From the sequence record NC_052655.1: a DNA stretch of 64,000 nt. One strand, given 5' to 3'. A program made the position numbers and the translations under genes. Origin of the DNA: Escherichia phage alia. Within the stretch, counting starts at the first letter, position 1; the number at the start of each line of letters is the position of its first letter. The notes under the pieces were generated by a model. It searched no databases and was not told the origin of the DNA. It was given only the letters and a program-made list of their open reading frames with translations. Positions 1 through 64,000 of this stretch are shown piece after piece.

Positions 1-258
1 GATCGACCTCCATTGCGGAATGCACGTTTAGTAATGTTTGACATAGTGATCAAATCTTGAAGCGTCATACCAGGAAAATGCTGTTCAAGAACACCTTCAA
101 CAGCACCTACAATATCTGATAACTCAATAAGTTGCATCAGCTTGCAATCTTGATCAATAGCATCTTGAAGTTCATAAAGCTCTTCTTGAATCTTAGCAAC
201 AGAACCATATTTCTCTTTGCTAATCTCCTTCAGATGATACCCTGCCACTTTAACCCCC

Positions 259-1995
259 TTAGTTTACCAGTTTATTTATGTCTGGTAAAAGATTTATTTC
301 ACCTAAGAAATCACCTTCACCTTCCTCTAGCCAACTCTCATATGCTTGTGCATGATTATAGTTACCATCAAAAGAATCTGCAACAAATTTTTCTACAGTT
401 TTTCGAGATGTGCCAGCGCCAAATACACCAAGTTTAATACCATTGATCGGTAAAGTGGTACTTGTGGGTACTTTCTCTGTTGCAACACGGTTGATATCTA
501 TAATCTCCTGTACGGTTGTGTTCCATTGTAAGCATTTAACACAACGGGTATGCGCTACATACAGTAGGTTTCGCTCTGCCTCTTCTAGTCCTACCCATTC
601 ACCAGTCTTTTTATCATAGTTGGAAGGAAAATCATTAGCAACAATAACCTGATCCCACTCCAAACCTTTAGACTTATGTGCTGTAGTCAGTGTGACTTTT
701 GCTGTAGGAGAATTTCTATGCGTTCTAAGTGTATGTGCTATAGTGTTTGCCTTACCAGAAACTACGATGTTTAACAAGCGTTTAGCATCTGGATCAGCCT
801 CTGCACACTCAACAAATTCATTCCAGTCTGCGTAAGGTAATACAGTTTCATGTTTTACTTTCTCAATATCTCCTCTCCGAAGAGCATTAACACTATCTAC
901 CATAGAGATAAAATCCCTGGTATCTACGTTAATAATAATTTCTTCCCCATCTGCAATACGATCCATTGCCTCCATAAGCAAGGTTAAATTCTTGCGAAAG
1001 ATGATAGTGTAAGGTTTTGTATAGTCTACAACATCTGATTTGTAGCTACCTACTACAGTATCAAAGCCTTTACCAACCAAAGGGTGACGCAAAGGTTCTT
1101 TATCGCTTAAAATCATATTGGCAATGTTTGCCACTTTGGGGCCAAAACGGAAGCAAGCAGTTAATGGAAGCTCTGCCCCATATGTAGATGTTTCCTTCAT
1201 CATATTTTGGCTTCCACGGAACTGGTAGATGCTCTGATATTCGTCACCCACCACTACTACTTGTTTTGCAGATTTAGCATTTCGCAGAATAGACAAAAAT
1301 GCAGGGTTAACATCCTGGAATTCATCACCAAAAATAATATCATAACCAAGATCAGCACCAGACAATTCAAATAATTTTACATAGGTGTCATGCGTCATCA
1401 AAGTATCTGTGTTAGGATCGATGCGCTCTCGCCACAATTGTTTTGCATACTTAACTACTTCTGTAATTAGTTTGTGTTCGTTAATACCTTTTCTTTTAAT
1501 ATCTGCAAGATGTACACTAGGAAAATGTTTACGGCTGATAAAAGGATCATCCGAAAATTCAAACTTACCTACGGTTTGTTTGATCATTAAACCAATCATA
1601 GCACGAGTTAAAAGTGTTTTCCCTCGTTTATCAATAAGATTATTAATCTTAAATTTCTTTGCTATCTCACTACCTGTACCTGCAACGTTAACATACTGTC
1701 CTTCTGGTCGTGATAGTTTTGCACGTAAACGATGATCCAGGAATTGATAGCAAATAGAATGCAATGTACGGCATTCTACATTTAGTGGCATCTTACGTCG
1801 TGCTTCTTCTGCCATGCTTTTATTGAAAGCTAAGTAAAGAATGCGATCTTCTGTACTGTTAGCCAGCAAATAAAGTGTTGACGTTTTGCCTGATCCAGAT
1901 TTAGCTTGGATAGTTAAAAAGCGATGGTCTGGAAAAGCCTCCTTAATAGCTGTTTGCTCTTCTGTTGGAGTGAAGCTCAACTCTTTCTTAGCCAT
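259..1995 (-). CDS. UvrD/Rep-like superfamily 1 DNA helicase
   Basis: Track ORF trimmed to Met14 (GAGAGG RBS); Walker A GSGKT, motif II DEFQD, motif III GDEYQSIYQFRGS. Confidence 0.75.
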   Translation of the reverse strand: MAKKELSFTPTEEQTAIKEAFPDHRFLTIQAKSGSGKTSTLYLLANSTEDRILYLAFNKSMAEEARRKMPLNVECRTLHSICYQFLDHRLRAKLSRPEGQYVNVAGTGSEIAKKFKINNLIDKRGKTLLTRAMIGLMIKQTVGKFEFSDDPFISRKHFPSVHLADIKRKGINEHKLITEVVKYAKQLWRERIDPNTDTLMTHDTYVKLFELSGADLGYDIIFGDEFQDVNPAFLSILRNAKSAKQVVVVGDEYQSIYQFRGSQNMMKETSTYGAELPLTACFRFGPKVANIANMILSDKEPLRHPLVGKGFDTVVGSYKSDVVDYTKPYTIIFRKNLTLLMEAMDRIADGEEIIINVDTRDFISMVDSVNALRRGDIEKVKHETVLPYADWNEFVECAEADPDAKRLLNIVVSGKANTIAHTLRTHRNSPTAKVTLTTAHKSKGLEWDQVIVANDFPSNYDKKTGEWVGLEEAERNLLYVAHTRCVKCLQWNTTVQEIIDINRVATEKVPTSTTLPINGIKLGVFGAGTSRKTVEKFVADSFDGNYNHAQAYESWLEEGEGDFLGEINLLPDINKLVN

Positions 1996-1996
1996 T

Positions 1997-2473
1997 TCAA
2001 CCTCTCTTAATTTGTTTAACAAGCATAGGAACAAAATCTCGTTTTAAAATTTGTTCAATAATATGATCAGGTAGCTGTTGGAAATTATAATTAAAAGCTA
2101 CTGTCTCACCTTTAGGTGTTTCTACCCGCACATATAACATGTTACGAAGTTTATCCACTTGTGCTGTGTATTCTAAACCATGTAATTGATGCATTGCAAA
2201 CATCAAATCATCAGTTTCAGTTTGGAATCTATCCCTTCCCTGCATCAAGGACAAGGAAAAAGGTAGATTTTCTCTAAGAGCCACCTTCTTAGGCACTAGT
2301 GAAGGGAAATATTCCCCAATAACTGCCTGTGTAAGCTGAATACACTCTTTTTCAAGCTGGTTTTGTTCCTTGAGTTCACAAACACTCTTTTGTAAAGTGT
2401 TAACCTCTTTTTGCAAAGCTGCTAGTTGAGCACTTAACTTTCTTTTTTGATTACGACCAAAACGTTTAGACAT
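1997..2473 (-). CDS. hypothetical protein, basic N-terminus and coiled-coil-like region
   Basis: Track ORF 158 aa; co-directional tight packing with neighbours. Confidence 0.5.
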   Translation of the reverse strand: MSKRFGRNQKRKLSAQLAALQKEVNTLQKSVCELKEQNQLEKECIQLTQAVIGEYFPSLVPKKVALRENLPFSLSLMQGRDRFQTETDDLMFAMHQLHGLEYTAQVDKLRNMLYVRVETPKGETVAFNYNFQQLPDHIIEQILKRDFVPMLVKQIKRG

Positions 2474-2482
2474 ATTTTCCCC

Positions 2483-2998
2483 CTAGTAAAACCCTTTAAC
2501 AATCTGTATTAACTCGGCACAACGGTTGACCAACTTTTCCTCATACAATACACGTTGTGGCATATGTTGTATAATATACTCCATTTGCTCATGCCATGTC
2601 CACTTTTCTTTTTTGTCTGGGATAACATCACTAGCACGAGAATTATCTTTTAATGTTTGTATAATCCAATTGCTTGGAAAGTGCTCTCCACCTTTCTTAA
2701 ATGGTTTATAGTGGCCTAGAGTGAATTGAGAATCCCCTGTTAGAGCACCCAATTTATTTAGATGGATAATCAAACTACGAAACACATAATATTCATAAAT
2801 GTTATCCACCGTATAGCAAGCATAATATTTCAAGATGCCCTTATCTCGCGGATACTTACCAACATCCAGATTGCACCAGTTGACATTTTCTGGATCATAG
2901 TGGTGTTCCTTAAGCCATATTTCTCTTTCATCAAAGTCTGGATATATTACCGCTCTGCTTACAGAGTCAACAAGTGGGGATTGAGCATCAAAAAACAT
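2483..2998 (-). CDS. hypothetical protein
   Basis: Track ORF 171 aa; co-directional packing. Confidence 0.5.
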   Translation of the reverse strand: MFFDAQSPLVDSVSRAVIYPDFDEREIWLKEHHYDPENVNWCNLDVGKYPRDKGILKYYACYTVDNIYEYYVFRSLIIHLNKLGALTGDSQFTLGHYKPFKKGGEHFPSNWIIQTLKDNSRASDVIPDKKEKWTWHEQMEYIIQHMPQRVLYEEKLVNRCAELIQIVKGFY

Positions 2999-3019
2999 TA
3001 TATTTTCCTTATTGGTTTG

Positions 3020-3385
3020 TTAAACGTTTTCTAAATCTTTTAAGGCATTACCCAACGTTAGAACAATAACATCGTTTGCTGCCTCTTCCCCGTTGATATT
3101 GGTGAAATTTGGTGTGACAAAAGTAACCATATAAAACTCGTCCACCTGGAAGACAGCAATAACACCATCCATCTTAACATCTTGACGAAAGGAAAAACCA
3201 ATCATCTTCTCTTGCAAAGGCATATCCCCTTCCTTCATTACCGCTAGGGAGTTTTCAGGAATGTTATATTTATCTGCTCCGATGTAGATGTACGTAATGT
3301 TATCTTTATCGTGATGATACAGGGTTGCTTTTTCCATATCTAAACCTGACAGATCAAATACGTTAATTTCTTGTGTAGTCTTCAT
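3020..3385 (-). CDS. hypothetical protein
   Basis: Track ORF trimmed to Met26 preceded by GGGAGGA RBS. Confidence 0.5.
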   Translation of the reverse strand: MKTTQEINVFDLSGLDMEKATLYHHDKDNITYIYIGADKYNIPENSLAVMKEGDMPLQEKMIGFSFRQDVKMDGVIAVFQVDEFYMVTFVTPNFTNINGEEAANDVIVLTLGNALKDLENV

Positions 3386-3749
3386 AAATATCCTCCCAAA
3401 TCCAATAATCATCTGTGTAAGTAGGATGCCTTTTATCCCACTCTGCTCTAGCCCAAGCAACCGCTGCTACCAACACATCACCATGACAAGGTTGAGGTGC
3501 GCAGAAGCAAACTAAGTCTTTCCCTTCTAATTCTAACAAATCATCAAGAGTGATTTTACCACAACGAATTTGTTTCCACAACCACTCTTTATATCTTTGT
3601 ATAGTTGACCCTCGTGGTTCATCATCCTTTAACTTAAAAGGATTTGCAAACTTTGAGGCTTTTAACCCCATAAGAGGCATAGCTCTGCCAATGTAAACTG
3701 CACCTTCAGGTATTACTTTACCTAAGTGGTAAAAATTTAATACTTTCAT
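3363..3749 (-). CDS. hypothetical Cys/His-containing protein (YIGR...CFCAP..CHGD motifs)
   Basis: Track ORF trimmed to Met9; start overlaps upstream stop (coupling). Confidence 0.5.
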   Translation of the reverse strand: MKVLNFYHLGKVIPEGAVYIGRAMPLMGLKASKFANPFKLKDDEPRGSTIQRYKEWLWKQIRCGKITLDDLLELEGKDLVCFCAPQPCHGDVLVAAVAWARAEWDKRHPTYTDDYWIWEDIYEDYTRN

Positions 3750-3750
3750 A

Positions 3751-4101
3751 TTAACCCAAACACATCTGTGCAATCAAGCCCTGTATAAATTTATTAGCTT
3801 CTTTACTGTCGTAGTCAGTCTCTTCTGGATATCCATCTTCATCGTACACAACTGTACCTTCAATATACCCTGCCTCAATTAAGGCGCGGATCATATCAAA
3901 TTGCCAGCATGAGTTACCAAATGGACGTTTACCATTAAAACACTCTTCTTCTCTCCATAACGTAGAGAGTAGTTGTCGGAAATATTCCCGTACAGTGACA
4001 GTACCAAGATCTGAATCCTCAAACATAACATCCAGGGCATCAGGATTGCTTTTCTCTACATAAGGAATGTATTTAACACCATTAATAGTTACATCAAGCA
4101 T
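3751..4101 (-). CDS. hypothetical protein
   Basis: Track ORF 116 aa. Confidence 0.5.
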   Translation of the reverse strand: MLDVTINGVKYIPYVEKSNPDALDVMFEDSDLGTVTVREYFRQLLSTLWREEECFNGKRPFGNSCWQFDMIRALIEAGYIEGTVVYDEDGYPEETDYDSKEANKFIQGLIAQMCLG

Positions 4102-4464
4102 TTATTTCTCCTTATCATCATATTCTAGGAACATGTCTGCACGATATGCTTTACGCTCTTCAAACTTAGCAGGATTTACAACAATAAGCAATACAAGGTT
4201 AACATCTAAATACTTCTTAACAAATAGAAATAAATCTTTTCCACAGTTAAAACCTACACCAGTATAGGCATCCCCATATTGATCTACTGATTTAATCTTC
4301 TTACTAACCGTACATTCTATGCTATTCTTTTCTTCTTGGTATAAGGCTTTCCCACCCCAATATGTAAAGAATTTAGTACCGTCAGCACCAAGTTTAAAAC
4401 CTTCTGTTGCATGTCCAGCAAATGAAAGTAAACATAACCAAGTGATCATCAGGTACTTTAGCAT
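4102..4464 (-). CDS. hypothetical secreted or lipoprotein-like protein
   Basis: Track ORF trimmed to Met19; signal-like hydrophobic N-terminus MLKYLMITWLCLLSFAGHA. Confidence 0.45.
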   Translation of the reverse strand: MLKYLMITWLCLLSFAGHATEGFKLGADGTKFFTYWGGKALYQEEKNSIECTVSKKIKSVDQYGDAYTGVGFNCGKDLFLFVKKYLDVNLVLLIVVNPAKFEERKAYRADMFLEYDDKEK

Positions 4465-4465
4465 T

Positions 4466-4948
4466 TTAACCACCCAATTGCAAATGTTTAGAAAGAACAA
4501 TATCCCATTGATCACCACAACCGTTATCTATGCGGAACATAATGTACGTATCATCTTCTTCTACAATATACCGTACCTCATAGGAATTACAACAGCCTTC
4601 CCAATTTTTAACGGCTTCTGGTGTATGATGTGTAAGAATTTCATTACCATCATATGACCAAAACAAAGGAGTAAGGTTTTCGAAGGTCAGTGAAGTAGGG
4701 TTTACTTCATCTTTAACTGCTTCCTCATATTCTTTATGCGTTTGTACTGCTTTAGTTAGTGTACTCATGTCTATCTCCTTTTCTCCTTCTTGACTATGGA
4801 GGATAGCAAACTCTCTAAACTCCACTTCACGCCATGTTTTCAGGTAGTGCTTTATAATTTTATCAACATCTGCCTGTTCAACATTACTTTTCAAGCAATA
4901 GTAATCATGGTCTTCGCCCATTCTACCCCATATGCTATACATTGTCAT
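4466..4948 (-). CDS. hypothetical protein
   Basis: Track ORF 160 aa; AAGGA upstream of start. Confidence 0.5.
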   Translation of the reverse strand: MTMYSIWGRMGEDHDYYCLKSNVEQADVDKIIKHYLKTWREVEFREFAILHSQEGEKEIDMSTLTKAVQTHKEYEEAVKDEVNPTSLTFENLTPLFWSYDGNEILTHHTPEAVKNWEGCCNSYEVRYIVEEDDTYIMFRIDNGCGDQWDIVLSKHLQLGG

Positions 4949-5216
4949 CTGATTGATCCTTTACATTGTCCTTGGCATACACAGGAATAACATCATCATG
5001 ATCTTTATTACTTTCATCTGTTAAAGCCCAAAACAACTTACCTGCTGGATGTTTAAAGATGTAAGCAATAGGTTCCTCTTCCTGTGCTTCTTTGCTACGG
5101 ATGCCATCCCGCCAGGCAAGCCAAGTGTAGATCATCATCTCTTGACGTTCTTCTTCATTAGGCCACAGATGTGGTAGAAAGTTTTTATCAAACCATTGCT
5201 TAAACTCTTCAGTCAT
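4935..5216 (-). CDS. hypothetical protein
   Basis: Track ORF 93 aa. Confidence 0.5.
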   Translation of the reverse strand: MTEEFKQWFDKNFLPHLWPNEEERQEMMIYTWLAWRDGIRSKEAQEEEPIAYIFKHPAGKLFWALTDESNKDHDDVIPVYAKDNVKDQSDDNV

Positions 5217-5451
5217 AATCTACTCCTTAGCGTACAAAGTTAACTTCTGCTTCTTTCAGCTTTGACACTTCTACATAACCACCATGATCATCTTTAATCC
5301 ATTCTTTTCCTTTACGGATGATAACAGGGTAGGTAGAGTGAGTAAGTTTAGGTACAGATCTTTTTGTTTTAGTAATAGAAATGTTTTGCATAGTAGTCTC
5401 CTTAGTAAATTTTACATAGAGTCTAGCTTATTTAGTAGATAGAGTCAATAA

Positions 5452-5718
5452 CTAATTACTGTTAGATCTGTACTCTGTCTTCCATTCACAATGGTAAACT
5501 TCAACAGGTTCTAACTTCCAATGTTCAGGAACTAATTCAGGACAATATCTACAAAAGAGAAATAGATAGATAACTAAGACAGGTATTAAATAGTAAAATG
5601 GTATACGATCATAACCATACTTACGAGATAACATGTAGACATATAGATAGGGTATAACAATTAATCCTATAACTATAAGTAAGAAGAGAAGTATAAACCT
5701 TAGTGTAGTAACATCCAT
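5452..5718 (-). CDS. small membrane protein
   Basis: Track ORF 88 aa; two long hydrophobic segments; AGGAGAA RBS. Confidence 0.5.
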   Translation of the reverse strand: MDVTTLRFILLFLLIVIGLIVIPYLYVYMLSRKYGYDRIPFYYLIPVLVIYLFLFCRYCPELVPEHWKLEPVEVYHCEWKTEYRSNSN

Positions 5719-5784
5719 AGTATTCTCCTATACAGTAATATACTCTGTTCCTGCCCCTCCATGAGTGACAGGAACAATATCTAT

Positions 5785-5860
5785 AGAGAATACTAACTCG
5801 CTTCGCTCGTCACCTTTCAGGTTTAGGGTAGCATGTTTTTCTGAAAAAGTCAATACTCTC
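5785..5860. repeat. copy 1 of a ~75-bp non-coding element (GAATA..CTCGCT.TCGCTCG..TTAGGGTAGCATGTTTTT)
   Basis: Near-identical core AGGGTAGCATGTTTTT and flanks also at 32928-33000. Confidence 0.5.
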
Positions 5861-5882
5861 CACAAAACTTTACAAAATACTT

Positions 5883-6155
5883 TTACATAGGTACAACAGA
5901 GTCTGTTTTGAAGTCGTACATATGATTTACACCTGTGATTTTTGACATAGAGATTGCACGTTTAACACCTGCAATTACCTGGTCTGTCTTCTTAATCTCT
6001 TCACGGAACTTACGTACAGTTAGAGAGAAGAAACGATGATCCATCCATTGACGATTCACACGATCACGCTTGAAGTGACGGAAATCTTCAATCTGCTTAT
6101 TGCGCAATCGGCGCAGTACATGCAATAGTTGATAGTAAGGGTGTTTATTTTTCAT
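5883..6155 (-). CDS. small basic protein, possibly nucleic-acid binding
   Basis: Track ORF 90 aa, Arg/Lys rich. Confidence 0.5.
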   Translation of the reverse strand: MKNKHPYYQLLHVLRRLRNKQIEDFRHFKRDRVNRQWMDHRFFSLTVRKFREEIKKTDQVIAGVKRAISMSKITGVNHMYDFKTDSVVPM

Positions 6156-6158
6156 AAA

Positions 6159-6587
6159 TTATTCTCCAAATCGAAAGTCGTCAATATCATCAAACCATAC
6201 ACAATGGCGAGTCCTTTCTTTTTCTGTTGCAGACATTGTTTCAACAGCTTTAGGACTAAGCACAACAGGAATGTAACGAACAGGTCGTTCATAATAGTAG
6301 CCATACTTTTCTGTATTAGCTGCCTCAAAGACTTTACGGCGTTCTTCAAGATCTTCTATGGTGAATCCTACCATATAACCATCATGTTTGCTACCCCATC
6401 CTTCCTCACTTTCAACAATCGGGATATAAAAGCCGTTACGCGTCCCTGACGCTGGTTCTTCTTGAGCCTGAAGGCAAGCCTCCCATCCTGCTTTAAAGAT
6501 GTTATAGAGCGATTTACGCACGTTATGAGTGCCGCTTTCGCTTGCTGGATAGAGTTCATTAAATTTGTCTTGGATTTGTTGCGTCAT
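6159..6587 (-). CDS. hypothetical protein
   Basis: Track ORF 142 aa. Confidence 0.5.
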   Translation of the reverse strand: MTQQIQDKFNELYPASESGTHNVRKSLYNIFKAGWEACLQAQEEPASGTRNGFYIPIVESEEGWGSKHDGYMVGFTIEDLEERRKVFEAANTEKYGYYYERPVRYIPVVLSPKAVETMSATEKERTRHCVWFDDIDDFRFGE

Positions 6588-6730
6588 ACTCGCCCCTTAG
6601 TGATTATTTGACCAGCTAAACAAATAGCTTGCAGTACAGTAAAGAAATAGCCTAATTTTACACCACCCAATACCCAGAATGCAATGTTTGCAAACAAACA
6701 AAAAGCAATATTAAGTCTAAAGAATAACAT

Positions 6731-6931
6731 TTAATCCCCTTCATATTTAGGTAAAGGCATATATGCCACAATGGGAGGGTAATCAAAGTGAAAATGATGG
6801 TTCACCACAATAATCTTACCAGACATACTTTTATGCACTTCACAATACCCTTTTTCACCATCTTCCATTACCACCACATACTCACCTAGTGGAATATCGT
6901 ATGGATCTTCTACTTTTACCCATTCTGTCAT
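6731..6931 (-). CDS. hypothetical small protein
   Basis: Track ORF trimmed to Met23 with GAGGAG RBS; start overlaps upstream stop (ATGA). Confidence 0.4.
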   Translation of the reverse strand: MTEWVKVEDPYDIPLGEYVVVMEDGEKGYCEVHKSMSGKIIVVNHHFHFDYPPIVAYMPLPKYEGD

Positions 6932-7083
6932 TTTGTAAACTCCTCGTAGTAAGGTAAAGCCTTGATTAGTTGTTCTGAAGTGCCATTTTGCACCCACGTA
7001 ACACCATTGTCAACAGAAACATACCCTTTTTTGTCAATAAATTTACGCAGACAGCCAGTGAACTTATTTTTGTAGATAGCCAT
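6928..7083 (-). CDS. hypothetical small protein (51 aa)
   Basis: Hand-called ORF MAIYKNKFTGCLRKF.. with AGGAG RBS; below track length cut-off. Confidence 0.4.
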   Translation of the reverse strand: MAIYKNKFTGCLRKFIDKKGYVSVDNGVTWVQNGTSEQLIKALPYYEEFTK

Positions 7084-7095
7084 GTTTACTCCTTG

Positions 7096-7452
7096 TTACA
7101 TCCACAGATTATGAAAATACTTAGCAAACAAAATGCGACCTTCTAAACGATCTTGCCGCTGTTTTTCATTAACCTCTTCTGGTGGAGTTGAGTCCTTAAA
7201 AGAAGACTCCATTTTTTCAAGAATTTCTAACCAGTGTTCTGTTGCTCGTTCTTCCATGTAAGGTAGATAGTCACCTTTAGCGTGTGGGTACATCCGACGA
7301 AGTAACCCACTAGGAATTTTAACATTGTTTGTGGCTATCACTTTTGCACGATATGTAGAAAGTGCATTGTAGATCAGTTTACTTAGTGTCACATCTAAGT
7401 CAAGAAGATCACTCTCTTCAAATTGAATTTCATCGTGTACAATTTTCATCAT
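7096..7452 (-). CDS. hypothetical protein
   Basis: Track ORF 118 aa. Confidence 0.5.
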   Translation of the reverse strand: MMKIVHDEIQFEESDLLDLDVTLSKLIYNALSTYRAKVIATNNVKIPSGLLRRMYPHAKGDYLPYMEERATEHWLEILEKMESSFKDSTPPEEVNEKQRQDRLEGRILFAKYFHNLWM

Positions 7453-7733
7453 GCTTTCTCCCGATCTGCCTCTAATTTCAATAAGAAAGCTGTATACTCT
7501 TCCGAGCCTTGATGTAAAAACATGCGATAAGAGCTTACTAGTTTCTTCGTTGTCGTATAACGTTCCATTTCCCCAACAACACCTCCACCCAAGGTGTAGA
7601 GCACAACACCCTCAAAACCAACATGAGTTACTACTTCAATCAAATCTGTGTTATCCCAATGGTAGTTAGGTGACACAATAAGATCGCCAACTGCCAATTT
7701 AATGTTTGCTGCTTCGTTTTGTGAATAATACAC
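7449..7733 (-). CDS. hypothetical protein
   Basis: Track ORF 94 aa; ATGA overlap with downstream gene. Confidence 0.5.
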   Translation of the reverse strand: MYYSQNEAANIKLAVGDLIVSPNYHWDNTDLIEVVTHVGFEGVVLYTLGGGVVGEMERYTTTKKLVSSYRMFLHQGSEEYTAFLLKLEADREKA

Positions 7734-7745
7734 TTGGTTCTCCTC

Positions 7746-8036
7746 TCACATTAAAACACGTTTTGCATTGCTTGGTGCATTGTCGAACATGTTTATCACT
7801 TTGTCAAGTTTGTGTATTAACTCGTTCGTAATGTTCCACTCTTTGTATGATCTCCATTGTTTCTTATTCTCACCTACCTGGTGTAAAACTTTGATGGGTG
7901 CATTCAAACGTACATTGCGTTCTTTGTCCTCTTCAAAAGAGGCTAACCATTTTTCGTTATGCCCATGAACAGCAATAATAATGCCAAAACCATCAAAAGT
8001 TTCTGTAATATTCTTAGTTGCTAGTGTGATGTTCAT
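7746..8036 (-). CDS. hypothetical protein
   Basis: Track ORF 96 aa; first gene of leftward block. Confidence 0.5.
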   Translation of the reverse strand: MNITLATKNITETFDGFGIIIAVHGHNEKWLASFEEDKERNVRLNAPIKVLHQVGENKKQWRSYKEWNITNELIHKLDKVINMFDNAPSNAKRVLM

Positions 8037-8095
8037 ATCTAACCTCTTTTGTTACGATGCACACAGAGTACCAGAAATTAATTTCAGATCAAGTA

Positions 8096-8123
8096 TTGAC
8101 ATACTGTTTTATTGTGCTAATCT
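8096..8123 (+). promoter_or_regulatory. sigma70-type promoter for the rightward operon
   Basis: TTGACA, 16-nt spacer, TAATCT; in the divergent intergenic region 8037-8155. Confidence 0.45.
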
Positions 8124-8155
8124 TAATGTATACACAAATGAGAGGAGATAAACGA

Positions 8156-8707
8156 ATGCAAAACATCGATCTTACTTGGATAGAAGCCAAAGAAGCAATG
8201 TTAAAAGGCAAACGCGTTAAACATAAATACTTTTGCGAAGGAGAATGGTTTGAAATGCGTAACCGATCCATTGTAGATGAAAAAGGGAATGACATGCAAC
8301 AATGGTTCAAAAATGAAATTTGGCAGGGAACAGGTTGGTCTGTAGTTGAAGAGCAGCCTAGCTCAAGCGCACTGTTTAGCCCTATTATGTATCGCGTTAT
8401 CGGTGCTTTAGTTGTTGATCACGGGATTGCAGTGGAAAAAGAATGCTGGGAAGAGGTATCTTTTTTCAACCTGGCTTCTTATGCAAAAAGCCATATGCAC
8501 TTGTTTGAAGAAGGGGATGAATTTGTTCTTCGTATGCGATATGGCAAAGAATTCAGATTACCACTTGATAATGATGTAGACACTGTTGTAAAATGGTTAG
8601 CAGAGCATTACGCTTACGATGCAATTTGTGGTCGCAGCTTCGGCAACGAACGCTGGGACATGATTTGTGAAAAATATGATTTTGAGCCGGAGTACGGAGT
8701 TTTATAA
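8156..8707 (+). CDS. hypothetical protein, N-terminus tentatively DUF2829-like
   Basis: Track ORF trimmed to Met34 (GAGGAG RBS); N-terminal LTWIEAKEAMLKGKRVKHKYF pattern recalled from DUF2829 family, from memory only. Confidence 0.5.
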   Translation: MQNIDLTWIEAKEAMLKGKRVKHKYFCEGEWFEMRNRSIVDEKGNDMQQWFKNEIWQGTGWSVVEEQPSSSALFSPIMYRVIGALVVDHGIAVEKECWEEVSFFNLASYAKSHMHLFEEGDEFVLRMRYGKEFRLPLDNDVDTVVKWLAEHYAYDAICGRSFGNERWDMICEKYDFEPEYGVL

Positions 8708-8958
8708 TGTTAAGTATCAAACCTAAAATGATAACAGAAGACGAAGCAGACTTTATTTTCAAATGTGGACGTGTATGGAGAGAATTCACAAAAGGGAATG
8801 AAGTGGTTGTTGTTGTCGAACACAAGATATCTATCCAGGATCTGTTTGGACAATATGTTGATGTTATTAAATTAGGTATTGACAAGGGTTTAGTTGAGGT
8901 GTTAACATTAGATCAAGTTGAAGCAGAGCACCTCGATAAAGTGGTGGTTGAATTTTAA
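8707..8958 (+). CDS. hypothetical protein
   Basis: Track ORF 83 aa; start overlaps upstream stop. Confidence 0.5.
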   Translation: MLSIKPKMITEDEADFIFKCGRVWREFTKGNEVVVVVEHKISIQDLFGQYVDVIKLGIDKGLVEVLTLDQVEAEHLDKVVVEF

Positions 8959-8978
8959 AATACAGACGGGAGAAAGGT

Positions 8979-9152
8979 ATGAGTTTCTTTGTTACAGTAT
9001 TTATGGCTATCTGGATTGTAGTCTCACTCGTTCTTTTCCTGGTGGGTTGTCTGGAAGAGATTAAGAAAGCGGTTATTTGCGGTTTCTTTGGCTTTATTAT
9101 CTCTCCTGCCTGGATGTGGTTCTTCATTATGATTGGTTTCCTTAAAAGGTAA
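8979..9152 (+). CDS. small membrane protein (57 aa, two hydrophobic helices)
   Basis: Hand-called ORF MSFFVTVFMAIWIVVSLVLFLVG..; GGGAGAAAGG RBS; below track cut-off. Confidence 0.45.
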   Translation: MSFFVTVFMAIWIVVSLVLFLVGCLEEIKKAVICGFFGFIISPAWMWFFIMIGFLKR

Positions 9153-9166
9153 GTGAGGAATAAAGA

Positions 9167-9604
9167 ATGAGTAAAACAAACGCAATTACAGATAAAGCAA
9201 CTGATGTACTTCTGAACATGGTTAACGTCACTATTCAAACAATGAGTGATGTTGTAGAGTTTGGAAAACAACAAATTCCAGAAGTAATTCATCAATTATT
9301 AATGTGGAAAGCAGTATCCGCAGGTTTATGGCAATTTTTTGGTATTTGCTTTATGTTTATTGCTTTTATTGCTGTGCGGAACCTCATAAAAGCAATTAAA
9401 GATAAAGAATGCCTGTGGTCACGAGATCGCTATGGTGGAGTATCTGCTTTGCCTATTGTTGGTCTTGTTGTCTCTGCTTTCTTTTTCCTTTTAGGATTTA
9501 TTATTTTCTTTTCGAATTTCGATTGGCTAAAAATTATTATTGCACCAAAAGTGTATCTGATTGAATTTGCTGCTGATTTAATTCGTTCATCTCAACAAAG
9601 ATAA
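9167..9604 (+). CDS. membrane protein
   Basis: Track ORF 145 aa; hydrophobic segments; GTGAGGAA RBS. Confidence 0.55.
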   Translation: MSKTNAITDKATDVLLNMVNVTIQTMSDVVEFGKQQIPEVIHQLLMWKAVSAGLWQFFGICFMFIAFIAVRNLIKAIKDKECLWSRDRYGGVSALPIVGLVVSAFFFLLGFIIFFSNFDWLKIIIAPKVYLIEFAADLIRSSQQR

Positions 9605-9616
9605 AAAGGGGTTAAA

Positions 9617-17336: not shown

Positions 17337-17358
17337 AAATCAAAGAAAGGTTATCATT

Positions 17359-17586
17359 ATGGCTATCGTTATTGTTCGCGTATCCGGTACGGTTGGGATC
17401 TCCCAGGTAGTAGCAGTTATCACCGAGAAGAAAGGAGATGATCTTCACTCCTCCTTGAATAGCTGGGCGGTCGCTAACTTTGGGCAATGGTCGAGCGTTG
17501 AGTACATCGAATCCTACCAGGTGCCAACGATTAGCCTAACCGATCTAAATGTTGATCGCTTGTTGTGCCTGGATCAATTAAACTAA
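17359..17586 (+). CDS. hypothetical early protein
   Basis: Track ORF 75 aa. Confidence 0.55.
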   Translation: MAIVIVRVSGTVGISQVVAVITEKKGDDLHSSLNSWAVANFGQWSSVEYIESYQVPTISLTDLNVDRLLCLDQLN

Positions 17587-17594
17587 AAATAATA

Positions 17595-17652
17595 TTGACA
17601 AGATAACTAAAATCAGTAAAATGTAATGCATAGGGCGGCAATAGTGCCGCTC
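17595..17652 (+). promoter_or_regulatory. sigma70-type promoter with 5-prime GC hairpin
   Basis: TTGACA-16-TAAAAT then GCGGCA-ATAG-TGCCGC. Confidence 0.5.
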
Positions 17653-17673
17653 CTAGTGAGAGAGATTATCAAG

Positions 17674-17889
17674 ATGGCTAATATCCGCACACTGTTAAAA
17701 AATGCAAGTCAAGTTTTATTTTCAGATGACGAGTATTTCAACAAAGACATTACAGGCGTGAAAAATTTAAAAGACGTGAAGGATGTTATCGGTATCCGTG
17801 GATCTTTACGTAAAGGTGACATATACGGTAACAAGGTGCAATATAAACTGTCAAAAGATTATGATTTTACTTTGACATTTATTTCATAA
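17674..17889 (+). CDS. hypothetical early protein
   Basis: Track ORF trimmed to Met17 downstream of hairpin. Confidence 0.5.
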   Translation: MANIRTLLKNASQVLFSDDEYFNKDITGVKNLKDVKDVIGIRGSLRKGDIYGNKVQYKLSKDYDFTLTFIS

Positions 17890-17895
17890 AACCGC

Positions 17896-17956
17896 TTGCA
17901 ATACTGCAAAAATAAAGTAAACTGTATTCATCAAGGCGGTGGAATAGCCCACCGCC
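17896..17956 (+). promoter_or_regulatory. sigma70-type promoter with 5-prime GC hairpin
   Basis: TTGCAA-16-TAAACT then GGCGGTGG-AATAG-CCCACCGCC. Confidence 0.45.
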
Positions 17957-17979
17957 TAACAAAGAGAAGAGGAAACATC

Positions 17980-18150
17980 ATGATCACTTTCGCTACCCGT
18001 GAAGCCGCTCGCAACGTTGCACGTAAAGTTAACGCCGCCAACCTGGGCGCTACGCTTAAAGCCCCGGTAAAAGATGAATCAGGTAAATGGATCTTCCCTG
18101 GTCTGCGTCACGCTGATAAGCTGGGAACGTTAACGCTAAAAAATAAATAA
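17980..18150 (+). CDS. hypothetical small protein (56 aa)
   Basis: Track ORF trimmed to Met29 with GAGAAGAGGAAA RBS. Confidence 0.45.
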   Translation: MITFATREAARNVARKVNAANLGATLKAPVKDESGKWIFPGLRHADKLGTLTLKNK

Positions 18151-18157
18151 AATCCGC

Positions 18158-18216
18158 TTGACAGTAGCATCATTTATAAGTAAAGTAACAACAACGGCGG
18201 GAAATGGTTTCCCGCC
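18158..18216 (+). promoter_or_regulatory. sigma70-type promoter with 5-prime GC hairpin
   Basis: TTGACA-17-TAAAGT then GGCGGGAAA-TGG-TTTCCCGCC. Confidence 0.5.
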
Positions 18217-18236
18217 ATCAATAAAGAGATAAGATC

Positions 18237-18596
18237 ATGAAATCAGTAAAAGCAATTAAAACTTACATTGTGTCGGCTATTTCTTTTGATGGTACTACAA
18301 CCGAAAAAGAAAAGATCACCGAACTGATGCGCCGTTTTAACTCTGAATACTGGTATCCCGATAATCAAAAACGTTACAATTATAACGTGATCAAGGCGAT
18401 AGCCTCATGGTTACAAGGTTTACCGTCAGAAATCAATATTGCTTTTGATTATAACGAGATCGATCACTTGTTAATTGAATGGAAGTACATAAAAGAAACA
18501 AGCAAAGAAACAACCGTTACCCGTGAGCGGGAAAATTATTGGTTATATATTGCAAGCATGATCGTAATCCTGGCAAAACAGCATAACGTGGCGTAA
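18237..18596 (+). CDS. hypothetical early protein
   Basis: Track ORF 119 aa. Confidence 0.55.
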   Translation: MKSVKAIKTYIVSAISFDGTTTEKEKITELMRRFNSEYWYPDNQKRYNYNVIKAIASWLQGLPSEINIAFDYNEIDHLLIEWKYIKETSKETTVTRERENYWLYIASMIVILAKQHNVA

Positions 18597-18611
18597 TTAA
18601 GAGGAAGAAAC

Positions 18612-18749
18612 ATGAACGCATCACAGCAGATCGAAAAATTCAACCGCAGCAAGGCGCGTAAAGATTGGAACGAAGAGATCACCAAAAAAGGCGACAAGCG
18701 GAACAAAACAAAGAGAGATCGCAGCACAAAAAGATACTGGAACGAATAA
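18612..18749 (+). CDS. hypothetical small basic protein (45 aa)
   Basis: Hand-called ORF MNASQQIEKFNRSKARKDW.. with GAGGAAGAAA RBS; terminator follows. Confidence 0.4.
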   Translation: MNASQQIEKFNRSKARKDWNEEITKKGDKRNKTKRDRSTKRYWNE

Positions 18750-18754
18750 CAAAA

Positions 18755-18779
18755 AAGGGCGCAATAAGCGCCCTTTTAG
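18755..18779 (+). terminator. rho-independent terminator
   Basis: AAGGGCGC-AATA-AGCGCCCTT then TTT. Confidence 0.6.
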
Positions 18780-18867
18780 CTTATATAGAGGCTTGTTACC
18801 CATAGGCAATGGTAACGCCAGGATAAGCCTATAAACCACGTTAGACAGCTTTACAGGAGCTTTAAAA

Positions 18868-19050
18868 ATGAAATTAGAAGAAATAAGCAAGGCACTAGCC
18901 CAGGGGCAAAGGTTAAACGCCCGTTATCGTGATCAATATGGCTTCATAACCAGCGGCGTGATCCTGGGGATTGAAGGCAATAAGATTTTTATTGACACGT
19001 TGAAAAACGTTGTATATAGTGACAATATAATCTCAATAAAACATATATGA
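18868..19050 (+). CDS. hypothetical small protein
   Basis: Track ORF 60 aa. Confidence 0.45.
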   Translation: MKLEEISKALAQGQRLNARYRDQYGFITSGVILGIEGNKIFIDTLKNVVYSDNIISIKHI

Positions 19051-19058
19051 GGCAAGAA

Positions 19059-19460
19059 ATGAAAAAATTATTGATCGCTGGTTTAATCTCTTTTGGCATG
19101 GTTGGAACATCTAGCGCGGCGATATCCTCCACAGTAGCAGAATTAAGCGCCGTTGATGCAATGGAAAACGTCATGCTTATTAATAATGCGATCCCCGATG
19201 AAATCATGGAGGATTCACACATGATCGCTTATGGTGCTGTTACACAACTAACGGCAAAAATAGATAAATCTATTGCTAATGGCTTAAATGAAGATGTACC
19301 ATGTGAAATTATTACCAGTGTGCTAACGACTCAAAATTTTACGCCGTGGTTAAAAAGTATTCAAAAGGTACACAGCACCGCCGCAGATCGTAGCAATGAA
19401 AAACTGGTGTCAGCACTTGCAACGTATACCCTAGCAAAATGCACCGAAATAAAAGATTGA
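19059..19460 (+). CDS. hypothetical secreted protein (signal peptide)
   Basis: Track ORF trimmed to Met5; MKKLLIAGLISFGMVGTSSAA signal-like N-terminus. Confidence 0.55.
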   Translation: MKKLLIAGLISFGMVGTSSAAISSTVAELSAVDAMENVMLINNAIPDEIMEDSHMIAYGAVTQLTAKIDKSIANGLNEDVPCEIITSVLTTQNFTPWLKSIQKVHSTAADRSNEKLVSALATYTLAKCTEIKD

Positions 19461-19507
19461 CAACATAGAAAGCACGTTATAAGATACACACAACAAAGGA
19501 GAACTAC

Positions 19508-19810
19508 ATGAACGGCATAGCTAAAACGTTTTTTCTTTTTTCTGGTGTAAATAATCCATCAATAAAAGTCGATAGTGTAAAAGAAAACAATACTATCACC
19601 GCTAAATTGTTTCAAGATGAAACAAATAACGTGCTAATCATTAATCTTAAAGAAATAACGAAAGGTTATTATACTATTGCTTACCATGCGATCTATCATG
19701 CGGGTACTAGTGAGGAAGTGCAAACAAGCAACAACGAAAGCGCGGCGCTACCTGGTGATCTGGTGCTGGGTGTTATCAGTTTAATTGTCAATGATTTTTT
19801 TAAGGAGTAA
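19508..19810 (+). CDS. hypothetical protein
   Basis: Track ORF 100 aa; AAAGGAGAA RBS. Confidence 0.55.
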   Translation: MNGIAKTFFLFSGVNNPSIKVDSVKENNTITAKLFQDETNNVLIINLKEITKGYYTIAYHAIYHAGTSEEVQTSNNESAALPGDLVLGVISLIVNDFFKE

Positions 19811-19814
19811 AACC

Positions 19815-19910
19815 ATGCCCTATTTACATTTATTTTTCGGGATCTTATTGTCAGGATCTTTTTTCTTCTGTATACTTGTTTCTATTGTAAACCACGTTTT
19901 AAGACATTAA
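19815..19910 (+). CDS. hypothetical membrane micro-protein (31 aa)
   Basis: TAAGGAG RBS; hydrophobic MPYLHLFFGILLSGSFFFCILVSIV. Confidence 0.3.
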   Translation: MPYLHLFFGILLSGSFFFCILVSIVNHVLRH

Positions 19911-19919
19911 GGAAACAGC

Positions 19920-20039
19920 ATGAAAATTATTCCCGTACAATATAGCGTAATAAATCCAGCATACGAGGAAGGAAGGAAAACAAGCATGGCTTTATGTTGT
20001 ATTGCTACTATAGCCATGTTGTTATGCATTGTGTTTTAA
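19920..20039 (+). CDS. hypothetical membrane micro-protein (39 aa)
   Basis: GGAAACAGC upstream; hydrophobic C-terminus MALCCIATIAMLLCIVF. Confidence 0.25.
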   Translation: MKIIPVQYSVINPAYEEGRKTSMALCCIATIAMLLCIVF

Positions 20040-20068
20040 TAGGTTTTATAGTTGTACGCTTTAAAGGC

Positions 20069-20096
20069 TTGACAATTTTTTGTTATGCTTTAAACT
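20069..20096 (+). promoter_or_regulatory. sigma70-type promoter
   Basis: TTGACA-16-TAAACT. Confidence 0.4.
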
Positions 20097-20139
20097 ATAT
20101 CTTGAAAACGGCAAAGGCCGCAAACAAAAGGGTAAAATT

Positions 20140-20463
20140 ATGAAATCTGTGATCGGTGTTTATTTGGATAACTCTGATTTTTTCTATCATCGTGCTCGTT
20201 TCCTTGATGCGATTGAAATGATAGAATCAGGCTTTAAAGAGTATCGCCTTGCACATGATGACCTGGAAGCATTACAGGGCAATAGTGTTTTTACATTGCA
20301 AGCTAAAGCACTATGCAAAAGCCGGATCGACATTGCGAGCAAAAAGATAGAACGCGGCATGTCCTGGTTACGCACCGCAGAAATCAACATGGGGCAATGG
20401 TACGGCGAAAACTTAGAAAATAAACATGCTTTTGTCAATGTAGAAAATATTGAAGATTATTGA
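20140..20463 (+). CDS. hypothetical early protein
   Basis: Track ORF trimmed to Met21. Confidence 0.5.
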   Translation: MKSVIGVYLDNSDFFYHRARFLDAIEMIESGFKEYRLAHDDLEALQGNSVFTLQAKALCKSRIDIASKKIERGMSWLRTAEINMGQWYGENLENKHAFVNVENIEDY

Positions 20464-20526
20464 TTGACAGCACACCTGATAAGGAGTATATTGTATCTCA
20501 TAGAGCGGGGAAATGGTTTCCCCGCC
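20464..20526 (+). promoter_or_regulatory. sigma70-type promoter with 5-prime GC hairpin
   Basis: TTGACA-17-TATATT then GCGGGGAAA-TGG-TTTCCCCGC. Confidence 0.5.
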
Positions 20527-20545
20527 TTAACAGAAGAGATAAGAT

Positions 20546-20830
20546 ATGAAGATCACAAAAGCACTTTCCAACTATGCAGCACGTCGCGGATTATGCTTAT
20601 CCGTTGAAAACTTAGGGAAAGAAGATTTTTTGTGCTTTTGGGAGCTTGAGAATGATAATGAGTGGATCTTCTCTTATTCTATCTGCGAAGATCAAAACGG
20701 TTGTTTATTAACCTGGCGCGGTAATATCTATCTACCGGAAGAAATCAAAGAAGAATTGCCAGGCACGATCATGACTGAGAAACAGCTTAAGGAAGTGATT
20801 AATTTTGTAGGGCAAAACATTAAAAAATAA
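20546..20830 (+). CDS. hypothetical early protein
   Basis: Track ORF 94 aa. Confidence 0.55.
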   Translation: MKITKALSNYAARRGLCLSVENLGKEDFLCFWELENDNEWIFSYSICEDQNGCLLTWRGNIYLPEEIKEELPGTIMTEKQLKEVINFVGQNIKK

Positions 20831-20831
20831 T

Positions 20832-20891
20832 TTGACACTAGGCAAACAACGTAGTAAAGTTTATCACATAGGGCGGGAAATGGTTTCCCGC
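20832..20891 (+). promoter_or_regulatory. sigma70-type promoter with 5-prime GC hairpin
   Basis: TTGACA-17-TAAAGT then GGGCGGGAAA-TGG-TTTCCCGC. Confidence 0.5.
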
Positions 20892-20914
20892 TCACAACAG
20901 AAGAGAAACACATC

Positions 20915-21085
20915 ATGATCCCGACTATGTTTTACGTATCGCGCAAAGGTCACAATATTTTTTGGTCTGAAGATTTAAATGAAGCCATGACGTTTGCCCG
21001 TGATCGTGTTGCTATCGGTGGCGTTAACATTACCGTAACCGATGAAAACGGCATTGAATACTATAACGGCGACGATGAAGAGTAA
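20915..21085 (+). CDS. hypothetical small protein (56 aa)
   Basis: Hand-called ORF MIPTMFYVSRKGHNIFW.. behind promoter-hairpin unit. Confidence 0.4.
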   Translation: MIPTMFYVSRKGHNIFWSEDLNEAMTFARDRVAIGGVNITVTDENGIEYYNGDDEE

Positions 21086-21092
21086 TTAATAA

Positions 21093-21113
21093 GGCGGGGG
21101 AGTATTCCCCGCC
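21093..21113 (+). promoter_or_regulatory. 5-prime GC hairpin without clear -35/-10
   Basis: GGCGGGG-GAGTATT-CCCCGCC 20 nt upstream of the 21133 start. Confidence 0.35.
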
Positions 21114-21132
21114 GTCAATAAAGAGGTAAATC

Positions 21133-21402
21133 ATGAAAATATCTTTGGACGTTGCAATCAAGGCCATCGAATCCGGTTACACCCTGGTAAAAGATGATAA
21201 GGCTAAAACCGTGCACCACGTTAACAAGGAAACAGGCGAAAGCATGATCACATATAAAGCCGCCTACTTTCTCCAATCAGTAGCAGATCCGCGCGTACAA
21301 CGCCAGGTTACAGCGGCTATTGCTAAAAAATTATGTGCTTTACAGGGCACAAGTTTTAACGAGATCGCCCCGTGTTTTGACTGGTCGAGCTTGAAAAAAT
21401 AG
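21133..21402 (+). CDS. hypothetical early protein
   Basis: Track ORF 89 aa; AAAGAGG RBS. Confidence 0.55.
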   Translation: MKISLDVAIKAIESGYTLVKDDKAKTVHHVNKETGESMITYKAAYFLQSVADPRVQRQVTAAIAKKLCALQGTSFNEIAPCFDWSSLKK

Positions 21403-21403
21403 T

Positions 21404-21461
21404 TTGACAACAATTATAAATCGGGTAGAATGTATTTCGTAGGGCGGCAATAGTGCCGCTC
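21404..21461 (+). promoter_or_regulatory. sigma70-type promoter with 5-prime GC hairpin
   Basis: TTGACA-16-TAGAAT then GCGGCA-ATAG-TGCCGC. Confidence 0.5.
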
Positions 21462-21482
21462 ACAACTAAAAGAGAAATCAGC

Positions 21483-21677
21483 ATGGCGCTTAAAAAACTA
21501 ACAAGCAATACTCGTTGGGATGAAATCGACGGAGAAGTTTACATTTTCGCCCGTAAACCAGGTGATCAAAAATGGTCAAAGGCTTTTACTTGCCACCCTG
21601 CAACAATAGATCTAATAAAAAGTAAAGGTTTACGTGAAGCAGTAGCGAGAAGTTTACTGATCCCTTATAAAAAATAG
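21483..21677 (+). CDS. hypothetical early protein
   Basis: Track ORF trimmed to Met11. Confidence 0.5.
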   Translation: MALKKLTSNTRWDEIDGEVYIFARKPGDQKWSKAFTCHPATIDLIKSKGLREAVARSLLIPYKK

Positions 21678-21678
21678 T

Positions 21679-21740
21679 TTGACAATATGCTGTTATCTGG
21701 TAAAGTGTACGACATAGGGCGGGGCAATAAGGCAACGCCC
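21679..21740 (+). promoter_or_regulatory. sigma70-type promoter with 5-prime GC hairpin
   Basis: TTGACA-16-TAAAGT then GGGCG..CGCCC stem. Confidence 0.45.
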
Positions 21741-21758
21741 ATTAATGAGGGTAGAATC

Positions 21759-21863
21759 ATGTTAGAGAAAATTTTCACGGTTGTAATAGTGGGCCTGGCG
21801 TTATCGGTTGGATTGGTTGCAACTATGGCTAACATGATCCTATCTTCCCACGGTATTGGATAA
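21759..21863 (+). CDS. hypothetical membrane micro-protein (34 aa)
   Basis: Hydrophobic MLEKIFTVVIVGLALSVGLVATMANMIL; GAGGGTAGAA upstream. Confidence 0.3.
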   Translation: MLEKIFTVVIVGLALSVGLVATMANMILSSHGIG

Positions 21864-21873
21864 GGTGAATCAA

Positions 21874-22089
21874 ATGATCACGAATAAGACAGGTAAAACA
21901 GAATTTTTACGCGGCTTGCAAATAGGTAAACCTGAGATCTGGCATTGCACTAAATCCGCGCATAATGAAATGAAAGATTTTACCGCTACTTTACAACGTG
22001 TTAAAATATCTATCACACAGAAAAAAGCCTTGTTAGTAGTAGAAAACGAGATCCCGCAAACCATTATTATTGTCGAGCGTACAGCATGA
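21874..22089 (+). CDS. hypothetical protein
   Basis: Track ORF trimmed to first ATG with AAGGTG RBS. Confidence 0.5.
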   Translation: MITNKTGKTEFLRGLQIGKPEIWHCTKSAHNEMKDFTATLQRVKISITQKKALLVVENEIPQTIIIVERTA

Positions 22090-22472
22090 AAACTGAAATC
22101 ATTAACGAAATGATCAACGGCTATAAAGAAGCCTTTATTTTTGCCGAACCAGCGACGGATCACAATGGGGAATATATTGAGAATCTAGACGATTATGATT
22201 TTTCTCCTAGCGCCCTGAAACGTATTACCAGCGATGTGACCGCCTTTTGTAGTGCCAATGTTGCCGCTATCTCTGAGGCAATGAGCGACGGCGCAACAGC
22301 AAACCAGATCGGGAATGACTTACATTTCACCCGTAACGGTCACGGCGTAGGCTTTTGGGATCGCCCTGAAATATACACTACTAACACCGCCAACCGCCTA
22401 ACAAATGCAGCTAAATTAATGCCATCGGTGCATGCTTACATTGGTGAAGATAATTTGATTTATATTGAATAA
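22086..22472 (+). CDS. hypothetical protein
   Basis: Track ORF 128 aa; ATGA overlap with upstream gene. Confidence 0.55.
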   Translation: MKTEIINEMINGYKEAFIFAEPATDHNGEYIENLDDYDFSPSALKRITSDVTAFCSANVAAISEAMSDGATANQIGNDLHFTRNGHGVGFWDRPEIYTTNTANRLTNAAKLMPSVHAYIGEDNLIYIE

Positions 22473-22478
22473 AAAGTA

Positions 22479-22537
22479 TTGACACCGATCCCCAATATGG
22501 TATTATTTACCACGTAGGCGGGAAATGGTTTCCCGCC
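22479..22537 (+). promoter_or_regulatory. sigma70-type promoter with 5-prime GC hairpin
   Basis: TTGACA-16-TATTAT then GGCGGGAAA-TGG-TTTCCCGCC. Confidence 0.5.
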
Positions 22538-22560
22538 AGGTAATCAAAAAGGTAAATACT

Positions 22561-22950
22561 ATGCGCAACCTGGTTTCTGTTTCTAACGTTGAAAAATTCC
22601 AATCTTTACAGGGTATCGTTAACAACGTAGCGCCTTTTTTAGTAAACGGCTTGATTGCAAAGATGAAAAATAAACATCATGCGGCATGGTCTGCTTATTG
22701 CTTTGATAATGATGAAAAAGCGGCTGAAATGATGTTAGATATGCTGTTAGATAGTGTAGAAACATCTTTACCGGAAAACATCGCAGAAGAGATCACCTAT
22801 CGTTATAATATGGCGATCACTTACCAGGAGGTTGCGCAATTCAACATGATGGATGATGACGAACAACAGGATCAAGAAATGTTTTGGGAGTATGCAGATC
22901 GTCAATCGGCTTTTGATGAAAAGTTAGCGATGTATTATAACGAATATTAA
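22561..22950 (+). CDS. hypothetical early protein
   Basis: Track ORF trimmed to Met13; terminator follows. Confidence 0.5.
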   Translation: MRNLVSVSNVEKFQSLQGIVNNVAPFLVNGLIAKMKNKHHAAWSAYCFDNDEKAAEMMLDMLLDSVETSLPENIAEEITYRYNMAITYQEVAQFNMMDDDEQQDQEMFWEYADRQSAFDEKLAMYYNEY

Positions 22951-22963
22951 TACACGGTAAAAG

Positions 22964-22990
22964 AAAGGGGCGCACTAAGCGCCCTTTTTT
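22964..22990 (+). terminator. rho-independent terminator
   Basis: AAAGGGGCGC-ACTA-AGCGCCCTT then TTTTTT. Confidence 0.65.
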
Positions 22991-23088
22991 GTATTCTTTT
23001 TTCACGATGGAAACAACACGTAAAGAATAGGCGTAAAGGTGGCGTAAAACAGTCTAAAACCGATTATAACCGCTTAAACAAGGTAACA

Positions 23089-23241
23089 ATGACTAATCAC
23101 CTTGCCAGGATGAAAAAGCTGTTAGAAAGCTGTTTAGAGCGTTTAAAGCACATAGGAAATAACTTGCTTTTTATCTTGCCTTTTATCCTGCTTTTGATTA
23201 TTATTATGGAACGGGCGGCACCTGGGGACAGGGGAAGATAA
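23089..23241 (+). CDS. hypothetical small membrane protein (50 aa)
   Basis: Hand-called ORF MTNHLARMKKLLESCLERLKHIGNNLLFILPFILLLIIIM..; AAGGT RBS. Confidence 0.3.
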   Translation: MTNHLARMKKLLESCLERLKHIGNNLLFILPFILLLIIIMERAAPGDRGR

Positions 23242-23335
23242 TCACCGGAAGATCTTATCATATATTGATAGCTTCCCCCTATCAAACAACAAAACATTAA
23301 AGAGATAAACTATCAAATCTTTACAATCCTACCTA

Positions 23336-23364
23336 TTGACCGATAAATCACAACAGTTTAATAT
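23336..23364 (+). promoter_or_regulatory. sigma70-type promoter
   Basis: TTGACC-17-TAATAT. Confidence 0.4.
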
Positions 23365-23412
23365 TGTTTTTAGAGGTTAGAATATTCCCCAAACGAAAAC
23401 AGGAAAAAGAAA

Positions 23413-23649
23413 ATGAAAGAAGTCATGATCCTCAAAAAATCACCTATTTTACGTGGCGGTTTTATCGCTTACTCTGATGATCTGTTAATTGCAACAGTTG
23501 CAAAAATACTAAAATCAGAAGAGGATAGTAAAAACGGCGTTTATCGTATCTGTTTCACCCGTGGAAAATTACAAGGCAAGATCGCCTATGCCTTTGATTT
23601 ACAAGATGTAAATGATAAAATCTGCGCTGTTATTGATTATGCAAAATAA
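23413..23649 (+). CDS. hypothetical early protein
   Basis: Track ORF 78 aa; AGGAAAAAGAAA RBS. Confidence 0.55.
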   Translation: MKEVMILKKSPILRGGFIAYSDDLLIATVAKILKSEEDSKNGVYRICFTRGKLQGKIAYAFDLQDVNDKICAVIDYAK

Positions 23650-23661
23650 TTAACTTTCTTA

Positions 23662-23690
23662 TTGACACCGGATCACGCTTACATTATTAT
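23662..23690 (+). promoter_or_regulatory. sigma70-type promoter
   Basis: TTGACA-17-TATTAT. Confidence 0.45.
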
Positions 23691-23736
23691 TTATCACGTA
23701 GGGCAAATCATTTTAAACGGTAAACGAGGAAACACC

Positions 23737-24120
23737 ATGAGCAATATCATCAACCTGGCGGCTACTGTAAACGGTAAAGATTTTAACGGCGCTGTAGATC
23801 GTGATCCTATGTGGTGCTTATCAGTGTTTAAAGGCGATCTGGTTGAAGTTAGAACAACCGAAGGGTATAGCGATGATTATAAATGCGAGATCCATTTACA
23901 TAACTGGTACACGGGTAAAACTTATGCGCTGAATCATGCGTTTATCGGGAAAATTGAATATCGCGAGATGATCGACGAAGAAACGGGGCAAGATTTTAGC
24001 GAGCATGTTTATATTCGTTCAGAAACATTAGCCGAACGTTTGATCGAGAAAATGAAAGCAAAAAATAAAATTAATTTATCTCATTGGATTGATATAACAA
24101 ACGATCCGGCTTATCAGTAA
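23737..24120 (+). CDS. hypothetical early protein
   Basis: Track ORF trimmed to Met26 with GAGGAAACACC RBS. Confidence 0.5.
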   Translation: MSNIINLAATVNGKDFNGAVDRDPMWCLSVFKGDLVEVRTTEGYSDDYKCEIHLHNWYTGKTYALNHAFIGKIEYREMIDEETGQDFSEHVYIRSETLAERLIEKMKAKNKINLSHWIDITNDPAYQ

Positions 24121-24133
24121 ATAACATTTCATA

Positions 24134-24163
24134 CAAGGGCGCTTATTGCGCCCTTTCTTTTTA
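24134..24163 (+). terminator. rho-independent terminator
   Basis: AAGGGCGC-TTAT-TGCGCCCTT then TCTTTTT. Confidence 0.65.
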
Positions 24164-24366
24164 CCTAAATAAAGATGATAGCTTTTACCTATCAAAAACG
24201 TTCACCGAAAAAAGTGAATAGATCGCGGTATCGAGCTAATCAAGGAGCAGATGAACAACCATACCATGAAGATCATAAGGCGCTTACAGCGTGTTTTAGA
24301 CCGCTTATTTTTAATTTCTTCATGTAACTATCTGGCAAAAACAGCCTTTTTCTTGTCTTTCCTCTT

Positions 24367-24443
24367 AAATGATAATCATTCTTATTTATAGCTGATTATT
24401 TATGCAATAAACTGCATAATGCAATAATGATAATCATTCTTAA
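24367..24443. promoter_or_regulatory. two Fur-box-like sites
   Basis: AAATGATAATCATTCTTAT and AATAATGATAATCATTCTTA; 14-15 of 19 to GATAATGATAATCATTATC. Confidence 0.4.
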
Positions 24444-25281
24444 CTTAAGACCATCTAACTTATAAAATAATAAGTTATCTAACTAAATTAAAGCTAATTA
24501 TCTTACTTTTATTTATAACATACTGTTACTATCTTATTGATAACCTTATATTAAACAACAATAATCAATGTAAATCATTACTAAGCTAACTATAATCTAT
24601 CTAACCCTTAAAACTACAATTATAATCTATCAAATTGTTGCACAAAGTAACTATTAAATTGTTAGTAACATTGCTAAATAATTAATATCCTATCTATTTA
24701 TGATCTAATCTTTACCTCCCTATCTATTACCTAAATAACCATTTCATGTGGTAATCATTTCATACAATAACTATAACAAGAAATATAATTCGCAAGCGTA
24801 TCATTAGCAGCCTATGCCGGACACATAGGCGGCTAATAATAACGCAACTACACACCCCACATAATAACCATCACCGATAGTTATTATTTGTGCTTATGTA
24901 GCTTGCAACAATTGCAAGCGCAACAATATACATGGTATATTGTATCCCTTACATTGTTGCGGTGCGTTATTATTAGCTAATGTTTAGAACATTGGCTATA
25001 ATATAAGCTAAGTAATAAGCTAGTCAATAATAAACATAATGAATAATGACATTAATGATCATAATGCGCCACCCTCCAGGGGGCGCTATGTGAACACAAA
25101 GAAATCATTCTTGTCAAGAAAAATATCACCCTATTGCGCAAAATTATTTATATCTGAATAGATGATTTTTCATACTATTGCCCCCTATAACATACCTCAT
25201 TTGTTGAGCCTACTTTCTTAAAAGCGCAATAAAGTAGAATTATCTTGATTTTTAGTCGGTTTTATAGTACAGAAAGTATGC

Positions 25282-25299
25282 AAATGATAATCATTATCA
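25282..25299. promoter_or_regulatory. Fur-box-like site (strongest match)
   Basis: AAATGATAATCATTATCAG: contiguous 16-nt identity to Fur box positions 4-19. Confidence 0.5.
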
Positions 25300-25463
25300 G
25301 CTATCCTCCAGGGTGGCACTATTTCACGCCAGATCATTTCATTTGGCAAGGTGTATATAGATGTTTAGAAATGCCAAGCCATTGATTTACTTAGAATTTA
25401 TCTGTTTTGTTGTGAGTAGTACCTTTCTTGCTTAGAAAATAATCAAAAGTCTTATAAGTCATT

Positions 25464-25497
25464 GAATGATAATGCAAATGATAATTATTCTCATTGA
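25464..25497. promoter_or_regulatory. Fur-box-like tandem site
   Basis: GAATGATAATGCAAATGATAATTATTCTCATT. Confidence 0.4.
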
Positions 25498-25940
25498 TAT
25501 TTGAGGGGGACGGTCGGCAGAAATCGGGGGGCGCTGAAAATCGCGTTAAGCACCTCTCGCAAGCGAGCAGTATTTTGCGGCAAGTTATTGATATTATTGA
25601 CTTTACGCTTATGAAAAGGGGTGTGTCGAAATAAATCGGGTATACCGGAAAATTTTTTGTGGCATAGATATTTATTTGTCTATATTATGTACAAAGGGGT
25701 GTGTTAAAAATAATAGGTATATATAGAATAATTGATAGGGAAATCCTATACTAAATCCTTCATTAATGATGTTCCTATGTTGCTGTTCTTGTAACAGATG
25801 AAAAGACGCTGTATGATGTGTAGCATGAGACGTAAATTTATAAGATGCAAATAATGCTTGCATTGAATAGAAATGTCTGTACACTGTGTTCCATAAGATA
25901 TGCAATATCGCGCATAACAAACTACTAATGAGAGGTGTAA

Positions 25941-26258
25941 ATGAGAACCTTAGCTTTGTATATTGATCCTCACTCCATTCGAGAAATGCGAGATGTACAA
26001 CAGGATTATGAATTCTACCCAGAAATTTGTGAACGCTATGAAACTATTCTTAGTTCTGTAGAAGATCCAGATACTAGTGAAACAGGTGCTTCCCACTTAC
26101 TGTGGATGTTGAATGAAATTCAGGATGGGTGTAATGATATGTCTGAAACCAAACGCCATCGTTGGCTAGGCTATATTCAGGGTGTTATGGTTATGAAAAA
26201 CCTTATTACAGTGAACGATGAACGTAACGCTACACGCCCCGTCTTTAATGGAGCATAA
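25941..26258 (+). CDS. hypothetical protein
   Basis: Track ORF 105 aa; first gene of a tightly coupled block. Confidence 0.55.
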   Translation: MRTLALYIDPHSIREMRDVQQDYEFYPEICERYETILSSVEDPDTSETGASHLLWMLNEIQDGCNDMSETKRHRWLGYIQGVMVMKNLITVNDERNATRPVFNGA

Positions 26259-26259
26259 C

Positions 26260-26475
26260 ATGAAAAGCATTCAGGTGTGTATTGAAAATAATTGTGGTTA
26301 TCTGGGATTGACACACGTTGCTTTCCCTCTTATGTTAAATGCCGATATCGCTTACAGCGGAGTTGCTTATGTGTCATTCAAGACAATGAGCCAAGTACCT
26401 GGCTGGAAGTGGGAAGTAGTTGATGTTGTTGAAGGAGAAGACTATGTTTTCCTTCCACACGAATATACTGTTTAA
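26260..26475 (+). CDS. hypothetical protein
   Basis: Track ORF trimmed to Met15 with TGGAG RBS. Confidence 0.5.
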   Translation: MKSIQVCIENNCGYLGLTHVAFPLMLNADIAYSGVAYVSFKTMSQVPGWKWEVVDVVEGEDYVFLPHEYTV

Positions 26476-26490
26476 AGAGAGGAAAAGCAG

Positions 26491-26673
26491 ATGGATAAAC
26501 AAACTACTGTGTACTTAGTAACAAAGAATACCCTAGACTGGAACCAATGCAGCACTGTCCCTTACAAGATCTGTGCAACATTAGAACTAGCACAACGCGC
26601 AGAAGCAGAAGTGGATGCCATGCAAATGCAACACAGCTATGGTGAGATCATTCCTCTTACTCTTGAACAATAA
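26491..26673 (+). CDS. hypothetical small protein
   Basis: Track ORF 60 aa; GAGAGGAAAAG RBS. Confidence 0.5.
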   Translation: MDKQTTVYLVTKNTLDWNQCSTVPYKICATLELAQRAEAEVDAMQMQHSYGEIIPLTLEQ

Positions 26674-26684
26674 GGATTTGTGTA

Positions 26685-27137
26685 ATGTTTGAAATTGGTA
26701 AAGTGTATCGTTTTAAGAACCCATCTTATATCCGTAAGTTTGCTAACATGTCTGAGTGCAATAGCAGGATTGCTTCTTTTTTAGGTGATTCCTATTTTCG
26801 TGTATTAGATGTGGATGATTGGTATGGTGTCACTGCTTTGCAATCCTTAGCAGGAGAACAAGAAATTATCGCTCAAAATGAAGGAGACTTTCTTCAGTGT
26901 TACACGTTGCTTGCAAAAAGTGAGTTTGAGTATTTTGTAGAAGTCTTAGAGGAAGCACCAAAAAGTAAACACGAAGAGAAATACCTGCTTGTAGTGGATG
27001 GAGTTCCGATCATGGAAACCATCTCCCGTGAGGAAGTTGAAAAAGAGGCGAAACGTTACAAGCTGGATCGTACACAGAGTGTAGTTGAAATCTATTCTCT
27101 TATTGGTGTTGCAGATATTAGTGTGAACATCGTATAA
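26685..27137 (+). CDS. hypothetical protein
   Basis: Track ORF 150 aa. Confidence 0.55.
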   Translation: MFEIGKVYRFKNPSYIRKFANMSECNSRIASFLGDSYFRVLDVDDWYGVTALQSLAGEQEIIAQNEGDFLQCYTLLAKSEFEYFVEVLEEAPKSKHEEKYLLVVDGVPIMETISREEVEKEAKRYKLDRTQSVVEIYSLIGVADISVNIV

Positions 27138-27140
27138 TAT

Positions 27141-27353
27141 ATGTGTAATGACAGATACATTCTTCGTGTATCTGATAAGTCTCCTATGTTTGACTGGCGG
27201 GGCTGGTGGCTACTAGCTCCGATGCAAGGTCTGACAGACGTGGAAAAGGAGGCTTATGTGTATACAAAAGAAGAGATAGAAGATAGTCTTTATTTGACAG
27301 ATAACATTAAGAATGGTATCTTTGAGTGTAAATTGAAAGGAGAGGAAGAATGA
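27141..27353 (+). CDS. hypothetical small protein
   Basis: Track ORF 70 aa. Confidence 0.45.
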   Translation: MCNDRYILRVSDKSPMFDWRGWWLLAPMQGLTDVEKEAYVYTKEEIEDSLYLTDNIKNGIFECKLKGEEE

Positions 27354-27649
27354 CTGTTACAGAAAAACTGCGTTGTATTGCAAAGCAAAGTGGAGAAGGC
27401 TTATGGTTTCCTATTGATGAAGTTATTCAGGACTGTTATGATCAGGCTAAGACTGGCAAATATTCCAAAGCATTTAAACCATCTGTTTTCGGTTTGGATG
27501 ACTATCCGACAAATGAACAAGCAAAGAAACGCCAAGTTGATTTGATTGATCTTGCTATGGAAGCACTACGAGAGCGTGGACTTAGTAAGGTGTATGCTTT
27601 AAACACCAAAGAGGGTTTTGTAGATTCAGTGATCGTAGACTGGTATTAA
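27350..27649 (+). CDS. hypothetical protein
   Basis: Track ORF 99 aa; ATGA overlap; GGAGAGGAAG RBS. Confidence 0.55.
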   Translation: MTVTEKLRCIAKQSGEGLWFPIDEVIQDCYDQAKTGKYSKAFKPSVFGLDDYPTNEQAKKRQVDLIDLAMEALRERGLSKVYALNTKEGFVDSVIVDWY

Positions 27650-27658
27650 GGAGAAGTC

Positions 27659-28027
27659 ATGCAAGAAAATAATAAAGTGTGTAACATGAAAAGCAGCCCC
27701 TATTTGCTACAATTTTATGAGTGGTGGTTAGAACAAGAAGATACAAACTTTAGCAAAAAGCATTATGGTCTTTGCACGTGTCTTGTAGACTTCTTATACA
27801 ATATTGCTTGGATAAAAGATGTTGAGAGTGTATCAAAGCTCCAATCCTCTGTACGAGAGGAAATGAAGGAACAATTTAAGAAAGCGGGTTTGAACCATTT
27901 ACATCCGTTTAATACGGATTTCTCGCACTACTTTACGGAAACAGAGCTAGGCATTGCACACCTTAATAAAGAACGTGTACAATGGGTGATTGATCGTATT
28001 CGTGATATGGAGGAATACAATGGTTAA
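27659..28027 (+). CDS. hypothetical protein, paralog family 1
   Basis: Track ORF 122 aa; shares LQFY..W, LHPFN, ERV/IEWV..R motifs with 28937-29521. Confidence 0.55.
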   Translation: MQENNKVCNMKSSPYLLQFYEWWLEQEDTNFSKKHYGLCTCLVDFLYNIAWIKDVESVSKLQSSVREEMKEQFKKAGLNHLHPFNTDFSHYFTETELGIAHLNKERVQWVIDRIRDMEEYNG

Positions 28028-28229
28028 GTTTAAAACTTTCTGTGCAATCACTGTTTGTCTTATTCTTGCATACGTGTTATTCTCTGGTATCGTTCGTTTA
28101 GGTGAGTATATGGCAAGAGAAGCTCGTGAAAGTGCAGCTAAAAAAGAACAGTGTATTGTGTTCAAGCATCAAAGAGATGCTGAAAAATTTCTTGAACAGG
28201 ATTGTGGGCGCTATGTGAATTATAATTAG
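28020..28229 (+). CDS. small membrane protein, paralog family 2
   Basis: Track ORF trimmed to Met11; N-terminal TM helix; C-terminus KEQCIVFKHQRDAEKFLEQDCGRYVNY matches 32388-32612. Confidence 0.5.
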   Translation: MVKFKTFCAITVCLILAYVLFSGIVRLGEYMAREARESAAKKEQCIVFKHQRDAEKFLEQDCGRYVNYN

Positions 28230-28238
28230 GAGGGAGAT

Positions 28239-28487
28239 ATGTTAGATATTTTTACCTTTGATCGTGTTGGTACACCGATTACCGAAGAAGAACGTACCAA
28301 AATTGAACAAGAATTGGATGCTTTACGTGCGTCTCTTACAGACACAGCCTCACTACAACGTGAAGCTGCACATCTCACAGAGATCACTGGTATTCAGTGG
28401 AGCACGGAGTGGGTTGTAATTACAATTGAAGCGGATATTTGGGGACATGAAGAGACGCTACGTACCGGAGTAGTAACGATTTGGTGA
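28239..28487 (+). CDS. hypothetical protein
   Basis: Track ORF 82 aa; GGAGGGAGA RBS. Confidence 0.55.
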   Translation: MLDIFTFDRVGTPITEEERTKIEQELDALRASLTDTASLQREAAHLTEITGIQWSTEWVVITIEADIWGHEETLRTGVVTIW

Positions 28488-28533
28488 TAGATGTTATTCT
28501 TTTGTGTTTCTTGATATATAAATAGGAGGACTT

Positions 28534-28758
28534 ATGGTAAAACGTTTGGAATGGGATGCGTGTACTGCTCACGCTTGTCACTGCGATATTGTTGAAGATC
28601 CTAATGGAGAGATGGTGTATTATGAGGATTACGAAGCATTGCACAATGCTGTGATTGCTTTACTGGATGACATTAGCTCACGCTATCCAGGACAACAGTT
28701 TACGTGTCCACATATCCAACTATTAGCCAAACTTACGGAGTATCCAAGTGTTCCATAA
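28534..28758 (+). CDS. hypothetical protein, paralog family 3
   Basis: Track ORF 74 aa; CDIVEDPNGEMVYYEDYEAL resembles CDIVPDPEGDYVLLADYNKL in 33273-33536. Confidence 0.55.
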   Translation: MVKRLEWDACTAHACHCDIVEDPNGEMVYYEDYEALHNAVIALLDDISSRYPGQQFTCPHIQLLAKLTEYPSVP

Positions 28759-28759
28759 T

Positions 28760-28927
28760 ATGGGTGTCCCTGAACAACTGCTCTTTATTGTAGGATTAGT
28801 AGGCTTATTGGCGGCTGGCGCTAAAGCCGCTTCTCACACGCATCACATAATGTTAAGATTTCTATTCCTGCTCCCTTCTATCCTCGTACTACTAGTCATA
28901 CTGATCGATAACATTTTTCACAATTAA
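28760..28927 (+). CDS. small membrane protein (55 aa)
   Basis: Hand-called ORF MGVPEQLLFIVGLVGLLAAGAKAA..; two hydrophobic segments. Confidence 0.4.
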   Translation: MGVPEQLLFIVGLVGLLAAGAKAASHTHHIMLRFLFLLPSILVLLVILIDNIFHN

Positions 28928-28936
28928 GGAGAGGCT

Positions 28937-29521
28937 ATGAGTAAAATTATACCAAGCAGTTATGAATTATTGCAGTTTTATGTATATTACTTAGACTGGG
29001 TTAATAGATCGAATGTTAAAGACAATGCGATGTTTAGTAAAAACATCTGTTTAACAGAAAGTATCTTCCGTTATTGGCACACAGGCAGAAAGTGTACACA
29101 CAGTGAAGCTATGCGTATTGTAGGTGAATACCTGGAGCAATTGCAAAAAGCAGAACTTCCTGTCCTTCACCCATTCAATGAATCTAAAGAAGAATTAGAA
29201 CAAGAGTGTAGAGAAGGTAAGTGCCATTTGAATGAAAAACGTATCGAATGGGTGAGGCAACGTTTAGCCGATGCAGGAAAGACTCCTAGTGACTCTGACT
29301 ATACGTGGTATGATGTAGAGGGTTTAGTTCAAGGTTTTGAGGCTTGTGCTATAGATAATACAAACTTTGCCAAAGTTTTATGCGAGGCGTATGACCTGGC
29401 AGATAAAATCCGAAATCACGGATGGAAACAAGAGCATAAAGAATCATATGAACGCCTTGACAAGATTTTCAAACAGATCTATTCTAACCACAAGAAGATG
29501 TTCCAAATGGAGGATGTGTAA
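28937..29521 (+). CDS. hypothetical protein, paralog family 1
   Basis: Track ORF 194 aa; AAGGAGAGG RBS; paralog of 27659-28027. Confidence 0.55.
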   Translation: MSKIIPSSYELLQFYVYYLDWVNRSNVKDNAMFSKNICLTESIFRYWHTGRKCTHSEAMRIVGEYLEQLQKAELPVLHPFNESKEELEQECREGKCHLNEKRIEWVRQRLADAGKTPSDSDYTWYDVEGLVQGFEACAIDNTNFAKVLCEAYDLADKIRNHGWKQEHKESYERLDKIFKQIYSNHKKMFQMEDV

Positions 29522-29587
29522 TGAAAGAGATTATGTTTGAAGGGCATCGCATTGAATTGCTAAAACACGTTAAATAAGGAGAGTAAT

Positions 29588-29992
29588 ATGTGGTCTGTTA
29601 AAATCAAATATAATGCGCAGTATTATGGTGGAAAGCCTTACGAAGTTGTTATTTGTGACTGTATCTCTAAAGAAGTTGCACAGCTTTGTGGTGCTGGTGT
29701 TAGTGAAGCTATGAACAAAATGCATAACTCGACTGTGCGTTACCTGGATCAAGATATTCCAGAAGATGTAAATGACTATGCTTACGAAGTTATTTACAGT
29801 GAAGGTAAGAAGCTCTCTATTGAAGATGCACTTAAAGCACTACCTGTTATGTGCAGCCCAACACCAGAAGCAGTTAAAGAGATTTTACCAGAATCCAACC
29901 CCGATGAATATGCTTCTATGGTTGCTTCAGATATGTGGAATCTCTGTCGAGAAACTATGATTAAAAATCTTGTGGAAATGGCGCATGAGTAA
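29588..29992 (+). CDS. hypothetical protein
   Basis: Track ORF 134 aa; TAAGGAGAG RBS. Confidence 0.55.
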   Translation: MWSVKIKYNAQYYGGKPYEVVICDCISKEVAQLCGAGVSEAMNKMHNSTVRYLDQDIPEDVNDYAYEVIYSEGKKLSIEDALKALPVMCSPTPEAVKEILPESNPDEYASMVASDMWNLCRETMIKNLVEMAHE

Positions 29993-30203
29993 AACACACT
30001 TTATACATCCGTTTGATCCAAAGAACAAGGCGGTTATACACCGCCGTTGGACTGAAACGCGCATTACAAAATGTCCTGTGCCAGCAGCACAGGAATATAA
30101 CAAAACATATAAAGCAGAATTTGTGGAGTACACCTTTGTAAATAACAAAGGGAAGGAGGTTTATGTTCCAGAATACTGCCTTTGGATAAAATGGGAGGAA
30201 TAA
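29985..30203 (+). CDS. hypothetical protein
   Basis: Track ORF trimmed to Met6. Confidence 0.45.
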   Translation: MSKTHFIHPFDPKNKAVIHRRWTETRITKCPVPAAQEYNKTYKAEFVEYTFVNNKGKEVYVPEYCLWIKWEE

Positions 30204-30370
30204 TGCAAACATTTTTTATCGACAAGTTCAATAAAAGTATGAACACGTGGATGGCAACATTCACTATGCAATTTGCGTCATTTAAAGAAGCTCAAGAATG
30301 GTGCGATCAACACAAGGATTTTGATTTTTACTATCAAGTTAATGCAAACCTTTCTCCAGAGGAGAAATAA
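30203..30370 (+). CDS. hypothetical small protein
   Basis: Track ORF trimmed to Met8 with GGAGG RBS; TAATG overlap. Confidence 0.45.
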   Translation: MQTFFIDKFNKSMNTWMATFTMQFASFKEAQEWCDQHKDFDFYYQVNANLSPEEK

Positions 30371-30371
30371 T

Positions 30372-30716
30372 ATGTTAGCTGATATTGAAATCCTTATGTA
30401 CCGACAAGGTATGATCAAAATGTGGCTAGATTCTTTTAGCAACATATACTGCACAGTACGATCAGCAGACGAGCGTAAAACGCTTATTTTATCTGCTATT
30501 GTTGATAAACAACGTTTCTTCAAAGAAATTTTGCAAACAGGCTTCTCCGATGCAGGAGTAGAGATTGCAACGCTTAGTCTTGGAGTGCTGTCTTACTTGG
30601 AATCCGTTGTTTTATATGTCTTCTCTTTAGAAGAACACTTGCAATTTGAAGCATTAAAACTTATCTTAGATGCTGCAATTGACATAGAACAAAATCGAAT
30701 TGATTCTTTTGAATAA
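30372..30716 (+). CDS. hypothetical protein
   Basis: Track ORF trimmed to Met34 with GGAGAAATAAT RBS. Confidence 0.5.
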   Translation: MLADIEILMYRQGMIKMWLDSFSNIYCTVRSADERKTLILSAIVDKQRFFKEILQTGFSDAGVEIATLSLGVLSYLESVVLYVFSLEEHLQFEALKLILDAAIDIEQNRIDSFE

Positions 30717-30732
30717 AAATAAGGAGGAAACT

Positions 30733-31191
30733 ATGCAAGAGGTTAAACATTATCCACATGGTCGTAGTTTTGTAGCTGTATGGCATGTTCCTGCTCGTAA
30801 TGAACTATTTTGTGCATCTTTTCATTACAAAGATGGACAATATTTCACCTATGACGAAACGATGGATGATTTTATCCCAGAGTGCGATCATGGGTATACA
30901 CCAATGTTCTTTAAACGTATGAAAGCTCGTTTCTTCGTTACAGATGTTGATGGTGAACCTACTTGGCACATCGAAGAAGATTGGCAAGATTCTGTGGATA
31001 TTAAAGAAGCCCCAGAATGGGCTACATTACTGGTACACGTCAAAACCCCTACTCTTGACGTTATGGCGTGGGTTAATCATGATGATACCCATTACCAATA
31101 CATAAATGGTAGCACAGAGATTTCTGGTGAGATTATTGGTCGTTGGAAGCCTACGAATCAGGTTGCTATTGTCGGGTATAAGACAGTATAA
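30733..31191 (+). CDS. hypothetical protein
   Basis: Track ORF trimmed to Met12 with TAAGGAGGAAA RBS. Confidence 0.55.
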   Translation: MQEVKHYPHGRSFVAVWHVPARNELFCASFHYKDGQYFTYDETMDDFIPECDHGYTPMFFKRMKARFFVTDVDGEPTWHIEEDWQDSVDIKEAPEWATLLVHVKTPTLDVMAWVNHDDTHYQYINGSTEISGEIIGRWKPTNQVAIVGYKTV

Positions 31192-31192
31192 T

Positions 31193-31387
31193 ATGAAAAA
31201 TAATGTAGATTGGGATGATTTATCCGATTTTGAAAAATGGTTCTTAGGTAGTGGTTGTTATGCAGACGGGGATCTCGAAAGAGATCCTTCTGGAAACTAC
31301 ACTATGCCATTAACCCAAGGTTTTTATGAGTGCTGGTGCGCAGCACAAAACAACGTACTGAATAAGGAGACAACACAATGCAATTAA
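31193..31387 (+). CDS. hypothetical small protein
   Basis: Track ORF trimmed to Met30, 1 nt after upstream stop. Confidence 0.4.
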   Translation: MKNNVDWDDLSDFEKWFLGSGCYADGDLERDPSGNYTMPLTQGFYECWCAAQNNVLNKETTQCN

Positions 31388-31617
31388 ACATCGGACAACC
31401 AATTTTTGATGCAGATACTGGTCAATATGCAGTGATTGTTGCTCGTATGAGCGGTGATGACCTTATTGTTTCAGAACTACTCGGATCAGATCCGCAACTG
31501 CGCGTAGTATGTGACCTATATCTTCGAGACGAAAGTGATCGCATTGCACTGAAAGAAGATGGTATGCTCTACTACACCTGGACTAGAGATCCTGGAGTAA
31601 CGGAGGTAGAGGTATAA
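31378..31617 (+). CDS. hypothetical protein
   Basis: Track ORF 79 aa; AAGGAGA RBS. Confidence 0.5.
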   Translation: MQLNIGQPIFDADTGQYAVIVARMSGDDLIVSELLGSDPQLRVVCDLYLRDESDRIALKEDGMLYYTWTRDPGVTEVEV

Positions 31618-31916
31618 TGGTAAGGAATAGGGGTTTACATAAAAGAAGACACCTTACTTACTGGCATCGTAAAGTACATGAACCTGTATCAAAGAAAGAA
31701 TGGCAATATCTGCCTTATGGGAAGGAGCGAAGAAAGTATTTGTTAGCTCATTTAAGGGTACATGGTTCTCTTCCTGTTAACAGTAAGTGGCAATTGCAAA
31801 CAGCTTATGACGAAGATATGAAATATCTGTTAAAGAGAGGCATTATTTGCCTTGTTAAGATCGGACGATGGAAATCTCGTCAATCTTATATCGTACTTAA
31901 ACAGGAGAAACGATGA
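31617..31916 (+). CDS. hypothetical basic protein, possibly nucleic-acid binding
   Basis: Track ORF 99 aa, Arg/Lys/His rich. Confidence 0.5.
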   Translation: MVRNRGLHKRRHLTYWHRKVHEPVSKKEWQYLPYGKERRKYLLAHLRVHGSLPVNSKWQLQTAYDEDMKYLLKRGIICLVKIGRWKSRQSYIVLKQEKR

Positions 31917-32164
31917 ATATCAAAGATGTTGTAGCATACGTAGAAGATGAAGTTAAAAACCATACAAGTTTACTGAAAGTAATGGTTGTGGTTAAAGATG
32001 GTATTGGACAAGTAAACGTACAACATGTCTTATCTGACACTGTATATAATGTGTTTGAATGTAAAGAAACACCTCATGGAGTACGTGTGGTTTATATTGA
32101 TAACAATTTCAAAGAATGTGTGAGACATACCTTAGAAAATGAACTAAGGATCACAATCTTATGA
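31913..32164 (+). CDS. hypothetical protein
   Basis: Track ORF 83 aa; ATGA overlap. Confidence 0.5.
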   Translation: MNIKDVVAYVEDEVKNHTSLLKVMVVVKDGIGQVNVQHVLSDTVYNVFECKETPHGVRVVYIDNNFKECVRHTLENELRITIL

Positions 32165-32334
32165 GTTATTATGTTGTACCTTATGCCAATAAGTGGAGAG
32201 TAAGAGAAACTTGTTTTCTATTCTCCTGGTGGGCTACGTTCGGAGATGGTTGTGGAAATGATACAGGGAAGCCTGTAGAGTACGACACAAAAGAAGAATG
32301 TGAACAGTGGATAAAATTAACACAAAGATGTTGA
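32161..32334 (+). CDS. hypothetical small Cys-containing protein (57 aa)
   Basis: Hand-called ORF MSYYVVPYANKWRVRETCF..; ATGA overlap with upstream gene. Confidence 0.35.
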   Translation: MSYYVVPYANKWRVRETCFLFSWWATFGDGCGNDTGKPVEYDTKEECEQWIKLTQRC

Positions 32335-32359
32335 CACGATCTTAACTTCTTGTTAGTAT
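32331..32359 (+). promoter_or_regulatory. sigma70-type promoter
   Basis: TTGACA-17-TAGTAT, followed by GTTAGTA..TACTAAC inverted repeat. Confidence 0.4.
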
Positions 32360-32387
32360 CAATGTGTACTAACGATAAGGAGGGTTT

Positions 32388-32612
32388 ATGAAGTCTGTAA
32401 ACAAGTTGCAACAATTTTTGTTATCAACAGCAATCTTTTTGCTTTTGTTAATTGGTATTCTGTATGGTGCATCTAATTTGTACAATCTACATAATGATGT
32501 AGAACAGAACAAAGAGAAGTGCATCATTCTAAAACACAATAAACAAGCAGAAGATTTCTTAAAGAATAAGTGTTACAACTACATTGATTATGAGGAGACA
32601 AACAATGATTAA
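32388..32612 (+). CDS. small membrane protein, paralog family 2
   Basis: Track ORF 74 aa; TAAGGAGGG RBS; paralog of 28020-28229. Confidence 0.55.
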   Translation: MKSVNKLQQFLLSTAIFLLLLIGILYGASNLYNLHNDVEQNKEKCIILKHNKQAEDFLKNKCYNYIDYEETNND

Positions 32613-32847
32613 AGAATTAGGTATGCGAGTATACAGTGAGTGGACTCCAAGCAATGGCCCAGGAGTTGTTGCAGCTAAATGTATCAATGGTCGTATTGAG
32701 TACCTGGAAGGGTATGAAGATAATGAAGAGTTAGTAGATTATGCTAAATCTTTTATTGAAGATGATACAGACTTTATTGTATTATATGATACAGGAGAGT
32801 TAGAGTATGGATATGATGGAGATGGGGATATCTTTGAACTTCAATAA
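32605..32847 (+). CDS. hypothetical acidic protein
   Basis: Track ORF trimmed to Met8 with GAGGAG RBS. Confidence 0.5.
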   Translation: MIKELGMRVYSEWTPSNGPGVVAAKCINGRIEYLEGYEDNEELVDYAKSFIEDDTDFIVLYDTGELEYGYDGDGDIFELQ

Positions 32848-32927
32848 GAGTAGTAAGTAAGGTATAAAGAGTATATAGTTAGTTATAGAGTTAGTAACAT
32901 TACATATACTCTTTCCATGTATAACAT

Positions 32928-33000
32928 GGAATATTCTCTACCTCGCTATCGCTCGGTATATAAGATTAGGGTAGCATGTTTTTTACGAAAAGTAAAACTG
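32928..33000. repeat. copy 2 of the ~75-bp non-coding element seen at 5785-5860
   Basis: CTCGCTATCGCTCG..TTAGGGTAGCATGTTTTTTACGAAAAGTAAAACT. Confidence 0.5.
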
Positions 33001-33054
33001 TTTATACCGATTGATAGCAGGTTTTTAATAGATTTTATCTATGAGGAGTAGAAA

Positions 33055-33273
33055 GTGTACAAATTATATAAAGCAAAAGATAAGTTTACGGGTAATACAT
33101 CTGGTTTCTATGTAACACCACGTGGTGTTGCTGTGTTTGATTGGATCTCTGGTACGCCAGATCGTGAAATGATCTCTCTTGTAAAACTGTCAGAACAAGA
33201 TTATACTTACGGTGACATTACAACGTTCTATTCTCGTGCAGAAAATCCAAAACTAATTGCGGAGTGGGAATAA
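33055..33273 (+). CDS. hypothetical protein
   Basis: Track ORF 72 aa; GTG start 7 nt after GAGGAG. Confidence 0.45.
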   Translation: MYKLYKAKDKFTGNTSGFYVTPRGVAVFDWISGTPDREMISLVKLSEQDYTYGDITTFYSRAENPKLIAEWE

Positions 33274-33536
33274 TGGTTACACGATATGGCTTAGAGGTGT
33301 ACAGTCAAGGTGCTGCTGGTCAATGTGATATTGTACCAGATCCAGAAGGAGATTATGTTCTCCTTGCCGATTACAATAAGCTAGAAGAAAGACTTCTGGC
33401 TGTGTATGCTAAAGAGAACAAAACAATCTGTCCTTATTGCAGTGGCATGGGTTGGGTGGTTGCAGATGTTGGACAAATGTACGAATGTGTACCTTGTAAA
33501 ACCACAGGCTTTATTGAAAAGGATACTAACAAATGA
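33273..33536 (+). CDS. hypothetical Cys-containing protein, paralog family 3
   Basis: Track ORF trimmed to ATG overlapping upstream stop; CPYC..CVPC; paralog of 28534-28758. Confidence 0.5.
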   Translation: MVTRYGLEVYSQGAAGQCDIVPDPEGDYVLLADYNKLEERLLAVYAKENKTICPYCSGMGWVVADVGQMYECVPCKTTGFIEKDTNK

Positions 33537-33781
33537 CTGTAGCAGATAGAATGAGAGAACTAGCAGAAAACGCAGAACTTAACAAAGCAAAGGATAGTCT
33601 ACAAAATATCTACTCGTATATTGAGAGAGCAGCTAAAGATGGAGACAGAGAAGTTGCTATATACACGCTTTATCCAACTTTTGTAAAAGTTAACTTGGAT
33701 GCTGAAGGTTTTTCAACTTTTATTGATACAGAAACATCTCATTACGACGAAAACTTTACTCGAATAGTTATTCGATGGTAA
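33533..33781 (+). CDS. hypothetical protein
   Basis: Track ORF 82 aa; ATGA overlap. Confidence 0.5.
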   Translation: MTVADRMRELAENAELNKAKDSLQNIYSYIERAAKDGDREVAIYTLYPTFVKVNLDAEGFSTFIDTETSHYDENFTRIVIRW

Positions 33782-33886
33782 ATTTCTGACATTTATGCGC
33801 CCTGGCTACCTGGGCGTAATAAATTCAGCTTATATTTGATCCGCGCCTTCGGCGCTTAGGCAAAGCCACGCCACACAGGAGGGTTT

Positions 33887-34297
33887 ATGTTCAAATGGTT
33901 AAAAGGGTTTCTAACATCTTTGGCAGAACCTAAGCAAGATGTTATTAAAAGCTCTATCACAGGGAAACCGCTTGTTATAGTTACAGGCGGCTTTGGTCAT
34001 GGGTTTTCTCTTAAACAAACAGATATAGGCTTACAGGGGTGTCTGATTAGTTTTAGAATCACTCAATTAGGAGATAATAGACAAACAATCTTAGATCTTT
34101 TCAATGGGGAGTTTGATGATTATTTATCTAAGAGTGATAAAGAACGTCTGATCGAGCATATAAAACACCGCTATGAGCGTGGTGGTTACTATTTAGAGAC
34201 AAAACGTAATTCACAAGGTGATCTTGACATAGTTAGCATAGCGTGGGATAATGAATTTAAAACTAAACTTGGTAAACTTCTGGAGGAGTTATGGTAA
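33887..34297 (+). CDS. hypothetical protein
   Basis: Track ORF 136 aa; AGGAGGG RBS; two GC hairpins upstream. Confidence 0.55.
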   Translation: MFKWLKGFLTSLAEPKQDVIKSSITGKPLVIVTGGFGHGFSLKQTDIGLQGCLISFRITQLGDNRQTILDLFNGEFDDYLSKSDKERLIEHIKHRYERGGYYLETKRNSQGDLDIVSIAWDNEFKTKLGKLLEELW

Positions 34298-34473
34298 ATA
34301 TTAAAACAGGTGATATTGTACGTCTTGCCAGCGAAGAAATGTTAATGACTGTAATGGTATCTACTTACGATACTTGCGAAGTGGTGTGGTTTGATGTTAA
34401 TGAGCAACTACAGAAAGCTACATTTGATAAACGTATGCTTCGTAAAGTTGAAGAAGTGAAGGAGGAAGAATAA
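34291..34473 (+). CDS. hypothetical small protein
   Basis: Track ORF 60 aa. Confidence 0.45.
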   Translation: MVNIKTGDIVRLASEEMLMTVMVSTYDTCEVVWFDVNEQLQKATFDKRMLRKVEEVKEEE

Positions 34474-34474
34474 T

Positions 34475-34687
34475 ATGGGAATGTTGCTTCGTGTTTTTGT
34501 GTTTCTTATGTTCTGGATTATCGTTGGTAACGGTATTGTATTTTTGATTTTTCCTGAAGTGATGACAGGTAATGAAAATAAGGCAGTGCCTTACATTATG
34601 CTTATCGGTTACGGTATTGGTACACTTGGACTACTGTTTGCTGATTGGTTAATCAATACTTTGTTCTCTAAGTACAGGAACAACTAA
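34475..34687 (+). CDS. small membrane protein
   Basis: Track ORF 70 aa; two hydrophobic helices. Confidence 0.5.
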   Translation: MGMLLRVFVFLMFWIIVGNGIVFLIFPEVMTGNENKAVPYIMLIGYGIGTLGLLFADWLINTLFSKYRNN

Positions 34688-34688
34688 T

Positions 34689-34961
34689 ATGTCGGAAAAC
34701 TTACCTAATGTTTTCTTTTGTTTTGTAGATTGTGTTACACAAGAAATTATAGTTGACGAAGAAGGTATGTTTACTTATTTTGCATCTGAAGAAGAGGCAA
34801 AACTATCAGCTATGAAATGTATAAGCCAAATGTCAGTATCTGCTGTCAACAGGTTCGGTATTGCCCAGGTGTATAAAACAGTAACAGAGTTTACACCAGA
34901 TCGAAAACTAACTTTTCTTAACGTTCACTTTGTTTGTAAGTTTAGTGAACTACGACATTAA
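34689..34961 (+). CDS. hypothetical protein
   Basis: Track ORF 90 aa. Confidence 0.5.
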   Translation: MSENLPNVFFCFVDCVTQEIIVDEEGMFTYFASEEEAKLSAMKCISQMSVSAVNRFGIAQVYKTVTEFTPDRKLTFLNVHFVCKFSELRH

Positions 34962-34975
34962 AAGCAGGAGTAAAA

Positions 34976-35575
34976 ATGAAAGAATATTGGAGTGGTGAGA
35001 AGGGCTTGCTAAAGCCAGGGATGCTTTTGCGAGTAAAGAACATGTTGATCACACAAGATTACATAATGCCTAATCCTGGAGCATTAGTAGAATTCCTTAC
35101 TGCGCGAGATCAACCTGGGGTTGGTGAAATGTGGATTGTAACGTGGATATCTCTCGATAGTAAATTGCGCGTTGCTCCTATTGACCCAAAACACTTGGAA
35201 TCTCCTTACGCCAGCATTGATTCTCGGATCATAGATTTGGCTAGAGTTTATAAGGCTAGGACTGGTGTAGAATTAGATGTAGAAATTTTAAATCAATGTA
35301 TTGACTTCTTACCTGAAAAAGTGCATAATGCACAACAAGAAGATAGCAGTTTAGAAGTTATTCTTCTGAATGATGGGATGTTCTCTGGTTTGGCATCTGT
35401 AGATTTTCCAATAACATTAAGATTGTTACCTGGAGAATACGTACTAGATGAAGATACTATTGCTATATCCTCTAAAATTTTAGAACTCATTCCAGGTGCA
35501 AGGTGTGTTGGTGATACATCTTCCTTGCTGTTTACTCTGAATGAAGAAGCCGTTATAGTTAAAAAGGAGAAGTAA
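34976..35575 (+). CDS. hypothetical protein
   Basis: Track ORF 199 aa; GCAGGAG RBS. Confidence 0.55.
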   Translation: MKEYWSGEKGLLKPGMLLRVKNMLITQDYIMPNPGALVEFLTARDQPGVGEMWIVTWISLDSKLRVAPIDPKHLESPYASIDSRIIDLARVYKARTGVELDVEILNQCIDFLPEKVHNAQQEDSSLEVILLNDGMFSGLASVDFPITLRLLPGEYVLDEDTIAISSKILELIPGARCVGDTSSLLFTLNEEAVIVKKEK

Positions 35576-35680
35576 ATGATGACGTTTATTGTTGGTGTTG
35601 TTGTTGGTTATTTTGGTCACAAGTATCAGGATGTTATCATCGCTAAAGTTGACGAAGTAATCGAAAAATTTAAACACTAA
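35576..35680 (+). CDS. hypothetical membrane micro-protein (34 aa)
   Basis: AAGGAGAAG RBS; MMTFIVGVVVGYFG hydrophobic. Confidence 0.3.
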   Translation: MMTFIVGVVVGYFGHKYQDVIIAKVDEVIEKFKH

Positions 35681-35731
35681 TTTTCTAAAAGGCTGTACTA
35701 TTGTGCAGCCTATCTTTCAAAGGAGAGTAAA

Positions 35732-35905
35732 ATGTTCAAAGATACCAATTATAAATGTGTACATTGTGGTAAATCTTTTGGTGATCACCAAGCTAAGACG
35801 TTCAATTGTCCACGAAAAGGGCGAGGTAGCTTTAAAGGTTTTAATCCATCCCACGTTTATTCTCCCAACTACGAGAAACCAGAAGAAGAAAAATTTGTAA
35901 TCTGA
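35732..35905 (+). CDS. small zinc-ribbon-like protein (57 aa)
   Basis: AAAGGAGAG RBS; CVHCGK..FNCPRKG Cys pairs; replaces out-of-frame track ORF 35703-35900. Confidence 0.45.
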   Translation: MFKDTNYKCVHCGKSFGDHQAKTFNCPRKGRGSFKGFNPSHVYSPNYEKPEEEKFVI

Positions 35906-35914
35906 GGAGGCAAT

Positions 35915-36202
35915 ATGGAACTAGTACAAGAAGTTTATGAAAAACTAAAAGAAGAGAATCTTGATTGGCCTGAACATGCTCTTATTGTCGTCAAAGATAC
36001 TAATGGTGAAATAAAATTCTCAAGTGTAAGTGAAGACGATGTTGTTTTAAGTCCTACAGGATATTATATGAGAGGTGTTACGTGTCTATTCAACACCAAA
36101 GTGTATCCTGAAGTTAAACTTAGTTACGGTGAACCTGATCATCCAGAAATCGTTACACGTAATGAATATGAAAATTATTATTTTGCTCGTGAAAGCAAAT
36201 AA
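35915..36202 (+). CDS. hypothetical protein
   Basis: Track ORF 95 aa; GAGGAGG RBS. Confidence 0.55.
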   Translation: MELVQEVYEKLKEENLDWPEHALIVVKDTNGEIKFSSVSEDDVVLSPTGYYMRGVTCLFNTKVYPEVKLSYGEPDHPEIVTRNEYENYYFARESK

Positions 36203-36210
36203 GGAAAACT

Positions 36211-36534
36211 ATGCAAAAAATAAACACTGGTTCTCGTCCTAAACAGAAGCAAACAAAAGCAAGGGTATCTTATGTTGATAACTCTTGTTATAATTTTAAA
36301 AATGTTAAAGAAGTCATCATTGACGAAAAAGAAGGTTTGATTCACATTTCATCTGAACGTTTGAAAGGTAGTGTTACTCTTCGTGAGAATGTATCTATAC
36401 CTATGAAAGTTGTGGTTACACTCTGTGTTGATAAGCCAGATGTTGTTAACTATTATGTGTTCCGTGATAGTTGTATTTCATCACATAATAAGATTTTTAA
36501 ATCTTCGCACGTTAAAACAAAACACATTGTATAA
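36211..36534 (+). CDS. hypothetical protein
   Basis: Track ORF 107 aa; AAGGAAAA RBS; terminator follows. Confidence 0.55.
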   Translation: MQKINTGSRPKQKQTKARVSYVDNSCYNFKNVKEVIIDEKEGLIHISSERLKGSVTLRENVSIPMKVVVTLCVDKPDVVNYYVFRDSCISSHNKIFKSSHVKTKHIV

Positions 36535-36540
36535 CACATA

Positions 36541-36565
36541 AACCCGCTTCGGCGGGTTTTCTTGT
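36541..36565 (+). terminator. rho-independent terminator
   Basis: AACCCGC-TTCG-GCGGGTT then TTCTTG. Confidence 0.6.
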
Positions 36566-36619
36566 ATGTATGCTCTTTATCTGTTATAAACACTTTTAGC
36601 ATAAACAATAGGAGGTATT

Positions 36620-36841
36620 ATGTCTGTAGTTGTAGAAGGTAGTATTGGTTTCTTAGTAGATAATCCTCACCCTTTCGTGGTTAAGGTTCATATTCAAGAA
36701 AAGGTAAGCAACAATACGTGGCTGTGCTTGTTAGATAGTAAGATACACTCTTATACAGAGGTTTATCTTCACACTTGGCAAATTGGTACAATAACAGCAG
36801 AGGATGAATTGATAATTGAACTATATGAACGAGATCTATAG
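36620..36841 (+). CDS. hypothetical protein
   Basis: Track ORF 73 aa; TAGGAGG RBS. Confidence 0.5.
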   Translation: MSVVVEGSIGFLVDNPHPFVVKVHIQEKVSNNTWLCLLDSKIHSYTEVYLHTWQIGTITAEDELIIELYERDL

Positions 36842-36920
36842 ATGACTTTACTAGAGAGTATTGTAGTGTTAATCATCTTTATCATTATTGTCATAGGATA
36901 TTTTACAGAAGACTAAAATA

Positions 36921-36954
36921 AAGCCCCTAGAAGCGATTCTAGGGGCTTTTGTTT
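36921..36954. terminator. bidirectional rho-independent terminator at convergence point
   Basis: AAAGCCCCTAGAAGCGATTCTAGGGGCTTTT; T-run on both strands. Confidence 0.6.
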
Positions 36955-37016
36955 GCATTAGGTAGGGAAACGTATTACTAGAATAAAAAGTGCGTTAGAA
37001 TGCGTTACAGGAGGTT

Positions 37017-37274
37017 TTAAGAATGCATAAAATCTTCTTCAGGGCAGGTTGAGAGATAAGAGATGCACGTTGGGACAACAACAACATTATCTTTAAGGTT
37101 TTCAACCAAGCCTTTTGTAATCCCAGCCACTGCCCCGTTAATATCTGCTTGACGGATACCAAAGCCTTGTTGTGCGGATAGATAACAAAATCCCTCACCT
37201 TTCTGTTGATTGTTATTGAAGTAATAAACGTAGTGCATCATAAAATGGTCTTTAACGATTTGCTCTGTGGTCAT
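37017..37274 (-). CDS. hypothetical protein
   Basis: Track ORF 85 aa. Confidence 0.45.
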   Translation of the reverse strand: MTTEQIVKDHFMMHYVYYFNNNQQKGEGFCYLSAQQGFGIRQADINGAVAGITKGLVENLKDNVVVVPTCISYLSTCPEEDFMHS

Positions 37275-37287
37275 AATATTCTCCTAT

Positions 37288-37313
37288 AAGAAAAGGGGCT
37301 TTCGCCCCCTTGG
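37288..37313 (-). terminator. rho-independent terminator (leftward)
   Basis: GGGGGCGAAAGCCCC then TTTTCTT on minus strand. Confidence 0.55.
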
Positions 37314-37318
37314 TTAAG

Positions 37319-38131
37319 TTATTTAGTCAAATGATCTTCTATCATTTTTATGAAAGCAGGATTGCTAAAAGCATCTGCGGCTTTTTCTCGATAAACAAAG
37401 ACTCCTCTATCTTCGTAAAGAAGAGTTTCTTCGTAATTAATTCCTGGGTTAACAACAATCATTTTTGTACCCATATTAAGTGCAGGGAATAATTCCCAAT
37501 TAAAATTAATAACTTGGTTTGAACATCCTACTACAACAACCAAATCTTGCATGGTCAAAGTATCAAACAAGTGAGCCATATCTGCATACAAAGGTGCAGC
37601 CTCACCAAAAAATACAACATTAGGCTTCACCCAGTTATAATCATCTATGTTTATATTGTTGTAACCGATATCTACCAGTGTCTTGTAATCTCCAGGATGC
37701 ATACGATAAACTACTTCAGGAAGATATCCGTGCACGTGAATAACAGAATTTCTGTCTACACCTGCTCGCTCTAGTAGATCATCAACGTTTGTTGTCAAGT
37801 TTACTATTTGGTTAGGATATTCCTTAAACCACTTTGCTATTTGAATATGTGCAGCATTAGGTTGTACATCTTTAAGCTCAACACGTCTTTTGTTATAAAA
37901 TTCGTGTGTTTTGGCATACAAATCCATACCGTTTTCGTCTACACCACCAACCACTGGAAGATCTGGAGATGTTCTCACACGATAACCTGCTTGGAAAGCT
38001 CCAATATCGCAGATCTCTTCTAAATCATATTCTTCCCATAAAGCACGACCACTATCTGTGTCTGTTCGGAATGTTCGAATCCCACTGTCTGCACTTAAAC
38101 CTGCGCCACTGACAAAAATTACTCTTCGCAT
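37319..38131 (-). CDS. Sir2-like (sirtuin fold) NAD-binding protein without zinc ribbon
   Basis: GAGLSADSGIRTFR, TTNVDDL, HG and VVFFGE motifs; no CxxC pairs. Confidence 0.65.
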   Translation of the reverse strand: MRRVIFVSGAGLSADSGIRTFRTDTDSGRALWEEYDLEEICDIGAFQAGYRVRTSPDLPVVGGVDENGMDLYAKTHEFYNKRRVELKDVQPNAAHIQIAKWFKEYPNQIVNLTTNVDDLLERAGVDRNSVIHVHGYLPEVVYRMHPGDYKTLVDIGYNNINIDDYNWVKPNVVFFGEAAPLYADMAHLFDTLTMQDLVVVVGCSNQVINFNWELFPALNMGTKMIVVNPGINYEETLLYEDRGVFVYREKAADAFSNPAFIKMIEDHLTK

Positions 38132-38673
38132 TCAATATCCTCTTCGTAATCATCATACCAAGAAGATGCGTCGTAACGCTCTTCCTCTTCGAAATCCCAA
38201 TTAATTTCTACTCCAAAATCTAAAAACAATTTAACAATGTTTTCTGTAGAGTAGTATTTATCATAAGCATTAGCTAGTTCCCAATACTTATCACTCAATT
38301 TTTTATAATTAGGATCATTGTAATCATGAGCTACTTTATCACCATAATCATACATCTCTTCTTCAGCTTTAAGCATAGCTTCTGGTGTAAGAAGATTAGG
38401 GAACGGACGATTTCTTTCTTTTAACTTAGAAGCAATCCAGTTTGCAACATTCGCCACTTCACCATCTCGATTATCACCTAAACAACTTGCATAATCTCCA
38501 TCTTCGTAAGTGCCTAAATCCCCACTGACTTCATGTACAATAGATGAATACGATCCACACGTTTCACAATCTGAAAAAGTGTCTACTGTTGTAATATCAA
38601 TAGATAAAACTGGTAAAGCCATAGCTTCTTTCACACAAGCCTCCTCATATAATAACATATCATCAAAACCCAT
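38119..38673 (-). CDS. hypothetical highly acidic protein
   Basis: Track ORF trimmed to Met6 with GGAGGA RBS; Asp/Glu/Tyr rich; overlaps Sir2 start. Confidence 0.5.
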   Translation of the reverse strand: MGFDDMLLYEEACVKEAMALPVLSIDITTVDTFSDCETCGSYSSIVHEVSGDLGTYEDGDYASCLGDNRDGEVANVANWIASKLKERNRPFPNLLTPEAMLKAEEEMYDYGDKVAHDYNDPNYKKLSDKYWELANAYDKYYSTENIVKLFLDFGVEINWDFEEEERYDASSWYDDYEEDIECEE

Positions 38674-38689
38674 ATATCCTCCAGACAAA

Positions 38690-38715
38690 TAAAGCCCCTG
38701 GTTGGGGCTTTGGTT
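38690..38715 (-). terminator. rho-independent terminator (leftward)
   Basis: AGCCCCAACCAGGGGCT then TTATTTG on minus strand. Confidence 0.5.
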
Positions 38716-38727
38716 AAGTTTTATGGA

Positions 38728-39339
38728 TTATACCAGACTTTTAAGGTACTTGTCAAGGGCTTCTTGATCACCTTGACAAACATAGCAACGGAAGTCTTGA
38801 GCAGAAGGTTCTTTATCCTCTTCCCAATCCCAATAGACAGTACCTTTATAGCGTGAGCCTGGGAACTCGAAGTATGCTACATGGGTAATATGGTGTGGGC
38901 CACCCCAAAACTCTGTAAAAGTAAATTGAGGATACGCTGCTTTAACTGTATTTTCAAACCAAGTTTTACGATCTAATGCTTCGTTTATAAAATAAGCATG
39001 GCGTTCCATTTCATCCCAATCTTTCCAAACGCATTTTTCATCCAGAGAAAAAACAAAATTCTCACTGTTAAAATCGTCTGTATCTGATTCCAAAATATCA
39101 TAATCATGTGCGCTAGGTATCCACCATCCAGCTTCTAATAGGGCTTTCGCAGGTACAAAACCTTTTTCAGCGTATTGATCAAATTCTTTTACTCTACGTA
39201 CAGTGCAGTATTCATCTTCACCACCAATATCCAGTATACAAGCGCCTTTGCGTCTTGCTGCAAGACCATGTGTATCAAAAACTACAACACTACCTTCACC
39301 ATCTTCACGATCTACTTGATATGCAACTTTTTGAGTCAT
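38728..39339 (-). CDS. hypothetical protein
   Basis: Track ORF 203 aa. Confidence 0.5.
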   Translation of the reverse strand: MTQKVAYQVDREDGEGSVVVFDTHGLAARRKGACILDIGGEDEYCTVRRVKEFDQYAEKGFVPAKALLEAGWWIPSAHDYDILESDTDDFNSENFVFSLDEKCVWKDWDEMERHAYFINEALDRKTWFENTVKAAYPQFTFTEFWGGPHHITHVAYFEFPGSRYKGTVYWDWEEDKEPSAQDFRCYVCQGDQEALDKYLKSLV

Positions 39340-39462
39340 ATTACCCCCAATGTATATGGGAAATTAACCAAAAGATAAATTCCCAAAAACACCAACCAAG
39401 AAAAGTTAATGGAATTATAAAAGCTATCAGAGCAGTCTTCCAGCCTTTCCACAATGTTTCCA

Positions 39463-40452
39463 TCATTCCTCCATACACTTAAGAATATGTGCAATGACAG
39501 GTATAGTCCAACCATTACCTAACATCTTATATGCTTGTGTGTTACTACTCACTTTAAAGTAATCATCAGGAACACCTTGCAAGCGGCAACACTCTTTAAC
39601 CGTTAACTTTCTATAATGTACACCTTCACTCAATTTTTCAAAGGCATCCAGATATCTTCCAGGTGGAATGTAAGCTAATAGTACGTCTTTCGGCACAGTC
39701 GTGAGGCAACGAGTTTTTTCACTGTCCTGAACTTCCAAGCAATGTACCAAACGATCAGTTTTAGATGTACTACGTTTGCCATTTTCATTAATTCTACGCC
39801 CATATATTGCTGCTGGATAAAAAACCAGTTGTCTGCGACTCTTTTCAAAATATTGTTCTATATTACCACCTTTGGCATAATTTGCATCTATGCAATAAGC
39901 CTTATCCCTGTCTACAATACTATCATCTTCAATGATATCTTGCAACACTTCATTGGTAATATCCCAAGGTTTTATTTCCCAATTGCACCAGTATAAACGT
40001 TGTCTATTCTGTGCAGTGAAATCTGCGGAGTTAATGAATACGGGATCAACACCTAAGTAACTTGTGATCACGTTTTCCCACTCCACCTTCATCTTAACGT
40101 TTTCAAGCATGAACTTAACATTAGGGTTAAACTTTTTAATATGTTCAAGAATTTCAACATATTCAAAGAACAGTTTAGATCGCGGATCTTGAAAGTTCAA
40201 ACCCTTACCAGAAGAAGAGAAGCCTTGGCACGGGCTACCACCTAACAAAAGATCAATTTCTCCCCACGGGATATCCCATTCTCTCCATTTTGTAACATCA
40301 CCTAATTGAATAATATCTGGAAAATTGGCTTGGCTTTCAGCTATGGCAAATTTATCCAATTCTGAGGCATAATACTTATCTACTTCAATACCTGCACTTT
40401 TTAGTGCAAGCATTCCTCCTGACATACCATCAAAAAGACTTAAAACTTTCAT
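39463..40452 (-). CDS. DNA (cytosine-5)-methyltransferase
   Basis: Motif I LFDGMSGG, motif IV GGSPCQGFS, ENV motif. Confidence 0.8.
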   Translation of the reverse strand: MKVLSLFDGMSGGMLALKSAGIEVDKYYASELDKFAIAESQANFPDIIQLGDVTKWREWDIPWGEIDLLLGGSPCQGFSSSGKGLNFQDPRSKLFFEYVEILEHIKKFNPNVKFMLENVKMKVEWENVITSYLGVDPVFINSADFTAQNRQRLYWCNWEIKPWDITNEVLQDIIEDDSIVDRDKAYCIDANYAKGGNIEQYFEKSRRQLVFYPAAIYGRRINENGKRSTSKTDRLVHCLEVQDSEKTRCLTTVPKDVLLAYIPPGRYLDAFEKLSEGVHYRKLTVKECCRLQGVPDDYFKVSSNTQAYKMLGNGWTIPVIAHILKCMEE

Positions 40453-40865
40453 TATTGCTTCTTCTCCTTAACACTAGCTGGTAATTCTGCCTTAAGGCAG
40501 AAGTTTAAACGGTAAGCCTCATTTTCATTTAAAAGTACAGATTCACACGACAACCAGAACAAGAGATCCTCAATACTAGGACTGTGAAGCCAACAGTGCA
40601 GAAGAGAATGTTGTTCTATATCAATGTAATTTAGCAACAAGCCTTGTAAGGCGTAACTAGTTCCTGTCGTTTTTGCTTTTTCAAGGATGATATTGTGTTT
40701 ACTAACAACCTTCTTTCTAAGACCAAACCATTTACTAACAACAACAGTTTCTTCTTGTAGTTGTTTTCTTATTTTCTCACATTCTTTAACTACAATCTGC
40801 ATCTTATCCACTGCTGATTGAAGTTGTTCTTTTGTTGGGTTTACAAAATAGTCACTATAATACAT
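40452..40865 (-). CDS. hypothetical protein
   Basis: Track ORF 137 aa; GAGGAG RBS; own promoter. Confidence 0.5.
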   Translation of the reverse strand: MYYSDYFVNPTKEQLQSAVDKMQIVVKECEKIRKQLQEETVVVSKWFGLRKKVVSKHNIILEKAKTTGTSYALQGLLLNYIDIEQHSLLHCWLHSPSIEDLLFWLSCESVLLNENEAYRLNFCLKAELPASVKEKKQ

Positions 40866-40891
40866 GCTAATCTCCTCTTCTGTTTTTGTGT

Positions 40892-40920
40892 AGTTTATTC
40901 GAAAAGACTGGTGTTGTCAA
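40892..40920 (-). promoter_or_regulatory. leftward sigma70-type promoter
   Basis: TTGACA-17-TAAACT on minus strand upstream of 40865 start. Confidence 0.45.
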
Positions 40921-40948
40921 CAAAAAACCCGCCGAAGCGGGTTTATAT
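40921..40948 (-). terminator. rho-independent terminator (leftward)
   Basis: AACCCGCTTCGGCGGGTT then TTTTTG on minus strand. Confidence 0.6.
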
Positions 40949-41205
40949 TATTCTACAGGAATTTCTTCACCAAGAGAAACTTCCAAACGGAATGCTTTAC
41001 TTTCAATACATTCACTACCTTTTAAGAAATCGAATTGCACTATAGACTGACTTAATAGAATAGATAGAATCACATCGCAATCTTCACTAGGAGCCAGATG
41101 TTTGTATTCTTCCTTCAAGGTAACATCATAAAAACATAAATCCCCTACTCCTAGTTCATCCCATCCTTCCCACGCATCTACAAAGTTAAACTCTAAACCT
41201 TTCAT
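40948..41205 (-). CDS. hypothetical protein
   Basis: Track ORF 85 aa. Confidence 0.5.
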   Translation of the reverse strand: MKGLEFNFVDAWEGWDELGVGDLCFYDVTLKEEYKHLAPSEDCDVILSILLSQSIVQFDFLKGSECIESKAFRLEVSLGEEIPVE

Positions 41206-41726
41206 ACAACCTCCTCGTAATTGTTATTGTGTTTTACTGTCTCAACATACAATAAAGATTCCATCTGTAAGACATTACCAGAAATAATAAACCCATAAGC
41301 CATTTCAGATGTGTCTATATCATACGCCCCGTCTTCCGGTTTGGCAAAGTGTAAAACTATTTCATCTGGGTTTTCTTCATCCCATATTTTAGAAATTTTC
41401 CGAACCAGAATATTAGCTAAAATAGTTGACATTCGGGATAAAGCTGTATCCTCGTATCTTTTAAAACCTAACCAATAGAGATTAAGAATTTCTACTTCTT
41501 CTTGTGTTAAGTTTTTGTCTAAAGTAATCAGATCTGTAGGATACATCGTTTTTGTTGAATCTACTATTACAAAACCTGGAGTGTTATGAAAAACAATCTT
41601 AACTTTATCACGTATGAAGTTTAAACCTTGTGCCTCAACTATGTATTGTATTGTAGGTACAATATCGTTTGTTACATCAATAAAGCTATCTTTAATGACG
41701 CTTATATTATTTCTGGACAAGACCAT
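41202..41726 (-). CDS. hypothetical protein
   Basis: Track ORF 174 aa; ATGA overlap. Confidence 0.5.
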   Translation of the reverse strand: MVLSRNNISVIKDSFIDVTNDIVPTIQYIVEAQGLNFIRDKVKIVFHNTPGFVIVDSTKTMYPTDLITLDKNLTQEEVEILNLYWLGFKRYEDTALSRMSTILANILVRKISKIWDEENPDEIVLHFAKPEDGAYDIDTSEMAYGFIISGNVLQMESLLYVETVKHNNNYEEVV

Positions 41727-42285
41727 TCTCCTCTAAAATAGGTTTAATAAATTCGAAGATTTGTTTTTTACTTTTACCTCGAATATTAAAACAAGGAACA
41801 TTAAACTTTTTAGCCAACATCCAAGCTGTTCTTGTACCACCTAAAGGATCTCCATTTTTATCTGTATTTGCACAAGCTAAAAGAAAACAAGATGGTTTTG
41901 GATTCTCAAGATCTCTGCCAAGAACTTGGTGGATATTCCTTTGATGTAATTTTTTAGCACCTTGGGATAATCTGTCCCAAGCTGGATGCAATTCTTTTGC
42001 ATATTGCAAAGTTAGAGCATAGTTCACACTGTCTGGTCTGTCAAGAACAATAACCTCTCCCTCTATCTCATTACCTTTAAACGAAGGCCAAGGAATGTAT
42101 ATTTCTTTCTTTGTATTGTTTCCACTATCATATACCCCGCATTCAAATGCGGAATCTGCACCTTCTGCTTTACCAGATCGCAAAATGAACCATGTAGATA
42201 ACCATTTTGCAACAGCTACCATAGTGTCCCATTCTTCGTCTGTAATATCTCTGCTACCAACACCTGTGTAGAATAAATCGCTCAT
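41707..42285 (-). CDS. hypothetical Rossmann-like protein, possibly SLOG/DprA superfamily
   Basis: Track ORF trimmed to Met39 with AAGGAGAAAACC RBS; GVGSRD and GKAEGADS motifs, tentative. Confidence 0.45.
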   Translation of the reverse strand: MSDLFYTGVGSRDITDEEWDTMVAVAKWLSTWFILRSGKAEGADSAFECGVYDSGNNTKKEIYIPWPSFKGNEIEGEVIVLDRPDSVNYALTLQYAKELHPAWDRLSQGAKKLHQRNIHQVLGRDLENPKPSCFLLACANTDKNGDPLGGTRTAWMLAKKFNVPCFNIRGKSKKQIFEFIKPILEENGLVQK

Positions 42286-42295
42286 GGTTTTCTCC

Positions 42296-42616
42296 TTAAC
42301 AAGTAATATTAGGAATAATACTGGGAGTAACAATTGGAGTAATAGGGTACGTAAACCAAGGGCTTCCAATTTCCCAAGGACTATAAGGTGTACGAGGATC
42401 AAATGGAGGCGTTACTTGAGGCTTTTTCCAAATCTCCGCTAGTTGTTTCTTCCATTTATCCCTTGCTGTATCGTTATCTTCATCCAACTGTTCGTCATTA
42501 TCTTTTATTTCTGATTTTGGAAATAAAAGCTCTTTGACTAACTCAACGTCTTCCGTTTCAATAGTAGTTTCTTTCGTAATATTCCCTACCGTCTCTTTAA
42601 TTGTGACTTTATACAT
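42296..42616 (-). CDS. hypothetical protein
   Basis: Track ORF 106 aa. Confidence 0.5.
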   Translation of the reverse strand: MYKVTIKETVGNITKETTIETEDVELVKELLFPKSEIKDNDEQLDEDNDTARDKWKKQLAEIWKKPQVTPPFDPRTPYSPWEIGSPWFTYPITPIVTPSIIPNITC

Positions 42617-43362
42617 TAGTCCTCCTCTAAAGTAGAATAAAATTGTAACGTATTTGAATCATCAAAATATGCAAAGGTTAAATTACCATTGAAGCAAGAT
42701 CCTGTATCCATATATACCCTATTACTGCTAATTACAGGTTTAGGAACATAAGAATGCCCGTGAAATACATAATCTACTCCTGAAACTCTAGGAAGAAGAA
42801 TCCCTTCAAGGGCGCAATCTATCATATCACGATCCCACATTAAAGATTCTGTGAATCGAGATACTTGTTCTTTATTCATATTCGAACAAAATGGCAAAAC
42901 TTCCGTCACTGGTAGATGTTCCAAAACTGAAGGATATCCTCCGTGAATAAAGCCTAGTTTCATATTACGATAATTGACAACAAGTACAACAGGTAAGTCT
43001 TCTAGCATCAAAGCAAGAGCAGTTGCACCTTCTTCTCCACACTCGTTTAGAACTGTATGGCCTCCGTTCTGAAACCAACATTCGTAATATCGCCTATCAC
43101 CTTCTAGCAACCCTTTAATCATCATATCTTCGTGATTTCCACGAATAGCATAGCGATTTAGCTTTCTGGTGAATTCAACGGTACAACGAAAATTCTGCTT
43201 GCCGCGATCTGTAAGATCTCCTAAAGATACAACAACATCTTGATCTCGAATACCTAAAGTATTAACACCTTTCTGGTATAAATCAAAGCAACCATGTAAA
43301 TCACCAATAATAAACAGGTCTTGATCATCTTTTACACTAATTTCTTGATATACTAGCATCAA
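42616..43362 (-). CDS. PPP-family Ser/Thr protein phosphatase (calcineurin-like)
   Basis: GDLHG, GDLTDRG and GNHE motifs. Confidence 0.8.
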   Translation of the reverse strand: MMLVYQEISVKDDQDLFIIGDLHGCFDLYQKGVNTLGIRDQDVVVSLGDLTDRGKQNFRCTVEFTRKLNRYAIRGNHEDMMIKGLLEGDRRYYECWFQNGGHTVLNECGEEGATALALMLEDLPVVLVVNYRNMKLGFIHGGYPSVLEHLPVTEVLPFCSNMNKEQVSRFTESLMWDRDMIDCALEGILLPRVSGVDYVFHGHSYVPKPVISSNRVYMDTGSCFNGNLTFAYFDDSNTLQFYSTLEED

Positions 43363-43685
43363 CTCTCCTCAAAATCCATAAGTATAAAGATATTAACTTT
43401 ACCTTCTATATTATGTTCTACAACAAGATCTGCAAATTCTTTGTAGGCTTTTTCTTCTATTTGTTCAATGTGAGACGCTACATCTTTGTATATAGCGTCA
43501 CCATCTACTTTAACAAGGAGGAATAGAGATCTTACCTCAATCTCTTTATTTTTGCGGGGTAGAAAATCGACGGCTTCTTGTATACGCCAGCCGAGATACC
43601 CTGGAGTCCTTTGAATATCCTCCAAATGACTTTCTAAGATTTCCCTTCCTTTGTCTATTAAAGCCTGTTCTGTCGTTATTTTCAT
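43359..43685 (-). CDS. hypothetical protein
   Basis: Track ORF 108 aa. Confidence 0.5.
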   Translation of the reverse strand: MKITTEQALIDKGREILESHLEDIQRTPGYLGWRIQEAVDFLPRKNKEIEVRSLFLLVKVDGDAIYKDVASHIEQIEEKAYKEFADLVVEHNIEGKVNIFILMDFEES

Positions 43686-43695
43686 CCCCTTCTCC

Positions 43696-44268
43696 TTAAT
43701 GTGTTAATGAAACTGCGTAACTAAACACAGGTTCAGATATTACATCGGCTACAGTAATAAAAACGTCCTCATCTTGCGTTGTTTCTACACGACATACAGT
43801 TACACCATTTACTACAAATTCAACGCAATGTGGAATATCTTCACAAACGAATGTAGTGTAAGTAACACCCAAAGCATCATACAAAGATTTAACAGTATTT
43901 GCAAGTGCCGCAGTTTCTTCTTTTTCTGAGACAATGAATGCTGTAACAACAAGATTGTTTGCATAGTTTAGACTGTCCTCTATAGCCAATGATTTACAAG
44001 GTAGTAATGCAAAATATTTACCTGGTTTAATCAGACCTGCTTCCCATTGATTCAAAATTGCCTGGGATGGTTTAGTAATATAAAACAGATTTTCACTTGG
44101 GTTATCAATATTACTTCTGGCGATACAACGTGAAGGATTATTAATATCAAACACATGATCAAAATCTACACAAACTGGTAAACTGAAAGGTGTAAATTTT
44201 TTACCTAATAATCCTACTGCTGACAATATGTTTGCTGTGCTTATCTTCCCGTTAAAAGCTAAACGCAT
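43696..44268 (-). CDS. hypothetical protein
   Basis: Track ORF 190 aa. Confidence 0.5.
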   Translation of the reverse strand: MRLAFNGKISTANILSAVGLLGKKFTPFSLPVCVDFDHVFDINNPSRCIARSNIDNPSENLFYITKPSQAILNQWEAGLIKPGKYFALLPCKSLAIEDSLNYANNLVVTAFIVSEKEETAALANTVKSLYDALGVTYTTFVCEDIPHCVEFVVNGVTVCRVETTQDEDVFITVADVISEPVFSYAVSLTH

Positions 44269-44279
44269 ATTTAACTCCT

Positions 44280-44483
44280 TTAACTAGCAACCGTAACTTC
44301 CGAACTTTCTTCTTTCGTACTGTCTACGATATGCCTGGTGGCAATATACGAGACTTGCCAGTTACCATCTGGTGTAGTCTCAATAAGTACCCTATCTACT
44401 TCGAGAAAATGCAAAAATTCAACCATCGCTCGCTTCGATAGGAATTGTTTTTTAACAGTCTCCTCAAAAGATTGAACTGCCAT
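44280..44483 (-). CDS. hypothetical small protein
   Basis: Track ORF 67 aa. Confidence 0.45.
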   Translation of the reverse strand: MAVQSFEETVKKQFLSKRAMVEFLHFLEVDRVLIETTPDGNWQVSYIATRHIVDSTKEESSEVTVAS

Positions 44484-44492
44484 GTTTCCTCC

Positions 44493-45155
44493 TTATTTAA
44501 TATTCAATTTTGCACAAAGACGTTGTACCGCTTTGGCATCGAACAAACTCCCACGAATAGTTCTCTTTCCTGATTCATTCAGATGCTTTGCAATCGTCAT
44601 ATATGGCGTTTTACAAGCTCTGTATGCAACTAAAGAATCTTTTAAAGAAAGTGCAAACTCTTTTGAGCGTTTTGCTTCTTCCGTTTTCGTATAATCTGTT
44701 CTTTTGTATTTAGGGTTTGCTGCACCAAGAAGCGTTCCCTTCGCTTTTGCTACCTTAAGGCTCTTCTTAACACGATCAGATATTGCACGAGCCTCTTCTT
44801 CTGCCAGAACTGCTAAAATATTTATTATCATATTTTCAGCGGAGGGCATAGTGGCTATCCGTACATTAATCATCTCTAACAAGGTTGCAACAGAAGCTGT
44901 GTTACGTCCAAGACGGTCAACCTTAGCAACAACAAGTGTAGCACCTGTTTCTTTGCAAAGATTAACAGCTTTTACAAGCTCTCTACGTTGCTTCCAATCG
45001 CCTTTACCAGAATAAAACTCTGCAAAGCTACCTACAATAGTATAATTTTCTTGTGAATCCAGGAAGCGTTGGATATCTGCTTCCTGTGATTCTATACCAT
45101 ACTGGTTGCCTTGTTGTTTCTTCTTAGAAAGTCGATGATACAGTACAAACTTCAT
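44493..45155 (-). CDS. serine recombinase (resolvase/invertase family)
   Basis: Track ORF trimmed to Met19 with AGGAGGG RBS; YHRLSKKKQ catalytic-Ser region, VAKVDRLGRN, C-terminal HTH-like tail. Confidence 0.7.
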   Translation of the reverse strand: MKFVLYHRLSKKKQQGNQYGIESQEADIQRFLDSQENYTIVGSFAEFYSGKGDWKQRRELVKAVNLCKETGATLVVAKVDRLGRNTASVATLLEMINVRIATMPSAENMIINILAVLAEEEARAISDRVKKSLKVAKAKGTLLGAANPKYKRTDYTKTEEAKRSKEFALSLKDSLVAYRACKTPYMTIAKHLNESGKRTIRGSLFDAKAVQRLCAKLNIK

Positions 45156-45212
45156 AATACCCTCCTGTTCTGTTGCAGGAAGTATGCACGACCTTAACGC
45201 TAAAGTCAACAG

Positions 45213-45416
45213 TTAAGTAGTGGTAATATCATCTTCTTGAATATCAGGGTCAACTTCTGCAAAGATAGCCTCTACAGGAATTTCTTCACCTGCTATTCTA
45301 GAAAGAAGCACTGAACCAATAGCTTTTGCGTGTTCTTCGGATTCCGCATAAACATTAGTTCCTGTGTCTTTTTTCTTAGTTTCGTTAAAATATACCAGAT
45401 AGTAATTGTATGCCAT
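45213..45416 (-). CDS. hypothetical small protein
   Basis: Track ORF 67 aa. Confidence 0.45.
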   Translation of the reverse strand: MAYNYYLVYFNETKKKDTGTNVYAESEEHAKAIGSVLLSRIAGEEIPVEAIFAEVDPDIQEDDITTT

Positions 45417-45667
45417 TATTCATCCCAATCGTTGTTGCGAGCACTTTCAAGAACCTTGACAACTTCTGCGTACTCTACAGCTAAACCAGCACACACTTCA
45501 GCTTGTTTTGCAATTGCTTGCTTAAAGAACATAGCGATTGCAACACTCTGTGTTGTGTGAATGTTATCTGCTTTAGTTGATACATGAAGATCAAAATCTT
45601 CTTCATCAAAGGTGAGTTCCATAGTAACAATAAATTTCTCGGTCATAAAAATGCTCCTCTTAAACAA
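45416..45667 (-). CDS. hypothetical small protein
   Basis: Track ORF 83 aa. Confidence 0.45.
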   Translation of the reverse strand: MFKRSIFMTEKFIVTMELTFDEEDFDLHVSTKADNIHTTQSVAIAMFFKQAIAKQAEVCAGLAVEYAEVVKVLESARNNDWDE

Positions 45668-46169
45668 AATAGAAAGGTTGAGTTAAACCCAGCCTGTTTT
45701 TTGGGTCGTAGACGTACCAAGCATATGCTGTCTTATCAGTACCACCTGCAACAAAAGATGGTCGTTCAGAAAGAACAATCAAATTTGTTGGTGGGTTCTG
45801 TTTATGGAATTCCCTTCGTTTAATAGACTCTAGGAATCCAAGACGCAACAAGTATATGCAAACGTCTGCTTCTTTTAAGCTCTTTTGCAAGAACTCAAGT
45901 GCAAGTCTGAATGGTGGATTTGTGATTATAATATCCGGCTTAGTATGCCATTCGTGGTTAAAATAATCCTTCCCCTCTTCTAACTCACAATATTCTGATC
46001 CTTCTGGAAAATGTTGATAAATTGCAGCAGCAGCGCCTTTACACGGTTCTGCAAAAATAAAACCTTCTTCTTTAAGGTTATTAAAATCTATTACACTAAA
46101 TAATGCATTTATACATTTTTGTGGAGTAGGATAGTAATCAGTTGGTGGACGATCATACTTATTTGCCAC
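45660..46169 (-). CDS. putative small DNA methyltransferase (NPPF motif)
   Basis: IIITNPPF catalytic-type motif; short 169 aa. Confidence 0.5.
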   Translation of the reverse strand: MANKYDRPPTDYYPTPQKCINALFSVIDFNNLKEEGFIFAEPCKGAAAAIYQHFPEGSEYCELEEGKDYFNHEWHTKPDIIITNPPFRLALEFLQKSLKEADVCIYLLRLGFLESIKRREFHKQNPPTNLIVLSERPSFVAGGTDKTAYAWYVYDPKNRLGLTQPFYFV

Positions 46170-46587
46170 TACTTAAAATCTCCTCTTTTGTGATTTCAGG
46201 GTTTTCTTCAAAAACCATAATATCTCTTAAGAATGTTAATTCTTCCATAGATACTGGTATTGTATCTTCTTCTGTTTTTCGTTTACATAAGTCGTCAAGA
46301 AAGTTTTTAACGCTTTCTGACACATCGTAAAATTTCAACAGTTGATAATCACAGGAGGAGATCCTATCTAGTTCTAACATTCTTTCTAAGATATTTTCTG
46401 TGTTGCCGTACAACACACGAACTTCTCCGAAAGGGTTGACTAAATATTGTGAAGTTCTGAACCATCCCTTTTTAGATACAGTGTAACGCTGTTCTGCTAA
46501 ACTTTCAATAAAATTTTTAGCCCTTTTACAGTTTTGTTCTAAAGAGTAGTAGGCTTTTTCTACAAAGATTACAGGTACTGGTAACAT
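46159..46587 (-). CDS. hypothetical protein
   Basis: Track ORF 142 aa. Confidence 0.5.
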   Translation of the reverse strand: MLPVPVIFVEKAYYSLEQNCKRAKNFIESLAEQRYTVSKKGWFRTSQYLVNPFGEVRVLYGNTENILERMLELDRISSCDYQLLKFYDVSESVKNFLDDLCKRKTEEDTIPVSMEELTFLRDIMVFEENPEITKEEILSSGK

Positions 46588-46626
46588 ATCTCCTCCTAAT
46601 AACCCCGTGAGGGGGTTTATGTTAGA

Positions 46627-47280
46627 TTAATTATCAGAGGATACTTTATCAAGTTTTTCAGAGACTGTCAATACTTTTTCTTGTGATTCTTTCATTTCTG
46701 CTAAAATACTTTCAGCTTCATCACTATCAGGATCACCAGTCAACAGCATACTAATTAGTTGCTCCTTGCTGAAGTTCAGAATATCTTCCGCTGTTAGCTC
46801 CAGTTGTTCTTCGATCTCTTCGACAAAAGTTTCACCGCCTGAAAAAGCATCTCGTAGTTTTGCAACTTCCATCGCTTCTTCTGGGGTTGCCCCAGCGTCT
46901 AAAGCTGCTAAAGCAAAATCTGCCCCACTACCAACAGCATAGTAATCTTCAGTTAAAGGATATGCTCGCGTTGGATTATTACCCTCGTGCATATAAATTT
47001 TACCGTCTGGGTGAACAACCAATGCCACAAACTCTTCATCTTCTTTATCAGGATCTGACTGGATCACCAAACCTGGGATTGTCTCTTGTGCTGCCTGGCA
47101 CTGTAAGTTTTGTTCGAACCAAGAAAAGAAAGTCAGGATAGAAGACAGACGTCCTGCACCACCAACAAGGTAATCCCCAATTTTACGCACTTTCTTGAAA
47201 TTTAAAGTGTCTACTCGATTACCTACTGTTACTTTACCATCAGATAGAATTTTGTTATGTGTTGCAATAATTGTTGTCAT
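46627..47280 (-). CDS. HslV-like Ntn-hydrolase peptidase (proteasome beta fold)
   Basis: N-terminal MTTIIAT (Thr after Met), GNRV..FKKVRKI, GGAG, AVGSGADFALAA align with HslV landmarks; acidic C-terminal extension. Confidence 0.6.
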   Translation of the reverse strand: MTTIIATHNKILSDGKVTVGNRVDTLNFKKVRKIGDYLVGGAGRLSSILTFFSWFEQNLQCQAAQETIPGLVIQSDPDKEDEEFVALVVHPDGKIYMHEGNNPTRAYPLTEDYYAVGSGADFALAALDAGATPEEAMEVAKLRDAFSGGETFVEEIEEQLELTAEDILNFSKEQLISMLLTGDPDSDEAESILAEMKESQEKVLTVSEKLDKVSSDN

Positions 47281-47771
47281 TGTACTTCCTCCTGTAGTGT
47301 TTTAAGGACTGCTTTACCACCGCTTACATACTTACGTAGGTAATCAATAGCTCTTAGTGTTTCTTTATCCACAAGAATCTTATTAGTTCTTGTCAATGGG
47401 TGATTCAGTAAGTCACTGCAATTTCTTACTAACATAGATTTCTTGTGAAAGATACTGCTAAGAAAAAGAAGTTTAGAATCTTCTTCATCAATCAGGAGTA
47501 GTTCTGAATTAGACCCAGCTACATTTATTATACACTCAAACAAGCCTTCTTGACTATCAGATAATTCCTGGTAATATTTAGTTAGCCAATCCTCTCCTTT
47601 TAACCAACTAAAAAACATCTGAACTTTTTGCAAAGTTGTCATGTTCTCTAAACGAAGAGATATTTCTTTTTCAATCTTGTCAATATAAATCTGTCTAAAC
47701 TCATTCGGCTTAACTAAGCCAGCTTGATAGCATTCATCAATACCATTGCGATCAATCTCAATTAGCGTCAT
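47277..47771 (-). CDS. hypothetical protein
   Basis: Track ORF 164 aa. Confidence 0.5.
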   Translation of the reverse strand: MTLIEIDRNGIDECYQAGLVKPNEFRQIYIDKIEKEISLRLENMTTLQKVQMFFSWLKGEDWLTKYYQELSDSQEGLFECIINVAGSNSELLLIDEEDSKLLFLSSIFHKKSMLVRNCSDLLNHPLTRTNKILVDKETLRAIDYLRKYVSGGKAVLKTLQEEVQ

Positions 47772-47807
47772 TTAACCTCCATAACAGGCATCCTTGCCTT
47801 GTAATTA

Positions 47808-48560
47808 TTAATATACTTCCGTGATGAACTGAGACAAACGGGAACGTTGGTTATCAGCAGTTGTCATTTCAACATAACCAATAAAATCTACAATAGCTTC
47901 CCTTTCTCCTTCTTCGTTAATAGGAACAACACGATCTAACAAATCACCTAACCCGTTAGCTCTTCGTTTAATTGCATATGTTTGATTAACATCACCCATA
48001 ATGACAATACGTGTATTAAGACCTGCTCGCTCAAGGAGAAGTTTTACTGTGTTTGGTGACATAAGTTGAACTTCATCAATAAGAATAATGCTGTTATCCC
48101 ACGTAGCACCTAGTGCATAGTTCGGAATATTAAGTTCAATTTTTCCACTTGCAATATCGTTTTCCAATTTATTTGCAGTCATAAACTGTTGGAAAATTCT
48201 TTTAGTTGACTCGTAGTGTGCTGCTAGTTTATCAGTCTTATCTCCAGATAAGAAACCGATTTGGTCATCACCTACTTCTGTCGGGTTTTTAAGGAAAATC
48301 AACTTTCTGAAGTCACCAGCTTTAAGCATTTGCAATGCTTTCCATAGTGCTGTTGTCGTTTTTCCTGTTCCTGCTGGGGCATTAACAATGGTTAAATCAT
48401 TCCAAACCATGCTTCTTACAATAGCTTCTTGATTCCCAACAGGGGTAAATTCATCAAGACGGTAATCATCATTTCCTACTGCTTTAGCCGCATAACGACT
48501 GGCACGTTTGTCATCATTGGCTGCTGATTGACGACGAGCCTTTGCGGTTTTATTTCCCAT
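47808..48560 (-). CDS. phoH: PhoH-like ATPase
   Basis: Walker A GTGKTTTAL; PhoH-like length and layout. Confidence 0.75.
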   Translation of the reverse strand: MGNKTAKARRQSAANDDKRASRYAAKAVGNDDYRLDEFTPVGNQEAIVRSMVWNDLTIVNAPAGTGKTTTALWKALQMLKAGDFRKLIFLKNPTEVGDDQIGFLSGDKTDKLAAHYESTKRIFQQFMTANKLENDIASGKIELNIPNYALGATWDNSIILIDEVQLMSPNTVKLLLERAGLNTRIVIMGDVNQTYAIKRRANGLGDLLDRVVPINEEGEREAIVDFIGYVEMTTADNQRSRLSQFITEVY

Positions 48561-48573
48561 GTTTGCACTCCTT

Positions 48574-48598
48574 ATAAAAGGGGCTTTCGCCCCTTTGT
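48574..48598 (-). terminator. rho-independent terminator (leftward)
   Basis: AAAGGGGCGAAAGCCCCTTTT on minus strand after lysozyme stop. Confidence 0.6.
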
Positions 48599-49099
48599 TT
48601 AGTTATAAGCGTCTAATGTTCCAGTTTTAAGCACCTGAATTACACGCTCTGCGCGATTAGGCGTTTGGCGATACCATTTACTTTTACGTAAATTTATAGA
48701 GGCTTGAGTATAATATGAATTACTCACTAAAGTCAAGCTATTTTTGAAAGATTCTGCACCTTTCAATCCCATTTGAAATACCATATTAATAATAGCCATT
48801 TTACGATTAGGACTTACTTTATCGTAAATAGGAGATAGTATGGTACTTGAATGGATTTGTTGTATCGCTTTCTTTACGTCACCCTCAAAGATTTTTCTAG
48901 CTTCCGCTTCAGTAATAACCCCATTAGTTTTTCTACCTACTAAGTTATCAAGAATGCGTATAGCTTCTGATTTATCTTTAAGTTTTGTCAGAAGGTGTCC
49001 AATACCAACCGTCCAATACCCTTCGGTATCAGTATATACAGTTAGCTTTAGTCCTTCATCAAAACGTAACATATCAAACACATCAACTACTTTAGCCAT
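48599..49099 (-). CDS. T4-type lysozyme (endolysin)
   Basis: N-terminal FDMLRFDEGLKLTVYTDTEGYWTVGIGHLL signature of T4 e-like muramidases. Confidence 0.8.
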   Translation of the reverse strand: MAKVVDVFDMLRFDEGLKLTVYTDTEGYWTVGIGHLLTKLKDKSEAIRILDNLVGRKTNGVITEAEARKIFEGDVKKAIQQIHSSTILSPIYDKVSPNRKMAIINMVFQMGLKGAESFKNSLTLVSNSYYTQASINLRKSKWYRQTPNRAERVIQVLKTGTLDAYN

Positions 49100-49111
49100 G
49101 TTTTCCTTATA

Positions 49112-49255
49112 TTAGTCGCCCTCCCCATGATCTAGCTCTTGAAACAGTAGGTGTTCAGGAGACATTTCACGTTTAGGCTTCGTCTTTTTAGTTTGGGACT
49201 TAAGCTCTGTTGCCAAAGCACGAGAAAAGATCTTACGTTTCTGTTTACCTTTCAT
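49112..49255 (-). CDS. hypothetical small basic protein (47 aa)
   Basis: Hand-called ORF MKGKQKRKIFSRALATELK.. with GGAG RBS. Confidence 0.35.
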   Translation of the reverse strand: MKGKQKRKIFSRALATELKSQTKKTKPKREMSPEHLLFQELDHGEGD

Positions 49256-49259
49256 ATTG

Positions 49260-49526
49260 TTACTCCGCAATCTGAGCCATGAATTCACGTAGTTCAGAAA
49301 AACCTCCTACGTGGGTTAGCTGTTCACCATCTTCCACAAAAATCTGAGGGAATGTGCGTGGTAGAACACCTGTTTTCTCTAAAACCAGATTCTGAAGCTG
49401 ATCTAAAGAATAGTCTTCATCTAAGGTAAGATATTTAAAATCCTGTTCACGCTGTTCCAGTAGAATCTTAGCGTTAGTGCAGAAAGGACAATTTGGTTTA
49501 CCGTAGATAATAAAATTCATTTTCAC
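49260..49526 (-). CDS. glutaredoxin-like protein
   Basis: CPFC active-site motif near N-terminus; 88 aa. Confidence 0.7.
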   Translation of the reverse strand: MKMNFIIYGKPNCPFCTNAKILLEQREQDFKYLTLDEDYSLDQLQNLVLEKTGVLPRTFPQIFVEDGEQLTHVGGFSELREFMAQIAE

Positions 49527-50353
49527 TCCTTGTTTAAAAGTATAGTTAAAGTTCTTACAATACCGCTATCAACACTTCGCGGATTTAAAGTAGGATCTGT
49601 TTTTAAATAAGATGTTGCTGGTCTGACTGCTTTAGAATTATAGGTTGAAGCAGATACAGGATTAACTGTAACAGATAAATCTATAACAAGAAATATCTTA
49701 CGTGCAAAATCATACCAAGAAATATAATCTGCACCTGCATAGTGTACAATTTTACTATTTACACCATCTTTTACAAGTTTAAAAATTGTTTCTGCCAGAT
49801 CAGGTGCATAAGTAGGACATGATAAATGATCACATACTACATTAAATTCTTTTTGACCACCGTTGTAGCGTTCCAACATAGTTTTCAAAAAGTTATGTCC
49901 AAATTCACTATAAACAGAAGCTGTTCTGATAATAAGTGCTGTAGGACAAACTGTTTGTACTAAAGTTTCACCTAATTGTTTACTGTAACCGTAGGTGTTC
50001 AAGGGGTTTGTTTCACTATCTTCTGTGCCAGCAACATGCCCATCAAAAACATAGTCTGTTGAAATATGTACAAACTGTATCAGTAAATCATTACATGCTT
50101 TGGCAATGTTTGTTGCACCGTATGCATTAACATTTATACAGGTGTTAACATCTTCTTCAGCTTTATCTACTGCTGTGTAAGCCGCACAATTCACAACAAC
50201 ATCAGGCACATGCTGTACAAGACTATTCATAACATCTTTAAAGTTGGTAATGTCTACATCACTTGCTTCAATCAAAATAACATCTTCGGGCGCAACTTTT
50301 GCCAAAGACTGTCCTAATTGACCTTTTGAACCAAAGATTAAAAATTTTGTCAA
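49523..50353 (-). CDS. rmlD: dTDP-4-dehydrorhamnose reductase-like (RmlD-like) NAD(P)-dependent reductase
   Basis: N-terminal Rossmann FGSKGQLGQSL; position after rmlC; ATGA coupling. Confidence 0.6.
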   Translation of the reverse strand: MTKFLIFGSKGQLGQSLAKVAPEDVILIEASDVDITNFKDVMNSLVQHVPDVVVNCAAYTAVDKAEEDVNTCINVNAYGATNIAKACNDLLIQFVHISTDYVFDGHVAGTEDSETNPLNTYGYSKQLGETLVQTVCPTALIIRTASVYSEFGHNFLKTMLERYNGGQKEFNVVCDHLSCPTYAPDLAETIFKLVKDGVNSKIVHYAGADYISWYDFARKIFLVIDLSVTVNPVSASTYNSKAVRPATSYLKTDPTLNPRSVDSGIVRTLTILLNKE

Positions 50354-50904
50354 AATATGATCTCCTTTAGTGTTTTGGCTTGCTGATCTTTTTGTGACAA
50401 GATAGGTTTAAAATTAATATCATTAAAGATTAAATCAAAACCCCAATCTATATTGATATCTGGATCATTCCACGCAAGACTACACTCTGAAGTCGGATCG
50501 TAATATTCTGTACATTTATATTCAAAATCAGCAATGTCGCTAATCACAACAAAGCCATGAGCGAAACCAGGAGGAATCCAAAATTGTGTTTTATTCTTTT
50601 CAGATAAGAGAACACCTACCCATTCTCCAAATGTTGGACTACCAACCCTAATATCTACAGCAACATCATAAACTTCACCACGAACACAACGTACTAACTT
50701 CCCTTGTGGGTTTTTCTTTTGAAAATGAAGCCCACGTAGAACTCCTCGAATAGAACGTGAATGGTTATCTTGGACAAAGTTTTGTTTACCTATGTATTGA
50801 TCATATAAAGCCTGATTAAAACTTTCTAAGAAAAAACCACGTTCATCTCCGTAAACGTCAGGTTGAATGATCAACAAATCTTCGATTTTTGTTGCTTGAA
50901 TCAT
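50350..50904 (-). CDS. rmlC: dTDP-4-dehydrorhamnose 3,5-epimerase
   Basis: Cupin-type RmlC pattern (YGDERGFF, RGLHFQ, FAHGF); 184 aa. Confidence 0.75.
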   Translation of the reverse strand: MIQATKIEDLLIIQPDVYGDERGFFLESFNQALYDQYIGKQNFVQDNHSRSIRGVLRGLHFQKKNPQGKLVRCVRGEVYDVAVDIRVGSPTFGEWVGVLLSEKNKTQFWIPPGFAHGFVVISDIADFEYKCTEYYDPTSECSLAWNDPDINIDWGFDLIFNDINFKPILSQKDQQAKTLKEIIF

Positions 50905-50915
50905 TTAATTCCCCC

Positions 50916-51785
50916 TTATTTTAATTTAAGTAAATACTTACCGTAGTCTGTTTTACTTAAAACCTCTCCAGAACTTTTTACAGAGTCTAAAGTAATCCAT
51001 TCATTTTTAAAAGCAATCTCTTCTAGGCATGCAACCTTCATACCTTGTTGCTTTTCTATTGCATGAACAAATTGAGATGCTTCCATAAGACTTTCATGTG
51101 TTCCTGTATCCAGCCAAGTGAAACCTCTTCCTAGTTTACAGACACGTAAAGCCTTTTCTTTCCAGTACATCTCATTTATATCTGTAATCTCTAACTCCCC
51201 TCTAGCAGAAGGTTTAACGCTCTTAGCTTTCTGTATAACAGAATTATCGTAAAAGTACAAGCCTGTAATTGCATAGTTGCTTTTTGGTGCTTTTGGTTTT
51301 TCCTCAATACTCACCACTGTACCTTCAGAATCAAACTCAACAACACCAAATCTTTCAGGATCATTTACGTGATACCCAAAAATATTAGCTCCACCATTCT
51401 TTTCAATATGTTCTTTAGCAGAATCTAAAATGCTACCAAAACTCTGACCAAAGAATAAATTATCACCTAGCACAAGTGCTACAGAATCTTCACCAATAAA
51501 GTTCTCACCAATAATAAAGGCTTCTGCTAAACCTTTTGGACTGTTCTGTACTGCATACTGTAGGGAAACACCAAAAGAAGAACCATCACCTAAAAGATTT
51601 ACAAAATTAATTTGATCTTCTGGTGTTGTAATTATTAGTATTTCCCTAATTCCAGAAAGCATTAGGACAGAGAGTGGATAATAAATCATAGGCTTATCGT
51701 AAATTGGTAATAGTTGTTTACTAACCCCTTTAGTAACTGGGTAAAGTCTTGTTCCGCTACCACCTGCTAAGATAATACCTTTCAT
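50916..51785 (-). CDS. rmlA: glucose-1-phosphate thymidylyltransferase
   Basis: N-terminal [18 protein letters not shown] signature; 289 aa. Confidence 0.85.
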
Positions 51786-51793
51786 ACTCCTCC

Positions 51794-52783
51794 TTAAACT
51801 TTATTTTCCCACCACTCTTTGTTATCTACATACCAATCAATGGTTGAATAAAGTTTTTCTTCAAATGTGCCTTTAGCTTTCCACCCTAATTCCTTTTCGA
51901 TCTTATAAGGATTCACTTCATATCTCAGATCATGCCCAGGTCTATCTGTAACCATCTCAATTAGGCTACAAGCATCTGTTTCAGATGGATACACCGCATC
52001 CATATAATCACAAATCATATAGATTACATCAATATTAGTTCTAGGGTTTCTGCTCCCAATATTATATGTTTCTCCAGATTTGCCTTTAGTTACTACTAGG
52101 TGTAATGCTTCTGCGTGATCGTCAACGTATAACCAGTCTCTTACTTGAAGACCATTGCCATAAACAGGGATTGGTTTATTCATCAAGATATTTGTTATCG
52201 TTTTAGGTATTAGTTTTTCTGGATGATGATATGCTCCAAAATTATTTGAACAATTTGTTAGAACTGTCGGAATACCATAAGTACGATGCCACGCTCTTAC
52301 CAAATGATCGCTTGCTGCCTTAGATGCAGCATATGGACTACTTGGCTTATAAGGATTCTGTTCTGTAAACGGATAATCCCCCTCTTCCATATCACCATAT
52401 ACTTCATCTGTTGAAATATGATGGAACATTTTAAGATTTGATTTATCTCCCATTAAACGAACAGCTTCTAGGAGATTAAATGTCCCAACAATATTTGAAT
52501 TTATAAAAACACTCGGTGATGCTATTGAATTATCTACGTGACTTTCTGCTGCAAGATGCATTATATAATCTGGATTAACATCTGCCACAATCTTAGCAGT
52601 TAACTGCGCATTTGTCAAGTCAACACGACAAAACTTTACATTGGGTGTTTCTGATAAATTTCTAGGGTCTGAAGCGTAACCCCATTTATCTATAACGTAA
52701 ATATCATTTTTAGTATTTTTAGCCAGGAAACGAACTACCGCACTTCCAATAAAGCCTAAACCACCTGTTACTAAGTATTTCAT
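51794..52783 (-). CDS. rmlB: dTDP-glucose 4,6-dehydratase
   Basis: N-terminal [13 protein letters not shown] Rossmann motif, YAASKAASD catalytic YxxxK; 329 aa. Confidence 0.85.
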
Positions 52784-52977
52784 TTAGTCTCCTTCCAATT
52801 ATTCCCTTCAGTAAAAATAATACCTTCATAAAACAACCATCTGGAACCTTTTTCAACAGGAACAGGAATCTCTTCTTCAGTAAAGTTATAAACCTCTCTA
52901 GCATCTTCTAAAAGTGATGCAAATGTTTTTGGACTTACTGTTACGCGAGGAGCATTGATCAGTTGATCTAGCATCAT
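52780..52977 (-). CDS. hypothetical small protein
   Basis: Track ORF trimmed to Met32 with AAGGAGG RBS. Confidence 0.45.
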   Translation of the reverse strand: MMLDQLINAPRVTVSPKTFASLLEDAREVYNFTEEEIPVPVEKGSRWLFYEGIIFTEGNNWKETK

Positions 52978-52990
52978 TCTACTATCCTCC

Positions 52991-53317
52991 TTACCAAACG
53001 TGTTGAGAAATAATAGTTTCCGTTTCAATGTTATATTTTTCAAGAAGTTGTGCGTAGGCTTCTTTTGCATTCTTATTTAGTTGCTCAAGATCTACAGCTA
53101 TACTTCCTTCGCCACCTTCTAAATAAATGCCATATATGCAATAAGATTCATCAGCATCATAGAAAGGAGAGATACGGCTTAAATCAAGACCTTCTTGTAA
53201 GAACCAATTAAGATCTCCATCAAATTCTTCTTCAATTCTAGGATCTTCTCCTACAGCCTCTTCCCATTTATTAAAAGGTGCACCCTGTAACATACGCCAT
53301 GCAATATCAACCCCCAC
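52991..53317 (-). CDS. hypothetical acidic protein
   Basis: Track ORF 108 aa; GTG start after GAGGAGG. Confidence 0.45.
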   Translation of the reverse strand: MGVDIAWRMLQGAPFNKWEEAVGEDPRIEEEFDGDLNWFLQEGLDLSRISPFYDADESYCIYGIYLEGGEGSIAVDLEQLNKNAKEAYAQLLEKYNIETETIISQHVW

Positions 53318-53453
53318 TATCTTCCTCCTCTTCTTTTTCTTCTATATGAACGAAACCTAAACCGTTACAATTCCAACAAGGAATAAATTGTTCCATACTA
53401 ACAATAAAATTCCCAGTGCCGCCGCAGATAGGACAAATACTTACATCGTCCAT
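53307..53453 (-). CDS. small zinc-ribbon-like protein (48 aa)
   Basis: Hand-called ORF MDDVSICPICGG..CWNCNG with GGAG RBS and acidic tail. Confidence 0.4.
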   Translation of the reverse strand: MDDVSICPICGGTGNFIVSMEQFIPCWNCNGLGFVHIEEKEEEEDSGG

Positions 53454-53455
53454 TA

Positions 53456-53638
53456 TTAAAGCTCCTCAATCTTTTCTAACATCTGTTTTAACTCATTCTC
53501 TGTTAACAGAATTTCTGTGATACCATCATAAGTTTCTACCATCAGAGTAAAACATTTCTCTCCATCTGAACACACAAAAGCACCACCTTCATCTTCTGTT
53601 AAGTCAGAATTAATATCTACATCAACAAAATCAATCAT
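53456..53638 (-). CDS. hypothetical small protein
   Basis: Track ORF trimmed to Met9 with AAAGGAGAAAAAG RBS. Confidence 0.45.
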   Translation of the reverse strand: MIDFVDVDINSDLTEDEGGAFVCSDGEKCFTLMVETYDGITEILLTENELKQMLEKIEEL

Positions 53639-53849
53639 CTTTTTCTCCTTTGATAATTTCAAACTTGGCTACACCATTAACTATAATATGACCGCAAGAC
53701 ATAACTCCTAGCCAATGATCACCATTCTTTTTTAAACGTTTGCCGTAAACATCACAGAAACCATTCTGTAATTCGGAAGCCTCATAAGAGGCTCCCTTTT
53801 CGAAAACGTCTTTGAAGTCAGAAATTAATCCAACACAAAGTAGTTTCAT
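53631..53849 (-). CDS. hypothetical small protein
   Basis: Track ORF 72 aa; start abuts nrdB stop. Confidence 0.45.
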   Translation of the reverse strand: MKLLCVGLISDFKDVFEKGASYEASELQNGFCDVYGKRLKKNGDHWLGVMSCGHIIVNGVAKFEIIKGEKDD

Positions 53850-54934
53850 TAGAAGTCTAACTCCTCGTCATCACTTACATCTTTATTTGCTGAATTCAGT
53901 TTGTAAGCTGTAATTTGGATCTCTTGTGCTGCTGCTTGAATTTGGTCTGGATTTAACCAAACATCCATCCAAGGCAGTGGACTTTTCTTCGGTGCACGGA
54001 ATTTGTGTTTCATTTTCAGTCTGCGATAGATAGGCGCAGCATTGAAGTAAACCCAAAGTTTGAACAACTCTGCGTTACCACCAACGATAATCCTTCCTTC
54101 ACTAAACAGATAGTCACACCAATCTTCCTCTTGTCCAACTACCGTGTCAAGAATTTCTGTCAGAACGTCGATATTATCTTCGTATACTTTTCTCCAGACA
54201 GGATCTTTCAGCAGTGCATCAATAATAGCATAATCCATTTTAACGTGCAATAGTTCATCCAACATAATTTTTTGAATGAGTTTAGCTGCACCTACAAACA
54301 GTTGCTGCTCTGCTAAGGCAAATGTTGCAGCAAAAGATGATATGAATTGAATGCCTTCCAGACCGATAAGTGCAATCATTCCTTTCAGAATCAGTAGACG
54401 AAGGTTATCATCCTTCTCAATCAGACCTAGAGCATATTTATGTCCTGCCTCTGCCAGATCACTCATTATCTCTTCAACTATACCCATCCTCTGGAAGATT
54501 CTTTCGTTCTCCATAATCTGATCGATAACTTCATTTGGATTAGGGATACACTGACGAATAATTTCAGAATATGTCAAAGCGTGTAAAACTTCCATTTCTG
54601 ATTGCTTCATCATCATTGCACATGCTTCGTTGTTGCTTAAAAATGGTGCAAACAAAGTGATGATTGATTTAGCAAGTGAATCATTTTCCCATTGGAAGGA
54701 TAGGTTTTTGATCATAACATCATAGTTGCTTTTAGAACAAGCTACGAAATCTTTTCGTGTCTGATCTAAGTTTACTTCGTTTTCATCCCAATCTTGCTGT
54801 TTTTGTAGTTTGTACAGACGATGCATTTCTGGGTATGTTACATTAATAGAATCAAAAATACCTAACTGTTCTCCCAAAAATACAGGATAGAAACCTTCTT
54901 TGTAAGTGTCGTTGTATAAATTAATCGCTGCCAT
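53849..54934 (-). CDS. nrdB: ribonucleotide reductase small (beta) subunit, class I
   Basis: 361 aa ferritin-like protein downstream of nrdA; di-iron ligand-type E/H spacing. Confidence 0.8.
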   Translation of the reverse strand: MAAINLYNDTYKEGFYPVFLGEQLGIFDSINVTYPEMHRLYKLQKQQDWDENEVNLDQTRKDFVACSKSNYDVMIKNLSFQWENDSLAKSIITLFAPFLSNNEACAMMMKQSEMEVLHALTYSEIIRQCIPNPNEVIDQIMENERIFQRMGIVEEIMSDLAEAGHKYALGLIEKDDNLRLLILKGMIALIGLEGIQFISSFAATFALAEQQLFVGAAKLIQKIMLDELLHVKMDYAIIDALLKDPVWRKVYEDNIDVLTEILDTVVGQEEDWCDYLFSEGRIIVGGNAELFKLWVYFNAAPIYRRLKMKHKFRAPKKSPLPWMDVWLNPDQIQAAAQEIQITAYKLNSANKDVSDDEELDF

Positions 54935-55256
54935 TTAAATCCTCCACAATATCACACATTGCTTTTATTGTATCAATGTGTTTTCTCTCCATACCATTCT
55001 CTATGTAAGCCTTCTCTAATGCGTTCCATACACTCTTTGTGAGTAGTACAGTAACCTCTCCATCATATCTTGCCCTGGTTAAAGCATACCAGGTAGCTTC
55101 TGGATCATTGGAAGCCCATATTTCAACACTGGAAAATTGAAAACCTGCAATATGATGACAACACCAATCGAATGTAAAATCTTTACTATCTACCAGTGTA
55201 TAATTGCCCCAACGCCTTTGTGGTGTTGCCCCAGGTAATACAACTAATGTAGGCAT
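54921..55256 (-). CDS. hypothetical protein between nrdA and nrdB
   Basis: Track ORF trimmed to Met15 with AAGGAGG RBS. Confidence 0.5.
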   Translation of the reverse strand: MPTLVVLPGATPQRRWGNYTLVDSKDFTFDWCCHHIAGFQFSSVEIWASNDPEATWYALTRARYDGEVTVLLTKSVWNALEKAYIENGMERKHIDTIKAMCDIVEDLNGSD

Positions 55257-55267
55257 ATTCCTCCTTA

Positions 55268-55290
55268 AGAAATGGGGGACAAAGCCCCCT
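55268..55290 (-). terminator. rho-independent terminator or attenuator (leftward)
   Basis: GGGGGCTTTGTCCCCC then ATTTCTT on minus strand. Confidence 0.45.
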
Positions 55291-55297
55291 AGCTTCA

Positions 55298-57559
55298 TTA
55301 CATCTTACAAGCCTCACAACCGGATTCTTCATCCTCTTGAGCGAGTGAGGTTGCTGATTTTGTTCGACTATTTAGATAGTACAAAGATTTACCACCAAGT
55401 TTTGCAAACTGAAGGATATATTGCATTTCTGATTTAATGGATAAACGACCACCTTCCATCTTAGAATAGTCAATCCACTTGTCACATGATGCACCTTGAT
55501 CTAAGAATTTAGTCAACAGTCCATATGCTTCAGCCATATCTTTATCTGGCGTATCCCAAGCCGATTGGTAAATATCTTTTAGTTTATCGTAATCTGGCAC
55601 AATAAACAAGACATTACCTTTTTGGCTTTGTTTATAAACTATAGTATCACGTACAGGATACACAGAGTTAGTCGTATTACTTACAAGACTACTGGACTCA
55701 TTCGGAGCAATAGCTGCTAATACACTATTTCGGATACCACCTTGTGCAATTATATCTTGTCGTAAACCTTCCCAATCCATTTTAAGTTTAAAATTGCCAA
55801 TATCGTCTACAGCTTTAGCGTAGGTATCAATAGGCAACCATCCTTCAGGCCATTTGGTTTTATGCATCCATTCTGCATTACCTTTCTCTTTTGCCAAACG
55901 AAGAGAAGCTCTTGCTAACCAGTAATAATGTCTTTCTGCTAATTCGTGAATTAGTTTTTTGCCGTAAGGATCTGAATAAGTAACAAAATTACTTGCCAGA
56001 TAATGTGCCAGGTTTGTAATACCTACACCGATAGACCTACGTGCTTTAGCAGTGATTTCGTTATGTTTGAACGGATACTGCATTGTTTCAATAACATTAT
56101 CAATAGTTAGAACGGTATAATATGCAACATCTTCATATTCTTCTGGTGTAACACGACCAGCTACAATAGAAGACAGGAAGCATAATGCCAATTCTTGATC
56201 TTCTGTATTCTCACCTGTGAAAAGATCAGTCATACTGTGAAATGCTTTCGTAGGTAAGAAAATTTCTTGGCACAAGTTTGACTGATAAATAACATCCTTA
56301 AACGGAGTATGCTTATTAGCATTATCCGCAAAGAACATATAAATACGTCCTGTCTCTGCTCTTTGTGTAATAATTTCTGCCAGAAGATCTCGTGCTTTTA
56401 CAAACTTCTTCTTAATTCGTTTGCGACTAACTTTTTCATATACTTCTTCAAACTCTTCCTCGCTTTTATAAAGCGCCTCATAGAGTTCTGGTGCTTCGTC
56501 ATAACTGACTAGCATCCAATCTTTGCCTTTTGCTGCACGGCGCAGGAAAGCATTGTTTACTACAATAGAGTAATCAAGTTTATCTACTCGTTTTTCACTA
56601 ACAGTAGTTGGGTTTTTCAAACGTACCAGATCTTCAAAATCAGGTTCTAATATTGTAAACGTTACTGTTGCACTTCCACCACGACTTGCTTGTTTTGATG
56701 CTCCAACACTTGTTTCCATCCATTTCAGATATGGTAAAAGACCACCGTGAACGATACGGTTGTTCTTAACACCTTGTCCTGTAGCACGGGTTTGTAGGTT
56801 AACACCAATACCTGCATTATTCAAGGTATATTCATGAGCAAGATAGTTAGCAATTGCTAAAGATTCTGCTGTATCATCTGCTCTAAACAGACAACAAGAA
56901 GCACTACCTTTAATCTTAGTACGCAAAGTTGTTAAATAAGGTGATGGTAAATTAATCTTAAGATCACTTACGTAGGTATATAGACGTTTAATGTCTTCTA
57001 CTCTGCGATCTTTTGGTTGGATTTCCATTACCTTCATTGCTACACCAATGAATAAAAACTGTGGTGATTCAAAAACCACATCATTGATCGCATCTTTCAC
57101 AAGATACTTATCAACCATCTGACGCAGTACGGAATAACCATAAGTTAGGTTTTTATCATGATTGATAATTTTACCAATCTCAATAATTTCTTCTTCTGTA
57201 TAATCCATTTTCCCCCAATAGCCTTTACTTACAGACATATTGTAGAAATCCAGGAGGGAGGGGATATTGTGATATCCCCCATGAGCCTGTTTATAGATCA
57301 TACCAAGAAGTAACCGACCTGCCATATCACTATATGCCTGATCTTTCTTATCAATACATGCTGCTATCATAGCTTTATGTAAATCACGAGTAGGCACACC
57401 GTCGTAACAACGTTTAACAGCTTCGAGTTCTATTTCAGACCAATTTAATTTACCAGCAGCAAACTCTGACCATTTACGAAGTTTTTCTGGATTAAATTCT
57501 TCTTTCTTGCCGTTTGTTTTTGTTACATAACGGATAGATTTGCTTAGATACTGAGTCAC
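55298..57559 (-). CDS. nrdA: ribonucleotide reductase large (alpha) subunit, class Ia
   Basis: 753 aa; N-terminal ATP-cone-like region, catalytic-core Cys/Asn/Glu pattern, C-terminal Cys pair (CEAC). Confidence 0.85.
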   Translation of the reverse strand: MTQYLSKSIRYVTKTNGKKEEFNPEKLRKWSEFAAGKLNWSEIELEAVKRCYDGVPTRDLHKAMIAACIDKKDQAYSDMAGRLLLGMIYKQAHGGYHNIPSLLDFYNMSVSKGYWGKMDYTEEEIIEIGKIINHDKNLTYGYSVLRQMVDKYLVKDAINDVVFESPQFLFIGVAMKVMEIQPKDRRVEDIKRLYTYVSDLKINLPSPYLTTLRTKIKGSASCCLFRADDTAESLAIANYLAHEYTLNNAGIGVNLQTRATGQGVKNNRIVHGGLLPYLKWMETSVGASKQASRGGSATVTFTILEPDFEDLVRLKNPTTVSEKRVDKLDYSIVVNNAFLRRAAKGKDWMLVSYDEAPELYEALYKSEEEFEEVYEKVSRKRIKKKFVKARDLLAEIITQRAETGRIYMFFADNANKHTPFKDVIYQSNLCQEIFLPTKAFHSMTDLFTGENTEDQELALCFLSSIVAGRVTPEEYEDVAYYTVLTIDNVIETMQYPFKHNEITAKARRSIGVGITNLAHYLASNFVTYSDPYGKKLIHELAERHYYWLARASLRLAKEKGNAEWMHKTKWPEGWLPIDTYAKAVDDIGNFKLKMDWEGLRQDIIAQGGIRNSVLAAIAPNESSSLVSNTTNSVYPVRDTIVYKQSQKGNVLFIVPDYDKLKDIYQSAWDTPDKDMAEAYGLLTKFLDQGASCDKWIDYSKMEGGRLSIKSEMQYILQFAKLGGKSLYYLNSRTKSATSLAQEDEESGCEACKM

Positions 57560-57570
57560 TTCCTCTCCTA

Positions 57571-57819
57571 TTAATTGTGCATGTTTAGAACATCTACATC
57601 ATAACCGCCACGCATCTCATTATATAAGCCATTTGCGTATAGAAAACCTTCAAAATGATCTATACCTTCAAAACCTTTTGCCTTTGCTTTGCGGTCTGCT
57701 TCTTGTCTTTTTGGGGATAATCTTTTAGATGTATCAAGGATAACTGTTACATTGCAACCTAATGTTTCATCAAAATAGACTTCAATTTCACAGCCTTCAT
57801 ATTTATTACTTTCTGTCAT
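57571..57819 (-). CDS. hypothetical small protein
   Basis: Track ORF trimmed to Met5 with GAGAGG RBS. Confidence 0.45.
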   Translation of the reverse strand: MTESNKYEGCEIEVYFDETLGCNVTVILDTSKRLSPKRQEADRKAKAKGFEGIDHFEGFLYANGLYNEMRGGYDVDVLNMHN

Positions 57820-57831
57820 TTGGCCTCTCAA

Positions 57832-58242
57832 TTAGAATTCAGAATCATCATCTCGTGATGGATCATGTTCATTTCCGAAGTCTTCCATTTTGATATGAGA
57901 GCTACCCCAACCTGTAAAATCTTCTTCTCCAAAGTGCAAAATATCTACACCTTGATAGATTCGCTTATATTTATAGTCTTGTCGAACTGGGAAAGTATAC
58001 AATGTAGTATTTGCAAACACCACACGTCGATTATTGTTACTACGAATATTAACACCACGTTCTACTGTATAATGTCCATCGGTAGACATACCAAGCATTA
58101 CTAATGCTGCTCGCAATGTAGTGTTATGATACTCGTGAGGAATTTTTCCTCCGTGCTTTTTAGCCATTTCTTTCCAGATCGGTGTAGCCTTAATGGTAGA
58201 CATACTTACGGTCGCCCAAATGGTTGTATTAATTAGTGACAT
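57832..58242 (-). CDS. hypothetical protein
   Basis: Track ORF 136 aa; AAGGAGAA RBS. Confidence 0.5.
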   Translation of the reverse strand: MSLINTTIWATVSMSTIKATPIWKEMAKKHGGKIPHEYHNTTLRAALVMLGMSTDGHYTVERGVNIRSNNNRRVVFANTTLYTFPVRQDYKYKRIYQGVDILHFGEEDFTGWGSSHIKMEDFGNEHDPSRDDDSEF

Positions 58243-58339
58243 AAATTCTCCTTCTCTCTTTTAAGGAGAGCATAGCTCTCCTAACGTTAGCCTATACTAC
58301 ACGAATCTCAATTAAAAGTCAACTATAATTTTAAGTTGA

Positions 58340-59311
58340 TTACCATTTTGTATGGTTAGTCAAAAGTTGACGATGTTGAATCCAACCACAGAAGTTTCCA
58401 CTCCACAAACGATGTTTACGATCCATATGTGTAATACCTTCTTCCCAAGAAGTAGGGAACGGAGGAATATTAATACCACCTTTCTGTTGTTTTAATCCTG
58501 ACAAATCCATTTCTTTCATTGGCGTTGCCTGGTGTTCAAACGGAGATGCATGTACCTTTTGTCCAGACAGCAAACGAGAATAGATATCCAATGCTTTATC
58601 TTTAGTATCATTCAATTTACGATAACTTACCTGAGCGCAACAAGAAGCTGAAATAGCTTTTGCTTCCTCTTCTGTCAACATTTTCTCGTTGGAGAAGGTT
58701 TCACCTAAGAAATAACGGATCATACCAGTTTCTGGATCTCGATCACGATTAACGTAAGGTGTATGCCATTCCCCTGGGAAAAGAAGATATGGTTCAGAAG
58801 ATTCATACAGTTTTTTAATTTCTTTAGCAAGAGCCTCAATAGTAGGATCTGCATCAGCATCTACGCGCAACCACAAGAAGTTTTCTAGCTCTGTAGCGGT
58901 GACTACAGTCTTCATACGCTGGAATGGTTCTAGTAGGCGGTTTGCAACCTGTTTATGATAACCAGCAAGGGCAAACTCTTCTGCAAAACGTGCAGCACTT
59001 AGTGCAGCCAAGTCCCACCATTCTTTTGCAGTGTAACCTGCATCAATCAGGGCATCGTGATCTGTGCCTTTATCTTGCATACCTGGTTGGTTAGCACCAA
59101 AACGATAAGGACGTGCTGGAGATTGCCGTACCATTTCAATTAGAGTTTTAACAGGGATAGCTCGACTTGATGCAGCATTACGAGAAAACAAACGATGCGT
59201 CATCAATTCAGAGTGAATGATTCGGGGATATTCAAGTTCAAAGGTAACAATATCCTTACCTTCAGATGTTTGAGAGTGTGCAATAATTTTTGCTGAAATA
59301 GAGTTTGTCAT
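58340..59311 (-). CDS. thyX: flavin-dependent thymidylate synthase (ThyX-like)
   Basis: ThyX-type motif region FELEYPRIIHSELMTHRLFSRNAASSRA; longer than typical ThyX. Confidence 0.6.
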   Translation of the reverse strand: MTNSISAKIIAHSQTSEGKDIVTFELEYPRIIHSELMTHRLFSRNAASSRAIPVKTLIEMVRQSPARPYRFGANQPGMQDKGTDHDALIDAGYTAKEWWDLAALSAARFAEEFALAGYHKQVANRLLEPFQRMKTVVTATELENFLWLRVDADADPTIEALAKEIKKLYESSEPYLLFPGEWHTPYVNRDRDPETGMIRYFLGETFSNEKMLTEEEAKAISASCCAQVSYRKLNDTKDKALDIYSRLLSGQKVHASPFEHQATPMKEMDLSGLKQQKGGINIPPFPTSWEEGITHMDRKHRLWSGNFCGWIQHRQLLTNHTKW

Positions 59312-59320
59312 TATTTCTCC

Positions 59321-59911
59321 TTAAGGTAGTAAAATACTTTCAATTTCTTCCCACTGATTATCTAAACCAGTGATAATTACATTAGGAAGTTTCTTTAACT
59401 CTTCCAAGTATGGATCTTCGTAAATAGTGTTGAAATATATTTTCAACGTTTCATCTGGAAATAGGACAAGATTTTCAGCCCTATCGTCAATAGTTACGTC
59501 GCAAGGTAATAAGTATTTTTCTTTTGTTGCGAAAAAGCCATTACCAGATGTTCTACTAAAGTCCACTTTATCTAAAGATCGTGTTACGTGTCTATATTTA
59601 GAACTAAGGTGTCCACCCTTAGTGTGGCTTGCTATAGATATATTAGCTCCATTTGCAATTATACGATGAACAACATCTGTACTATTAGGTACTACTCCCA
59701 TAGTATCATATAGATGTTGGTTATCCCAAAAAGAGTAAGGATCTACACCAAATTGCTTTTTAAAATCAGGAAAATATTTCGTAATATCATAATGCACAGT
59801 CTTTTGTGCCTTATCAAACTTGATATTAGATCTACTTACCGCATTTAACCAACTCAACCATTCTATATCGGCAGGAGCTATTACTAAATCCCAATCACAT
59901 ACTAGACGCAT
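59321..59911 (-). CDS. putative HAD-like 5-prime deoxyribonucleotidase
   Basis: Track ORF trimmed to Met39 with AGGAGAAATA RBS; CDWDLVIAPAD resembles DxD motif; tentative. Confidence 0.4.
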   Translation of the reverse strand: MRLVCDWDLVIAPADIEWLSWLNAVSRSNIKFDKAQKTVHYDITKYFPDFKKQFGVDPYSFWDNQHLYDTMGVVPNSTDVVHRIIANGANISIASHTKGGHLSSKYRHVTRSLDKVDFSRTSGNGFFATKEKYLLPCDVTIDDRAENLVLFPDETLKIYFNTIYEDPYLEELKKLPNVIITGLDNQWEEIESILLP

Positions 59912-60458
59912 TATTTCTCCTGTTATAACATTTTCTACACATTGTTTCGTAAATGTCTTCTCCTCCAATAACAATCTGTTCTTTAGAGTCGATAAGTCTA
60001 GCATTGAAAATAGCTTTTCTTCCACATTTACAAATGCTTTTCAATTCTGTAATTGAATCTGCTATGGCTAATAACCGTTCAGAACCTTCAAACAATTCTG
60101 TAGCAAAATCTGTTTTAAGCCCATAACAGAATACAGGAATATCGTAATTATCTACCACATCTCCAAGAATGTCAACCATATCTTTAGTTAGGAATTGTGA
60201 TTCGTCCACAAATACTGCATCTACTGGATTTTCTTTAAGCTGTGTATAAATTTCCAGCATATCTTCTTTTGTTTTAACTGGTTTTGCTTCCTCTTTAATA
60301 CCTATCCTAGAAGCAATAGCACAACCAGATCTGGTATCTAAAGCTGAAGTTAAAAGAAGAACTTTCATATTTCTTTCTTTATAGTTCCAAGCTGTTTGTA
60401 GCAGATGTGTGCTTTTACCACTGTTCATCGGACTATATCGGAAATAAAGTTTAGCCAT
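59895..60458 (-). CDS. tdk: thymidine kinase
   Basis: P-loop SPMNSGKST, VFVDESQF, C-terminal zinc-binding Cys pairs. Confidence 0.85.
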   Translation of the reverse strand: MAKLYFRYSPMNSGKSTHLLQTAWNYKERNMKVLLLTSALDTRSGCAIASRIGIKEEAKPVKTKEDMLEIYTQLKENPVDAVFVDESQFLTKDMVDILGDVVDNYDIPVFCYGLKTDFATELFEGSERLLAIADSITELKSICKCGRKAIFNARLIDSKEQIVIGGEDIYETMCRKCYNRRNNASSM

Positions 60459-60503
60459 ATTTTCTCCTCTAACGCTCCCATTTGTGGGAGCGATAATACT
60501 TTA

Positions 60504-61079
60504 TTATTTCTCTTCGTCAAGAAGAATTTTTACTATTTGTTTTCTTCGCTTACTTACTGTACTTTCTGGTGAAATTCCGCGCTTCGTTAGCCAATTTTTA
60601 TCCTTTTTAGACTGGCATAAAGCTATCGCTTCCTTCTCCGCTTTTGCTTCCCTGAATGTCATATCGTGCTTGTCAGCATAAGCCAGGATAGCGTTACACT
60701 GCTTACAAACTACACGCAGGTCGTCTTCTGTTACATACAATAGGCGTAAAACAAAACTTGGGATATCTTCATAACAGGTTAATGTACCTGCTGCATTGAT
60801 ATGGTCTACTTGAAAGTCTTTCATACCTCCTGTGTGTCCACACAATTCACACTTACAATTCCAAACCTGTTTCGGTTTGCCTGTTTTCTTATCTAAAACT
60901 ACATTGCCATCTTTGTCCAACCTATCGGCTTTAAATCGTACAGATTGGATCTTTTTTATCTTATTCGGGTGTCTCACCCATGCTTTCCTTAAGCAACCCC
61001 TTAAATATGTATAAAAGGCTGCTTGAGTTTTCCAAGGTGTTCCATCTCCCCAAATAACTTTAGGTTCTTTATTTTCCAA
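60504..61079 (-). CDS. HNH endonuclease
   Basis: CKCELCGH..DHINAAG..CKQCN pattern. Confidence 0.6.
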   Translation of the reverse strand: MENKEPKVIWGDGTPWKTQAAFYTYLRGCLRKAWVRHPNKIKKIQSVRFKADRLDKDGNVVLDKKTGKPKQVWNCKCELCGHTGGMKDFQVDHINAAGTLTCYEDIPSFVLRLLYVTEDDLRVVCKQCNAILAYADKHDMTFREAKAEKEAIALCQSKKDKNWLTKRGISPESTVSKRRKQIVKILLDEEK

Positions 61080-61263
61080 TAGTGCTCACCTTTTTAGCTA
61101 CATAATCTCCAGGTGGGATGTTATATTTAAAGAAAAGCATACGGTCTAAACCAGCCTTACACATGTTTTCTGGGATTGTGATTGTATATAGGAGTTTATC
61201 TCCACGTTTATTGTATATTTTATATACTTCACCCTCTCCGTATTGTTTACCGTGAGAAGCCAT
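61069..61263 (-). CDS. hypothetical small protein
   Basis: Track ORF 64 aa. Confidence 0.45.
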   Translation of the reverse strand: MASHGKQYGEGEVYKIYNKRGDKLLYTITIPENMCKAGLDRMLFFKYNIPPGDYVAKKVSTIGK

Positions 61264-61648
61264 CTACACTCTCCTTCAATTGTTCAATAGCATCTGCTGC
61301 TTCAATGTACTTACCTTTATACATTGCTTTTAAAGCCTTACGAACAAGATCATCGTCTGTGTATAAATCAATTAGCTGATTAGCTAACTCAATTTTTACA
61401 GGGTTTTTTAGATTAGGGTAGGCTTCATACAACATATTGTAATACTTATCACTTAATTCTTTTTCAATATGAATAACGTGAATCGCTTTGTTTAGGTTGA
61501 TCACACGATCACCTTTGTTTCGACAAGCATACTTAGCTAACTTAGTGAAACAAGGAGTTGCACCAATTAGATATGCAAGTTCCAGAGGTTGCATACGCAT
61601 ACGTTTGTAGTGATCACCATCAATTTGAATATCCAGTGCTGTAGTCAT
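61247..61648 (-). CDS. hypothetical protein, possibly DUF3310-like
   Basis: DGDHYKR..MQPLE..KY..R.KG pattern, recalled from memory. Confidence 0.45.
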   Translation of the reverse strand: MTTALDIQIDGDHYKRMRMQPLELAYLIGATPCFTKLAKYACRNKGDRVINLNKAIHVIHIEKELSDKYYNMLYEAYPNLKNPVKIELANQLIDLYTDDDLVRKALKAMYKGKYIEAADAIEQLKESVDGFSR

Positions 61649-61663
61649 AAATCCTCCAAAAAT

Positions 61664-61690
61664 AAAGGGGCTTTCGCCCCTTTTTATTAA
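61664..61690 (-). terminator. rho-independent terminator (leftward)
   Basis: AAAAAGGGGCGAAAGCCCCTTTATTTTT on minus strand. Confidence 0.6.
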
Positions 61691-62649
61691 ATTCCAATAA
61701 CAGTATTTACACGCTTCTCTTTGCTACGCAAATTAACACGTCCACGAGACAGGCTATTACATGATGTGCATCTTAGCACTTGGAATGTACTAACCGCTGT
61801 TGTGTAAACCTTACCAGGAACAACTTCAAGGTGCTCTTTACCGCAACGAGGACAACGAAGTTTTTCATCGTCATAGAATGCAGATACGTTAGGATGTTGT
61901 GGAATCCATGCACGAAGTTTGATGTAAAGATCTCTAAGAGAAACAACATCACCATCATTGTATGTTTGCATACGGAAGAAGGCATGTCTATCTCCTTCAC
62001 AACATGCTTTCCACAAAGGAAAACCTTCATTATCAAGTTTAAAGTTTTCTGTATCAAAATACAAACACATTTCTTTAAGCGCATTAGAAGGTAGTGCAAA
62101 CTGCTTCTTAGCTGCCTTGAGTGTATCAATTACAACATAATGTGATGGTGGCTCCATACCGTGAAAAGCAAAACGTTGGTTAATATAAGCCTTATCAAAC
62201 TTAATACCGTTGTGCGCGATCACAATATCTGCATCGTCAAGCAAGTGCCAGAGATCTTGACATAATTCCCAATCATCTGTATGATCTATGTCAAACAAAG
62301 GGTAATTACTAAGGTTCTTACCTTCTACTTCCCCTGTTTCTAAATCAGCAGATGAATAGGAAAGCAAGTAACCTCGACGAATAACTTGTTCAGGCGCAAT
62401 AAAGGCTTTGAAACGTGAGAAGCTATACACAATCTCCGGTGCTGTCTCTACGTCAATAATTTTAATTACTGGCCCACCTTTATCTTGCGGAGCACCTCGA
62501 TGTGGTGAATTTACACGAGCTAAGTAATCATTTACTGTGCTCTTCTTAGTAGAACTTCCCAACACCTCTTGTGCAATCTTACGCGAAGAATAACCTTGTG
62601 CTTTCATAGATACAATCAAGGCTTTCTGTTCGTCTGTTAATTTACTCAA
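61687..62649 (-). CDS. DEDD-family 3-prime to 5-prime exonuclease with N-terminal HTH-like domain
   Basis: Exo I IIDVET, Exo II IAHNGIKFD, Exo III YFDTE; N-terminal SSRKIAQEV helix-turn-helix-like. Confidence 0.6.
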   Translation of the reverse strand: MSKLTDEQKALIVSMKAQGYSSRKIAQEVLGSSTKKSTVNDYLARVNSPHRGAPQDKGGPVIKIIDVETAPEIVYSFSRFKAFIAPEQVIRRGYLLSYSSADLETGEVEGKNLSNYPLFDIDHTDDWELCQDLWHLLDDADIVIAHNGIKFDKAYINQRFAFHGMEPPSHYVVIDTLKAAKKQFALPSNALKEMCLYFDTENFKLDNEGFPLWKACCEGDRHAFFRMQTYNDGDVVSLRDLYIKLRAWIPQHPNVSAFYDDEKLRCPRCGKEHLEVVPGKVYTTAVSTFQVLRCTSCNSLSRGRVNLRSKEKRVNTVIGI

Positions 62650-63680
62650 TGTTCCTCCTGCTCTGAAATATATGCTTGTAGCATACTTTCAAAAGTTGTT
62701 TCATCATTCGCCCAACGTTTCATATATACCAACTGAAAAATTGTCTCTATCCATTCATCAGTTGTCATTTCTACTTCTTCACCATCCCAAGAAGTAAATT
62801 TAACGCCATCTGGGAACCATTCATAATACTGATCTTTAACTGTCTGAAAAAGTTCAGCCTGTGTTTTACATTTGGAAATAAGATTAAAGCAAGTAATATC
62901 TCCAAACTTAACATCGAAATCTTGGTAAGGTCGAATACTATCTGTCTTATCGCCCATTAGCATTTGATAAGCTAACCAGTAACTACCCCAACCCTTAACT
63001 TCTTTTTTCTTACCTTTTTCTACGATCCAGATATCACCGATAGATTCATCAATCAGAATAACACAAGGATTTTTATAAACACCATCCTCTTTATAAAAGT
63101 TAAAGAGTAAACTTGGTGTGTGTAAGCTATCTTTGTCGATAGATGCTACAATATGAGAAAACTTACCAGTTTCCTTGTAGGCTTTATACCCTGCATATCC
63201 ATAGATTTCTAAAGCATCATCTGCCTCAATACCAGTAACAACGTCACCGTTATGTTTTTCAACTAGATAATCTTTAGTATCTGATAATTGGATTGGTCTT
63301 AAATCTGATCGTTCTGATTTATATTCTTTTGGCATTTTGAAAGAATGCCGGAAGGTTTTTCCTACCCCGATGACACCGCAATACTTTTGAAGTTTTAGGT
63401 GATCCACCATCTGGGTTATTTTTGTCTTTGCAGCTTGAAACGTAAAAGAAATATTCTCTGGGACTATTTGAACATCTTTTATTTCAAAATCTTCCTTGGA
63501 GAACAACTTCTTACCAGCAGCTTCGCGTTGCGCGTTAAGTGCTCCTAACCATCCCCCAATATTTTTTGAAGATTTACCCCAAAAATCTGTTCTTGTTTCA
63601 AACTCTTTTACATTACCGGAAGCCTTGTGTACAGCGTGGATTTTTCTTTGTTCTAAAGCTGAAGATGCTTGGAACGCCAC
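62646..63680 (-). CDS. flap endonuclease / 5-prime to 3-prime exonuclease (RNase H-like)
   Basis: GIEADDALE and MGDKTDSI motifs as in phage FEN / T4 RNase H family. Confidence 0.6.
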   Translation of the reverse strand: MAFQASSALEQRKIHAVHKASGNVKEFETRTDFWGKSSKNIGGWLGALNAQREAAGKKLFSKEDFEIKDVQIVPENISFTFQAAKTKITQMVDHLKLQKYCGVIGVGKTFRHSFKMPKEYKSERSDLRPIQLSDTKDYLVEKHNGDVVTGIEADDALEIYGYAGYKAYKETGKFSHIVASIDKDSLHTPSLLFNFYKEDGVYKNPCVILIDESIGDIWIVEKGKKKEVKGWGSYWLAYQMLMGDKTDSIRPYQDFDVKFGDITCFNLISKCKTQAELFQTVKDQYYEWFPDGVKFTSWDGEEVEMTTDEWIETIFQLVYMKRWANDETTFESMLQAYISEQEEH

Positions 63681-63772
63681 TTGATCGTAGTCTATTGCAA
63701 GAATTGTGTTCTCGTCAACATATTTGTGCAGGTCTTCCGGTTGGATTAAAATGTAACCGCTAATATTACCTC

Positions 63773-63985
63773 CTATTCATCATCTGAACTCTCTGTTGAG
63801 AATGTTCGTGTGTAGGGACACTGACGACTTGCAGAAACCTCTATAACCTTGTCGTACATACCGTTAGAGTAAAAACAGTATTTTGTACTTCCAGAAACTT
63901 GTTCTCTAGAATTAATTAAAGTTATTTGACCAGCATAAGAATAAGAACTGATTACTAAAAGTAAACCGACAAGAAGTTTTTTCAT
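63773..63985 (-). CDS. small secreted protein (signal peptide)
   Basis: MKKLLVGLLLVISSYSYA signal-like N-terminus. Confidence 0.5.
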   Translation of the reverse strand: MKKLLVGLLLVISSYSYAGQITLINSREQVSGSTKYCFYSNGMYDKVIEVSASRQCPYTRTFSTESSDDE

Positions 63986-64000
63986 TGGTGTGTCTCCTTA

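Follow-up and report, generated by a model that had tools for sequence, protein, structure and literature searches.

Genomes of the Stephanstirmvirinae end in direct terminal repeats (DTRs; PMC12695924). In the record of phage phi92 (FR775895.2; Schwarzer et al. 2012) these are annotated as PHI92_DTR-L and PHI92_DTR-R, which are identical and 343 bp long each, and PhageTerm gave a DTR of 342 bp for BME3 (PMC12210895) and one of 317 bp for FKP3 (PMC11663894). The window analysed here, 64,000 nucleotides of Escherichia phage alia (NC_052655.1), comes from a phi92-like virulent myovirus of the genus Justusliebigvirus, Stephanstirmvirinae. At 25207-25548 it contains a homologue of the phi92 DTR, 97 % identical over 342/343 bp and flanked in the same way, by a Gp30.8-like gene to its left and by small early genes to its right. 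Nothing essential differs: a deletion makes the repeat of alia 1 nt shorter, and another gene comes first after the leader. A genome terminus at this place is already known for the family.

Other described systems resemble the locus in part. As at the T7-type concatemer junction, the terminal repeat is short (a few hundred bp) and exact, the DNA to either side of it is non-coding, a palindromic element lies to the left of the junction, and candidate promoters for the host polymerase are present close inside the left end. However, alia is a myovirus without sequence similarity to T7 and without a phage RNA polymerase promoter, and it has the same GTTR^AGC at both boundaries as well as Fur-type and IHF-type sites in the repeat. 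The lambda cos site is alike in architecture (cut site, repeated protein-binding box, IHF bend site, another box), but lambda has 12-nt cohesive ends and a single cosN, whereas alia would have two cut sites 342 bp apart and a terminal repeat; moreover, the boxes of alia match the Fur consensus and not the gpNu1 R sites, and there is no sequence homology. Compared with the Fur operators of Enterobacteriaceae, the boxes in alia match the consensus at least as well as typical chromosomal sites and are likewise clustered or arrayed and confined to non-coding DNA. The differences are that alia is a virulent phage, that the putative boxes lie in a terminal repeat at fixed distances from the ends, and that no iron-related gene is near. 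Phage-borne Fur operators are known upstream of stx1 and sitABCD on lambdoid phages (PMC6969025). Finally, the pRNA of phi29 (RF00044), also a structured RNA, is about 170 nt long and is encoded no more than a few hundred bp from a genome end. The comparable element in alia has no Rfam match and another fold, its transcription would run away from the end, and the genome is of the conventional terminase type with a DTR; the analogy is positional only.

The repeat lies in a gap, 24121-25940, in which we found no credible gene. The upstream ORF, Gp30.8-like (Pfam PF06019), stops at 24120, and the first ATG after it to have a ribosome-binding site is at 25941. The preliminary description had seen no convincing ORF at 24165-25935, and the ORF and Pfam check confirmed this for the whole of 24121-25940. 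The longest ORFs inside the gap encode 82 aa (25672-25920, minus strand), 50 aa and 46 aa, and neither the 82-aa ORF nor any other has a Pfam match. Among members of the genus, conservation of the gap equals that of the flanking genes, and cross-genus alignment shows six conserved blocks in it. The phi92-like relatives have a common order of Gp30.8-like gene, non-coding arm, DTR, leader and small plus-strand genes; it is plausible that the flanking genes are early genes, as had been proposed. The gap and its key blocks are kept in at least four lineages, and thus the region is neither absent nor unconserved in related phages. The many short direct repeats noted earlier were also recovered: 35 10-mers are repeated in the gap against 7.2 +/- 3.7 in shuffles, which were partial and crude, and 2-16 in coding controls. 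The raw count of inverted 10-mers in the gap was not above that of a dinucleotide-swap shuffle, which is too weak a control to inform. Folding energy exceeds chance only at the upstream terminator and at 24380-24540, 24740-25020 and 24980-25180. Two copies of CCTCCAGGG.G.C.CTAT, also reported before, are present at about 25073 and about 25306; partial conservation across genera is seen only for the block that holds the second. The first is inside a 36-nt stretch, 25046-25081, that is 72 % identical to 25278-25313 (repeat family D3), and the latter covers Fur box 3 (see below) and the start of the second copy. The motif AAAGGGGTGTG has three copies, a count reached by 2 of 100 shuffles and not significant on its own. 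A pattern search of bacterial genomes returned only unrelated MAGs, which we took as chance matches.

Several relatives place their ends at the same bases. The record of UAB_1 annotates the same 343-bp DTR, matching 25207-25548; the first 342 nt of BME3 are identical to the last 342 nt of its record and map to 25207-25547; and Klebsiella phage phi1_175008, although only about 72 % identical, has an exact terminal duplication of 343 bp that starts at the same aligned base. The DTR of FKP3 is nested 13 nt inside each boundary. The window holds the repeat in a single copy, probably because assembly collapses the copies of both virion ends. The genome terminus that had been suggested among the possible functions of the gap is thus supported, since the homology to the phi92 DTR, the terminal duplications at the same place (four related records start and end at the same homologous bases) and the same motif at both boundaries all point to it; these comparisons support 25207-25548 as the DTR at both ends of the virion DNA in alia. 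Taken as a whole, the gap is probably the region in which the chromosome ends of a phi92-like virulent myovirus meet, the sequence being written as a concatemer or circular junction.

The boundaries themselves carry a common motif, GTTR^AGC. On the left it reads GTTG^AGC (25203-25209, plus strand), with the virion left end predicted to begin at A25207, and TGTTG^AGC is invariant in five lineages. On the right it reads GTTA^AGC (25545-25551, plus strand), where TCGCGTTnAGCA (TCGCGTTn^AGCA) is invariant in five lineages and the virion right end would stop at 25547 or 25548: the DTRs of phi92 and UAB_1 end in ...CGCGTTA and those of BME3 and phi1_175008 in ...CGCGTT. In the 64-kb window, GTTRAGCM-N2-3-TNTC occurs only at 25203 and 25545, both on the plus strand. 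From these boundary motifs, conserved and matching each other, we infer the packaging site that the preliminary description had listed among its options, and as candidates for the sequence that terminase recognises they can be put to the test. Where exactly the cuts fall is uncertain, because the reported ends of FKP3 are shifted by 13 nt at either boundary and those of phi92 and BME3 disagree by 1 nt on the right. The feature annotated as DTR-L in BME3, which maps to 25280-25621 and starts at Fur box 3, is not a different repeat; it is misplaced by 73 nt, as the true duplication is formed by the first and last 342 nt and is of the phi92 type. A lambda-type cos, with a single nick, cohesive ends and no terminal repeat, does not describe the site, as relatives have exact duplications of 342-343 bp.

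Inside the 342-bp DTR of the window there is one IHF-like core, WATCAANNNNTTR, at 25375-25387 on the minus strand, about 4 nt from the midpoint of the repeat. The gap contains three such cores (24628, 25375 and 25581) where 0.28 would be expected from the density in the window. The specified positions of the core in the DTR are kept in five lineages while its four N positions vary (GCCA, ACTA, ACCA, GTAG, CCGA). Its distance from the right boundary is 170-174 nt in 9 of 10 lineages, and in Justusliebigvirus, Phapecoctavirus and Klebsiella phi1_175008 the DTR centre is at most 4 nt away from it. With its match to the IHF core sequence it is a candidate IHF site.

Fur boxes were searched with a 7-1-7 pattern (TGATAATnATTATCA), with the 19-bp consensus GATAATGATAATCATTATC allowing at most three mismatches, and with a 13-mer core. 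The 19-mer gave five matches in the window against 0.05 expected and the 13-mer core 12 against 0.54. The four Fur-box-like sites described before turned out to be strong matches, with scores of 17, 16, 15 and 14 of the 19 consensus positions (boxes 1 and 4 counted by hand). Boxes 1 (24370-24384) and 2 (24428-24442) both read TGATAATCATTCTTA, a 7-1-7 with two mismatches. Box 3 (25285-25299, TGATAATCATTATCA) is a perfect 7-1-7, and the 19-mer at 25280-25298 matches at 17/19 positions; box 4 (25479-25493, TGATAATTATTCTCA) has one mismatch to the 7-1-7 and lies in a run of AATGAT-like hexamers at 25462-25499. Eight of the nine sites in the window with at most two mismatches sit in two non-coding gaps. 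A second dense cluster, an array of five boxes, lies at 13205-13320, far from the terminus. Every lineage examined, distant IMG/VR relatives among them, has Fur boxes in the homologous gap. Counterparts of boxes 1 and 2 occupy the corresponding part of it in phAPEC8_ev052, phiWec190 and Klebsiella phi1_175008, and the block 24368-24438 aligns across genera. The start of box 3 is 77-80 nt from the left boundary in Justusliebigvirus, Phapecoctavirus and Tr1, and in Klebsiella phi1_175008 it is replaced by a different box about 25 nt further on, i.e. the site has turned over. A box with at most three mismatches starts 69 nt from the right boundary in seven lineages; box 4 is kept in place in four of the five aligned lineages and deleted in Tr1. 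Read most simply, these boxes would be sites for host Fur. A host origin of the array was not found in the E. coli genomes searched.

Some of the boxes adjoin promoter-like sequences. Box 3 lies directly downstream of a candidate left-end promoter (25245-25273, plus strand) made of the -35-like TTGATT, a 17-nt spacer and TACAGA. Here ATCTTGATTT is kept in four of five lineages, Tr1 having CTCTTGCTTT, and a TAnnnA follows the -35-like element after 17 nt (TATGCG in Klebsiella phi1_175008). The geometry is conserved, but the element is weak and its -10 is poor, with a last position other than T, and the consensus promoter scan did not report it. Box 2 overlaps the -35 of a weak candidate on the plus strand, TTAACT-17-TAAAAT (24440-24468), and box 4 overlaps the weak ATGAGA-17-TATCAT on the minus strand, while the 16 promoter-like sites found by the scan are no more than the 16.0 in shuffles.

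Left of the repeat we identified a conserved multi-helix element of 168 nt, 24810-24977 on the minus strand, recognised by covariation and fold stability. One helix, P1, is a perfect 15-nt inverted repeat that pairs 24963-77 with 24832-46 (all helices in plus-strand coordinates) and encloses part of the element; P3 pairs 24912-19 with 24901-08, P4 24896-24900 with 24849-53, P4a 24876-84 with 24864-72 and P5 24823-30 with 24810-17, and the hairpin P2, within about 24920-24961, is less well defined. The two palindromes pointed out before, GCCTATG-CCGGACA-CATAGGC at 24811-24831 and GCTTGCAA-CAA-TTGCAAGC at 24901-19, are both present and are helices of this larger structure. In an alignment of 13 sequences, 99.8 % of the cells pair and 12 pairs are changed on both sides; none of 500 shuffles reached this and slid controls paired at 25-54 %. 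Read on the minus strand, an alignment of 19 homologues has canonical pairs in all of its 855 pair cells, and compensatory changes affect 13 of the 45 pairs. In the phAPEC8 group, P2 contains a C-A mismatch on this strand. The minus strand is favoured because the 52 G-U cells found on it (none on the plus strand) would read A-C on the plus strand. The folding z is also lower on the minus strand (-7.6 vs -5.6), and the covariance model scored 194 bits on the minus and 36 on the plus strand. The model found a single copy in the window and none in the distant relatives L020-L023 even with filters off. The element is present in 131 phage records, the examined ones all belonging to the Stephanstirmvirinae, and its distance to the DTR is 220-270 bp in every lineage.

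Searches against Rfam 15 gave no usable match in 23500-26500 (E <= 1) and none at the gathering score in the whole window; a hit to snoR14 at 25346-25431 (21 bits, E = 0.73) was considered chance, and ARAGORN found no tRNA or tmRNA. No sigma-70 promoter upstream of the element is conserved across lineages and no intrinsic terminator follows it. TTGACT-16-TATATT (score 10.3, reached by about 4 % of shuffles) occurs upstream in this window only, and we did not use it as evidence because it is not conserved in relatives. The structured RNA foreseen by the preliminary description is thus supported as an RNA-like element by strong strand-specific covariation. Most likely it is a non-coding RNA transcribed from the minus strand, to judge from the pattern of base changes, and its status as a candidate new phage RNA family is well supported.

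A fold in single-stranded DNA, or a cruciform, is possible for the same element, though we regard it as rather doubtful. It could act as a fold-back or hairpin during duplication of the terminal repeat and concatemer processing, a role that Chung, Nardone and Hinkle reportedly proposed in 1990 for a palindrome left of the T7 concatemer junction, or as a strand-specific initiation signal for the T7-like primase-helicase. The lack of a conserved promoter and of a terminator around the element fits this idea, as does its conserved distance from the repeat, and strand bias alone does not prove RNA because G-T is also the best tolerated mismatch in DNA hairpins. Moreover, rV5-like relatives encode a Pol A-type polymerase and a gp4-like primase-helicase (PMC3606486). 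However, a 15-bp long-range helix around three or four hairpins with compensatory changes is the usual signature of a functional RNA, the 19 homologues combine their 52 G-U cells with no mismatch in the pairs, the minus-strand fold is markedly more stable, and a simple palindrome would suffice for fold-back priming. A transcript from the element might also belong to a replication origin, the first function that had been suggested for the gap. Such an origin would take up the left half of the gap, from boxes 1 and 2 through the AT-rich tract 24443-24790 to the structured element; a transcript would enter the AT-rich tract, form an R-loop and prime the leading strand in a T7- or T4-like mode. 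The 350-bp tract with 73-82 % A+T directly downstream of the element in minus sense would suit this, and iteron-like ATTAGC repeats cluster beside the element in Phapecoctavirus, Klebsiella phages and Tr1, with seven in the 2-kb gap of Klebsiella phi1_175008 (within 430 bp) against two in 3.7 kb outside. For rV5 the authors could not locate an origin from skew (PMC3606486). Yet ATTAGC is not enriched in this window (two copies), the sequence of the tract is not conserved, and GC skew tracks only the direction of transcription. DnaA boxes (TTWTNCACA) are absent from the gap, so in spite of the AT-rich tract it does not qualify as a bacterial-type origin. We find an origin here unlikely, and a non-coding RNA encoded next to the chromosome end remains our preferred reading of the element.

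The boxes raise a similar question, as they could be repeats recognised by a protein of the phage (the small terminase subunit, for example, or an early regulator) and grouped about an IHF site in a cosB-like manner, their likeness to the Fur consensus being coincidence or mimicry. The lambda layout is cosN-R3-I1-R2-R1, and the DTR mirrors it with two boxes at fixed distances from the cut sites and the IHF-like core between them. The first gene after the gap encodes a putative DNA-binding protein in some relatives (bas60_0147 of PaulScherrer), and in phi92 it is gp005, a predicted transcription regulator. We nevertheless give this reading little credence. Box 3 agrees with the E. coli Fur consensus at 17/19 positions and as a perfect 7-1-7, box 4 sits in an AATGAT-type hexamer run like the classical multi-dimer Fur operators, and the same boxes appear far from the cut sites as the pair at 24370-24442 and the array at 13205-13320. 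That array has no link to the terminus and therefore argues against a purely packaging role; it fits Fur and not the scaffold idea. All named hosts in the records examined for boxes are Enterobacterales, which share this Fur consensus. Least of all do we expect the gap to be a mostly neutral spacer that gathers repeats and in which the terminal repeat is the sole functional part. It is true that 24483-24790 and 24986-25198 lack cross-genus alignment, that indels concentrate at 25001-25025 and 25176-25200, and that many relatives have genes inserted near the 3′ end of the gap. This very improbable reading is largely refuted by the conserved cross-genus blocks, the compensatory changes in the element and the conserved features at boundaries and boxes; conservation within the genus on a par with the flanking genes and the retention of Fur boxes even where their position turns over also speak against it.

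Under the chromosome-end reading, 24121-25206 would be the non-coding tail of the right arm and 25549-25940 the leader of the left arm. During packaging, terminase would cut at the two copies of GTTR^AGC, 342 bp apart in direct orientation, and the sequence between the cuts would be duplicated, giving each virion a full repeat. The repeat may serve as a fixed protein-DNA scaffold, and as the IHF-like bend site is near its midpoint, a sharp bend could bring the two cut sites together. The Fur-type operators about 78 nt inside the left and about 69 nt inside the right boundary would be occupied by host Fur; with box 3 just downstream of the -35-like element 38 nt from the left end, the outermost transcription at that end could be iron-responsive. 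The five-helix element about 220 bp left of the repeat would be transcribed away from it, towards the AT-rich tract, and could act as a replication primer or activator, a packaging RNA or an anti-defence RNA. Directly observed are where the DTR lies and that it is conserved, the motifs at its boundaries, the matches to the Fur and IHF consensus with their fixed geometry, and the covariation specific to one strand; we infer the identity of the proteins at the sites, transcription of the element and every functional consequence. A bolder version, which we consider improbable, is that the terminal repeat is an IHF- and Fur-dependent switch for packaging and entry. By folding the 342-bp repeat at its middle, IHF would bring its two identical cut sites together; Fur, bound symmetrically near both ends, would let cellular iron control either the cutting of the ends or the earliest transcription from the incoming end; and the 168-nt minus-strand RNA, a replication or packaging RNA, would be a new class specific to this subfamily. 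If so, a virulent phage would read the iron status of its host through its chromosome ends.

We did not find the structured element, the fixed-distance Fur boxes or the IHF-like core in Rfam, record annotations or searchable papers, and a literature search for Fur boxes, non-coding RNAs or transcriptomes of these phages returned nothing relevant. What appears to be new, as far as sequence comparison goes, is the element, the putative Fur boxes that keep a fixed distance to both DTR boundaries in several genera, and the IHF-like core at the DTR midpoint. The phi92-like and phAPEC8-like phages have a broad host range, are widely isolated and are considered for therapy, and their non-coding DNA is unannotated or filled with spurious 30-aa ORFs. 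The ends, the cut-site motif and the Fur/IHF layout together give a rule by which Stephanstirmvirinae genomes carrying these motifs may be linearised and annotated. The element, with its 131 records, is suitable for RNA databases and for direct knock-out, and the boxes lead to a concrete hypothesis: by way of Fur, a virulent coliphage would tie early transcription or packaging to the iron status of its host.

The remaining parts of the gap are less distinctive. The upstream operon is closed by an intrinsic terminator (24135-24155, plus strand; an 8-bp stem with six G-C pairs followed by a T run, z = -3.4), which is annotated as a terminator in phage PATM, and this operon is the last gene block before the virion right end. 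The 46-aa ORF at 24251-24391 (plus strand) has an AAGGAG Shine-Dalgarno sequence and is called as a gene by some annotators. It is probably not a gene, since it is missing from all other genera, is lost in KKP_3264, has only amino-acid-changing differences among the peptides of the genus and lacks a Pfam match. The AT-rich spacer at 24443-24790 contains short direct repeats (families D4, D14 and D16), aligns poorly across genera and shows no fold stability. Between the element and the DTR, the variable spacer 24986-25206 has no cross-genus alignment and forms plus-strand hairpins, including GCGCC-ACCCTCCAGG-GGCGC, with folding z down to -4.7. The left-end leader before the first gene, 25549-25940 on the plus strand, has no outstanding consensus sigma-70 promoter; it has conserved blocks at about 25587-25640 and about 25693-25756 and contains two modules of the form AAAGGGGTGTGT-N12-13-GGTATA (family D2). 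Many relatives carry one or two extra genes between this leader and the first gene (PATM_179/180, inny_220/221).

A stretch of ~1.85 kb separates the stop codon of the Gp30.8-like gene (24120; Pfam PF06019) from the next start codon at 25941. As the preliminary description had claimed, this gap (24121-25940) contains no convincing ORF: the longest internal ORF has 82 aa, a Pfam search with three ORFs inside the gap gave no match (0/3), and the region is left without genes in the careful annotations of arall, inny, PATM and phi92. The 46-aa ORF at 24251-24391 is probably spurious. A terminator at 24135-24155 closes the upstream operon, and no recognisable function was found for any of the genes downstream of the gap. 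Megablast recovered 96 phage records matching the gap, the best of them over its full length with 95-97 % identity, and those examined among the top matches are members of Justusliebigvirus, the phi92-like genus within Stephanstirmvirinae. Comparison with related phage genomes, proposed earlier as a check, revealed a gap of 1.5-2.0 kb at the corresponding position in Phapecoctavirus (phAPEC8_ev052, phiWec190) and in Klebsiella phage phi1_175008. At the equivalent place in Citrobacter phage Tr1 there are doubtful ORF calls of ~30 aa and nothing else, and the genome map of rV5 also shows a 'non-coding' box (PMC3606486).

That the gap holds a genome terminus, one of the functions suggested for it, is supported by direct evidence from relatives. 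In phi92 (FR775895.2), left and right direct terminal repeats (DTR) of 343 bp are annotated, with identical copies that map to 25207-25548 at 97 % identity, and the same 343-bp DTR is annotated in Salmonella phage UAB_1. The first 342 nt of BME3 equal its last 342 nt with 0 mismatches and map to 25207-25547; its DTR was given as 342 bp by PhageTerm (PMC12210895). Klebsiella phi1_175008, with DNA about 72 % identical, has an exact 343-bp duplication with the same aligned start base, and the 317-bp DTR of Klebsiella FKP3 (PhageTerm; PMC11663894) lies 13 nt inside each boundary. The window therefore has a single copy of the repeat, as is usual in assemblies; read this way, 24121-25206 would be the non-coding end of the right arm, and the left-arm leader would be 25549-25940. 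The chromosome-end nature of the region is already known for the family, and a genome terminus is known biology. Not annotated in the records examined, and absent from searchable papers, are the internal logic of the repeat, the Fur and IHF sites and a folded element, for all of which we infer the mechanisms. The region is a known kind of feature with testable new variants within it.

The repeat boundaries (left 25203-25209, right 25545-25551) do not vary in a five-lineage alignment: the left one reads ...TGTTG^AGC... and the right one ...TCGCGTTn^AGCA.... Common to both is GTTR^AGC with a pyrimidine-rich stretch after it. A search of the whole window located this extended motif at just two positions, 25203 and 25545, which lie 342 bp apart on the plus strand. 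From this conserved, shared sequence we infer two putative terminase cut sites, which is consistent with the packaging site proposed before. Repeat lengths predicted from the boundary motifs range from 321 to 412 bp in ten lineages. Inside the repeat, three features keep fixed positions. Fur box 3 (25285) starts 77-80 nt from the left boundary in Justusliebigvirus, Phapecoctavirus and Tr1; in seven lineages the start of Fur box 4 (25479), or of a version with 3 mismatches, is 69 nt away from the right boundary; and in nine of ten the distance from that boundary to an IHF-type core (YAANNNNTTGATW) is 170-174 nt. The core is at most 4 nt from the DTR midpoint in Justusliebigvirus, Phapecoctavirus and Klebsiella phi1_175008; in the five-lineage alignment its specified bases are kept and its four free positions vary. 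In phi1_175008 a different box ~25 nt further on takes the place of box 3; a binding site under selection is expected to turn over in this way. At 38 nt from the left end, within the repeat, is a conserved ATCTTGATTT, with TAnnnA 17 nt later and then box 3. The arrangement would suit a candidate Fur-repressible outermost promoter, but the -10 is poor; in a promoter consensus scan, promoter-like sites were no commoner than in shuffles.

The four Fur-box-like sites noticed previously are 7-1-7 matches to TGATAATnATTATCA at 24370, 24428, 25285 (perfect) and 25479. The 19-mer Fur consensus with up to 3 mismatches has 5 matches in 64 kb (0.05 expected), and the 13-mer core has 12 (0.54 expected). 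Box 3 agrees with 17 of the 19 consensus positions, box 4 sits within a run of AATGAT-type hexamers, and eight of the nine sites with at most two mismatches in the 64-kb window fall in two non-coding gaps. Boxes are kept in the homologous gap of every lineage examined, including three distant IMG/VR relatives with only 62-80 % protein identity in the neighbouring gene, and boxes 1 and 2 fall in a block that aligns across genera (24368-24438). By consensus match these are candidate Fur sites. The box-IHF-box order adjoining the putative cut sites resembles that of lambda cosB, whose boxes are bound by the small terminase subunit, and the boxes here may instead serve that protein; an array of four to five Fur-type boxes packed closely at 13205-13320, far from any end, counts against a pure packaging role. 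Searchable papers contained no mention of Fur boxes for these phages.

The many short direct repeats described before correspond to an excess of direct 10-mer repeats (35 vs about 7 in shuffles), and TRF detected three short tandem arrays and no more. Both copies of CCTCCAGGG.G.C.CTAT are present. The first lies inside a 36-nt stretch (25046-25081) with 72 % identity to 25278-25313 (repeat family D3), the latter covering box 3 and the first part of the second copy. The two palindromes were also recovered, both as parts of a larger, 168-nt fold at 24810-24977.

Single-sequence folding of this element gave z-scores of -7.6 for the minus and -5.6 for the plus strand. Homologues were found in 131 phage records, those examined being all Stephanstirmvirinae, and in IMG/VR and metagenome contigs. 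Thirteen sequences support five helices with 45 pairs, 99.8 % paired, including 12 pairs changed on both sides; none of 500 shuffles reached the observed values, and slid controls paired at 25-54 %. In the 19-sequence set, every one of the 855 cells forms a canonical pair on the minus strand (803 Watson-Crick, 52 G-U) and 13 pairs are compensatory. The G-U cells fall at nine different pair positions and would be A-C mismatches on the plus strand. The covariance model scores 194 bits on the minus vs 36 on the plus strand, with one copy per genome, and nothing comparable was found in Rfam. Together these results argue strongly for a folded nucleic acid that is strand-specific, the simplest candidate being an RNA; the structured RNA reading of the preliminary description is thus directly supported by compensatory pairs and minus-strand G-U. 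The element may instead act as single-stranded DNA in concatemer processing or strand initiation, because no conserved promoter upstream was found among relatives and no terminator after the element, helix P2, which is less well aligned, shows a minus-strand C-A in the phAPEC8 group, and the 3' arm of P1 has an alternative pairing with a downstream GCUAAUGAU. One good promoter candidate, TTGACT-16-TATATT, was rejected as specific to this genome.

In every lineage the distance from the element to the DTR on its right is 220-270 bp, and the far side of the element adjoins a tract of 73-82 % A+T; element and tract together would suit a candidate transcription-primed origin. No DnaA boxes were found in the gap. 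An iteron-like pattern of the ATTAGC hexamer, 4-7 times on one strand around and right of the element, was seen in Phapecoctavirus, Klebsiella phi1_175008 and Citrobacter Tr1 (L010 2994-3282, L011 3019-3443, L012 3054-3309 and L009 2488-2864 in the homologous loci); the phi1_175008 locus has 7 copies in the 2-kb gap vs 2 in 3.7 kb outside. The window has 2 copies and no such clustering.

Two 'AAAGGGGTGTGT...GGTATA' modules are conserved in the leader (25549-25940). There are three copies of the motif AAAGGGGTGTG (25615-25639, 25693-25717 and 12795-12805), each at the start of a non-coding leader; the two copies in the left-end leader form part of a module of ~35 nt that terminates with GGTATA and is conserved between genera. 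The motif could be an unusual promoter or a site for a regulator; by count alone it lacks significance, as 2 of 100 shuffles reach three copies. When about 25750-25940 was compared with relatives' loci L002, L003, L013, L014 and L018, many close relatives had one or two extra small genes (~370 nt each, e.g. PATM_179/180) between leader and first gene, and in phi92 the first gene is another one, gp001 (462 nt). Genes appear to be gained and lost especially often at the left end.

Another large non-coding gap (12769-14297) lies 3' of a NADAR-domain gene, itself preceded by a 465-aa CapR-domain/T5orf172 endonuclease-like gene (10819-12216). It houses the 13205-13320 array and a tandem repeat of 67 nt (12983-13113), a third and degenerate copy of which extends to about 13190, and had no match in Rfam. 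Its G+C-rich stretch of ~0.8 kb (about 13300-14080) keeps 92-93 % identity even in Phapecoctavirus and is found in two places per genome in many relatives. Elsewhere, a Sir2-family protein gene (PF02146, E = 1.6e-22; 37319-38131, minus strand) sits at a strand-orientation switch.

Several public records show oddities. In BME3 (PP239276.1; loci L004/L005), the GenBank 'DTR-L' feature is 73 nt off the true terminal duplication and part of the junction region has additional internal copies, and in FKP3 (PP895363) the 317-bp repeat is present twice in the first 817 nt; both records seem to contain annotation or assembly artefacts. The closest database matches, MG065639, MG065645, MG065656 and MG065689, are labelled 'Campylobacter phage' (UNVERIFIED); they are Justusliebigvirus genomes with 97 % identity to coliphages, and the host label is probably wrong.

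What the first reader, a model, noticed from the sequence alone, without database searches (positions are those of the whole stretch)
37319..38673. Sir2-like protein translationally coupled to a highly acidic protein
37319-38131 has the sirtuin NAD-binding signature (GAGLSADSGIRTFR) but no zinc-ribbon cysteines, like the SIR2 domains used as NADases in bacterial defence systems. Its start overlaps the end of a 184-aa protein that is extremely rich in Asp, Glu and Tyr, a composition seen in DNA-mimic anti-restriction proteins. The pair has its own terminators on both sides (38690-38715 and 37288-37313), so it looks like a discrete two-gene module.
Basis: partly seen in the sequence, partly recalled or inferred. 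Interest (0 to 1): 0.55.

Follow-up and report, generated by a model that had tools for sequence, protein, structure and literature searches.

The report
Phage sirtuin with acidic upstream gene
This is the already-annotated, zinc-less CobB-like sirtuin gene of a phi92-like E. coli phage, sharing a short transcription unit with an uncharacterised very acidic phage protein that it does not need; it looks like neither a defence-type NAD-destroying enzyme nor a known DNA mimic.

Summary
A 270-aa SIR2-family protein (37319-38131, minus strand) overlaps by 13 nt the end of a 184-aa protein that is the most acidic long ORF in the window (pI 4.05, net charge -32), and hairpins flank the pair.

The window is a phi92-like Escherichia phage (97-99% identical to W22, phi92 and EmilieFrey). 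The sirtuin is phi92 gp038, annotated as Sir2 in most of about 970 matching phage records.

It belongs to a phage-specific clade with no zinc cysteines that has been discussed in print. Its nearest relatives by sequence and fold are the deacylases CobB, Sir2-Af1 and SIRT5. No defence NADase appears among the best fold matches or PADLOC hits. All catalytic residues and the class III Tyr/Arg pair are invariant.

The acidic protein is a narrow phage-only family with three invariant cysteines, no recognisable fold and conserved extreme acidity. It sits next to Sir2 only in phi92-like phages, lies about 36 kb away in jumbo phages, and is deleted in KP13-26.

New here: a perfect, conserved sigma-70 promoter plus a 5' hairpin drives the pair, and the "conserved" acidic tail is dual coding with the Sir2 ribosome-binding site and start codon.

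phi92-like phages are reported as highly restriction-sensitive, which argues against an effective DNA-mimic role. Biochemical function remains untested.

The parts
38727..38756 (-). Perfect sigma-70 promoter (TTGACA, 18-nt spacer, TG-extended TATAAT). It is embedded in the last codons and stop codon of the upstream gene gp041.
   Evidence: It scores 12/12 with TG. It is one of only three 12/12 sites on both strands of the 64-kb window, against about 0.13 expected from base composition, my own estimate. Both hexamers and the TGG are invariant in seven loci whose flanks differ.
38691..38711 (-). GC-rich hairpin (AAAGCCCC-loop-GGGGCTTT) followed by TTTATTTGT. It lies in the 5' leader between the promoter and the acidic gene. 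It is probably a leaky terminator for upstream transcripts, a 5' stabilising stem-loop, or both.
   Evidence: The stem is kept in L005, L007, KKP 3954 and KP13-26 although the stem and loop sequences differ.
38119..38673 (-). Acidic 184-aa protein (phi92 gp039, phrog_9509). It has an N-terminal helix, a beta-hairpin with the invariant CExCG...GDxAxC motif, a helical domain and a disordered poly-acidic tail (residues 165-184).
38119..38131 (-). 13-nt overlap (ATGCGAAGAGTAA) between the end of the acidic gene and the Sir2 start. The Sir2 Shine-Dalgarno sequence GAGGA lies in the acidic tail codons.
   Evidence: The overlap is 16 nt in L005, L006 and L007. In PD06 (L003) and L004 a stop codon (TAA) replaces the window's GAA, ending the tail 11 nt before the ATG; EmilieFrey's annotated coordinates show the same shorter gene and 11-nt gap.
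37319..38131 (-). Zinc-less CobB-like (class III-like) sirtuin, 270 aa (phi92 gp038, phrog_2162).
37293..37311 (-). Hairpin (AAGGGGGC-GAAA-GCCCCTT) followed by TTCTTAT, directly after the Sir2 stop codon. Probably a partial terminator.
37017..37274 (-). gp037 homologue (85 aa, phrog_15991, unknown function). It may be a third cistron read through the weak hairpin, because no promoter was found upstream of it.
   Evidence: It is syntenic in L003-L007 and KKP 3954.
36920..36949 (.). Strong bidirectional terminator (13-bp stem) where the leftward unit meets the rightward early gene cluster.
38728..39339 (-). gp041 homologue (203 aa, phrog_8514, unknown function). This upstream gene carries the promoter in its 3' end and is syntenic across the phi92-like group.

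Best explanation
The locus is a short, conserved transcription unit of a phi92-like (Stephanstirmvirinae) Escherichia phage that host RNA polymerase can probably read. Its order is: consensus sigma-70 promoter, 5' hairpin, acidic protein gene, overlapping Sir2 gene, weak terminator, possibly gp037, then a strong terminator.

**Sir2 (inferred).** It belongs to a phage-specific sirtuin clade that has lost the four zinc cysteines but keeps the beta-module, the NAD pocket and the catalytic Asn, Asp and His. It also keeps the Tyr/Arg pair that marks CobB/SIRT5-type (class III) sirtuins. I infer that it is a catalytically active NAD+-consuming transferase, not a triggered NAD+-depleting toxin. The most likely activity is lysine deacylation of host or phage proteins, releasing nicotinamide and O-acyl-ADP-ribose. 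The main alternative for the same active site is Tpt1-like chemistry on an RNA 2'-phosphate.

**Acidic protein (inferred).** It is a separate, fast-evolving accessory protein inserted between the promoter and Sir2 in this lineage. It has a three-cysteine knuckle that probably binds metal, a helical body and a disordered acidic tail. Sir2 does not require it. Its conserved net charge of about -30 suggests that it binds a basic, possibly nucleic-acid-binding, host or phage protein. Its last residues look conserved mainly because they also encode the Sir2 ribosome-binding site and start codon.

**Shown versus inferred.** Shown: anatomy, homology, conservation and phyletic distribution. Inferred: enzymatic activity, substrates, expression timing and the role of the acidic protein.
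For: **Identity of the phage.** The region is 97-99% identical to phi92, W22 and EmilieFrey, where the gene is annotated as Sir2.

**Sirtuin family and class.**
- Pfam SIR2 at 1.6e-22 and phrog_2162 at 2.5e-104.
- The best solved relatives are E. coli CobB at 1e-18, then Sir2-Af and SIRT5.
- The AF2 model has pLDDT 90.4. Its Foldseek top 50 are all deacylase sirtuins, with CobB TM-scores of 0.82-0.85 normalised to the target.
- There is no PADLOC defence hit.

**Conserved residues.** These are invariant in 48 clade members: G9, A10, G11, S13, S16, G17, F21, R22, Y79, R82, R83, N115, D117, H134, F174, F175, E177, N228. P229 is kept in 47 of 48. Y79 and R82 align with the FYNARRR segment of CobB. 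That these CobB residues correspond to SIRT5 Tyr102/Arg105 is established knowledge, not tested here.

**Zinc module.** It is predicted as a three-stranded sheet with block-mean pLDDT of 94-96 despite lacking cysteines.

**Promoter, hairpin and overlap.** All three are conserved in diverged relatives.

**Independence of the acidic gene.**
- 973 phage records carry Sir2 and 147 carry the acidic family.
- The genes are about 36 kb apart in pEa_SNUABM_19, XbC2 and Kaldavass.
- KP13-26 keeps only a 16-codon remnant of the acidic gene.
- rV5-, Mydo- and T5-like phages have no acidic upstream gene.

**Properties of the acidic family.**
- HMMER over 1.84 billion representative proteins lists 11 matches, about eight of them plausible relatives.
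- C36, E37, C39, G40, G59, A62 and C64 are invariant.
- Full-length members have net charge -25 to -34; the Eneladusvirus jumbo-phage homologue, only about 27% identical, is -32.
- dN is about twice that of Sir2.
Against: - No biochemical data exist for any member of this sirtuin clade in the searched literature.
- The protein scores far below the curated CobB equivalog cut-offs: 86.7 against 320 bits and 107 against 243 bits. It is therefore not a CobB orthologue, and its substrate could differ.
- In rV5-like and Mydovirus phages the orthologous gene sits among RNA ligase, polynucleotide kinase, phosphoesterase and DNA ligase genes. On that basis Iyer et al. (PMC9503650) propose a KptA-like RNA-repair role rather than protein deacylation.
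- Early expression is inferred only from a promoter consensus. A hairpin with a T-run directly after the promoter could terminate much of that transcription.
- The acidic model rests on a 4-sequence alignment (pLDDT 81). Metal binding is inferred only from three conserved cysteines and two weak zinc-ribbon-like hits (E=0.06).
Confidence: 0.6

Rival explanations
1. RNA-repair sirtuin. The enzyme uses NAD+ the way KptA/Tpt1 does, transferring an RNA 2'-phosphate onto ADP-ribose. It would work with the phage's RNA ligase, polynucleotide kinase and phosphoesterase to restore tRNAs or mRNAs cut by host anticodon nucleases. The acidic protein would be unrelated.
For: - The role was proposed for this clade by Iyer et al. 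2022 (PMC9503650).
- I confirmed the neighbourhoods. In MaxTheCat the order is RNA ligase, a 116-aa protein (possibly the cREC protein of Iyer et al.; the record annotates it as hypothetical), then Sir2, with polynucleotide kinase and a phosphoesterase alongside.
- In KB57 the order is phosphoesterase, RNA ligase, ATPase, Sir2, DNA ligase, MazG-like.
- EmilieFrey, 97% identical to the window in this region, encodes an RNA ligase, polynucleotide kinase and phosphoesterase cluster.
- The conserved catalytic His and the invariant Tyr/Arg/Arg could in principle serve phosphate chemistry (inference).
Against: - In this phage lineage Sir2 is about 30 kb from the RNA ligase and has its own promoter.
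- Phyletic coupling is weak. Sir2 is in 973 records including 289 Salmonella phages. The Rnl1-type ligase is in 656 records including only 15 Salmonella phages, and in 175 Pseudomonas phages, a genus absent from the ten most frequent names among Sir2 records.
- The clade is uniformly acidic (pI 4.6-5.8, net charge -6 to -19), which is unusual for an RNA-binding enzyme.
- All the nearest sequence and fold relatives are protein deacylases.
Confidence: 0.25
2. Sir2 is a defence-type NADase acting as a toxin or exclusion effector, and the acidic protein is a DNA-mimic anti-restriction protein or an inhibitor of the NADase. Together they form a discrete two-gene conflict module.
For: - The protein has no zinc cysteines.
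- The partner is extremely acidic and its charge is conserved.
- The genes overlap.
- The unit has its own promoter and flanking hairpins.
- The acidic protein evolves fast.
Against: - There is no similarity to defence SIR2 proteins in PADLOC, Pfam or fold space.
- No sensor domain is fused to or encoded beside Sir2.
- Relatives carry an adjacent prs-like and Nampt-like gene pair, the same domain pair as the NAD+-rebuilding NARP1 operon. A phage-encoded NAD+ destroyer would work against that.
- phi92-like phages Bas60-62 are described as exceptionally susceptible to restriction-modification systems (PMC8594841).
- Sir2 persists without the acidic gene in KP13-26 and in hundreds of other phage records.
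Confidence: 0.08
3. Enzyme plus dedicated cofactor. In phi92-like phages the acidic cysteine-knuckle protein binds the zinc-less Sir2 as a regulator, targeting subunit or substrate. Translational coupling would set their stoichiometry.
For: - The overlap, or at most an 11-nt gap, is kept across relatives as diverged as 33-54% acidic-protein identity.
- Every phage group found with the acidic family also encodes this Sir2 clade: phi92-like and Phapecoctavirus, Eneladusvirus, and XbC2/Kaldavass.
- The partner has a conserved three-cysteine knuckle, whereas Sir2 lacks its zinc site.
Against: - Adjacency is confined to one syntenic lineage in which the flanking genes are conserved too.
- The genes are about 36 kb apart in jumbo phages.
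- The acidic gene is deleted in KP13-26 while Sir2 stays intact.
- The Sir2 zinc module is confidently predicted to fold on its own.
- Co-occurrence in very large genomes is weak evidence.
Confidence: 0.12

Closest known systems
E. coli CobB and class III sirtuins (SIRT5, Sir2-Af1): NAD+-dependent lysine deacylases
   Same: - It shares the Rossmann NAD-binding motif GAGxSxxSGIxxFR, the TxNxD motif, the catalytic HG, FGE, the GxS motif and the Tyr/Arg pair in FYNxRR.
- CobB is the best sequence match at E=1e-18.
- CobB is also the best fold match, with TM-scores up to 0.85 normalised to the target.
   Different: - It has no zinc cysteines.
- Identity is only about 25-27%.
- It scores far below the NCBIfam CobB equivalog cut-offs.
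- Part of the clade carries a variable insertion of about 20 residues at positions 50-72.
- It is phage-encoded, and its substrates are unknown.
Phage sirtuin clade of rV5, Mydovirus, T5-like, KVP40 and jumbo phages. Described by Skliros et al. 2016 (PMC5107563) as zinc-less viral Sir2/CobB and by Iyer et al. 2022 (PMC9503650) as a putative RNA-repair sirtuin.
   Same: - It is a direct homologue, 38-75% identical over the full length.
- It shares the same invariant residues and the same lack of zinc ligands.
   Different: - In this lineage the gene is not beside RNA-repair genes.
- It lies behind its own sigma-70 promoter and a lineage-specific acidic gene.
Defence-associated SIR2 NADases (ThsA, DSR1/DSR2, SIR2-HerA, SIR2-pAgo)
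   Same: It belongs to the sirtuin superfamily and binds NAD+.
   Different: - It has no match to PADLOC defence models.
- None of these proteins is among the top 50 fold matches.
- It has no fused or adjacent sensor or partner such as SLOG, HerA or pAgo.
- It is encoded by a lytic phage.
DNA-mimic anti-restriction proteins (T7 Ocr, ArdA)
   Same: The acidic protein is small, strongly acidic (pI 4.05, net charge -32), phage-encoded and placed behind an early-type promoter.
   Different: - No fold similarity was detected.
- It has a conserved three-cysteine knuckle.
- The host phages are reported as restriction-sensitive.

Membership tests
Sirtuin / SIR2 family (Pfam PF02146) | Score above the curated Pfam gathering threshold | tested here: met
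   80.7 bits against a cut-off of 24, E=1.6e-22.
Sirtuin / SIR2 family (Pfam PF02146) | NAD-binding loop GAGxSxxSGIxxFR, Asn/Asp of the TxNxD motif and the catalytic His (HG) | tested here: met
   GAGLSADSGIRTFR, TTNVDD and HVHG are present. G9, A10, G11, S13, S16, G17, F21, R22, N115, D117 and H134 are invariant in 48 homologues.
Sirtuin / SIR2 family (Pfam PF02146) | Structural zinc site formed by four cysteines (two CxxC pairs) in the small domain | tested here: not met
   No CxxC occurs in residues 135-172 in any of 48 clade members. The beta-module is still predicted with block-mean pLDDT of 94-96. This loss is typical of the phage clade (PMC5107563).
Sirtuin / SIR2 family (Pfam PF02146) | NAD+-dependent deacylase or ADP-ribosyltransferase activity | not testable with these tools
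   This needs enzyme assays. No published assay for this clade was found.
CobB orthologues (NCBIfam NF040867, NF001753 and related models) | Score above the curated equivalog or subfamily cut-off | tested here: not met
   86.7 against 320 bits and 107 against 243 bits.
Class III sirtuins (CobB/SIRT5 type) | Tyr-x-x-Arg pair that binds acidic acyl groups | tested here: met
   FYNKRR aligns with FYNARRR of CobB. Y79 and R82 are invariant in the clade. The functional meaning comes from established knowledge of SIRT5 and CobB and was not tested here.
Defence SIR2 NADases (Thoeris ThsA, DSR1/DSR2, SIR2-HerA, SPARSA) | Homology to defence SIR2 models | tested here: not met
   PADLOC gives only a 12.6-bit hit to PDC-S65 at E=0.015. 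The only Pfam hit is canonical SIR2. No defence SIR2 appears in the Foldseek top 50.
Defence SIR2 NADases (Thoeris ThsA, DSR1/DSR2, SIR2-HerA, SPARSA) | Fused or adjacent sensor or partner (SLOG, TIR, HerA, pAgo, large C-terminal sensor) | tested here: not met
   It is a single-domain 270-aa protein. The neighbouring genes have no such domains.
Macrodomain-linked sirtuins (SirTM-type ADP-ribosyltransferase pairs) | Adjacent macrodomain gene | tested here: not met
   No macrodomain gene lies next to Sir2. In EmilieFrey a putative macrodomain gene lies about 46 kb away.
Phage 'RNA-repair' sirtuin clade (Iyer et al. 2022) | Sequence membership in the phage sirtuin clade | tested here: met
   It is 47-60% identical over the full length to the rV5-like, Mydovirus and T5-like proteins, and 34-39% identical over 84-99% of its length to the KVP40 and jumbo-phage proteins. 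It falls in phrog_2162.
Phage 'RNA-repair' sirtuin clade (Iyer et al. 2022) | Conserved neighbourhood with RNA ligase, kinase, cREC, 2H, HAD or phosphoesterase genes | tested here: not met
   Here the neighbours are gp041, the acidic protein, gp037 and a Dcm-like methylase. The RNA ligase cluster is about 30 kb away in EmilieFrey. The neighbourhood is present in MaxTheCat and KB57.
DNA-mimic anti-restriction proteins (Ocr, ArdA) | Strongly negative surface charge | tested here: met
   Net charge -32 and pI 4.05, conserved across the family. Only composition was assessed; surface electrostatics were not computed.
DNA-mimic anti-restriction proteins (Ocr, ArdA) | Fold or sequence similarity to a known DNA mimic | tested here: not met
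DNA-mimic anti-restriction proteins (Ocr, ArdA) | Protects the phage from restriction | not testable with these tools
   Indirect published evidence points the other way: phi92-like BASEL phages are 'exceptionally susceptible' to restriction-modification systems (PMC8594841).
Obligate two-gene module (toxin-antitoxin or enzyme-inhibitor type) | Strict co-occurrence and adjacency of the two genes | tested here: not met
   973 records carry Sir2 and 147 carry the acidic family. The genes are about 36 kb apart in jumbo phages. The acidic gene is deleted in KP13-26.

The most novel reading that the evidence does not exclude
The zinc-less phage sirtuin clade, present in about a thousand phage records, may not be a housekeeping deacylase. 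It may instead carry out a phage-specific NAD+-dependent reaction early in infection. Candidates are Tpt1-like removal of RNA 2'-phosphates, or ADP-ribosylation or deacylation of a particular host defence or takeover target. In that reading the acidic cysteine-knuckle protein co-transcribed with it in phi92-like phages is a new kind of early inhibitor that mimics nucleic acid or sequesters a basic host protein. The NAD+ consumed would be recovered by the phage's own macrodomain and NAD+-reconstitution genes.
Probability: 0.2. Interest if true: 0.65.

Novelty: already known. Interest (0 to 1): 0.32.

Why it matters
**Open question.** Phage sirtuins are widespread in large lytic phages of enterobacteria and vibrios, yet no biochemical study of them turned up in the papers searched. 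It is puzzling that phage groups for which NAD+-rebuilding pathways are described (KVP40; T5-like Bas30, a relative of the T5-like Sir2 carriers) or suggested by annotation (EmilieFrey) also carry an NAD+-consuming enzyme. Settling whether this enzyme edits the host acyl-proteome, repairs RNA or does something else would close a real gap in phage NAD+ biology.

**What this locus offers.** It provides a compact native unit of promoter, leader, acidic gene and Sir2, and a natural deletion of the acidic gene (KP13-26) as a genetic starting point.

**How new it is.** The gene is already annotated and has been discussed in the literature, and the link to the acidic protein is lineage-specific. The finding as stated is therefore mostly ordinary.

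Tried and rejected
1. **Defence-type SIR2.** Rejected on PADLOC, Pfam and Foldseek results.
3. **afdb50 fold search.** The library was not available.
4. **A second aaRS-labelled neighbour.** The window's counterpart of phi92 gp051 (43696-44268), labelled 'histidyl tRNA synthetase' in phi92, is another aaRS-labelled gene nearby. It shows no evident resemblance to the acidic protein by eye, and no alignment was run. It has no Pfam hit.
5. **A universal acidic partner upstream of Sir2 in other phage groups.** Not found.
6. **A riboswitch or known RNA in the leader or flanks.** Nothing reached an Rfam gathering score.
7. **dN/dS.** Synonymous sites are saturated, so only dN values are informative.
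8. **Published experimental work on phage sirtuins, phi92 Sir2 or the acidic protein.** None found.
Full report
**What the window is.** The region 36900-39400 is 97-99% identical over its full length to Escherichia phages W22, phi92, PHB05, EmilieFrey (Bas61) and many others of the genus Justusliebigvirus, subfamily Stephanstirmvirinae. The two genes of the finding correspond to phi92 gp038, annotated 'Sir2 (NAD-dependent deacetylase)', and gp039, annotated as hypothetical. Both lie on the minus strand near the end of a long leftward gene cluster. In EmilieFrey that cluster runs through thymidylate synthase, ribonucleotide reductase, dTDP-sugar genes, PhoH, the endolysin, methylases, a recombinase, a phosphatase, a DprA-like gene and a Dcm-like methylase. 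It converges on a rightward block of small early-type genes. In the window I confirmed the Dcm-like methylase (PF00145, 3.4e-43), a calcineurin-like phosphoesterase and a serine recombinase.

**Checking the observation.** Every factual element holds.
- The 270-aa ORF at 37319-38131 begins MRRVIFVSGAGLSADSGIRTFR and hits Pfam SIR2 at E=1.6e-22.
- It has two cysteines and no CxxC.
- The 184-aa ORF at 38119-38673 starts at an ATG seven bases after GGAGGA. It is 25% Asp+Glu and 8.2% Tyr, with pI 4.05 and net charge -32. It is the most acidic of the 75 ORFs of at least 100 aa in the window.
- The Sir2 ATG lies 13 nt inside the acidic ORF.
- Hairpins followed by T-rich runs lie at 38711-38691 and 37311-37293 on the coding strand.

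**The sirtuin.**
- *Nearest relatives.* The closest solved relatives by sequence are E. coli CobB (1s5p, E=1e-18), then archaeal Sir2-Af1/Af2, Thermotoga Sir2, and SIRT5, SIRT3 and SIRT2. An AlphaFold model built on 48 homologues is confident (pLDDT 90.4, pTM 0.87). Its 50 best Foldseek matches in the PDB are all deacylase sirtuins, led by CobB with TM-scores of 0.82-0.85 normalised to the target. No defence SIR2 appears there. PADLOC returns no defence-sirtuin model, and the only Pfam hit is canonical SIR2.
- *Not a CobB orthologue.* NCBIfam CobB models score far below their cut-offs, for example 86.7 against 320 bits.
- *Distribution.* Homologues number over a thousand clusters at 90% identity. 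The named ones are almost all phage proteins (two carry bacterial labels) and many come from contigs of phage-genome size. 973 phage records carry the gene: phi92-like and Phapecoctavirus, T5-like Markadamsvirinae, rV5-like Vequintavirinae, Mydovirus, PVP-SE1-like, KVP40-like vibriophages and jumbo phages of about 350 kb.
- *Conservation.* Across 48 representatives the NAD loop, N115, D117, the catalytic H134, FFxE, the GxS motif and the VVNP asparagine are invariant. So are Y79, R82 and R83. Y79 and R82 align with the FYNARRR segment of CobB. From established knowledge of SIRT5 (Tyr102/Arg105) and CobB, this pair recognises acidic acyl groups and marks class III sirtuins.
- *Zinc module.* No clade member has a CxxC in the region where the zinc ribbon would lie, yet that region is predicted as a three-stranded sheet at block-mean pLDDT of 94-96.
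- *Prior reports.* The loss of zinc ligands in viral Sir2/CobB was reported for KVP40-like phages by Skliros et al. 2016 (PMC5107563). Iyer et al. [quoted passage not shown]
- *Experimental work.* I found no experimental study of any member.

**The acidic protein.**
- *A rare family.* The word-indexed search found three clusters. A full HMMER scan of 1.84 billion representative proteins listed 11 matches, about eight of them plausible relatives. tblastn finds the family in 147 phage records: Justusliebigvirus, Phapecoctavirus, other Stephanstirmvirinae, Eneladusvirus-type jumbo phages (Serratia BF, Erwinia pEa_SNUABM), XbC2/Kaldavass, and weakly RaK2-like phages.
- *Conserved features.* C36, E37, C39, G40, G59, A62 and C64 are invariant, giving the motif CExCG...GDxAxC. 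Extreme acidity is conserved: net charge -25 to -34 in full-length members and -32 in the Eneladusvirus jumbo-phage homologue, about 27% identical.
- *Predicted structure.* The AlphaFold model, built on only four sequences, is fairly confident (pLDDT 81, pTM 0.74). It shows an N-terminal helix, a long beta-hairpin with the two cysteines at its tip, four helices, a further strand and a disordered tail at residues 165-184.
- *A rejected label.* 'Putative aminoacyl-tRNA synthetase' in EmilieFrey may derive from a sub-threshold PhetRS_B1 hit (E=0.034). I reject it.

**Are the two genes a module?** Within the phi92-like and Phapecoctavirus group, the order gp041, acidic gene, Sir2, gp037 is kept. 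It holds even where the acidic proteins are only 33-54% identical while Sir2 is 68-70% identical. Three things argue against an obligate pair.
1. The whole neighbourhood is syntenic in that lineage, so the adjacency says little on its own.
2. In jumbo phages that have both genes they lie about 36 kb apart: pEa_SNUABM_19 at 57.4 and 94.0 kb, XbC2 at 58.6 and 96.2 kb, Kaldavass at 323 and 287 kb.
3. Klebsiella phage KP13-26, whose Sir2 is 75% identical, keeps gp041, the promoter, the hairpin and Sir2. Of the acidic gene only a 16-codon remnant survives (MNYQDMINYQTQCVLNS*, recognisably the N-terminus), followed by a fresh Shine-Dalgarno sequence and the Sir2 ATG.

T5-like, rV5-like and Mydovirus phages have no acidic gene upstream of Sir2.

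**The overlap, and why the tail looks conserved.**
- In the window the overlap is 13 nt.
- In L005, L006 and L007 it is 16 nt...GAGGAGGAAGAATGCCAAGACGACTGA. The acidic-tail codons Glu-Glu-Glu-Glu-Cys-Gln-Asp-Asp spell the Sir2 Shine-Dalgarno sequence, the ATG (inside GAA TGC) and the first Sir2 codons. The conserved 'EECQDD' end, including its cysteine, is therefore explained by dual coding.
- In PD06 (L003) and L004 a stop codon (TAA) replaces the window's GAA, removing the last eight residues and leaving an 11-nt gap; EmilieFrey's annotated coordinates show the same shorter gene and gap. These residues are dispensable for the acidic protein.
- Close coupling, by overlap or a very short gap, is kept in every locus where the junction was examined and both genes are adjacent.

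**Transcription.**
- *The promoter.* A perfect sigma-70 promoter, TTGACA-18 nt-TATAAT with an extended -10 TG, lies at 38756-38727 on the coding strand, inside the last codons and stop codon of gp041. It is one of three 12/12 sites in the whole window. From base composition I estimate about 0.13 expected by chance. The other near-consensus sites cluster in the rightward early region at 16-24 kb.
- *Conservation.* Both hexamers and the TGG are invariant in seven loci whose surrounding sequence varies, including at synonymous sites of gp041.
- *The hairpin.* It follows about 15 nt after the -10 element, so the pair's own transcript would begin with it. Its stem is maintained with different sequences in diverged relatives. 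I read it as a leaky terminator for the upstream gp044-to-gp041 unit, which starts at the terminator-promoter pair at 40944-40892. It may also act as a 5' stabilising structure.
- *Downstream.* No promoter precedes gp037, and the strong bidirectional terminator is at 36920-36949. gp037 is therefore probably a third, attenuated cistron.
- *Caveat.* Expression timing is inferred from consensus only. No known RNA family matches the leader.

**What the sirtuin most likely does.** The evidence supports a catalytically competent NAD+-dependent transferase of the CobB/SIRT5 type, so protein lysine deacylation is the default reading.

The published alternative is a Tpt1/KptA-like reaction on an RNA 2'-phosphate. 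It is chemically plausible for a sirtuin active site and is supported by real gene neighbourhoods in rV5-like and Mydovirus phages. Three results weaken it as a general explanation.
1. The gene is uncoupled from the RNA ligase, kinase and phosphoesterase cluster in this lineage. That cluster lies about 30 kb away in EmilieFrey.
2. Phyletic coupling is weak. The Rnl1-type ligase occurs in 656 records, only 15 of them Salmonella phages, against 289 Salmonella phages with Sir2. It is also common in Pseudomonas phages, a genus absent from the ten most frequent names among Sir2 records.
3. The clade is uniformly acidic, with pI 4.6-5.8.

A defence-like NADase role is unlikely for the reasons given above. 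In addition, relatives carry an adjacent prs-like and Nampt-like pair. That is the domain pair of the NAD+-reconstituting NARP1 operon described in Bas63, though I did not verify homology. They also carry a macrodomain and a YbiA/NADAR-like gene. This toolkit could recycle a sirtuin's products, which is an inference.

**What the acidic protein most likely does.** Only weak statements are justified. Conserved charge, a conserved three-cysteine knuckle, dN about twice that of Sir2, patchy distribution and an early-type promoter all fit an accessory protein acting at the host interface, binding a basic partner. Against an Ocr-like anti-restriction role, no DNA-mimic fold was found. Maffei et al. 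[quoted passage not shown]

**Verdict.** It is not supported as to defence-NADase resemblance, and the DNA-mimic idea has no support beyond composition.

The sirtuin is an already annotated member of a described phage clade whose function is still unknown. The acidic partner is an uncharacterised, lineage-restricted accessory gene.

The useful additions are:
- the conserved consensus promoter and leader hairpin;
- the dual-coding explanation of the acidic tail;
- the natural KP13-26 deletion, which shows Sir2 is independent of the acidic gene;
- the phyletic argument against a strict link between Sir2 and the RNA ligase.

Interest is modest at 0.32. If the phage sirtuin turns out to have a non-canonical, infection-specific role, interest would be considerably higher.

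Noticed in passing
L020 (Klebsiella phage KP13-26, OP617743.1) 2378-2497: This is a natural deletion of the acidic gene. The gp041 3' end, promoter and hairpin are kept. A 16-codon remnant ORF (MNYQDMINYQTQCVLNS*) resembling the acidic protein's N-terminus follows, then GGAGGG and the Sir2 ATG.
   Followed up: partly
window 36540-36559 and 40925-40944: The same 20-nt hairpin (AAACCCGCTTCGGCGGGTTT and its complement) occurs at two intergenic sites about 4.4 kb apart. It scores as a terminator on both strands. At 40944-40925 it abuts a 10/12 promoter (TTGACA-17-TAAACT) that probably starts the gp044, Dcm, gp042, gp041 unit.
   Followed up: no
window 16148-23662, + strand: Nine of the fourteen promoter matches scoring 11/12 or better in the window cluster here, upstream of small ORFs. 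Two of them are perfect 12/12 sites, at 16148 and 16860. This is probably the host-polymerase-dependent early region.
   Followed up: no
one search hits H7-H10 (MG065639, MG065645, MG065656, MG065689): Records named 'Campylobacter phage' with host Campylobacter jejuni are 98% identical over this locus to phi92-like E. coli phages. They are probably mislabelled or contaminant assemblies.
   Followed up: no
L016 6875-9090, L016 27084-27635 and L017 13445-16143 (EmilieFrey, outside the window except the YbiA-like gene, which maps near window 10.6 kb): The phi92-like genome carries an NAD/ADP-ribose toolkit apart from Sir2. It includes a putative macrodomain protein, a phosphoribosyltransferase, a HAD-like protein, a YbiA/NADAR-like N-glycosidase, and an adjacent prs-like plus Nampt-like pair with the domain architecture of NARP1. 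All of this comes from annotation only.
   Followed up: no
L003, L004 junction near 4520-4545; L002 (EmilieFrey) 21232-21244 by annotation: In these relatives a stop codon (TAA) sits where the window has GAA, so the acidic protein is eight residues shorter and an 11-nt gap precedes the Sir2 ATG instead of the 13-nt overlap.
   Followed up: yes
window 43696-44268 (-) and 38119-38673 (-): Two unrelated-looking small proteins carry aminoacyl-tRNA-synthetase labels in public records ('histidyl tRNA synthetase' and 'putative aminoacyl-tRNA synthetase'). Neither has a significant Pfam match here, so the labels look unreliable.
   Followed up: partly
window 38728-39339 (-), gp041 homologue: This conserved 203-aa acidic protein (phrog_8514, no Pfam or PADLOC hit) is always found immediately upstream. 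Its C-terminal codons double as the promoter of the next unit. Its function is unknown.
   Followed up: no

Follow-up and report, generated by a model that had tools for sequence, protein, structure and literature searches.

Orphan homologues of the proteasome, such as BPH, Anbu and the PPH/RPC proteins, have long been puzzling, since their active site is perfectly preserved and yet no substrate, partner or role is known for them. The PPH/RPC family was described by Fuchs, Alva & Lupas (2021), who noted that it 'lacks the second helix (H2)', found neither a co-occurring AAA+ interactor nor a clue to function, and cautioned that the quaternary structure of certain homologues may be without precedent (PMC8665760). 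Its published reference sequences are WP_042125023.1 for PPH and WP_140207863 for RPC. We found no experimental work on PPH/RPC proteins after 2021 in the literature. The closest characterised orphans, BPH (PMC5777263) and Anbu, were inert in standard peptidase assays. BPH is an HslU-independent descendant of HslV, in which an acidic pore loop takes the place of R86/R89/K90, a functionally important basic cluster of HslV (PMC5777263). In HslV itself, the pocket that receives HslU's C-terminal tail is lined by F54, F57, A79, K80 and Q114 (PMC6429459). The presence of HslV without HslU in phages has already been remarked on in genome papers (PMC7823757).

The stretch of DNA analysed here (the window; 64,000 nt) shares 98-99% identity with the phi92-like myoviruses of E. 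coli (Justusliebigvirus, Stephanstirmvirinae). An earlier note, made from the sequence alone, had singled out an open reading frame at 46627-47280 as a phage-encoded HslV-like protease. The ORF listing bears this out: the frame lies on the minus strand and encodes a PPH-type proteasome/HslV homologue of 217 amino acids plus a stop, starting with ATG. Its ribosome-binding site is strong, a Shine-Dalgarno sequence (AGGAGG; 47288-47293, minus strand) being read directly 7 nt before the ATG. The ATG overlaps the stop of the preceding gene (ATGA; TGA) and is the first start codon past the upstream stop, which makes a longer N-terminal extension impossible; Thr2 is therefore not an internal residue. 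The translated protein begins MTTIIAT, with Thr directly after the initiator Met, just as had been read.

The gene corresponds to Phi92_gp058, which falls in the same 90% cluster as the window protein. An identical protein is listed in NCBI/UniRef as 'peptidase HslV family' and as '20S proteasome', and in the phages of the BASEL collection the gene is labelled 'putative proteasome component'. Homologues occur in 165 phage records, 105 of which are 'Escherichia' phage records. These data confirm that the gene is real and encodes a phage homologue of the proteasome/HslV-type threonine proteases. Since the gene was already annotated, and the PPH/RPC family and its lack of a partner were published in 2021 (PMC8665760), the finding is correct but not new: gene, family and missing unfoldase partner have all been described previously, and little is added by way of discovery.

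Homology to HslV was far above chance in profile searches. Residues 1-212 of the protein matched positions 14-214 (of 277) of the PHROG 1040 profile, 'peptidase HslV family', with an E-value of 1.5e-62, and a profile of the family matched HslV in the PDB at 5.7e-12, with protein residues 2-155 aligned to HslV residues 1-170, that is, the whole core. Even a single-sequence search matched HslV chains in the PDB down to 2.4e-7, and the Pfam Proteasome model (PF00227) gave a marginal pass (24.4 bits versus a gathering score of 22.4). The alignments (HMMER, MAFFT) run through the GN.V..KKVR, GGAG and GSGADFA segments picked out in the earlier note. Structure prediction, which had been proposed as a check, gave a model that matched the proteasome-beta/HslV fold with a Foldseek probability of 1.0. 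The catalytic core (amino acids 1-156; 46813-47280, minus strand) is an Ntn-hydrolase alpha-beta-beta-alpha sandwich that has no helix H2. Together, these results show that the protein has the proteasome-beta/HslV Ntn-hydrolase fold and no propeptide. A phmmer search of 1.84 billion cluster representatives returned 2051 relatives at E≤1e-3, the best 150 of which comprise short forms (about 130-160 amino acids) and long forms (at least 180 amino acids). All the relatives tested fall in PHROG 1040.

We next consider the active site, for which conservation was counted over the best 150 relatives, taken as cluster representatives at ≤50% identity. Thr2 (codon 47275-47277, minus strand, as are all those that follow), which corresponds to the nucleophile Thr1 after Met removal, is Thr in 139 of the 142 representatives that have no gap there, the remaining three having Ser. 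Residue mapping identified Asp14 (47239-47241) with HslV Asp17 and Lys30 (47191-47193) with HslV Lys33; the former is Asp in 147 of 148 representatives and the latter Lys in every one (150/150). The GSG motif around Ser118 (codon 46927-46929), equivalent to HslV Gly123-Ser124-Gly125, is kept to a similar degree (G117 in 151/151, Ser or Thr at 118 in 145/151, G119 in 149/151), and G43, equivalent to HslV Gly48, is found in 150 of 151. Overall, residues of the catalytic set are 85-100% conserved in about 150 representatives, 119 of 150 begin with MTT, and T2, D14, K30, G43, G117, S118 and G119 are all invariant in an alignment of 29 close relatives. The equivalents of Thr1 and Lys33, on which the earlier note had staked its reading, are thus intact, as is that of Asp17. 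At the level of sequence, the data show that a Thr would be exposed as nucleophile by removal of the initiator Met, and that the equivalents of Asp17, Lys33 and Gly-Ser-Gly are under strong purifying selection.

Because BPH and Anbu were inert in standard assays, a conserved triad is no guarantee of activity on ordinary substrates. The protein could conceivably be a non-proteolytic Ntn enzyme, for example a sequence-specific ligase/transpeptidase of the connectase kind or an amidase whose substrate is not a protein, although we regard this as quite unlikely. The pattern of conservation bears on a suggestion of the earlier note, namely that the protein acts as a decoy or poison: an inactive protein would titrate HslU or co-assemble with host HslV, and HslVU proteolysis would stop. 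The protein is indeed an orphan HslV-like subunit, and one may speculate that host factors are engaged through its acidic tail. However, the catalytic apparatus is almost invariant over the representatives, which argues for selection for catalysis and not for an inert decoy, whereas the surface recognised by HslU is the least conserved part. Moreover, the protein is only 28% identical to E. coli HslV, so that mixed rings with the host protein are unlikely. The decoy idea is therefore not supported, and we consider it very improbable.

Outside the active site, the protein departs from HslV in several respects. Its scores against the NCBIfam HslV equivalogs were 34.5 bits versus a cutoff of 137 (NF003964) and 32.2 bits versus 157.75 (TIGR03692), and its alignment with HslV contains deletions of 4, 2 and 9 residues. 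In the AF2 secondary structure, a helix (residues 45-67) is followed by a proline-containing coil (68-83) and then a strand (84-89); the ELAKDWRTDR sequence of the HslV helix H2 segment, which the E. coli protein shares with that of T. maritima, is absent. The site of HslV L88/R89/K90, at the pore entrance, is occupied by an acidic triplet, D81-E82-E83 (47032-47040, minus strand). D81 is invariant among close relatives, position 82 is E or D in 29 of 29 and position 83 in 27 of 29, and the triplet is mostly acidic across the 150 representatives too. Alignment with HslV thus places E at R89, E or D at K90 and an invariant D at L88, a reversal of the charge of the pore cluster. In the pocket for the HslU tail, the phage family retains F57 and has a conservative replacement of F54 by Leu; the positions of A79, K80 and Q114 are variable or changed, and that of K28 varies. 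A literature search on the contact between HslV Lys28 and the HslU carboxylate found nothing relevant, and this contact was left out of the evidence. An HslV orthologue was considered and rejected, given a score about 100 bits under the equivalog cutoffs, the missing H2 and ELAKDWRTDR, and the reversed pore charge.

These features are pertinent to the other suggestion of the earlier note, hijacking of host HslU, whereby a hexameric double ring of the phage protease would dock HslU, and the host unfoldase would feed a phage-specified chamber. Among families with solved structures, HslV is the nearest in sequence, F57 of the helix H1 pocket is kept with only a Leu for F54, and no unfoldase was found in the window by tblastn with E. 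coli HslU, all of which would suit such an arrangement. So would the known hosts (E. coli, Klebsiella, Vibrio, Aeromonas and Shewanella), which are gammaproteobacteria and by general knowledge carry hslVU; but since, to our knowledge, every known host has HslU, host distribution does not discriminate. Against hijacking, the missing helix H2, which bears ELAKDWRTDR, is one wall of the HslU-tail pocket (A79, K80), the equivalents of K80, Q114 and K28 vary in the family, the charge at R89/K90 is reversed, and the score lies some 100 bits beneath the HslV thresholds. BPH, likewise descended from HslV, has an acidic pore and an HslU interface that is not conserved, and it failed to pull HslU down (PMC5777263). 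The hijack proposal is consequently not supported, and we judge it unlikely. From the sequence elements that are missing, we infer that the protein would be independent of HslU.

Using E. coli HslU as a tblastn query (checked against PDB 1g4a; 956 bits), we found no HslU homologue in the window at E≤10, and none in phi92-like genomes when phages were searched; the lack of an adjacent HslU, remarked on in the earlier note, therefore extends to both. Only 4 'Escherichia' phage records were matched by this query, versus 105 with the protease gene, and phage HslU-like genes were found mainly in Erwinia and Salmonella jumbo phages. The sole AAA-type ATPase found in the window is the product of the ORF at 9617-10744, as had been stated, and again as stated it is not HslU-like: it belongs to PHROG 2376 and matches classical AAA/Cdc48-type domains. 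Its gene is on the opposite strand, about 36 kb from the protease gene. PHROG 2376 is present in 378 phage records, mostly of Enterococcus, Bacillus, Staphylococcus, Lactococcus and Lactobacillus phages; it is widespread in myophages of Gram-positive bacteria, more than 200 carriers are Gram-positive phages that have no protease, and none of the phages of these five genera is among the protease matches. Conversely, Vibrio phage qdvp001 has the protease, but its 134.7-kb record has no PHROG 2376 AAA+ gene. Since each gene occurs without the other, the two are inherited independently, and the AAA+ ATPase was rejected as a dedicated unfoldase. A second candidate, the ClpA-like double-AAA+ protein encoded by Vibrio phages qdvp001 (gp140) and VnaP, has no counterpart in phi92-like phages; being confined to a few Vibrio phages and jumbo phages, it was rejected as a general partner. 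On the evidence of gene content, these comparisons show that neither HslU nor another dedicated AAA+ gene travels with the protease.

Although the AAA+ protein at 9617-10744 is the only one of its kind, a different P-loop ATPase lies much closer to the protease gene. The protease gene is located within a long minus-strand block devoted to replication and nucleotide metabolism, whose members include RNR, dTDP-rhamnose enzymes, thioredoxin, lysozyme, PhoH, methyltransferases, a NinI-like phosphatase, Sir2, thymidylate synthase, an exonuclease and a helicase. Directly upstream is a linked gene for a 164-amino-acid protein (PHROG 14834; 47277-47771, minus strand), the stop of which overlaps the protease start, so that the two genes are translationally coupled. 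Only in Stephanstirmvirinae is this gene conserved next to the protease gene; the version in Klebsiella phage KP13-16 is 40% identical. Its product has a confident all-alpha predicted fold (pLDDT 92.7), and a structure search with the model found no informative structural neighbour. Two genes upstream of the protease is a PhoH-like P-loop ATPase (47808-48560, minus strand; Pfam PhoH, 1.4e-35). The association with phoH is conserved: each of the nine long-form lineages that we inspected (two of them metagenomic) has phoH upstream of the protease gene on the same strand, with 0-6 unrelated ORFs in between. It was absent from the four short-form contexts inspected, and we saw no recurring partner near short forms, the contigs of which are mostly short. 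Scans for promoters and terminators around the protease gene gave counts at shuffle expectation, and the hairpin after its stop codon was no better than in shuffled sequences (z -0.8). The position of the gene suggests expression in the early or middle phase.

This neighbourhood raises the possibility that the protease works with a phage NTPase, either the PhoH-like ATPase, joined by small proteins particular to a lineage (the 164-amino-acid one, for instance), or the AAA+ protein, whose match to classical AAA/Cdc48-type domains is in keeping with such a role. The constant presence of phoH upstream, which holds even in a metagenomic phage that differs in its other neighbours, the translational coupling to the 164-amino-acid gene, and a natural deletion (see below) that takes parts of all three genes together point the same way. 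However, much of the synteny lies in an ancestral block of collinear genes (RNR, glutaredoxin, lysozyme, phoH), and shared ancestry may account for it, so it is evidence of association and not of a functional pair. Furthermore, short forms are not beside phoH, the 164-amino-acid protein is confined to one subfamily, and the AAA+ gene is distant, on the other strand and inherited independently in both directions. Proteins of the PhoH type belong to the RNA- or helicase-related P-loop ATPases, and we know of no unfoldase in their number. Partnership with a phage NTPase is accordingly quite unlikely in our estimation. A more elaborate version, which we would call a long shot, is that long-form PPH, PhoH and the small intervening lineage-specific proteins (here the all-alpha 164-amino-acid protein) form a phage-specific module in which the protease docks, through its C-terminal hairpin, onto PhoH or nucleic-acid-bound complexes. 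If true, the module would be an NTP-coupled or RNA/DNA-targeted protease that has no cellular counterpart, possibly serving host takeover or counter-defence.

The hairpin in question is part of a C-terminal extension. The earlier note had described an acidic tail of 35 residues; the last 35 residues are indeed acidic, but the extension past the HslV core is longer, at 61 amino acids (157-217), with a net charge of -12. Its proximal part (amino acids 157-182; 46735-46812, minus strand) is a conserved short helical hairpin spanning residues 161-182, with modelled helices at 164-169 and 172-181 and the motif L-T-x-E-x(5)-[ST]-K-E-[EQ]-L-[IL], which every long form shares, whether it comes from a phage of Escherichia, Vibrio, Aeromonas or Shewanella or from a metagenomic phage. 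The distal tail (amino acids 183-217; 46630-46734, minus strand) contains 11 D/E versus 4 K/R, and its pLDDT falls to 47-67. Among 58 relatives, mean identity is 81% in the core, 49% in the hairpin and 22% in the tail. Tail length ranges from 15 to 48 amino acids among relatives, and the net charge is negative throughout; composition is thus conserved while sequence is not, and the tail evolves fast. This pattern fits a disordered acidic arm.

Reading the sequences of distant relatives, we observed extra modules past the acidic stretch, some of them helix-extended-helix-like and others resembling a zinc ribbon followed by a Trp-rich domain. No known Pfam domain was found in the extensions of long homologues. 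Since distant relatives carry further modules after the acidic stretch, the appendage is modular, and by analogy with what has been suggested for RPC (PMC8665760) it is consistent with an outward-facing adaptor.

A natural variant indicates how far the phage depends on this gene. In phage VEcB (NC_052663.1), deposited in RefSeq as a complete-genome isolate, about 1.12 kb is deleted between 8-bp repeats. The interval corresponds to positions ~47095-48216 of the window (blastn breakpoints, with an 8-bp overlap), and in the annotated fusion protein PhoH amino acids 1-115 are joined in frame to protease amino acids 63-217. The deletion removes the C-terminal half of PhoH, the entire 164-amino-acid gene and protease residues 1-62, including Thr1, Asp14 and Lys30. 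Another record assigned to the same species has an intact protease gene. Unless the deletion is an assembly artefact, its occurrence means that PhoH, the 164-amino-acid protein and the protease are non-essential for laboratory propagation, and the protease is accessory to the phage.

The VEcB record also bears on whether the protein might be the head-maturation (prohead) protease of the phage. One short-form homologue is encoded directly after portal and Cpn10 genes, the usual slot for a prohead protease. However, the window and all long-form phages have the gene in the nucleotide-metabolism/replication arm, far from portal and capsid genes (about 40 kb in qdvp001), and VEcB was deposited as a complete genome despite having lost the active site. 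We find a prohead protease scarcely credible.

Taking these results together, we lean, by a modest degree, towards an accessory, catalytically active and HslU-independent threonine peptidase of the PPH/RPC type, probably ring-forming, with a modular C-terminal arm that faces outward. In this proposal, what we infer is that the enzyme is active, how it oligomerises, what its tail does and when it is expressed. Met removal would expose Thr as the nucleophile, giving an active threonine peptidase made in early or middle infection. By analogy with BPH or the uncapped 20S proteasome, it would self-assemble into a ring protease that works without HslU, although without H2 a ring might form differently or not at all. 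Peptides, or proteins that are unfolded and disordered, would be able to pass the acidic, H2-less entrance. The hairpin and the fast-evolving acidic tail would point outward as an adaptor, targeting or regulatory arm, which in relatives may be swapped or extended by modules.

The value of the locus lies in its accessibility. The copy described here is in a lytic phage of E. coli K-12 with close relatives in the BASEL collection, and the natural VEcB deletion variant has been deposited, while delta-hslU and delta-hslV strains of the host, as well as purified HslU, are easy to obtain, making a convenient system. It should be a tractable one for learning the job of a proteasome homologue in a virus and whether an unfoldase is required for it.

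Finally, the protein can be placed among the known systems. Unlike a 20S proteasome beta subunit, it has no propeptide, alpha-ring partner, H2 or C-terminal S12/H5 elements. HslV proper is a dodecameric double ring that is activated when HslU inserts its C-terminal tails. The phage protein resembles HslV in its N-terminal Thr without a propeptide and in its Asp17, Lys33 and Ser124 with flanking glycines, but differs in scoring ~100 bits under the equivalog cutoffs, in having no linked hslU, in lacking H2/ELAKDWRTDR, in its acidic residues for R89/K90, in its 4+2+9-residue deletions and in its 61-amino-acid extension. BPH is a chromosomal bacterial gene product that forms heptameric double rings, with a long acidic pore loop, and it keeps H2, whereas the phage protein does not; the sole analogy lies in the acidity of the pore region, and no BPH chain was among the 60 PDB matches listed for the family profile at E≤0.01. 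Compared with the PPH/RPC proteins, the window protein is longer than a typical PPH (217 versus about 140 amino acids), although relatives of 134-150 amino acids fall in PHROG 1040 and are matched by phmmer at E 1e-15 to 1e-10; and RPC was listed only for Proteobacteria (PMC8665760), whereas the long form here is clearly in lytic phages. The likenesses are a compact core that has neither H2 nor a propeptide, the conserved Thr1/Asp17/Lys33 triad, genes carried by tailed phages or prophages of proteobacteria, no co-occurring AAA+ protein and, as in RPC, a C-terminal extension that in the model faces away from the presumed ring. By these shared traits, the window protein matches the PPH/RPC family, PPH and RPC being taken together.

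The comparison of the window with phage VEcB (locus L021, NC_052663.1) showed that VEcB lacks approximately 1.12 kb, corresponding to window 47095-48216 and flanked by 8-bp repeats. The deletion joins amino acids 1-115 of the PhoH-like ATPase in frame with amino acids 63-217 of the protease, and the whole of the intervening 164-aa gene is lost. The deposited isolate thus amounts to a natural triple knock-out. The protease gene is intact in OZ035773.1, which is another record for that species.

Among the homologues, we inspected the C-terminal regions of P0061, P0069 and P0083. Some long forms carry an acidic linker followed by a zinc-ribbon-like segment (Cys-x2-Cys...Cys-x2-Cys) and then a Trp-rich domain. 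In others, which come from Vibrio, Shewanella and Aeromonas phages, a helix-extended-helix-like motif forms the C-terminus. None of these elements had a Pfam match. Aeromonas phage 4L372D encodes two adjacent PHROG 1040 paralogues, of 183 and 294 aa (locus L003, 4432-4983 and 5001-5885). The 183-aa protein retains Thr2, Asp and Lys, with GCG in place of GSG. With such a pair, a phage proteasome homologue might be hetero-oligomeric.

On metagenomic contig SRR12927082_22233 (locus L017, 6317-7131), a 145-aa short form lies directly downstream of terminase, SU10-type portal and Cpn10 (GroES-like) genes and upstream of probable head genes, which is the usual slot of the prohead protease. In unrelated phages, a metallophosphatase (Ser/Thr phosphatase-like) gene overlaps and directly succeeds the PPH-type gene, whether short or long, as in JGI temperate-phage contigs (loci L018-L020) and Klebsiella phage KP13-16 (locus L006, 4369-5145). 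The window itself has a NinI-like phosphatase at 42616-43362, some 3 kb downstream of the protease gene.

Elsewhere in the window, the AAA+ ATPase gene is directly followed by a 465-aa CapR-repeat/T5orf172 homing-endonuclease-like gene (10819-12216) and then by one for a NADAR-domain protein (12217-12768). There is also a Sir2-like gene (37319-38131), and this set of genes points to NAD/ADP-ribose-related functions that may serve counter-defence.

A PPH-type gene coexists with one for a ClpA/ClpB-like double-AAA+ protein in Vibrio phages VnaP and qdvp001 (in the latter gp140, 724 aa; locus L012, 22981-25155). Many jumbo phages also encode such a protein; phi92-like phages do not.

Three records labelled 'Campylobacter phage' (A150, MG065639.1; A110a, MG065689.1; C3, MG065656.1) match phi92-like phages of E. 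coli at 98-99% identity throughout the region, and probably reflect a wrong host label or contamination. As to the published distribution, the text and Table 1 of PMC8665760 disagree: according to the text, PPH is exclusive to Proteobacteria, whereas the table marks it also for Actinobacteria, PVC and other bacteria, and leaves HslV unmarked for Actinobacteria. If the table is correct, PPH is present in hosts that lack HslU.

Follow-up and report, generated by a model that had tools for sequence, protein, structure and literature searches.

A four-gene dTDP-sugar cluster inserted in the ribonucleotide reductase operon of a phi92/phAPEC8-like Escherichia phage, and its possible role in supplying a rhamnose donor for a target other than DNA

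It was found that the window, the whole 64,000-nucleotide stretch of Escherichia phage alia DNA analysed here (NC_052655.1), carries a complete rmlB-rmlA-rmlC-rmlD cluster inserted between the nrdB and glutaredoxin genes. The source phage is phi92/phAPEC8-like and belongs to the Stephanstirmvirinae. Our leading explanation, tentative and held at less than even confidence, is that the cluster gives the phage a host-independent supply of a rhamnose donor, from which phage glycosyltransferases would build a glycoconjugate other than DNA, at a guess on virion proteins. The features of the region are as follows.

49260–49520, minus strand: glutaredoxin (PF00462), 86 aa, with a Shine-Dalgarno site and the ATG start at 49520 visible
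49523–50353, minus strand: rmlD, dTDP-4-dehydrorhamnose reductase, 276 aa, TTG start (TIGR01214, 254 bits; cut-off 224)
50350–50904, minus strand: rmlC, dTDP-4-dehydrorhamnose 3,5-epimerase, 184 aa (TIGR01221, 260 bits; cut-off 156)
50916–51785, minus strand: rmlA, glucose-1-phosphate thymidylyltransferase, 289 aa (TIGR01207, 473 bits; cut-off 361)
51794–52783, minus strand: rmlB, 329 aa (TIGR01181, 441 bits; cut-off 365)
52780–52977, minus strand: small ORF, 65 aa (phrog_27883), predicted to be translationally coupled to rmlB; 198 bp in the annotation of phage PaulScherrer
52991–53317, minus strand: conserved ORF upstream of rml, 108 aa (phrog_15453), a PHROG match with function unassigned
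53849–54934, minus strand: nrdB (Pfam Ribonuc_red_sm)
between nrdB and nrdA, within 53849–57559, minus strand: 125-aa ORF
55298–57559, minus strand: nrdA (Pfam Ribonuc_red_lgC)
58340–59311, minus strand: ThyX-type thymidylate synthase (PF02511, phrog_85)
between ThyX and thymidine kinase, within 58340–60458, minus strand: NT5C-like ORF
59895–60458, minus strand: thymidine kinase (PF00265)

A preliminary description had proposed four consecutive rml genes at 49523–52783, in the order rmlB-rmlA-rmlC-rmlD and flanked by glutaredoxin, NrdA/NrdB, ThyX and thymidine kinase. All of this was borne out: four minus-strand ORFs lie exactly there, and the flanking genes gave Pfam or PHROG matches at the coordinates listed. 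Enzymes were assigned by the curated NCBIfam equivalog cut-offs, which all four Rml proteins exceeded; the Pfam matches were concordant and the motifs intact. Because the E-values of the profile matches ranged from 1e-72 to 1e-142, the matches are not due to chance. For RmlB the best solved structure was 1g1a (a dTDP-D-glucose 4,6-dehydratase, 393 bits), and in the alignment GGxGFIG, the T-D-E triad and YxxxK (as PYAASK) were kept. RmlA matched 1iim best (419 bits), with GGSGTRL, LGDN, EKP and WLDTGT kept, and RmlC matched 1dzr (219 bits), with the equivalents of His63, Lys73 and Tyr133 kept. In RmlD, whose best structures were 1vl0 and 3sc6 (154 bits), GxxGxxG, STDYVF and YGYSK (YxxxK) were kept. 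These residues are presumably catalytic, as in the Salmonella and Pseudomonas structures. An S-Q-K-D motif was also observed close to the C-terminus of RmlC.

The cluster resembles bacterial RmlABCD (E. coli, Salmonella rfb/rml; rffG/rffH) in its four enzyme families, catalytic residues, and expected substrates and product. It differs in gene order (B-A-C-D here, B-D-A-C in K-12), in sequence (35–66% identity to the K-12 proteins) and in lying within a phage ribonucleotide reductase operon without an adjacent glycosyltransferase, wzx or wzy. RmlB showed 53% identity to RffG of K-12 and RmlA 64–66% to RfbA and RffH; for RmlD the value was only 35%, to RfbD. The homologues of RmlD include talose-forming reductases (6-deoxy-L-talose synthases), so that the stereochemistry of the 4-reduction, and with it the final sugar, is uncertain. 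As judged from sequence, the product should be dTDP-L-rhamnose or a closely related dTDP-6-deoxy-L-hexose.

The rml genes are tightly packed, with Shine-Dalgarno sites present. The ATG of rmlB overlaps the stop codon of the upstream ORF (ATGA), and the TTG start of rmlD overlaps that of rmlC (TTGA). Promoters and terminators in and around the cluster showed no excess over shuffled sequence in the region scanned, and the genes are probably co-expressed with those of nucleotide metabolism. Comparison with PaulScherrer, which covers 97.5% of the window, gave 39 synonymous and 10 non-synonymous differences (dN/dS ∼0.07), indicating purifying selection. The base composition of the rml genes is phage-like (GC 34–36%, GC3 19–23%). 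When 185,579 species genomes were scanned with a pattern-seeded search, the top bacterial relatives of RmlD were 35–44% identical and scattered over phyla. A bacterial donor of the rml genes was thus sought and dropped, as no source for RmlD closer than 44% identity was obtained. Base composition, the divergent RmlD and a locus shared with the deep-branching Klebsiella phage 05F01, which has the same BACD order, suggest that the cluster is old and phage-adapted.

The origin of the arrangement became clear from the sister phage rV5. Its module reads ThyX-NrdA-NrdB-glutaredoxin, with NrdB and glutaredoxin adjacent, and no Rml homologue was detected in the whole rV5 genome, while NrdA, NrdB, ThyX, Grx and the major capsid protein were detected at 41–53% identity (51–53% for NrdB and NrdA, 52% between ThyX and the FAD-dependent thymidylate synthase of rV5). 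Since glutaredoxin directly follows NrdB in rV5 and rml is missing there, the cluster represents an insertion between nrdB and the glutaredoxin gene. Functionally, glutaredoxin goes with nrdAB, from which the rml genes now separate it. Co-location with dTTP synthesis genes, earlier taken as an argument for a nucleotide-linked role, is therefore weak functional evidence: rV5 has the same module without rml, and the inference is unsupported. The dTTP-gene neighbourhood was accordingly dropped as a signal of function.

The cluster is annotated in more than 100 genomes of Stephanstirmvirinae-type phages. Together with its flanks it showed 98–99% nucleotide identity in relatives, with 130 phage records matching and 52 of them covering at least 80% of the query; phage W22 is 99.2% identical to the window over the cluster region. 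The pathway and its odd location are already in print (Olsen 2020, PMC7552041; Maffei 2021, PMC8594841; Mathieu 2020, PMC6969025), the cluster having been described in phi92, phAPEC8, PaulScherrer and other Stephanstirmvirinae, and the window itself shows no difference. What is new here is the insertion point relative to rV5, recurrent variants with rmlC and rmlD only, host gene frequencies and a cluster of partner glycosyltransferases. No functional study of the Stephanstirmvirinae rml genes was found in the literature.

rmlC was present in every Stephanstirmvirinae lineage examined. By tblastn, RmlC was found in 104 Escherichia-phage records and RmlA in 86; for Klebsiella-phage records the counts were 8 and at most ∼2. 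rmlC is kept with rmlA absent in ∼18 E. coli-phage and at least 6 Klebsiella-phage records. The two such loci inspected, in ESCO37 and FKP3, carry rmlC-rmlD without rmlA and rmlB. In both, a 327-bp ORF lies directly upstream of rmlC, and between the two there is no ORF of the size of that at 52780–52977. The latter, in whose longer version the phrog_27883 match covers residues 32–96, therefore apparently belongs to an rmlB-rmlA cassette. On the host side, 98% of complete E. coli genomes carry rffG-rffH (5309 of 5426) and 44% carry rfbD (rmlD; 2386 of 5426). The retention of rmlC and rmlD without rmlA, together with the lower frequency of rmlD than of rffG-rffH in hosts, implies that the phage-specific need is for the final sugar. 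Lineages that lack rmlA and rmlB fit the ability of the host to make dTDP-4-keto-6-deoxyglucose.

These patterns bear on a purely metabolic role, in which the cluster would buffer or sequester thymidine nucleotides or glucose-1-phosphate, or would consist of near-neutral auxiliary genes without a dedicated acceptor. The genes do sit among those for dNTP synthesis, they have been listed in print simply as auxiliary metabolic genes, and some natural relatives do without rmlA and rmlB. Nevertheless, we consider such a role most improbable, given that a whole pathway to a dedicated glycosyl donor is kept subfamily-wide at dN/dS ∼0.07, that the late, product-defining steps encoded by rmlC and rmlD are always the ones retained, that RmlA alone would suffice as a sink or buffer, and that glycosyltransferases co-occur. 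Sequestration of dTDP-sugar pools, one of the uses suggested previously, is likewise unlikely because the complete four-step pathway is under purifying selection.

The preliminary description had recognised no glycosyltransferase nearby. This holds for the window, as the curated PaulScherrer annotation of the corresponding range contains none, and when 60 hypothetical proteins encoded in the non-structural regions of PaulScherrer were scanned with Pfam, none emerged there either. It does not hold genome-wide: in every close relative, including W22, glycosyltransferase genes lie beside the primase/helicase gene, ∼18–21 kb beyond the left edge of the window. In PaulScherrer, where they are ∼72 kb from rml, there are four glycosyltransferase-like genes (GT1 to GT4): two encode GT-B paralogues, one a GT-A with a DxD motif, and one a small DxD protein; GT1 is 98.4% identical in W22. 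Their distribution parallels that of RmlC, with counts of 104–105 in Escherichia and 9–10 in Klebsiella phages, the Klebsiella-phage lineages having a reduced set. No homologue of the four was found in the whole rV5 genome. In a distant relative whose primase/helicase is 47% identical, a 4,6-dehydratase-like SDR lies inside the homologous glycosyltransferase cluster, which ties sugar-nucleotide enzymes to these glycosyltransferases. We infer the link with rml from clade-wide co-occurrence, which counts as one evolutionary event.

AlphaFold models showed a GT-B fold of the GT4-like type for GT1 (pLDDT 94.9) and a GT-A fold for GT3 (pLDDT 88.6), which has an invariant FxFDDD motif. The protein designated GT4 (187 aa) gave no significant PDB or Pfam profile match; there was at most a weak resemblance to GT2, and its DxD motif is invariant. 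Fold searches with GT1 and GT3 were rejected as a route to the acceptor: the neighbours were generic GT-A and GT4-type GT-B enzymes, and glycosyltransferases acting on DNA, lipids, small molecules and proteins all occurred among them.

Glycosylation of the phage DNA was the leading idea of the preliminary description, and DNA rhamnosylation had been proposed for this cluster, termed peculiar, by Olsen 2020 (PMC7552041). On this reading, phage glycosyltransferases would use dTDP-rhamnose to modify phage DNA, possibly at sites that are rare or sequence-specific, and the modification would serve as a counter-defence; the model would be glucosyl-hydroxymethylcytosine of T4 or arabinosyl-5-hydroxycytosine of RB69, DLP3 and HY126. 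The phage has its own Dcm-like methyltransferase, an example of what might set such sites. As in the phages with sugar-hypermodified DNA (T4, RB69/DLP3/HY126, and RL38JI with hexosyl-5hoC), a phage NDP-sugar supply and glycosyltransferases occur among DNA-metabolism genes; the nucleotide-sugar supply that such systems require is present as rmlBACD. Structural relatives of the GT1 model include the T4 DNA alpha-glucosyltransferase, the T4 beta-glucosyltransferase and the HY126 glycosyltransferase. The donor, in contrast, is a dTDP-sugar here and a UDP-sugar in the DNA-hypermodification phages. Unlike in the T4/RB69/DLP3 type, neither a hydroxylase or hydroxymethylase of the ThyA family nor a TET/JBP enzyme was found. 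The only thymidylate synthase detected is ThyX-type, and neither a ThyA homologue nor a TET/JBP or 2OG oxygenase was seen among 60 hypothetical proteins of PaulScherrer or in its annotation. Furthermore, RB69 and DLP3 DNA is highly restriction-resistant, whereas that of Stephanstirmvirinae is restriction-sensitive, phages of the group being exceptionally so despite the rml cluster (Maffei 2021, PMC8594841). Because the phages are restriction-sensitive and no enzyme making a hydroxylated acceptor base was found, DNA glycosylation is disfavoured and was regarded as improbable. A form invisible to restriction assays, through rare or sequence-specific sites or a chemistry without a ThyA- or TET-type acceptor enzyme, has a slightly smaller chance still. 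Neither reports of rhamnosylated phage DNA nor LC-MS nucleoside data for these phages were found in the literature.

The Sphingomonas jumbo phage PAU has an independent rmlB-rmlC-rmlA (40–58% identity), likewise near a gene of the thymidylate synthase family. It differs in that the nearby gene encodes a short and divergent member of the ThyA family that might modify pyrimidines, and RmlD was not recognised there. PAU, unlike the present phage, may therefore be a true case of DNA modification.

Remodelling of the host envelope was also considered. Here the phage glycosyltransferases and the rhamnose donor would change a glycan of the cell surface, for instance the LPS core or the common antigen, which could mask the receptor and so exclude superinfection or keep progeny from sticking to debris; in phages with rmlC and rmlD only, dTDP-4-keto-6-deoxyglucose, from which the common antigen is made, could be drained as well. 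The ancestral rmlA and rmlB would, however, enlarge that pool, not drain it. Moreover, the phage is virulent and its infection cycle short, whereas seroconversion is known from temperate phages; in the 147 kb of the PaulScherrer annotation covered here, neither an integrase nor a repressor is listed. The PaulScherrer annotation and Pfam scans revealed no flippase, ligase or membrane GT-C, and no Gtr-type genes (GtrA/GtrB, serotype-specific membrane glycosyltransferase); no such phenotype is reported in the literature. Taken together, an envelope target seems unlikely.

We therefore return to the supply of a rhamnose donor for a non-DNA glycoconjugate. An ancestor of Stephanstirmvirinae would have gained rml by insertion between nrdB and the glutaredoxin gene. 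The four enzymes would turn glucose-1-phosphate and dTTP into dTDP-L-rhamnose or a close dTDP-6-deoxy-L-hexose, so that the donor would be assured whatever the host: almost every E. coli strain should reach dTDP-4-keto-6-deoxyglucose via rffH and rffG of the common antigen, but fewer than half should be able to complete the pathway. The donor would be used by the glycosyltransferases encoded beside the primase/helicase gene, outside the window, and the product would be a rhamnose-containing glycoconjugate, not bulk DNA. For the acceptor our committed guess is virion proteins made by the phage. In chloroviruses (GDP-6-deoxyhexose of PBCV-1) and mimiviruses (UDP-L-rhamnose), virus-encoded 6-deoxyhexose pathways supply virion glycans; unlike in those giant viruses, dTDP is the nucleotide carrier here, and virion glycosylation is a prediction.

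The location of soluble glycosyltransferases away from the structural genes is shared with cluster F mycobacteriophages of the Che8 type, whose relatives have glycosylated capsids. Outside the group, phage homologues of GT3 were found only in ∼60 Mycobacterium-phage records (25–27% identity, E-values of 1e-6 to 1e-8). In the two loci inspected, Pacc40 and MooMoo, the homologue occupies the slot before the terminal HNH gene, where Che8 has gp108–110, and GT3 corresponds to its N-terminal domain. GT3 itself showed no BLAST similarity to gp108–110. A direct link to the Che8 virion glycosyltransferases was thus rejected, as only the alternative same-slot glycosyltransferase of other cluster F phages matches. 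A sequence scan of the structural proteins for Ser/Thr-rich tails, possible O-glycosylation sites, showed nothing conspicuous.

Phages of the phi92 and phAPEC8 type infect a very wide range of hosts and serve as candidates for therapy; in the BASEL collection they had the broadest host range (Maffei 2021, PMC8594841). The present results indicate that a sugar-nucleotide pathway and several glycosyltransferases are held under selection in these phages. The end product, made by rmlC and rmlD, is what matters, and host genotype predicts when the phage genes should be needed. With the partner glycosyltransferase genes now identified, deletion experiments are easier to design around host genotype and rmlC/rmlD. 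If DNA were the target, this would be a new base modification and the first rhamnosylated DNA; if the envelope, a virulent phage would be masking receptors in a new way. If virion proteins are the target, immune recognition and stability in phage therapy would be affected, and this would be, to our knowledge, the first glycosylated virion among coliphages.

The four consecutive genes that the preliminary description placed at 49523-52783 were found as minus-strand ORFs with exactly matching coordinates, each of which passed its NCBIfam equivalog threshold with Pfam in agreement:

51794-52783, minus strand, rmlB, 329 aa
50916-51785, minus strand, rmlA, 289 aa
50350-50904, minus strand, rmlC, 184 aa
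49523-50353, minus strand, rmlD, 276 aa, TTG start

Alignment to solved structures indicated that the nucleotide-binding and catalytic motifs were intact in all four proteins. The conserved motifs were GGxGFIG, the T-D-E triad and YxxxK in RmlB, GGSGTRL, LGDN, EKP and WLDTGT in RmlA, and GxxGxxG, STDYVF and YxxxK in RmlD; in RmlC the His, Lys and Tyr equivalents were conserved. A Shine-Dalgarno sequence was present before each gene, and the genes were separated from one another and from the upstream ORF by 8-11 nt or joined by ATGA/TTGA overlaps. The rmlD stop was followed after 2 nt by the glutaredoxin ATG at 49520, which had a Shine-Dalgarno site and gave an 86-aa protein, as annotated in relatives; a mechanical ORF list gave a GTG start at 49526, overlapping rmlD (window 49518-49526). 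Promoter-like and terminator-like sites in the rml region were not more frequent than in shuffled sequence. Between these genes and those of the close relative PaulScherrer, 39 synonymous and 10 non-synonymous changes were counted (dN/dS ∼0.07). The flanking genes described earlier (glutaredoxin, NrdB, NrdA, ThyX and thymidine kinase) were also confirmed. The rml feature is genuine and was correctly identified, and its final sugar could be 6-deoxy-L-talose instead of L-rhamnose.

The nearest relative of the window was Escherichia phage W22, with 99.2% identity over the rml region; phi92-like phages of Justusliebigvirus, a genus of Stephanstirmvirinae, were 98-99% identical over it. Among the latter is PaulScherrer, a BASEL phage, which covered 97.5% of the window. 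A nucleotide search matched the region to 130 phage records, in most of which the four genes were annotated. Olsen et al. 2020 (PMC7552041) described the cluster as peculiar and proposed rhamnosylation of hydroxymethylated nucleotides, Mathieu et al. 2020 (PMC6969025) counted RmlA and RmlB among auxiliary metabolic genes, and a 2024 paper restated 'rhamnose modification' as a supposition. Maffei et al. 2021 (PMC8594841) noted that these phages were exceptionally susceptible to restriction-modification despite a 'putative dTDP glycosylation machinery'. Neither an experimental study of rml function in these phages nor a report of rhamnosylated phage DNA was found in the literature search. In view of these accounts and annotations the observation is real but already known in this phage group, and the interpretation offered at first coincides with the published speculation.

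Five records named as Campylobacter phages (MG065639, MG065645, MG065656, MG065689 and MG065650; host C. jejuni) also matched the rml region, four of them, as listed in the nucleotide search, with 98.5% identity over 4.4 kb. They carried the same glycosyltransferases as well, and seem to be E. coli phages, either wrongly labelled or present as contaminants. At 259-2034 (minus strand) the window has a UvrD/Rep-family helicase ORF of 591 aa. In PaulScherrer the helicase is annotated as a 2775-bp precursor that includes an intein of 1041 bp, and this intein appears to be missing from the window's phage.

Compared with E. coli K-12, RmlB was 53% identical to RffG, RmlA 64-66% to RfbA/RffH, RmlC 57% and RmlD 35%. 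The gene order was B-A-C-D in the phage versus B-D-A-C in K-12. The GC content of the genes (34-36%, GC3 19-23%) was similar to the overall 37% of the window. When 185,579 species genomes of bacteria and archaea were scanned with pattern seeding, the best RmlD relatives found had only 35-44% identity and were scattered over many phyla. Judged from the sequences, the rml genes were not captured recently from the host.

The position of the cluster could be traced by comparison with other phages. The homologous module of rV5, a phage belonging to the sister subfamily Vequintavirinae, runs ThyX, two small ORFs, NrdA, NrdB, glutaredoxin and NrdD, with glutaredoxin directly after NrdB. Whole-genome tblastn of rV5 gave matches for NrdA (53%), NrdB (51%), ThyX (52%), glutaredoxin (41%) and the major capsid protein (43%), and none for the Rml proteins. 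The deep-branching Klebsiella phage 05F01, whose RmlC was 50% identical, has the order ThyX-NrdA-NrdB-small ORFs-rmlB-A-C-D-glutaredoxin. These gene orders indicate that rmlBACD and a few accompanying small ORFs were inserted long ago between nrdB and the glutaredoxin that partners it, and that the insertion was already in place in the ancestor of Stephanstirmvirinae. The preliminary description had taken the co-location with dTTP synthesis genes as an argument for a nucleotide-linked role. Given the insertion site, the co-location is mainly a historical accident and is weak evidence for a role linked to DNA, so that this preferred reading is weakened. The rml genes are probably co-expressed with the neighbouring dTTP genes, and RmlA consumes dTTP.

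The steps retained in natural variants were informative. Phapecoctavirus ESCO37 lacks rmlA and rmlB, keeping rmlC and rmlD adjoining glutaredoxin; the locus of Klebsiella phage FKP3 consists of nrdB, two small ORFs, rmlC, rmlD and glutaredoxin; and in phage Eryne rmlA is truncated. In the phage collection 104 Escherichia-phage and 8 Klebsiella-phage records had RmlC, and 86 and at most ∼2, respectively, had RmlA. The variants and counts indicate that early pathway steps were lost repeatedly while rmlC was kept, and with it rmlD at both loci inspected. Such loss can be explained by the hosts supplying the early steps. The K-12 enterobacterial common antigen locus carries rffG and rffH, and the pair was present in 5309 of 5426 complete E. 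coli genomes; an rfbD (rmlD) homologue was detectable in 2386 of the 5426. Nearly every host should therefore have dTDP-4-keto-6-deoxyglucose within reach, and more than half would be unable to take it on to dTDP-L-rhamnose. In host range these phages are the broadest of the BASEL collection (Maffei 2021, PMC8594841), and with a pathway of its own a phage would have the final sugar available whatever the O-antigen type of its host. The retained late steps and the host gene frequencies argue that what matters is the end product, not a nucleotide sink; a purely metabolic role is considered scarcely credible.

It had been stated that no glycosyltransferase was recognisable nearby. This held for the window, where none was found, but the relative PaulScherrer has four glycosyltransferase-like genes (GT1-GT4, bas60_0048-0051). 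They directly follow the primase/helicase and DNA polymerase genes, ∼18-21 kb past the left edge of the window and ∼72 kb from rml. GT1, 98.4% identical in W22, and GT2 are paralogues (41% identity) with PHROG annotation as glycosyltransferases, and the predicted structure of GT1 (pLDDT 94.9) was a GT4-type GT-B. GT3, a GT-A whose model reached pLDDT 88.6, carried an invariant FxFDDD motif. In the small orphan protein GT4 a DxD motif was invariant, and its GT2-like signals were faint. GT1-GT4 were distributed like RmlC, each occurring in 104-105 Escherichia-phage and 9-10 Klebsiella-phage records, which represents one co-gain and not many independent gains. From glycosyltransferase evidence drawn from relatives, we infer that the rml genes supply GT1-GT4. 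A distant relative, a metagenomic phage contig (Logan SRR10036067, L094 3834-9944) with a 47% identical primase/helicase, has the order GT4-like, 4,6-dehydratase-like SDR, GT3-like, GT2-like, small ORF and primase/helicase. The dehydratase-like gene amid the homologues gives independent support for the link. The adjacency of glycosyltransferases and primase is conserved far beyond Stephanstirmvirinae, and the cluster can itself contain the sugar-nucleotide enzyme. In another lineage a reduced set of one GT-B and a 189-aa ORF of GT4-like size occupied the corresponding position.

GT1-GT4 were also absent from rV5 by whole-genome tblastn. This phage has its own 'putative alpha-1,3-fucosyltransferase' (gp010, L100 5703-6602), unrelated to GT1-4, so glycosyltransferases annotated with a 6-deoxyhexose donor may be a wider theme among these large myophages. 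Beside the cluster in relatives, outside the window, lie tellurite-resistance-like TerD, vWA-TerF-like and TelA genes and a SleB-type cell-wall hydrolase (L003 4505-9575, PaulScherrer record ∼51.5-56.6 kb; also L097-L099, further stretches compared), followed by a macrodomain protein, a phosphoribosyltransferase and a HAD protein. The set resembles bacterial Ter-associated systems; a TerC-family protein is encoded elsewhere in the genome, apart from TerD/TelA.

As for the acceptor, known sugar hypermodification of DNA combines a ThyA-family hydroxymethylase/hydroxylase (or TET/JBP) making the acceptor, a phage-encoded NDP-sugar pathway and DNA glycosyltransferases, and the resulting DNA is highly restriction-resistant. 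In contrast, the sole thymidylate synthase here is ThyX-type, and these phages are restriction-sensitive (Maffei 2021, PMC8594841). When 60 hypothetical proteins encoded in the non-structural regions of PaulScherrer were scanned against Pfam, 11 families were found, none of them a ThyA homologue, TET/JBP, a 2OG oxygenase or an additional glycosyltransferase. The DNA glycosylation suggested initially is therefore disfavoured, and DNA as the rhamnose acceptor is regarded as very unlikely, with a small probability left for rare or sequence-specific modification. A Dcm-like C5-cytosine DNA methyltransferase was observed at 39463-40452 (minus strand; PF00145, E 3e-43), for which no TET/JBP partner was found in the PaulScherrer annotation and Pfam scans. 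PaulScherrer adds Dam-like and other N6-adenine methyltransferases.

The unrelated jumbo Sphingomonas phage PAU (NC_019521, L092, record 135221-140302) has an rmlB-rmlC-rmlA cluster two genes downstream of a divergent short ThyA-family protein (235 aa). No RmlD was recognised at this locus, and the surrounding large ORFs gave no Pfam hit. Because divergent ThyA homologues were recently found to make hydroxylated pyrimidines for glycosylation, PAU may possess a real dTDP-sugar DNA hypermodification cluster.

Phage homologues of GT3 outside the subfamily were found only in ∼60 Mycobacterium-phage records. At the loci inspected in two of them, Pacc40 and MooMoo, GT3 matched a glycosyltransferase N-terminal domain, and the gene occupied the genomic slot held in Che8, a phage with glycans on its capsid proteins, by glycosyltransferases gp108-110. 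GT3 itself, however, had no BLAST match to gp108-110. 6-Deoxyhexose pathways encoded by viruses, as in chloroviruses and mimiviruses, have virion glycosylation as their established use. On these grounds, phage-made, probably virion, proteins were tentatively chosen as the most likely target of the whole chain, in which the rhamnose donor would serve their glycosylation. Remodelling of the host envelope was ranked second to protein glycosylation and is rather unlikely. The function of the rml genes is a reasonable experimental target, for which the analysis yields concrete predictions.
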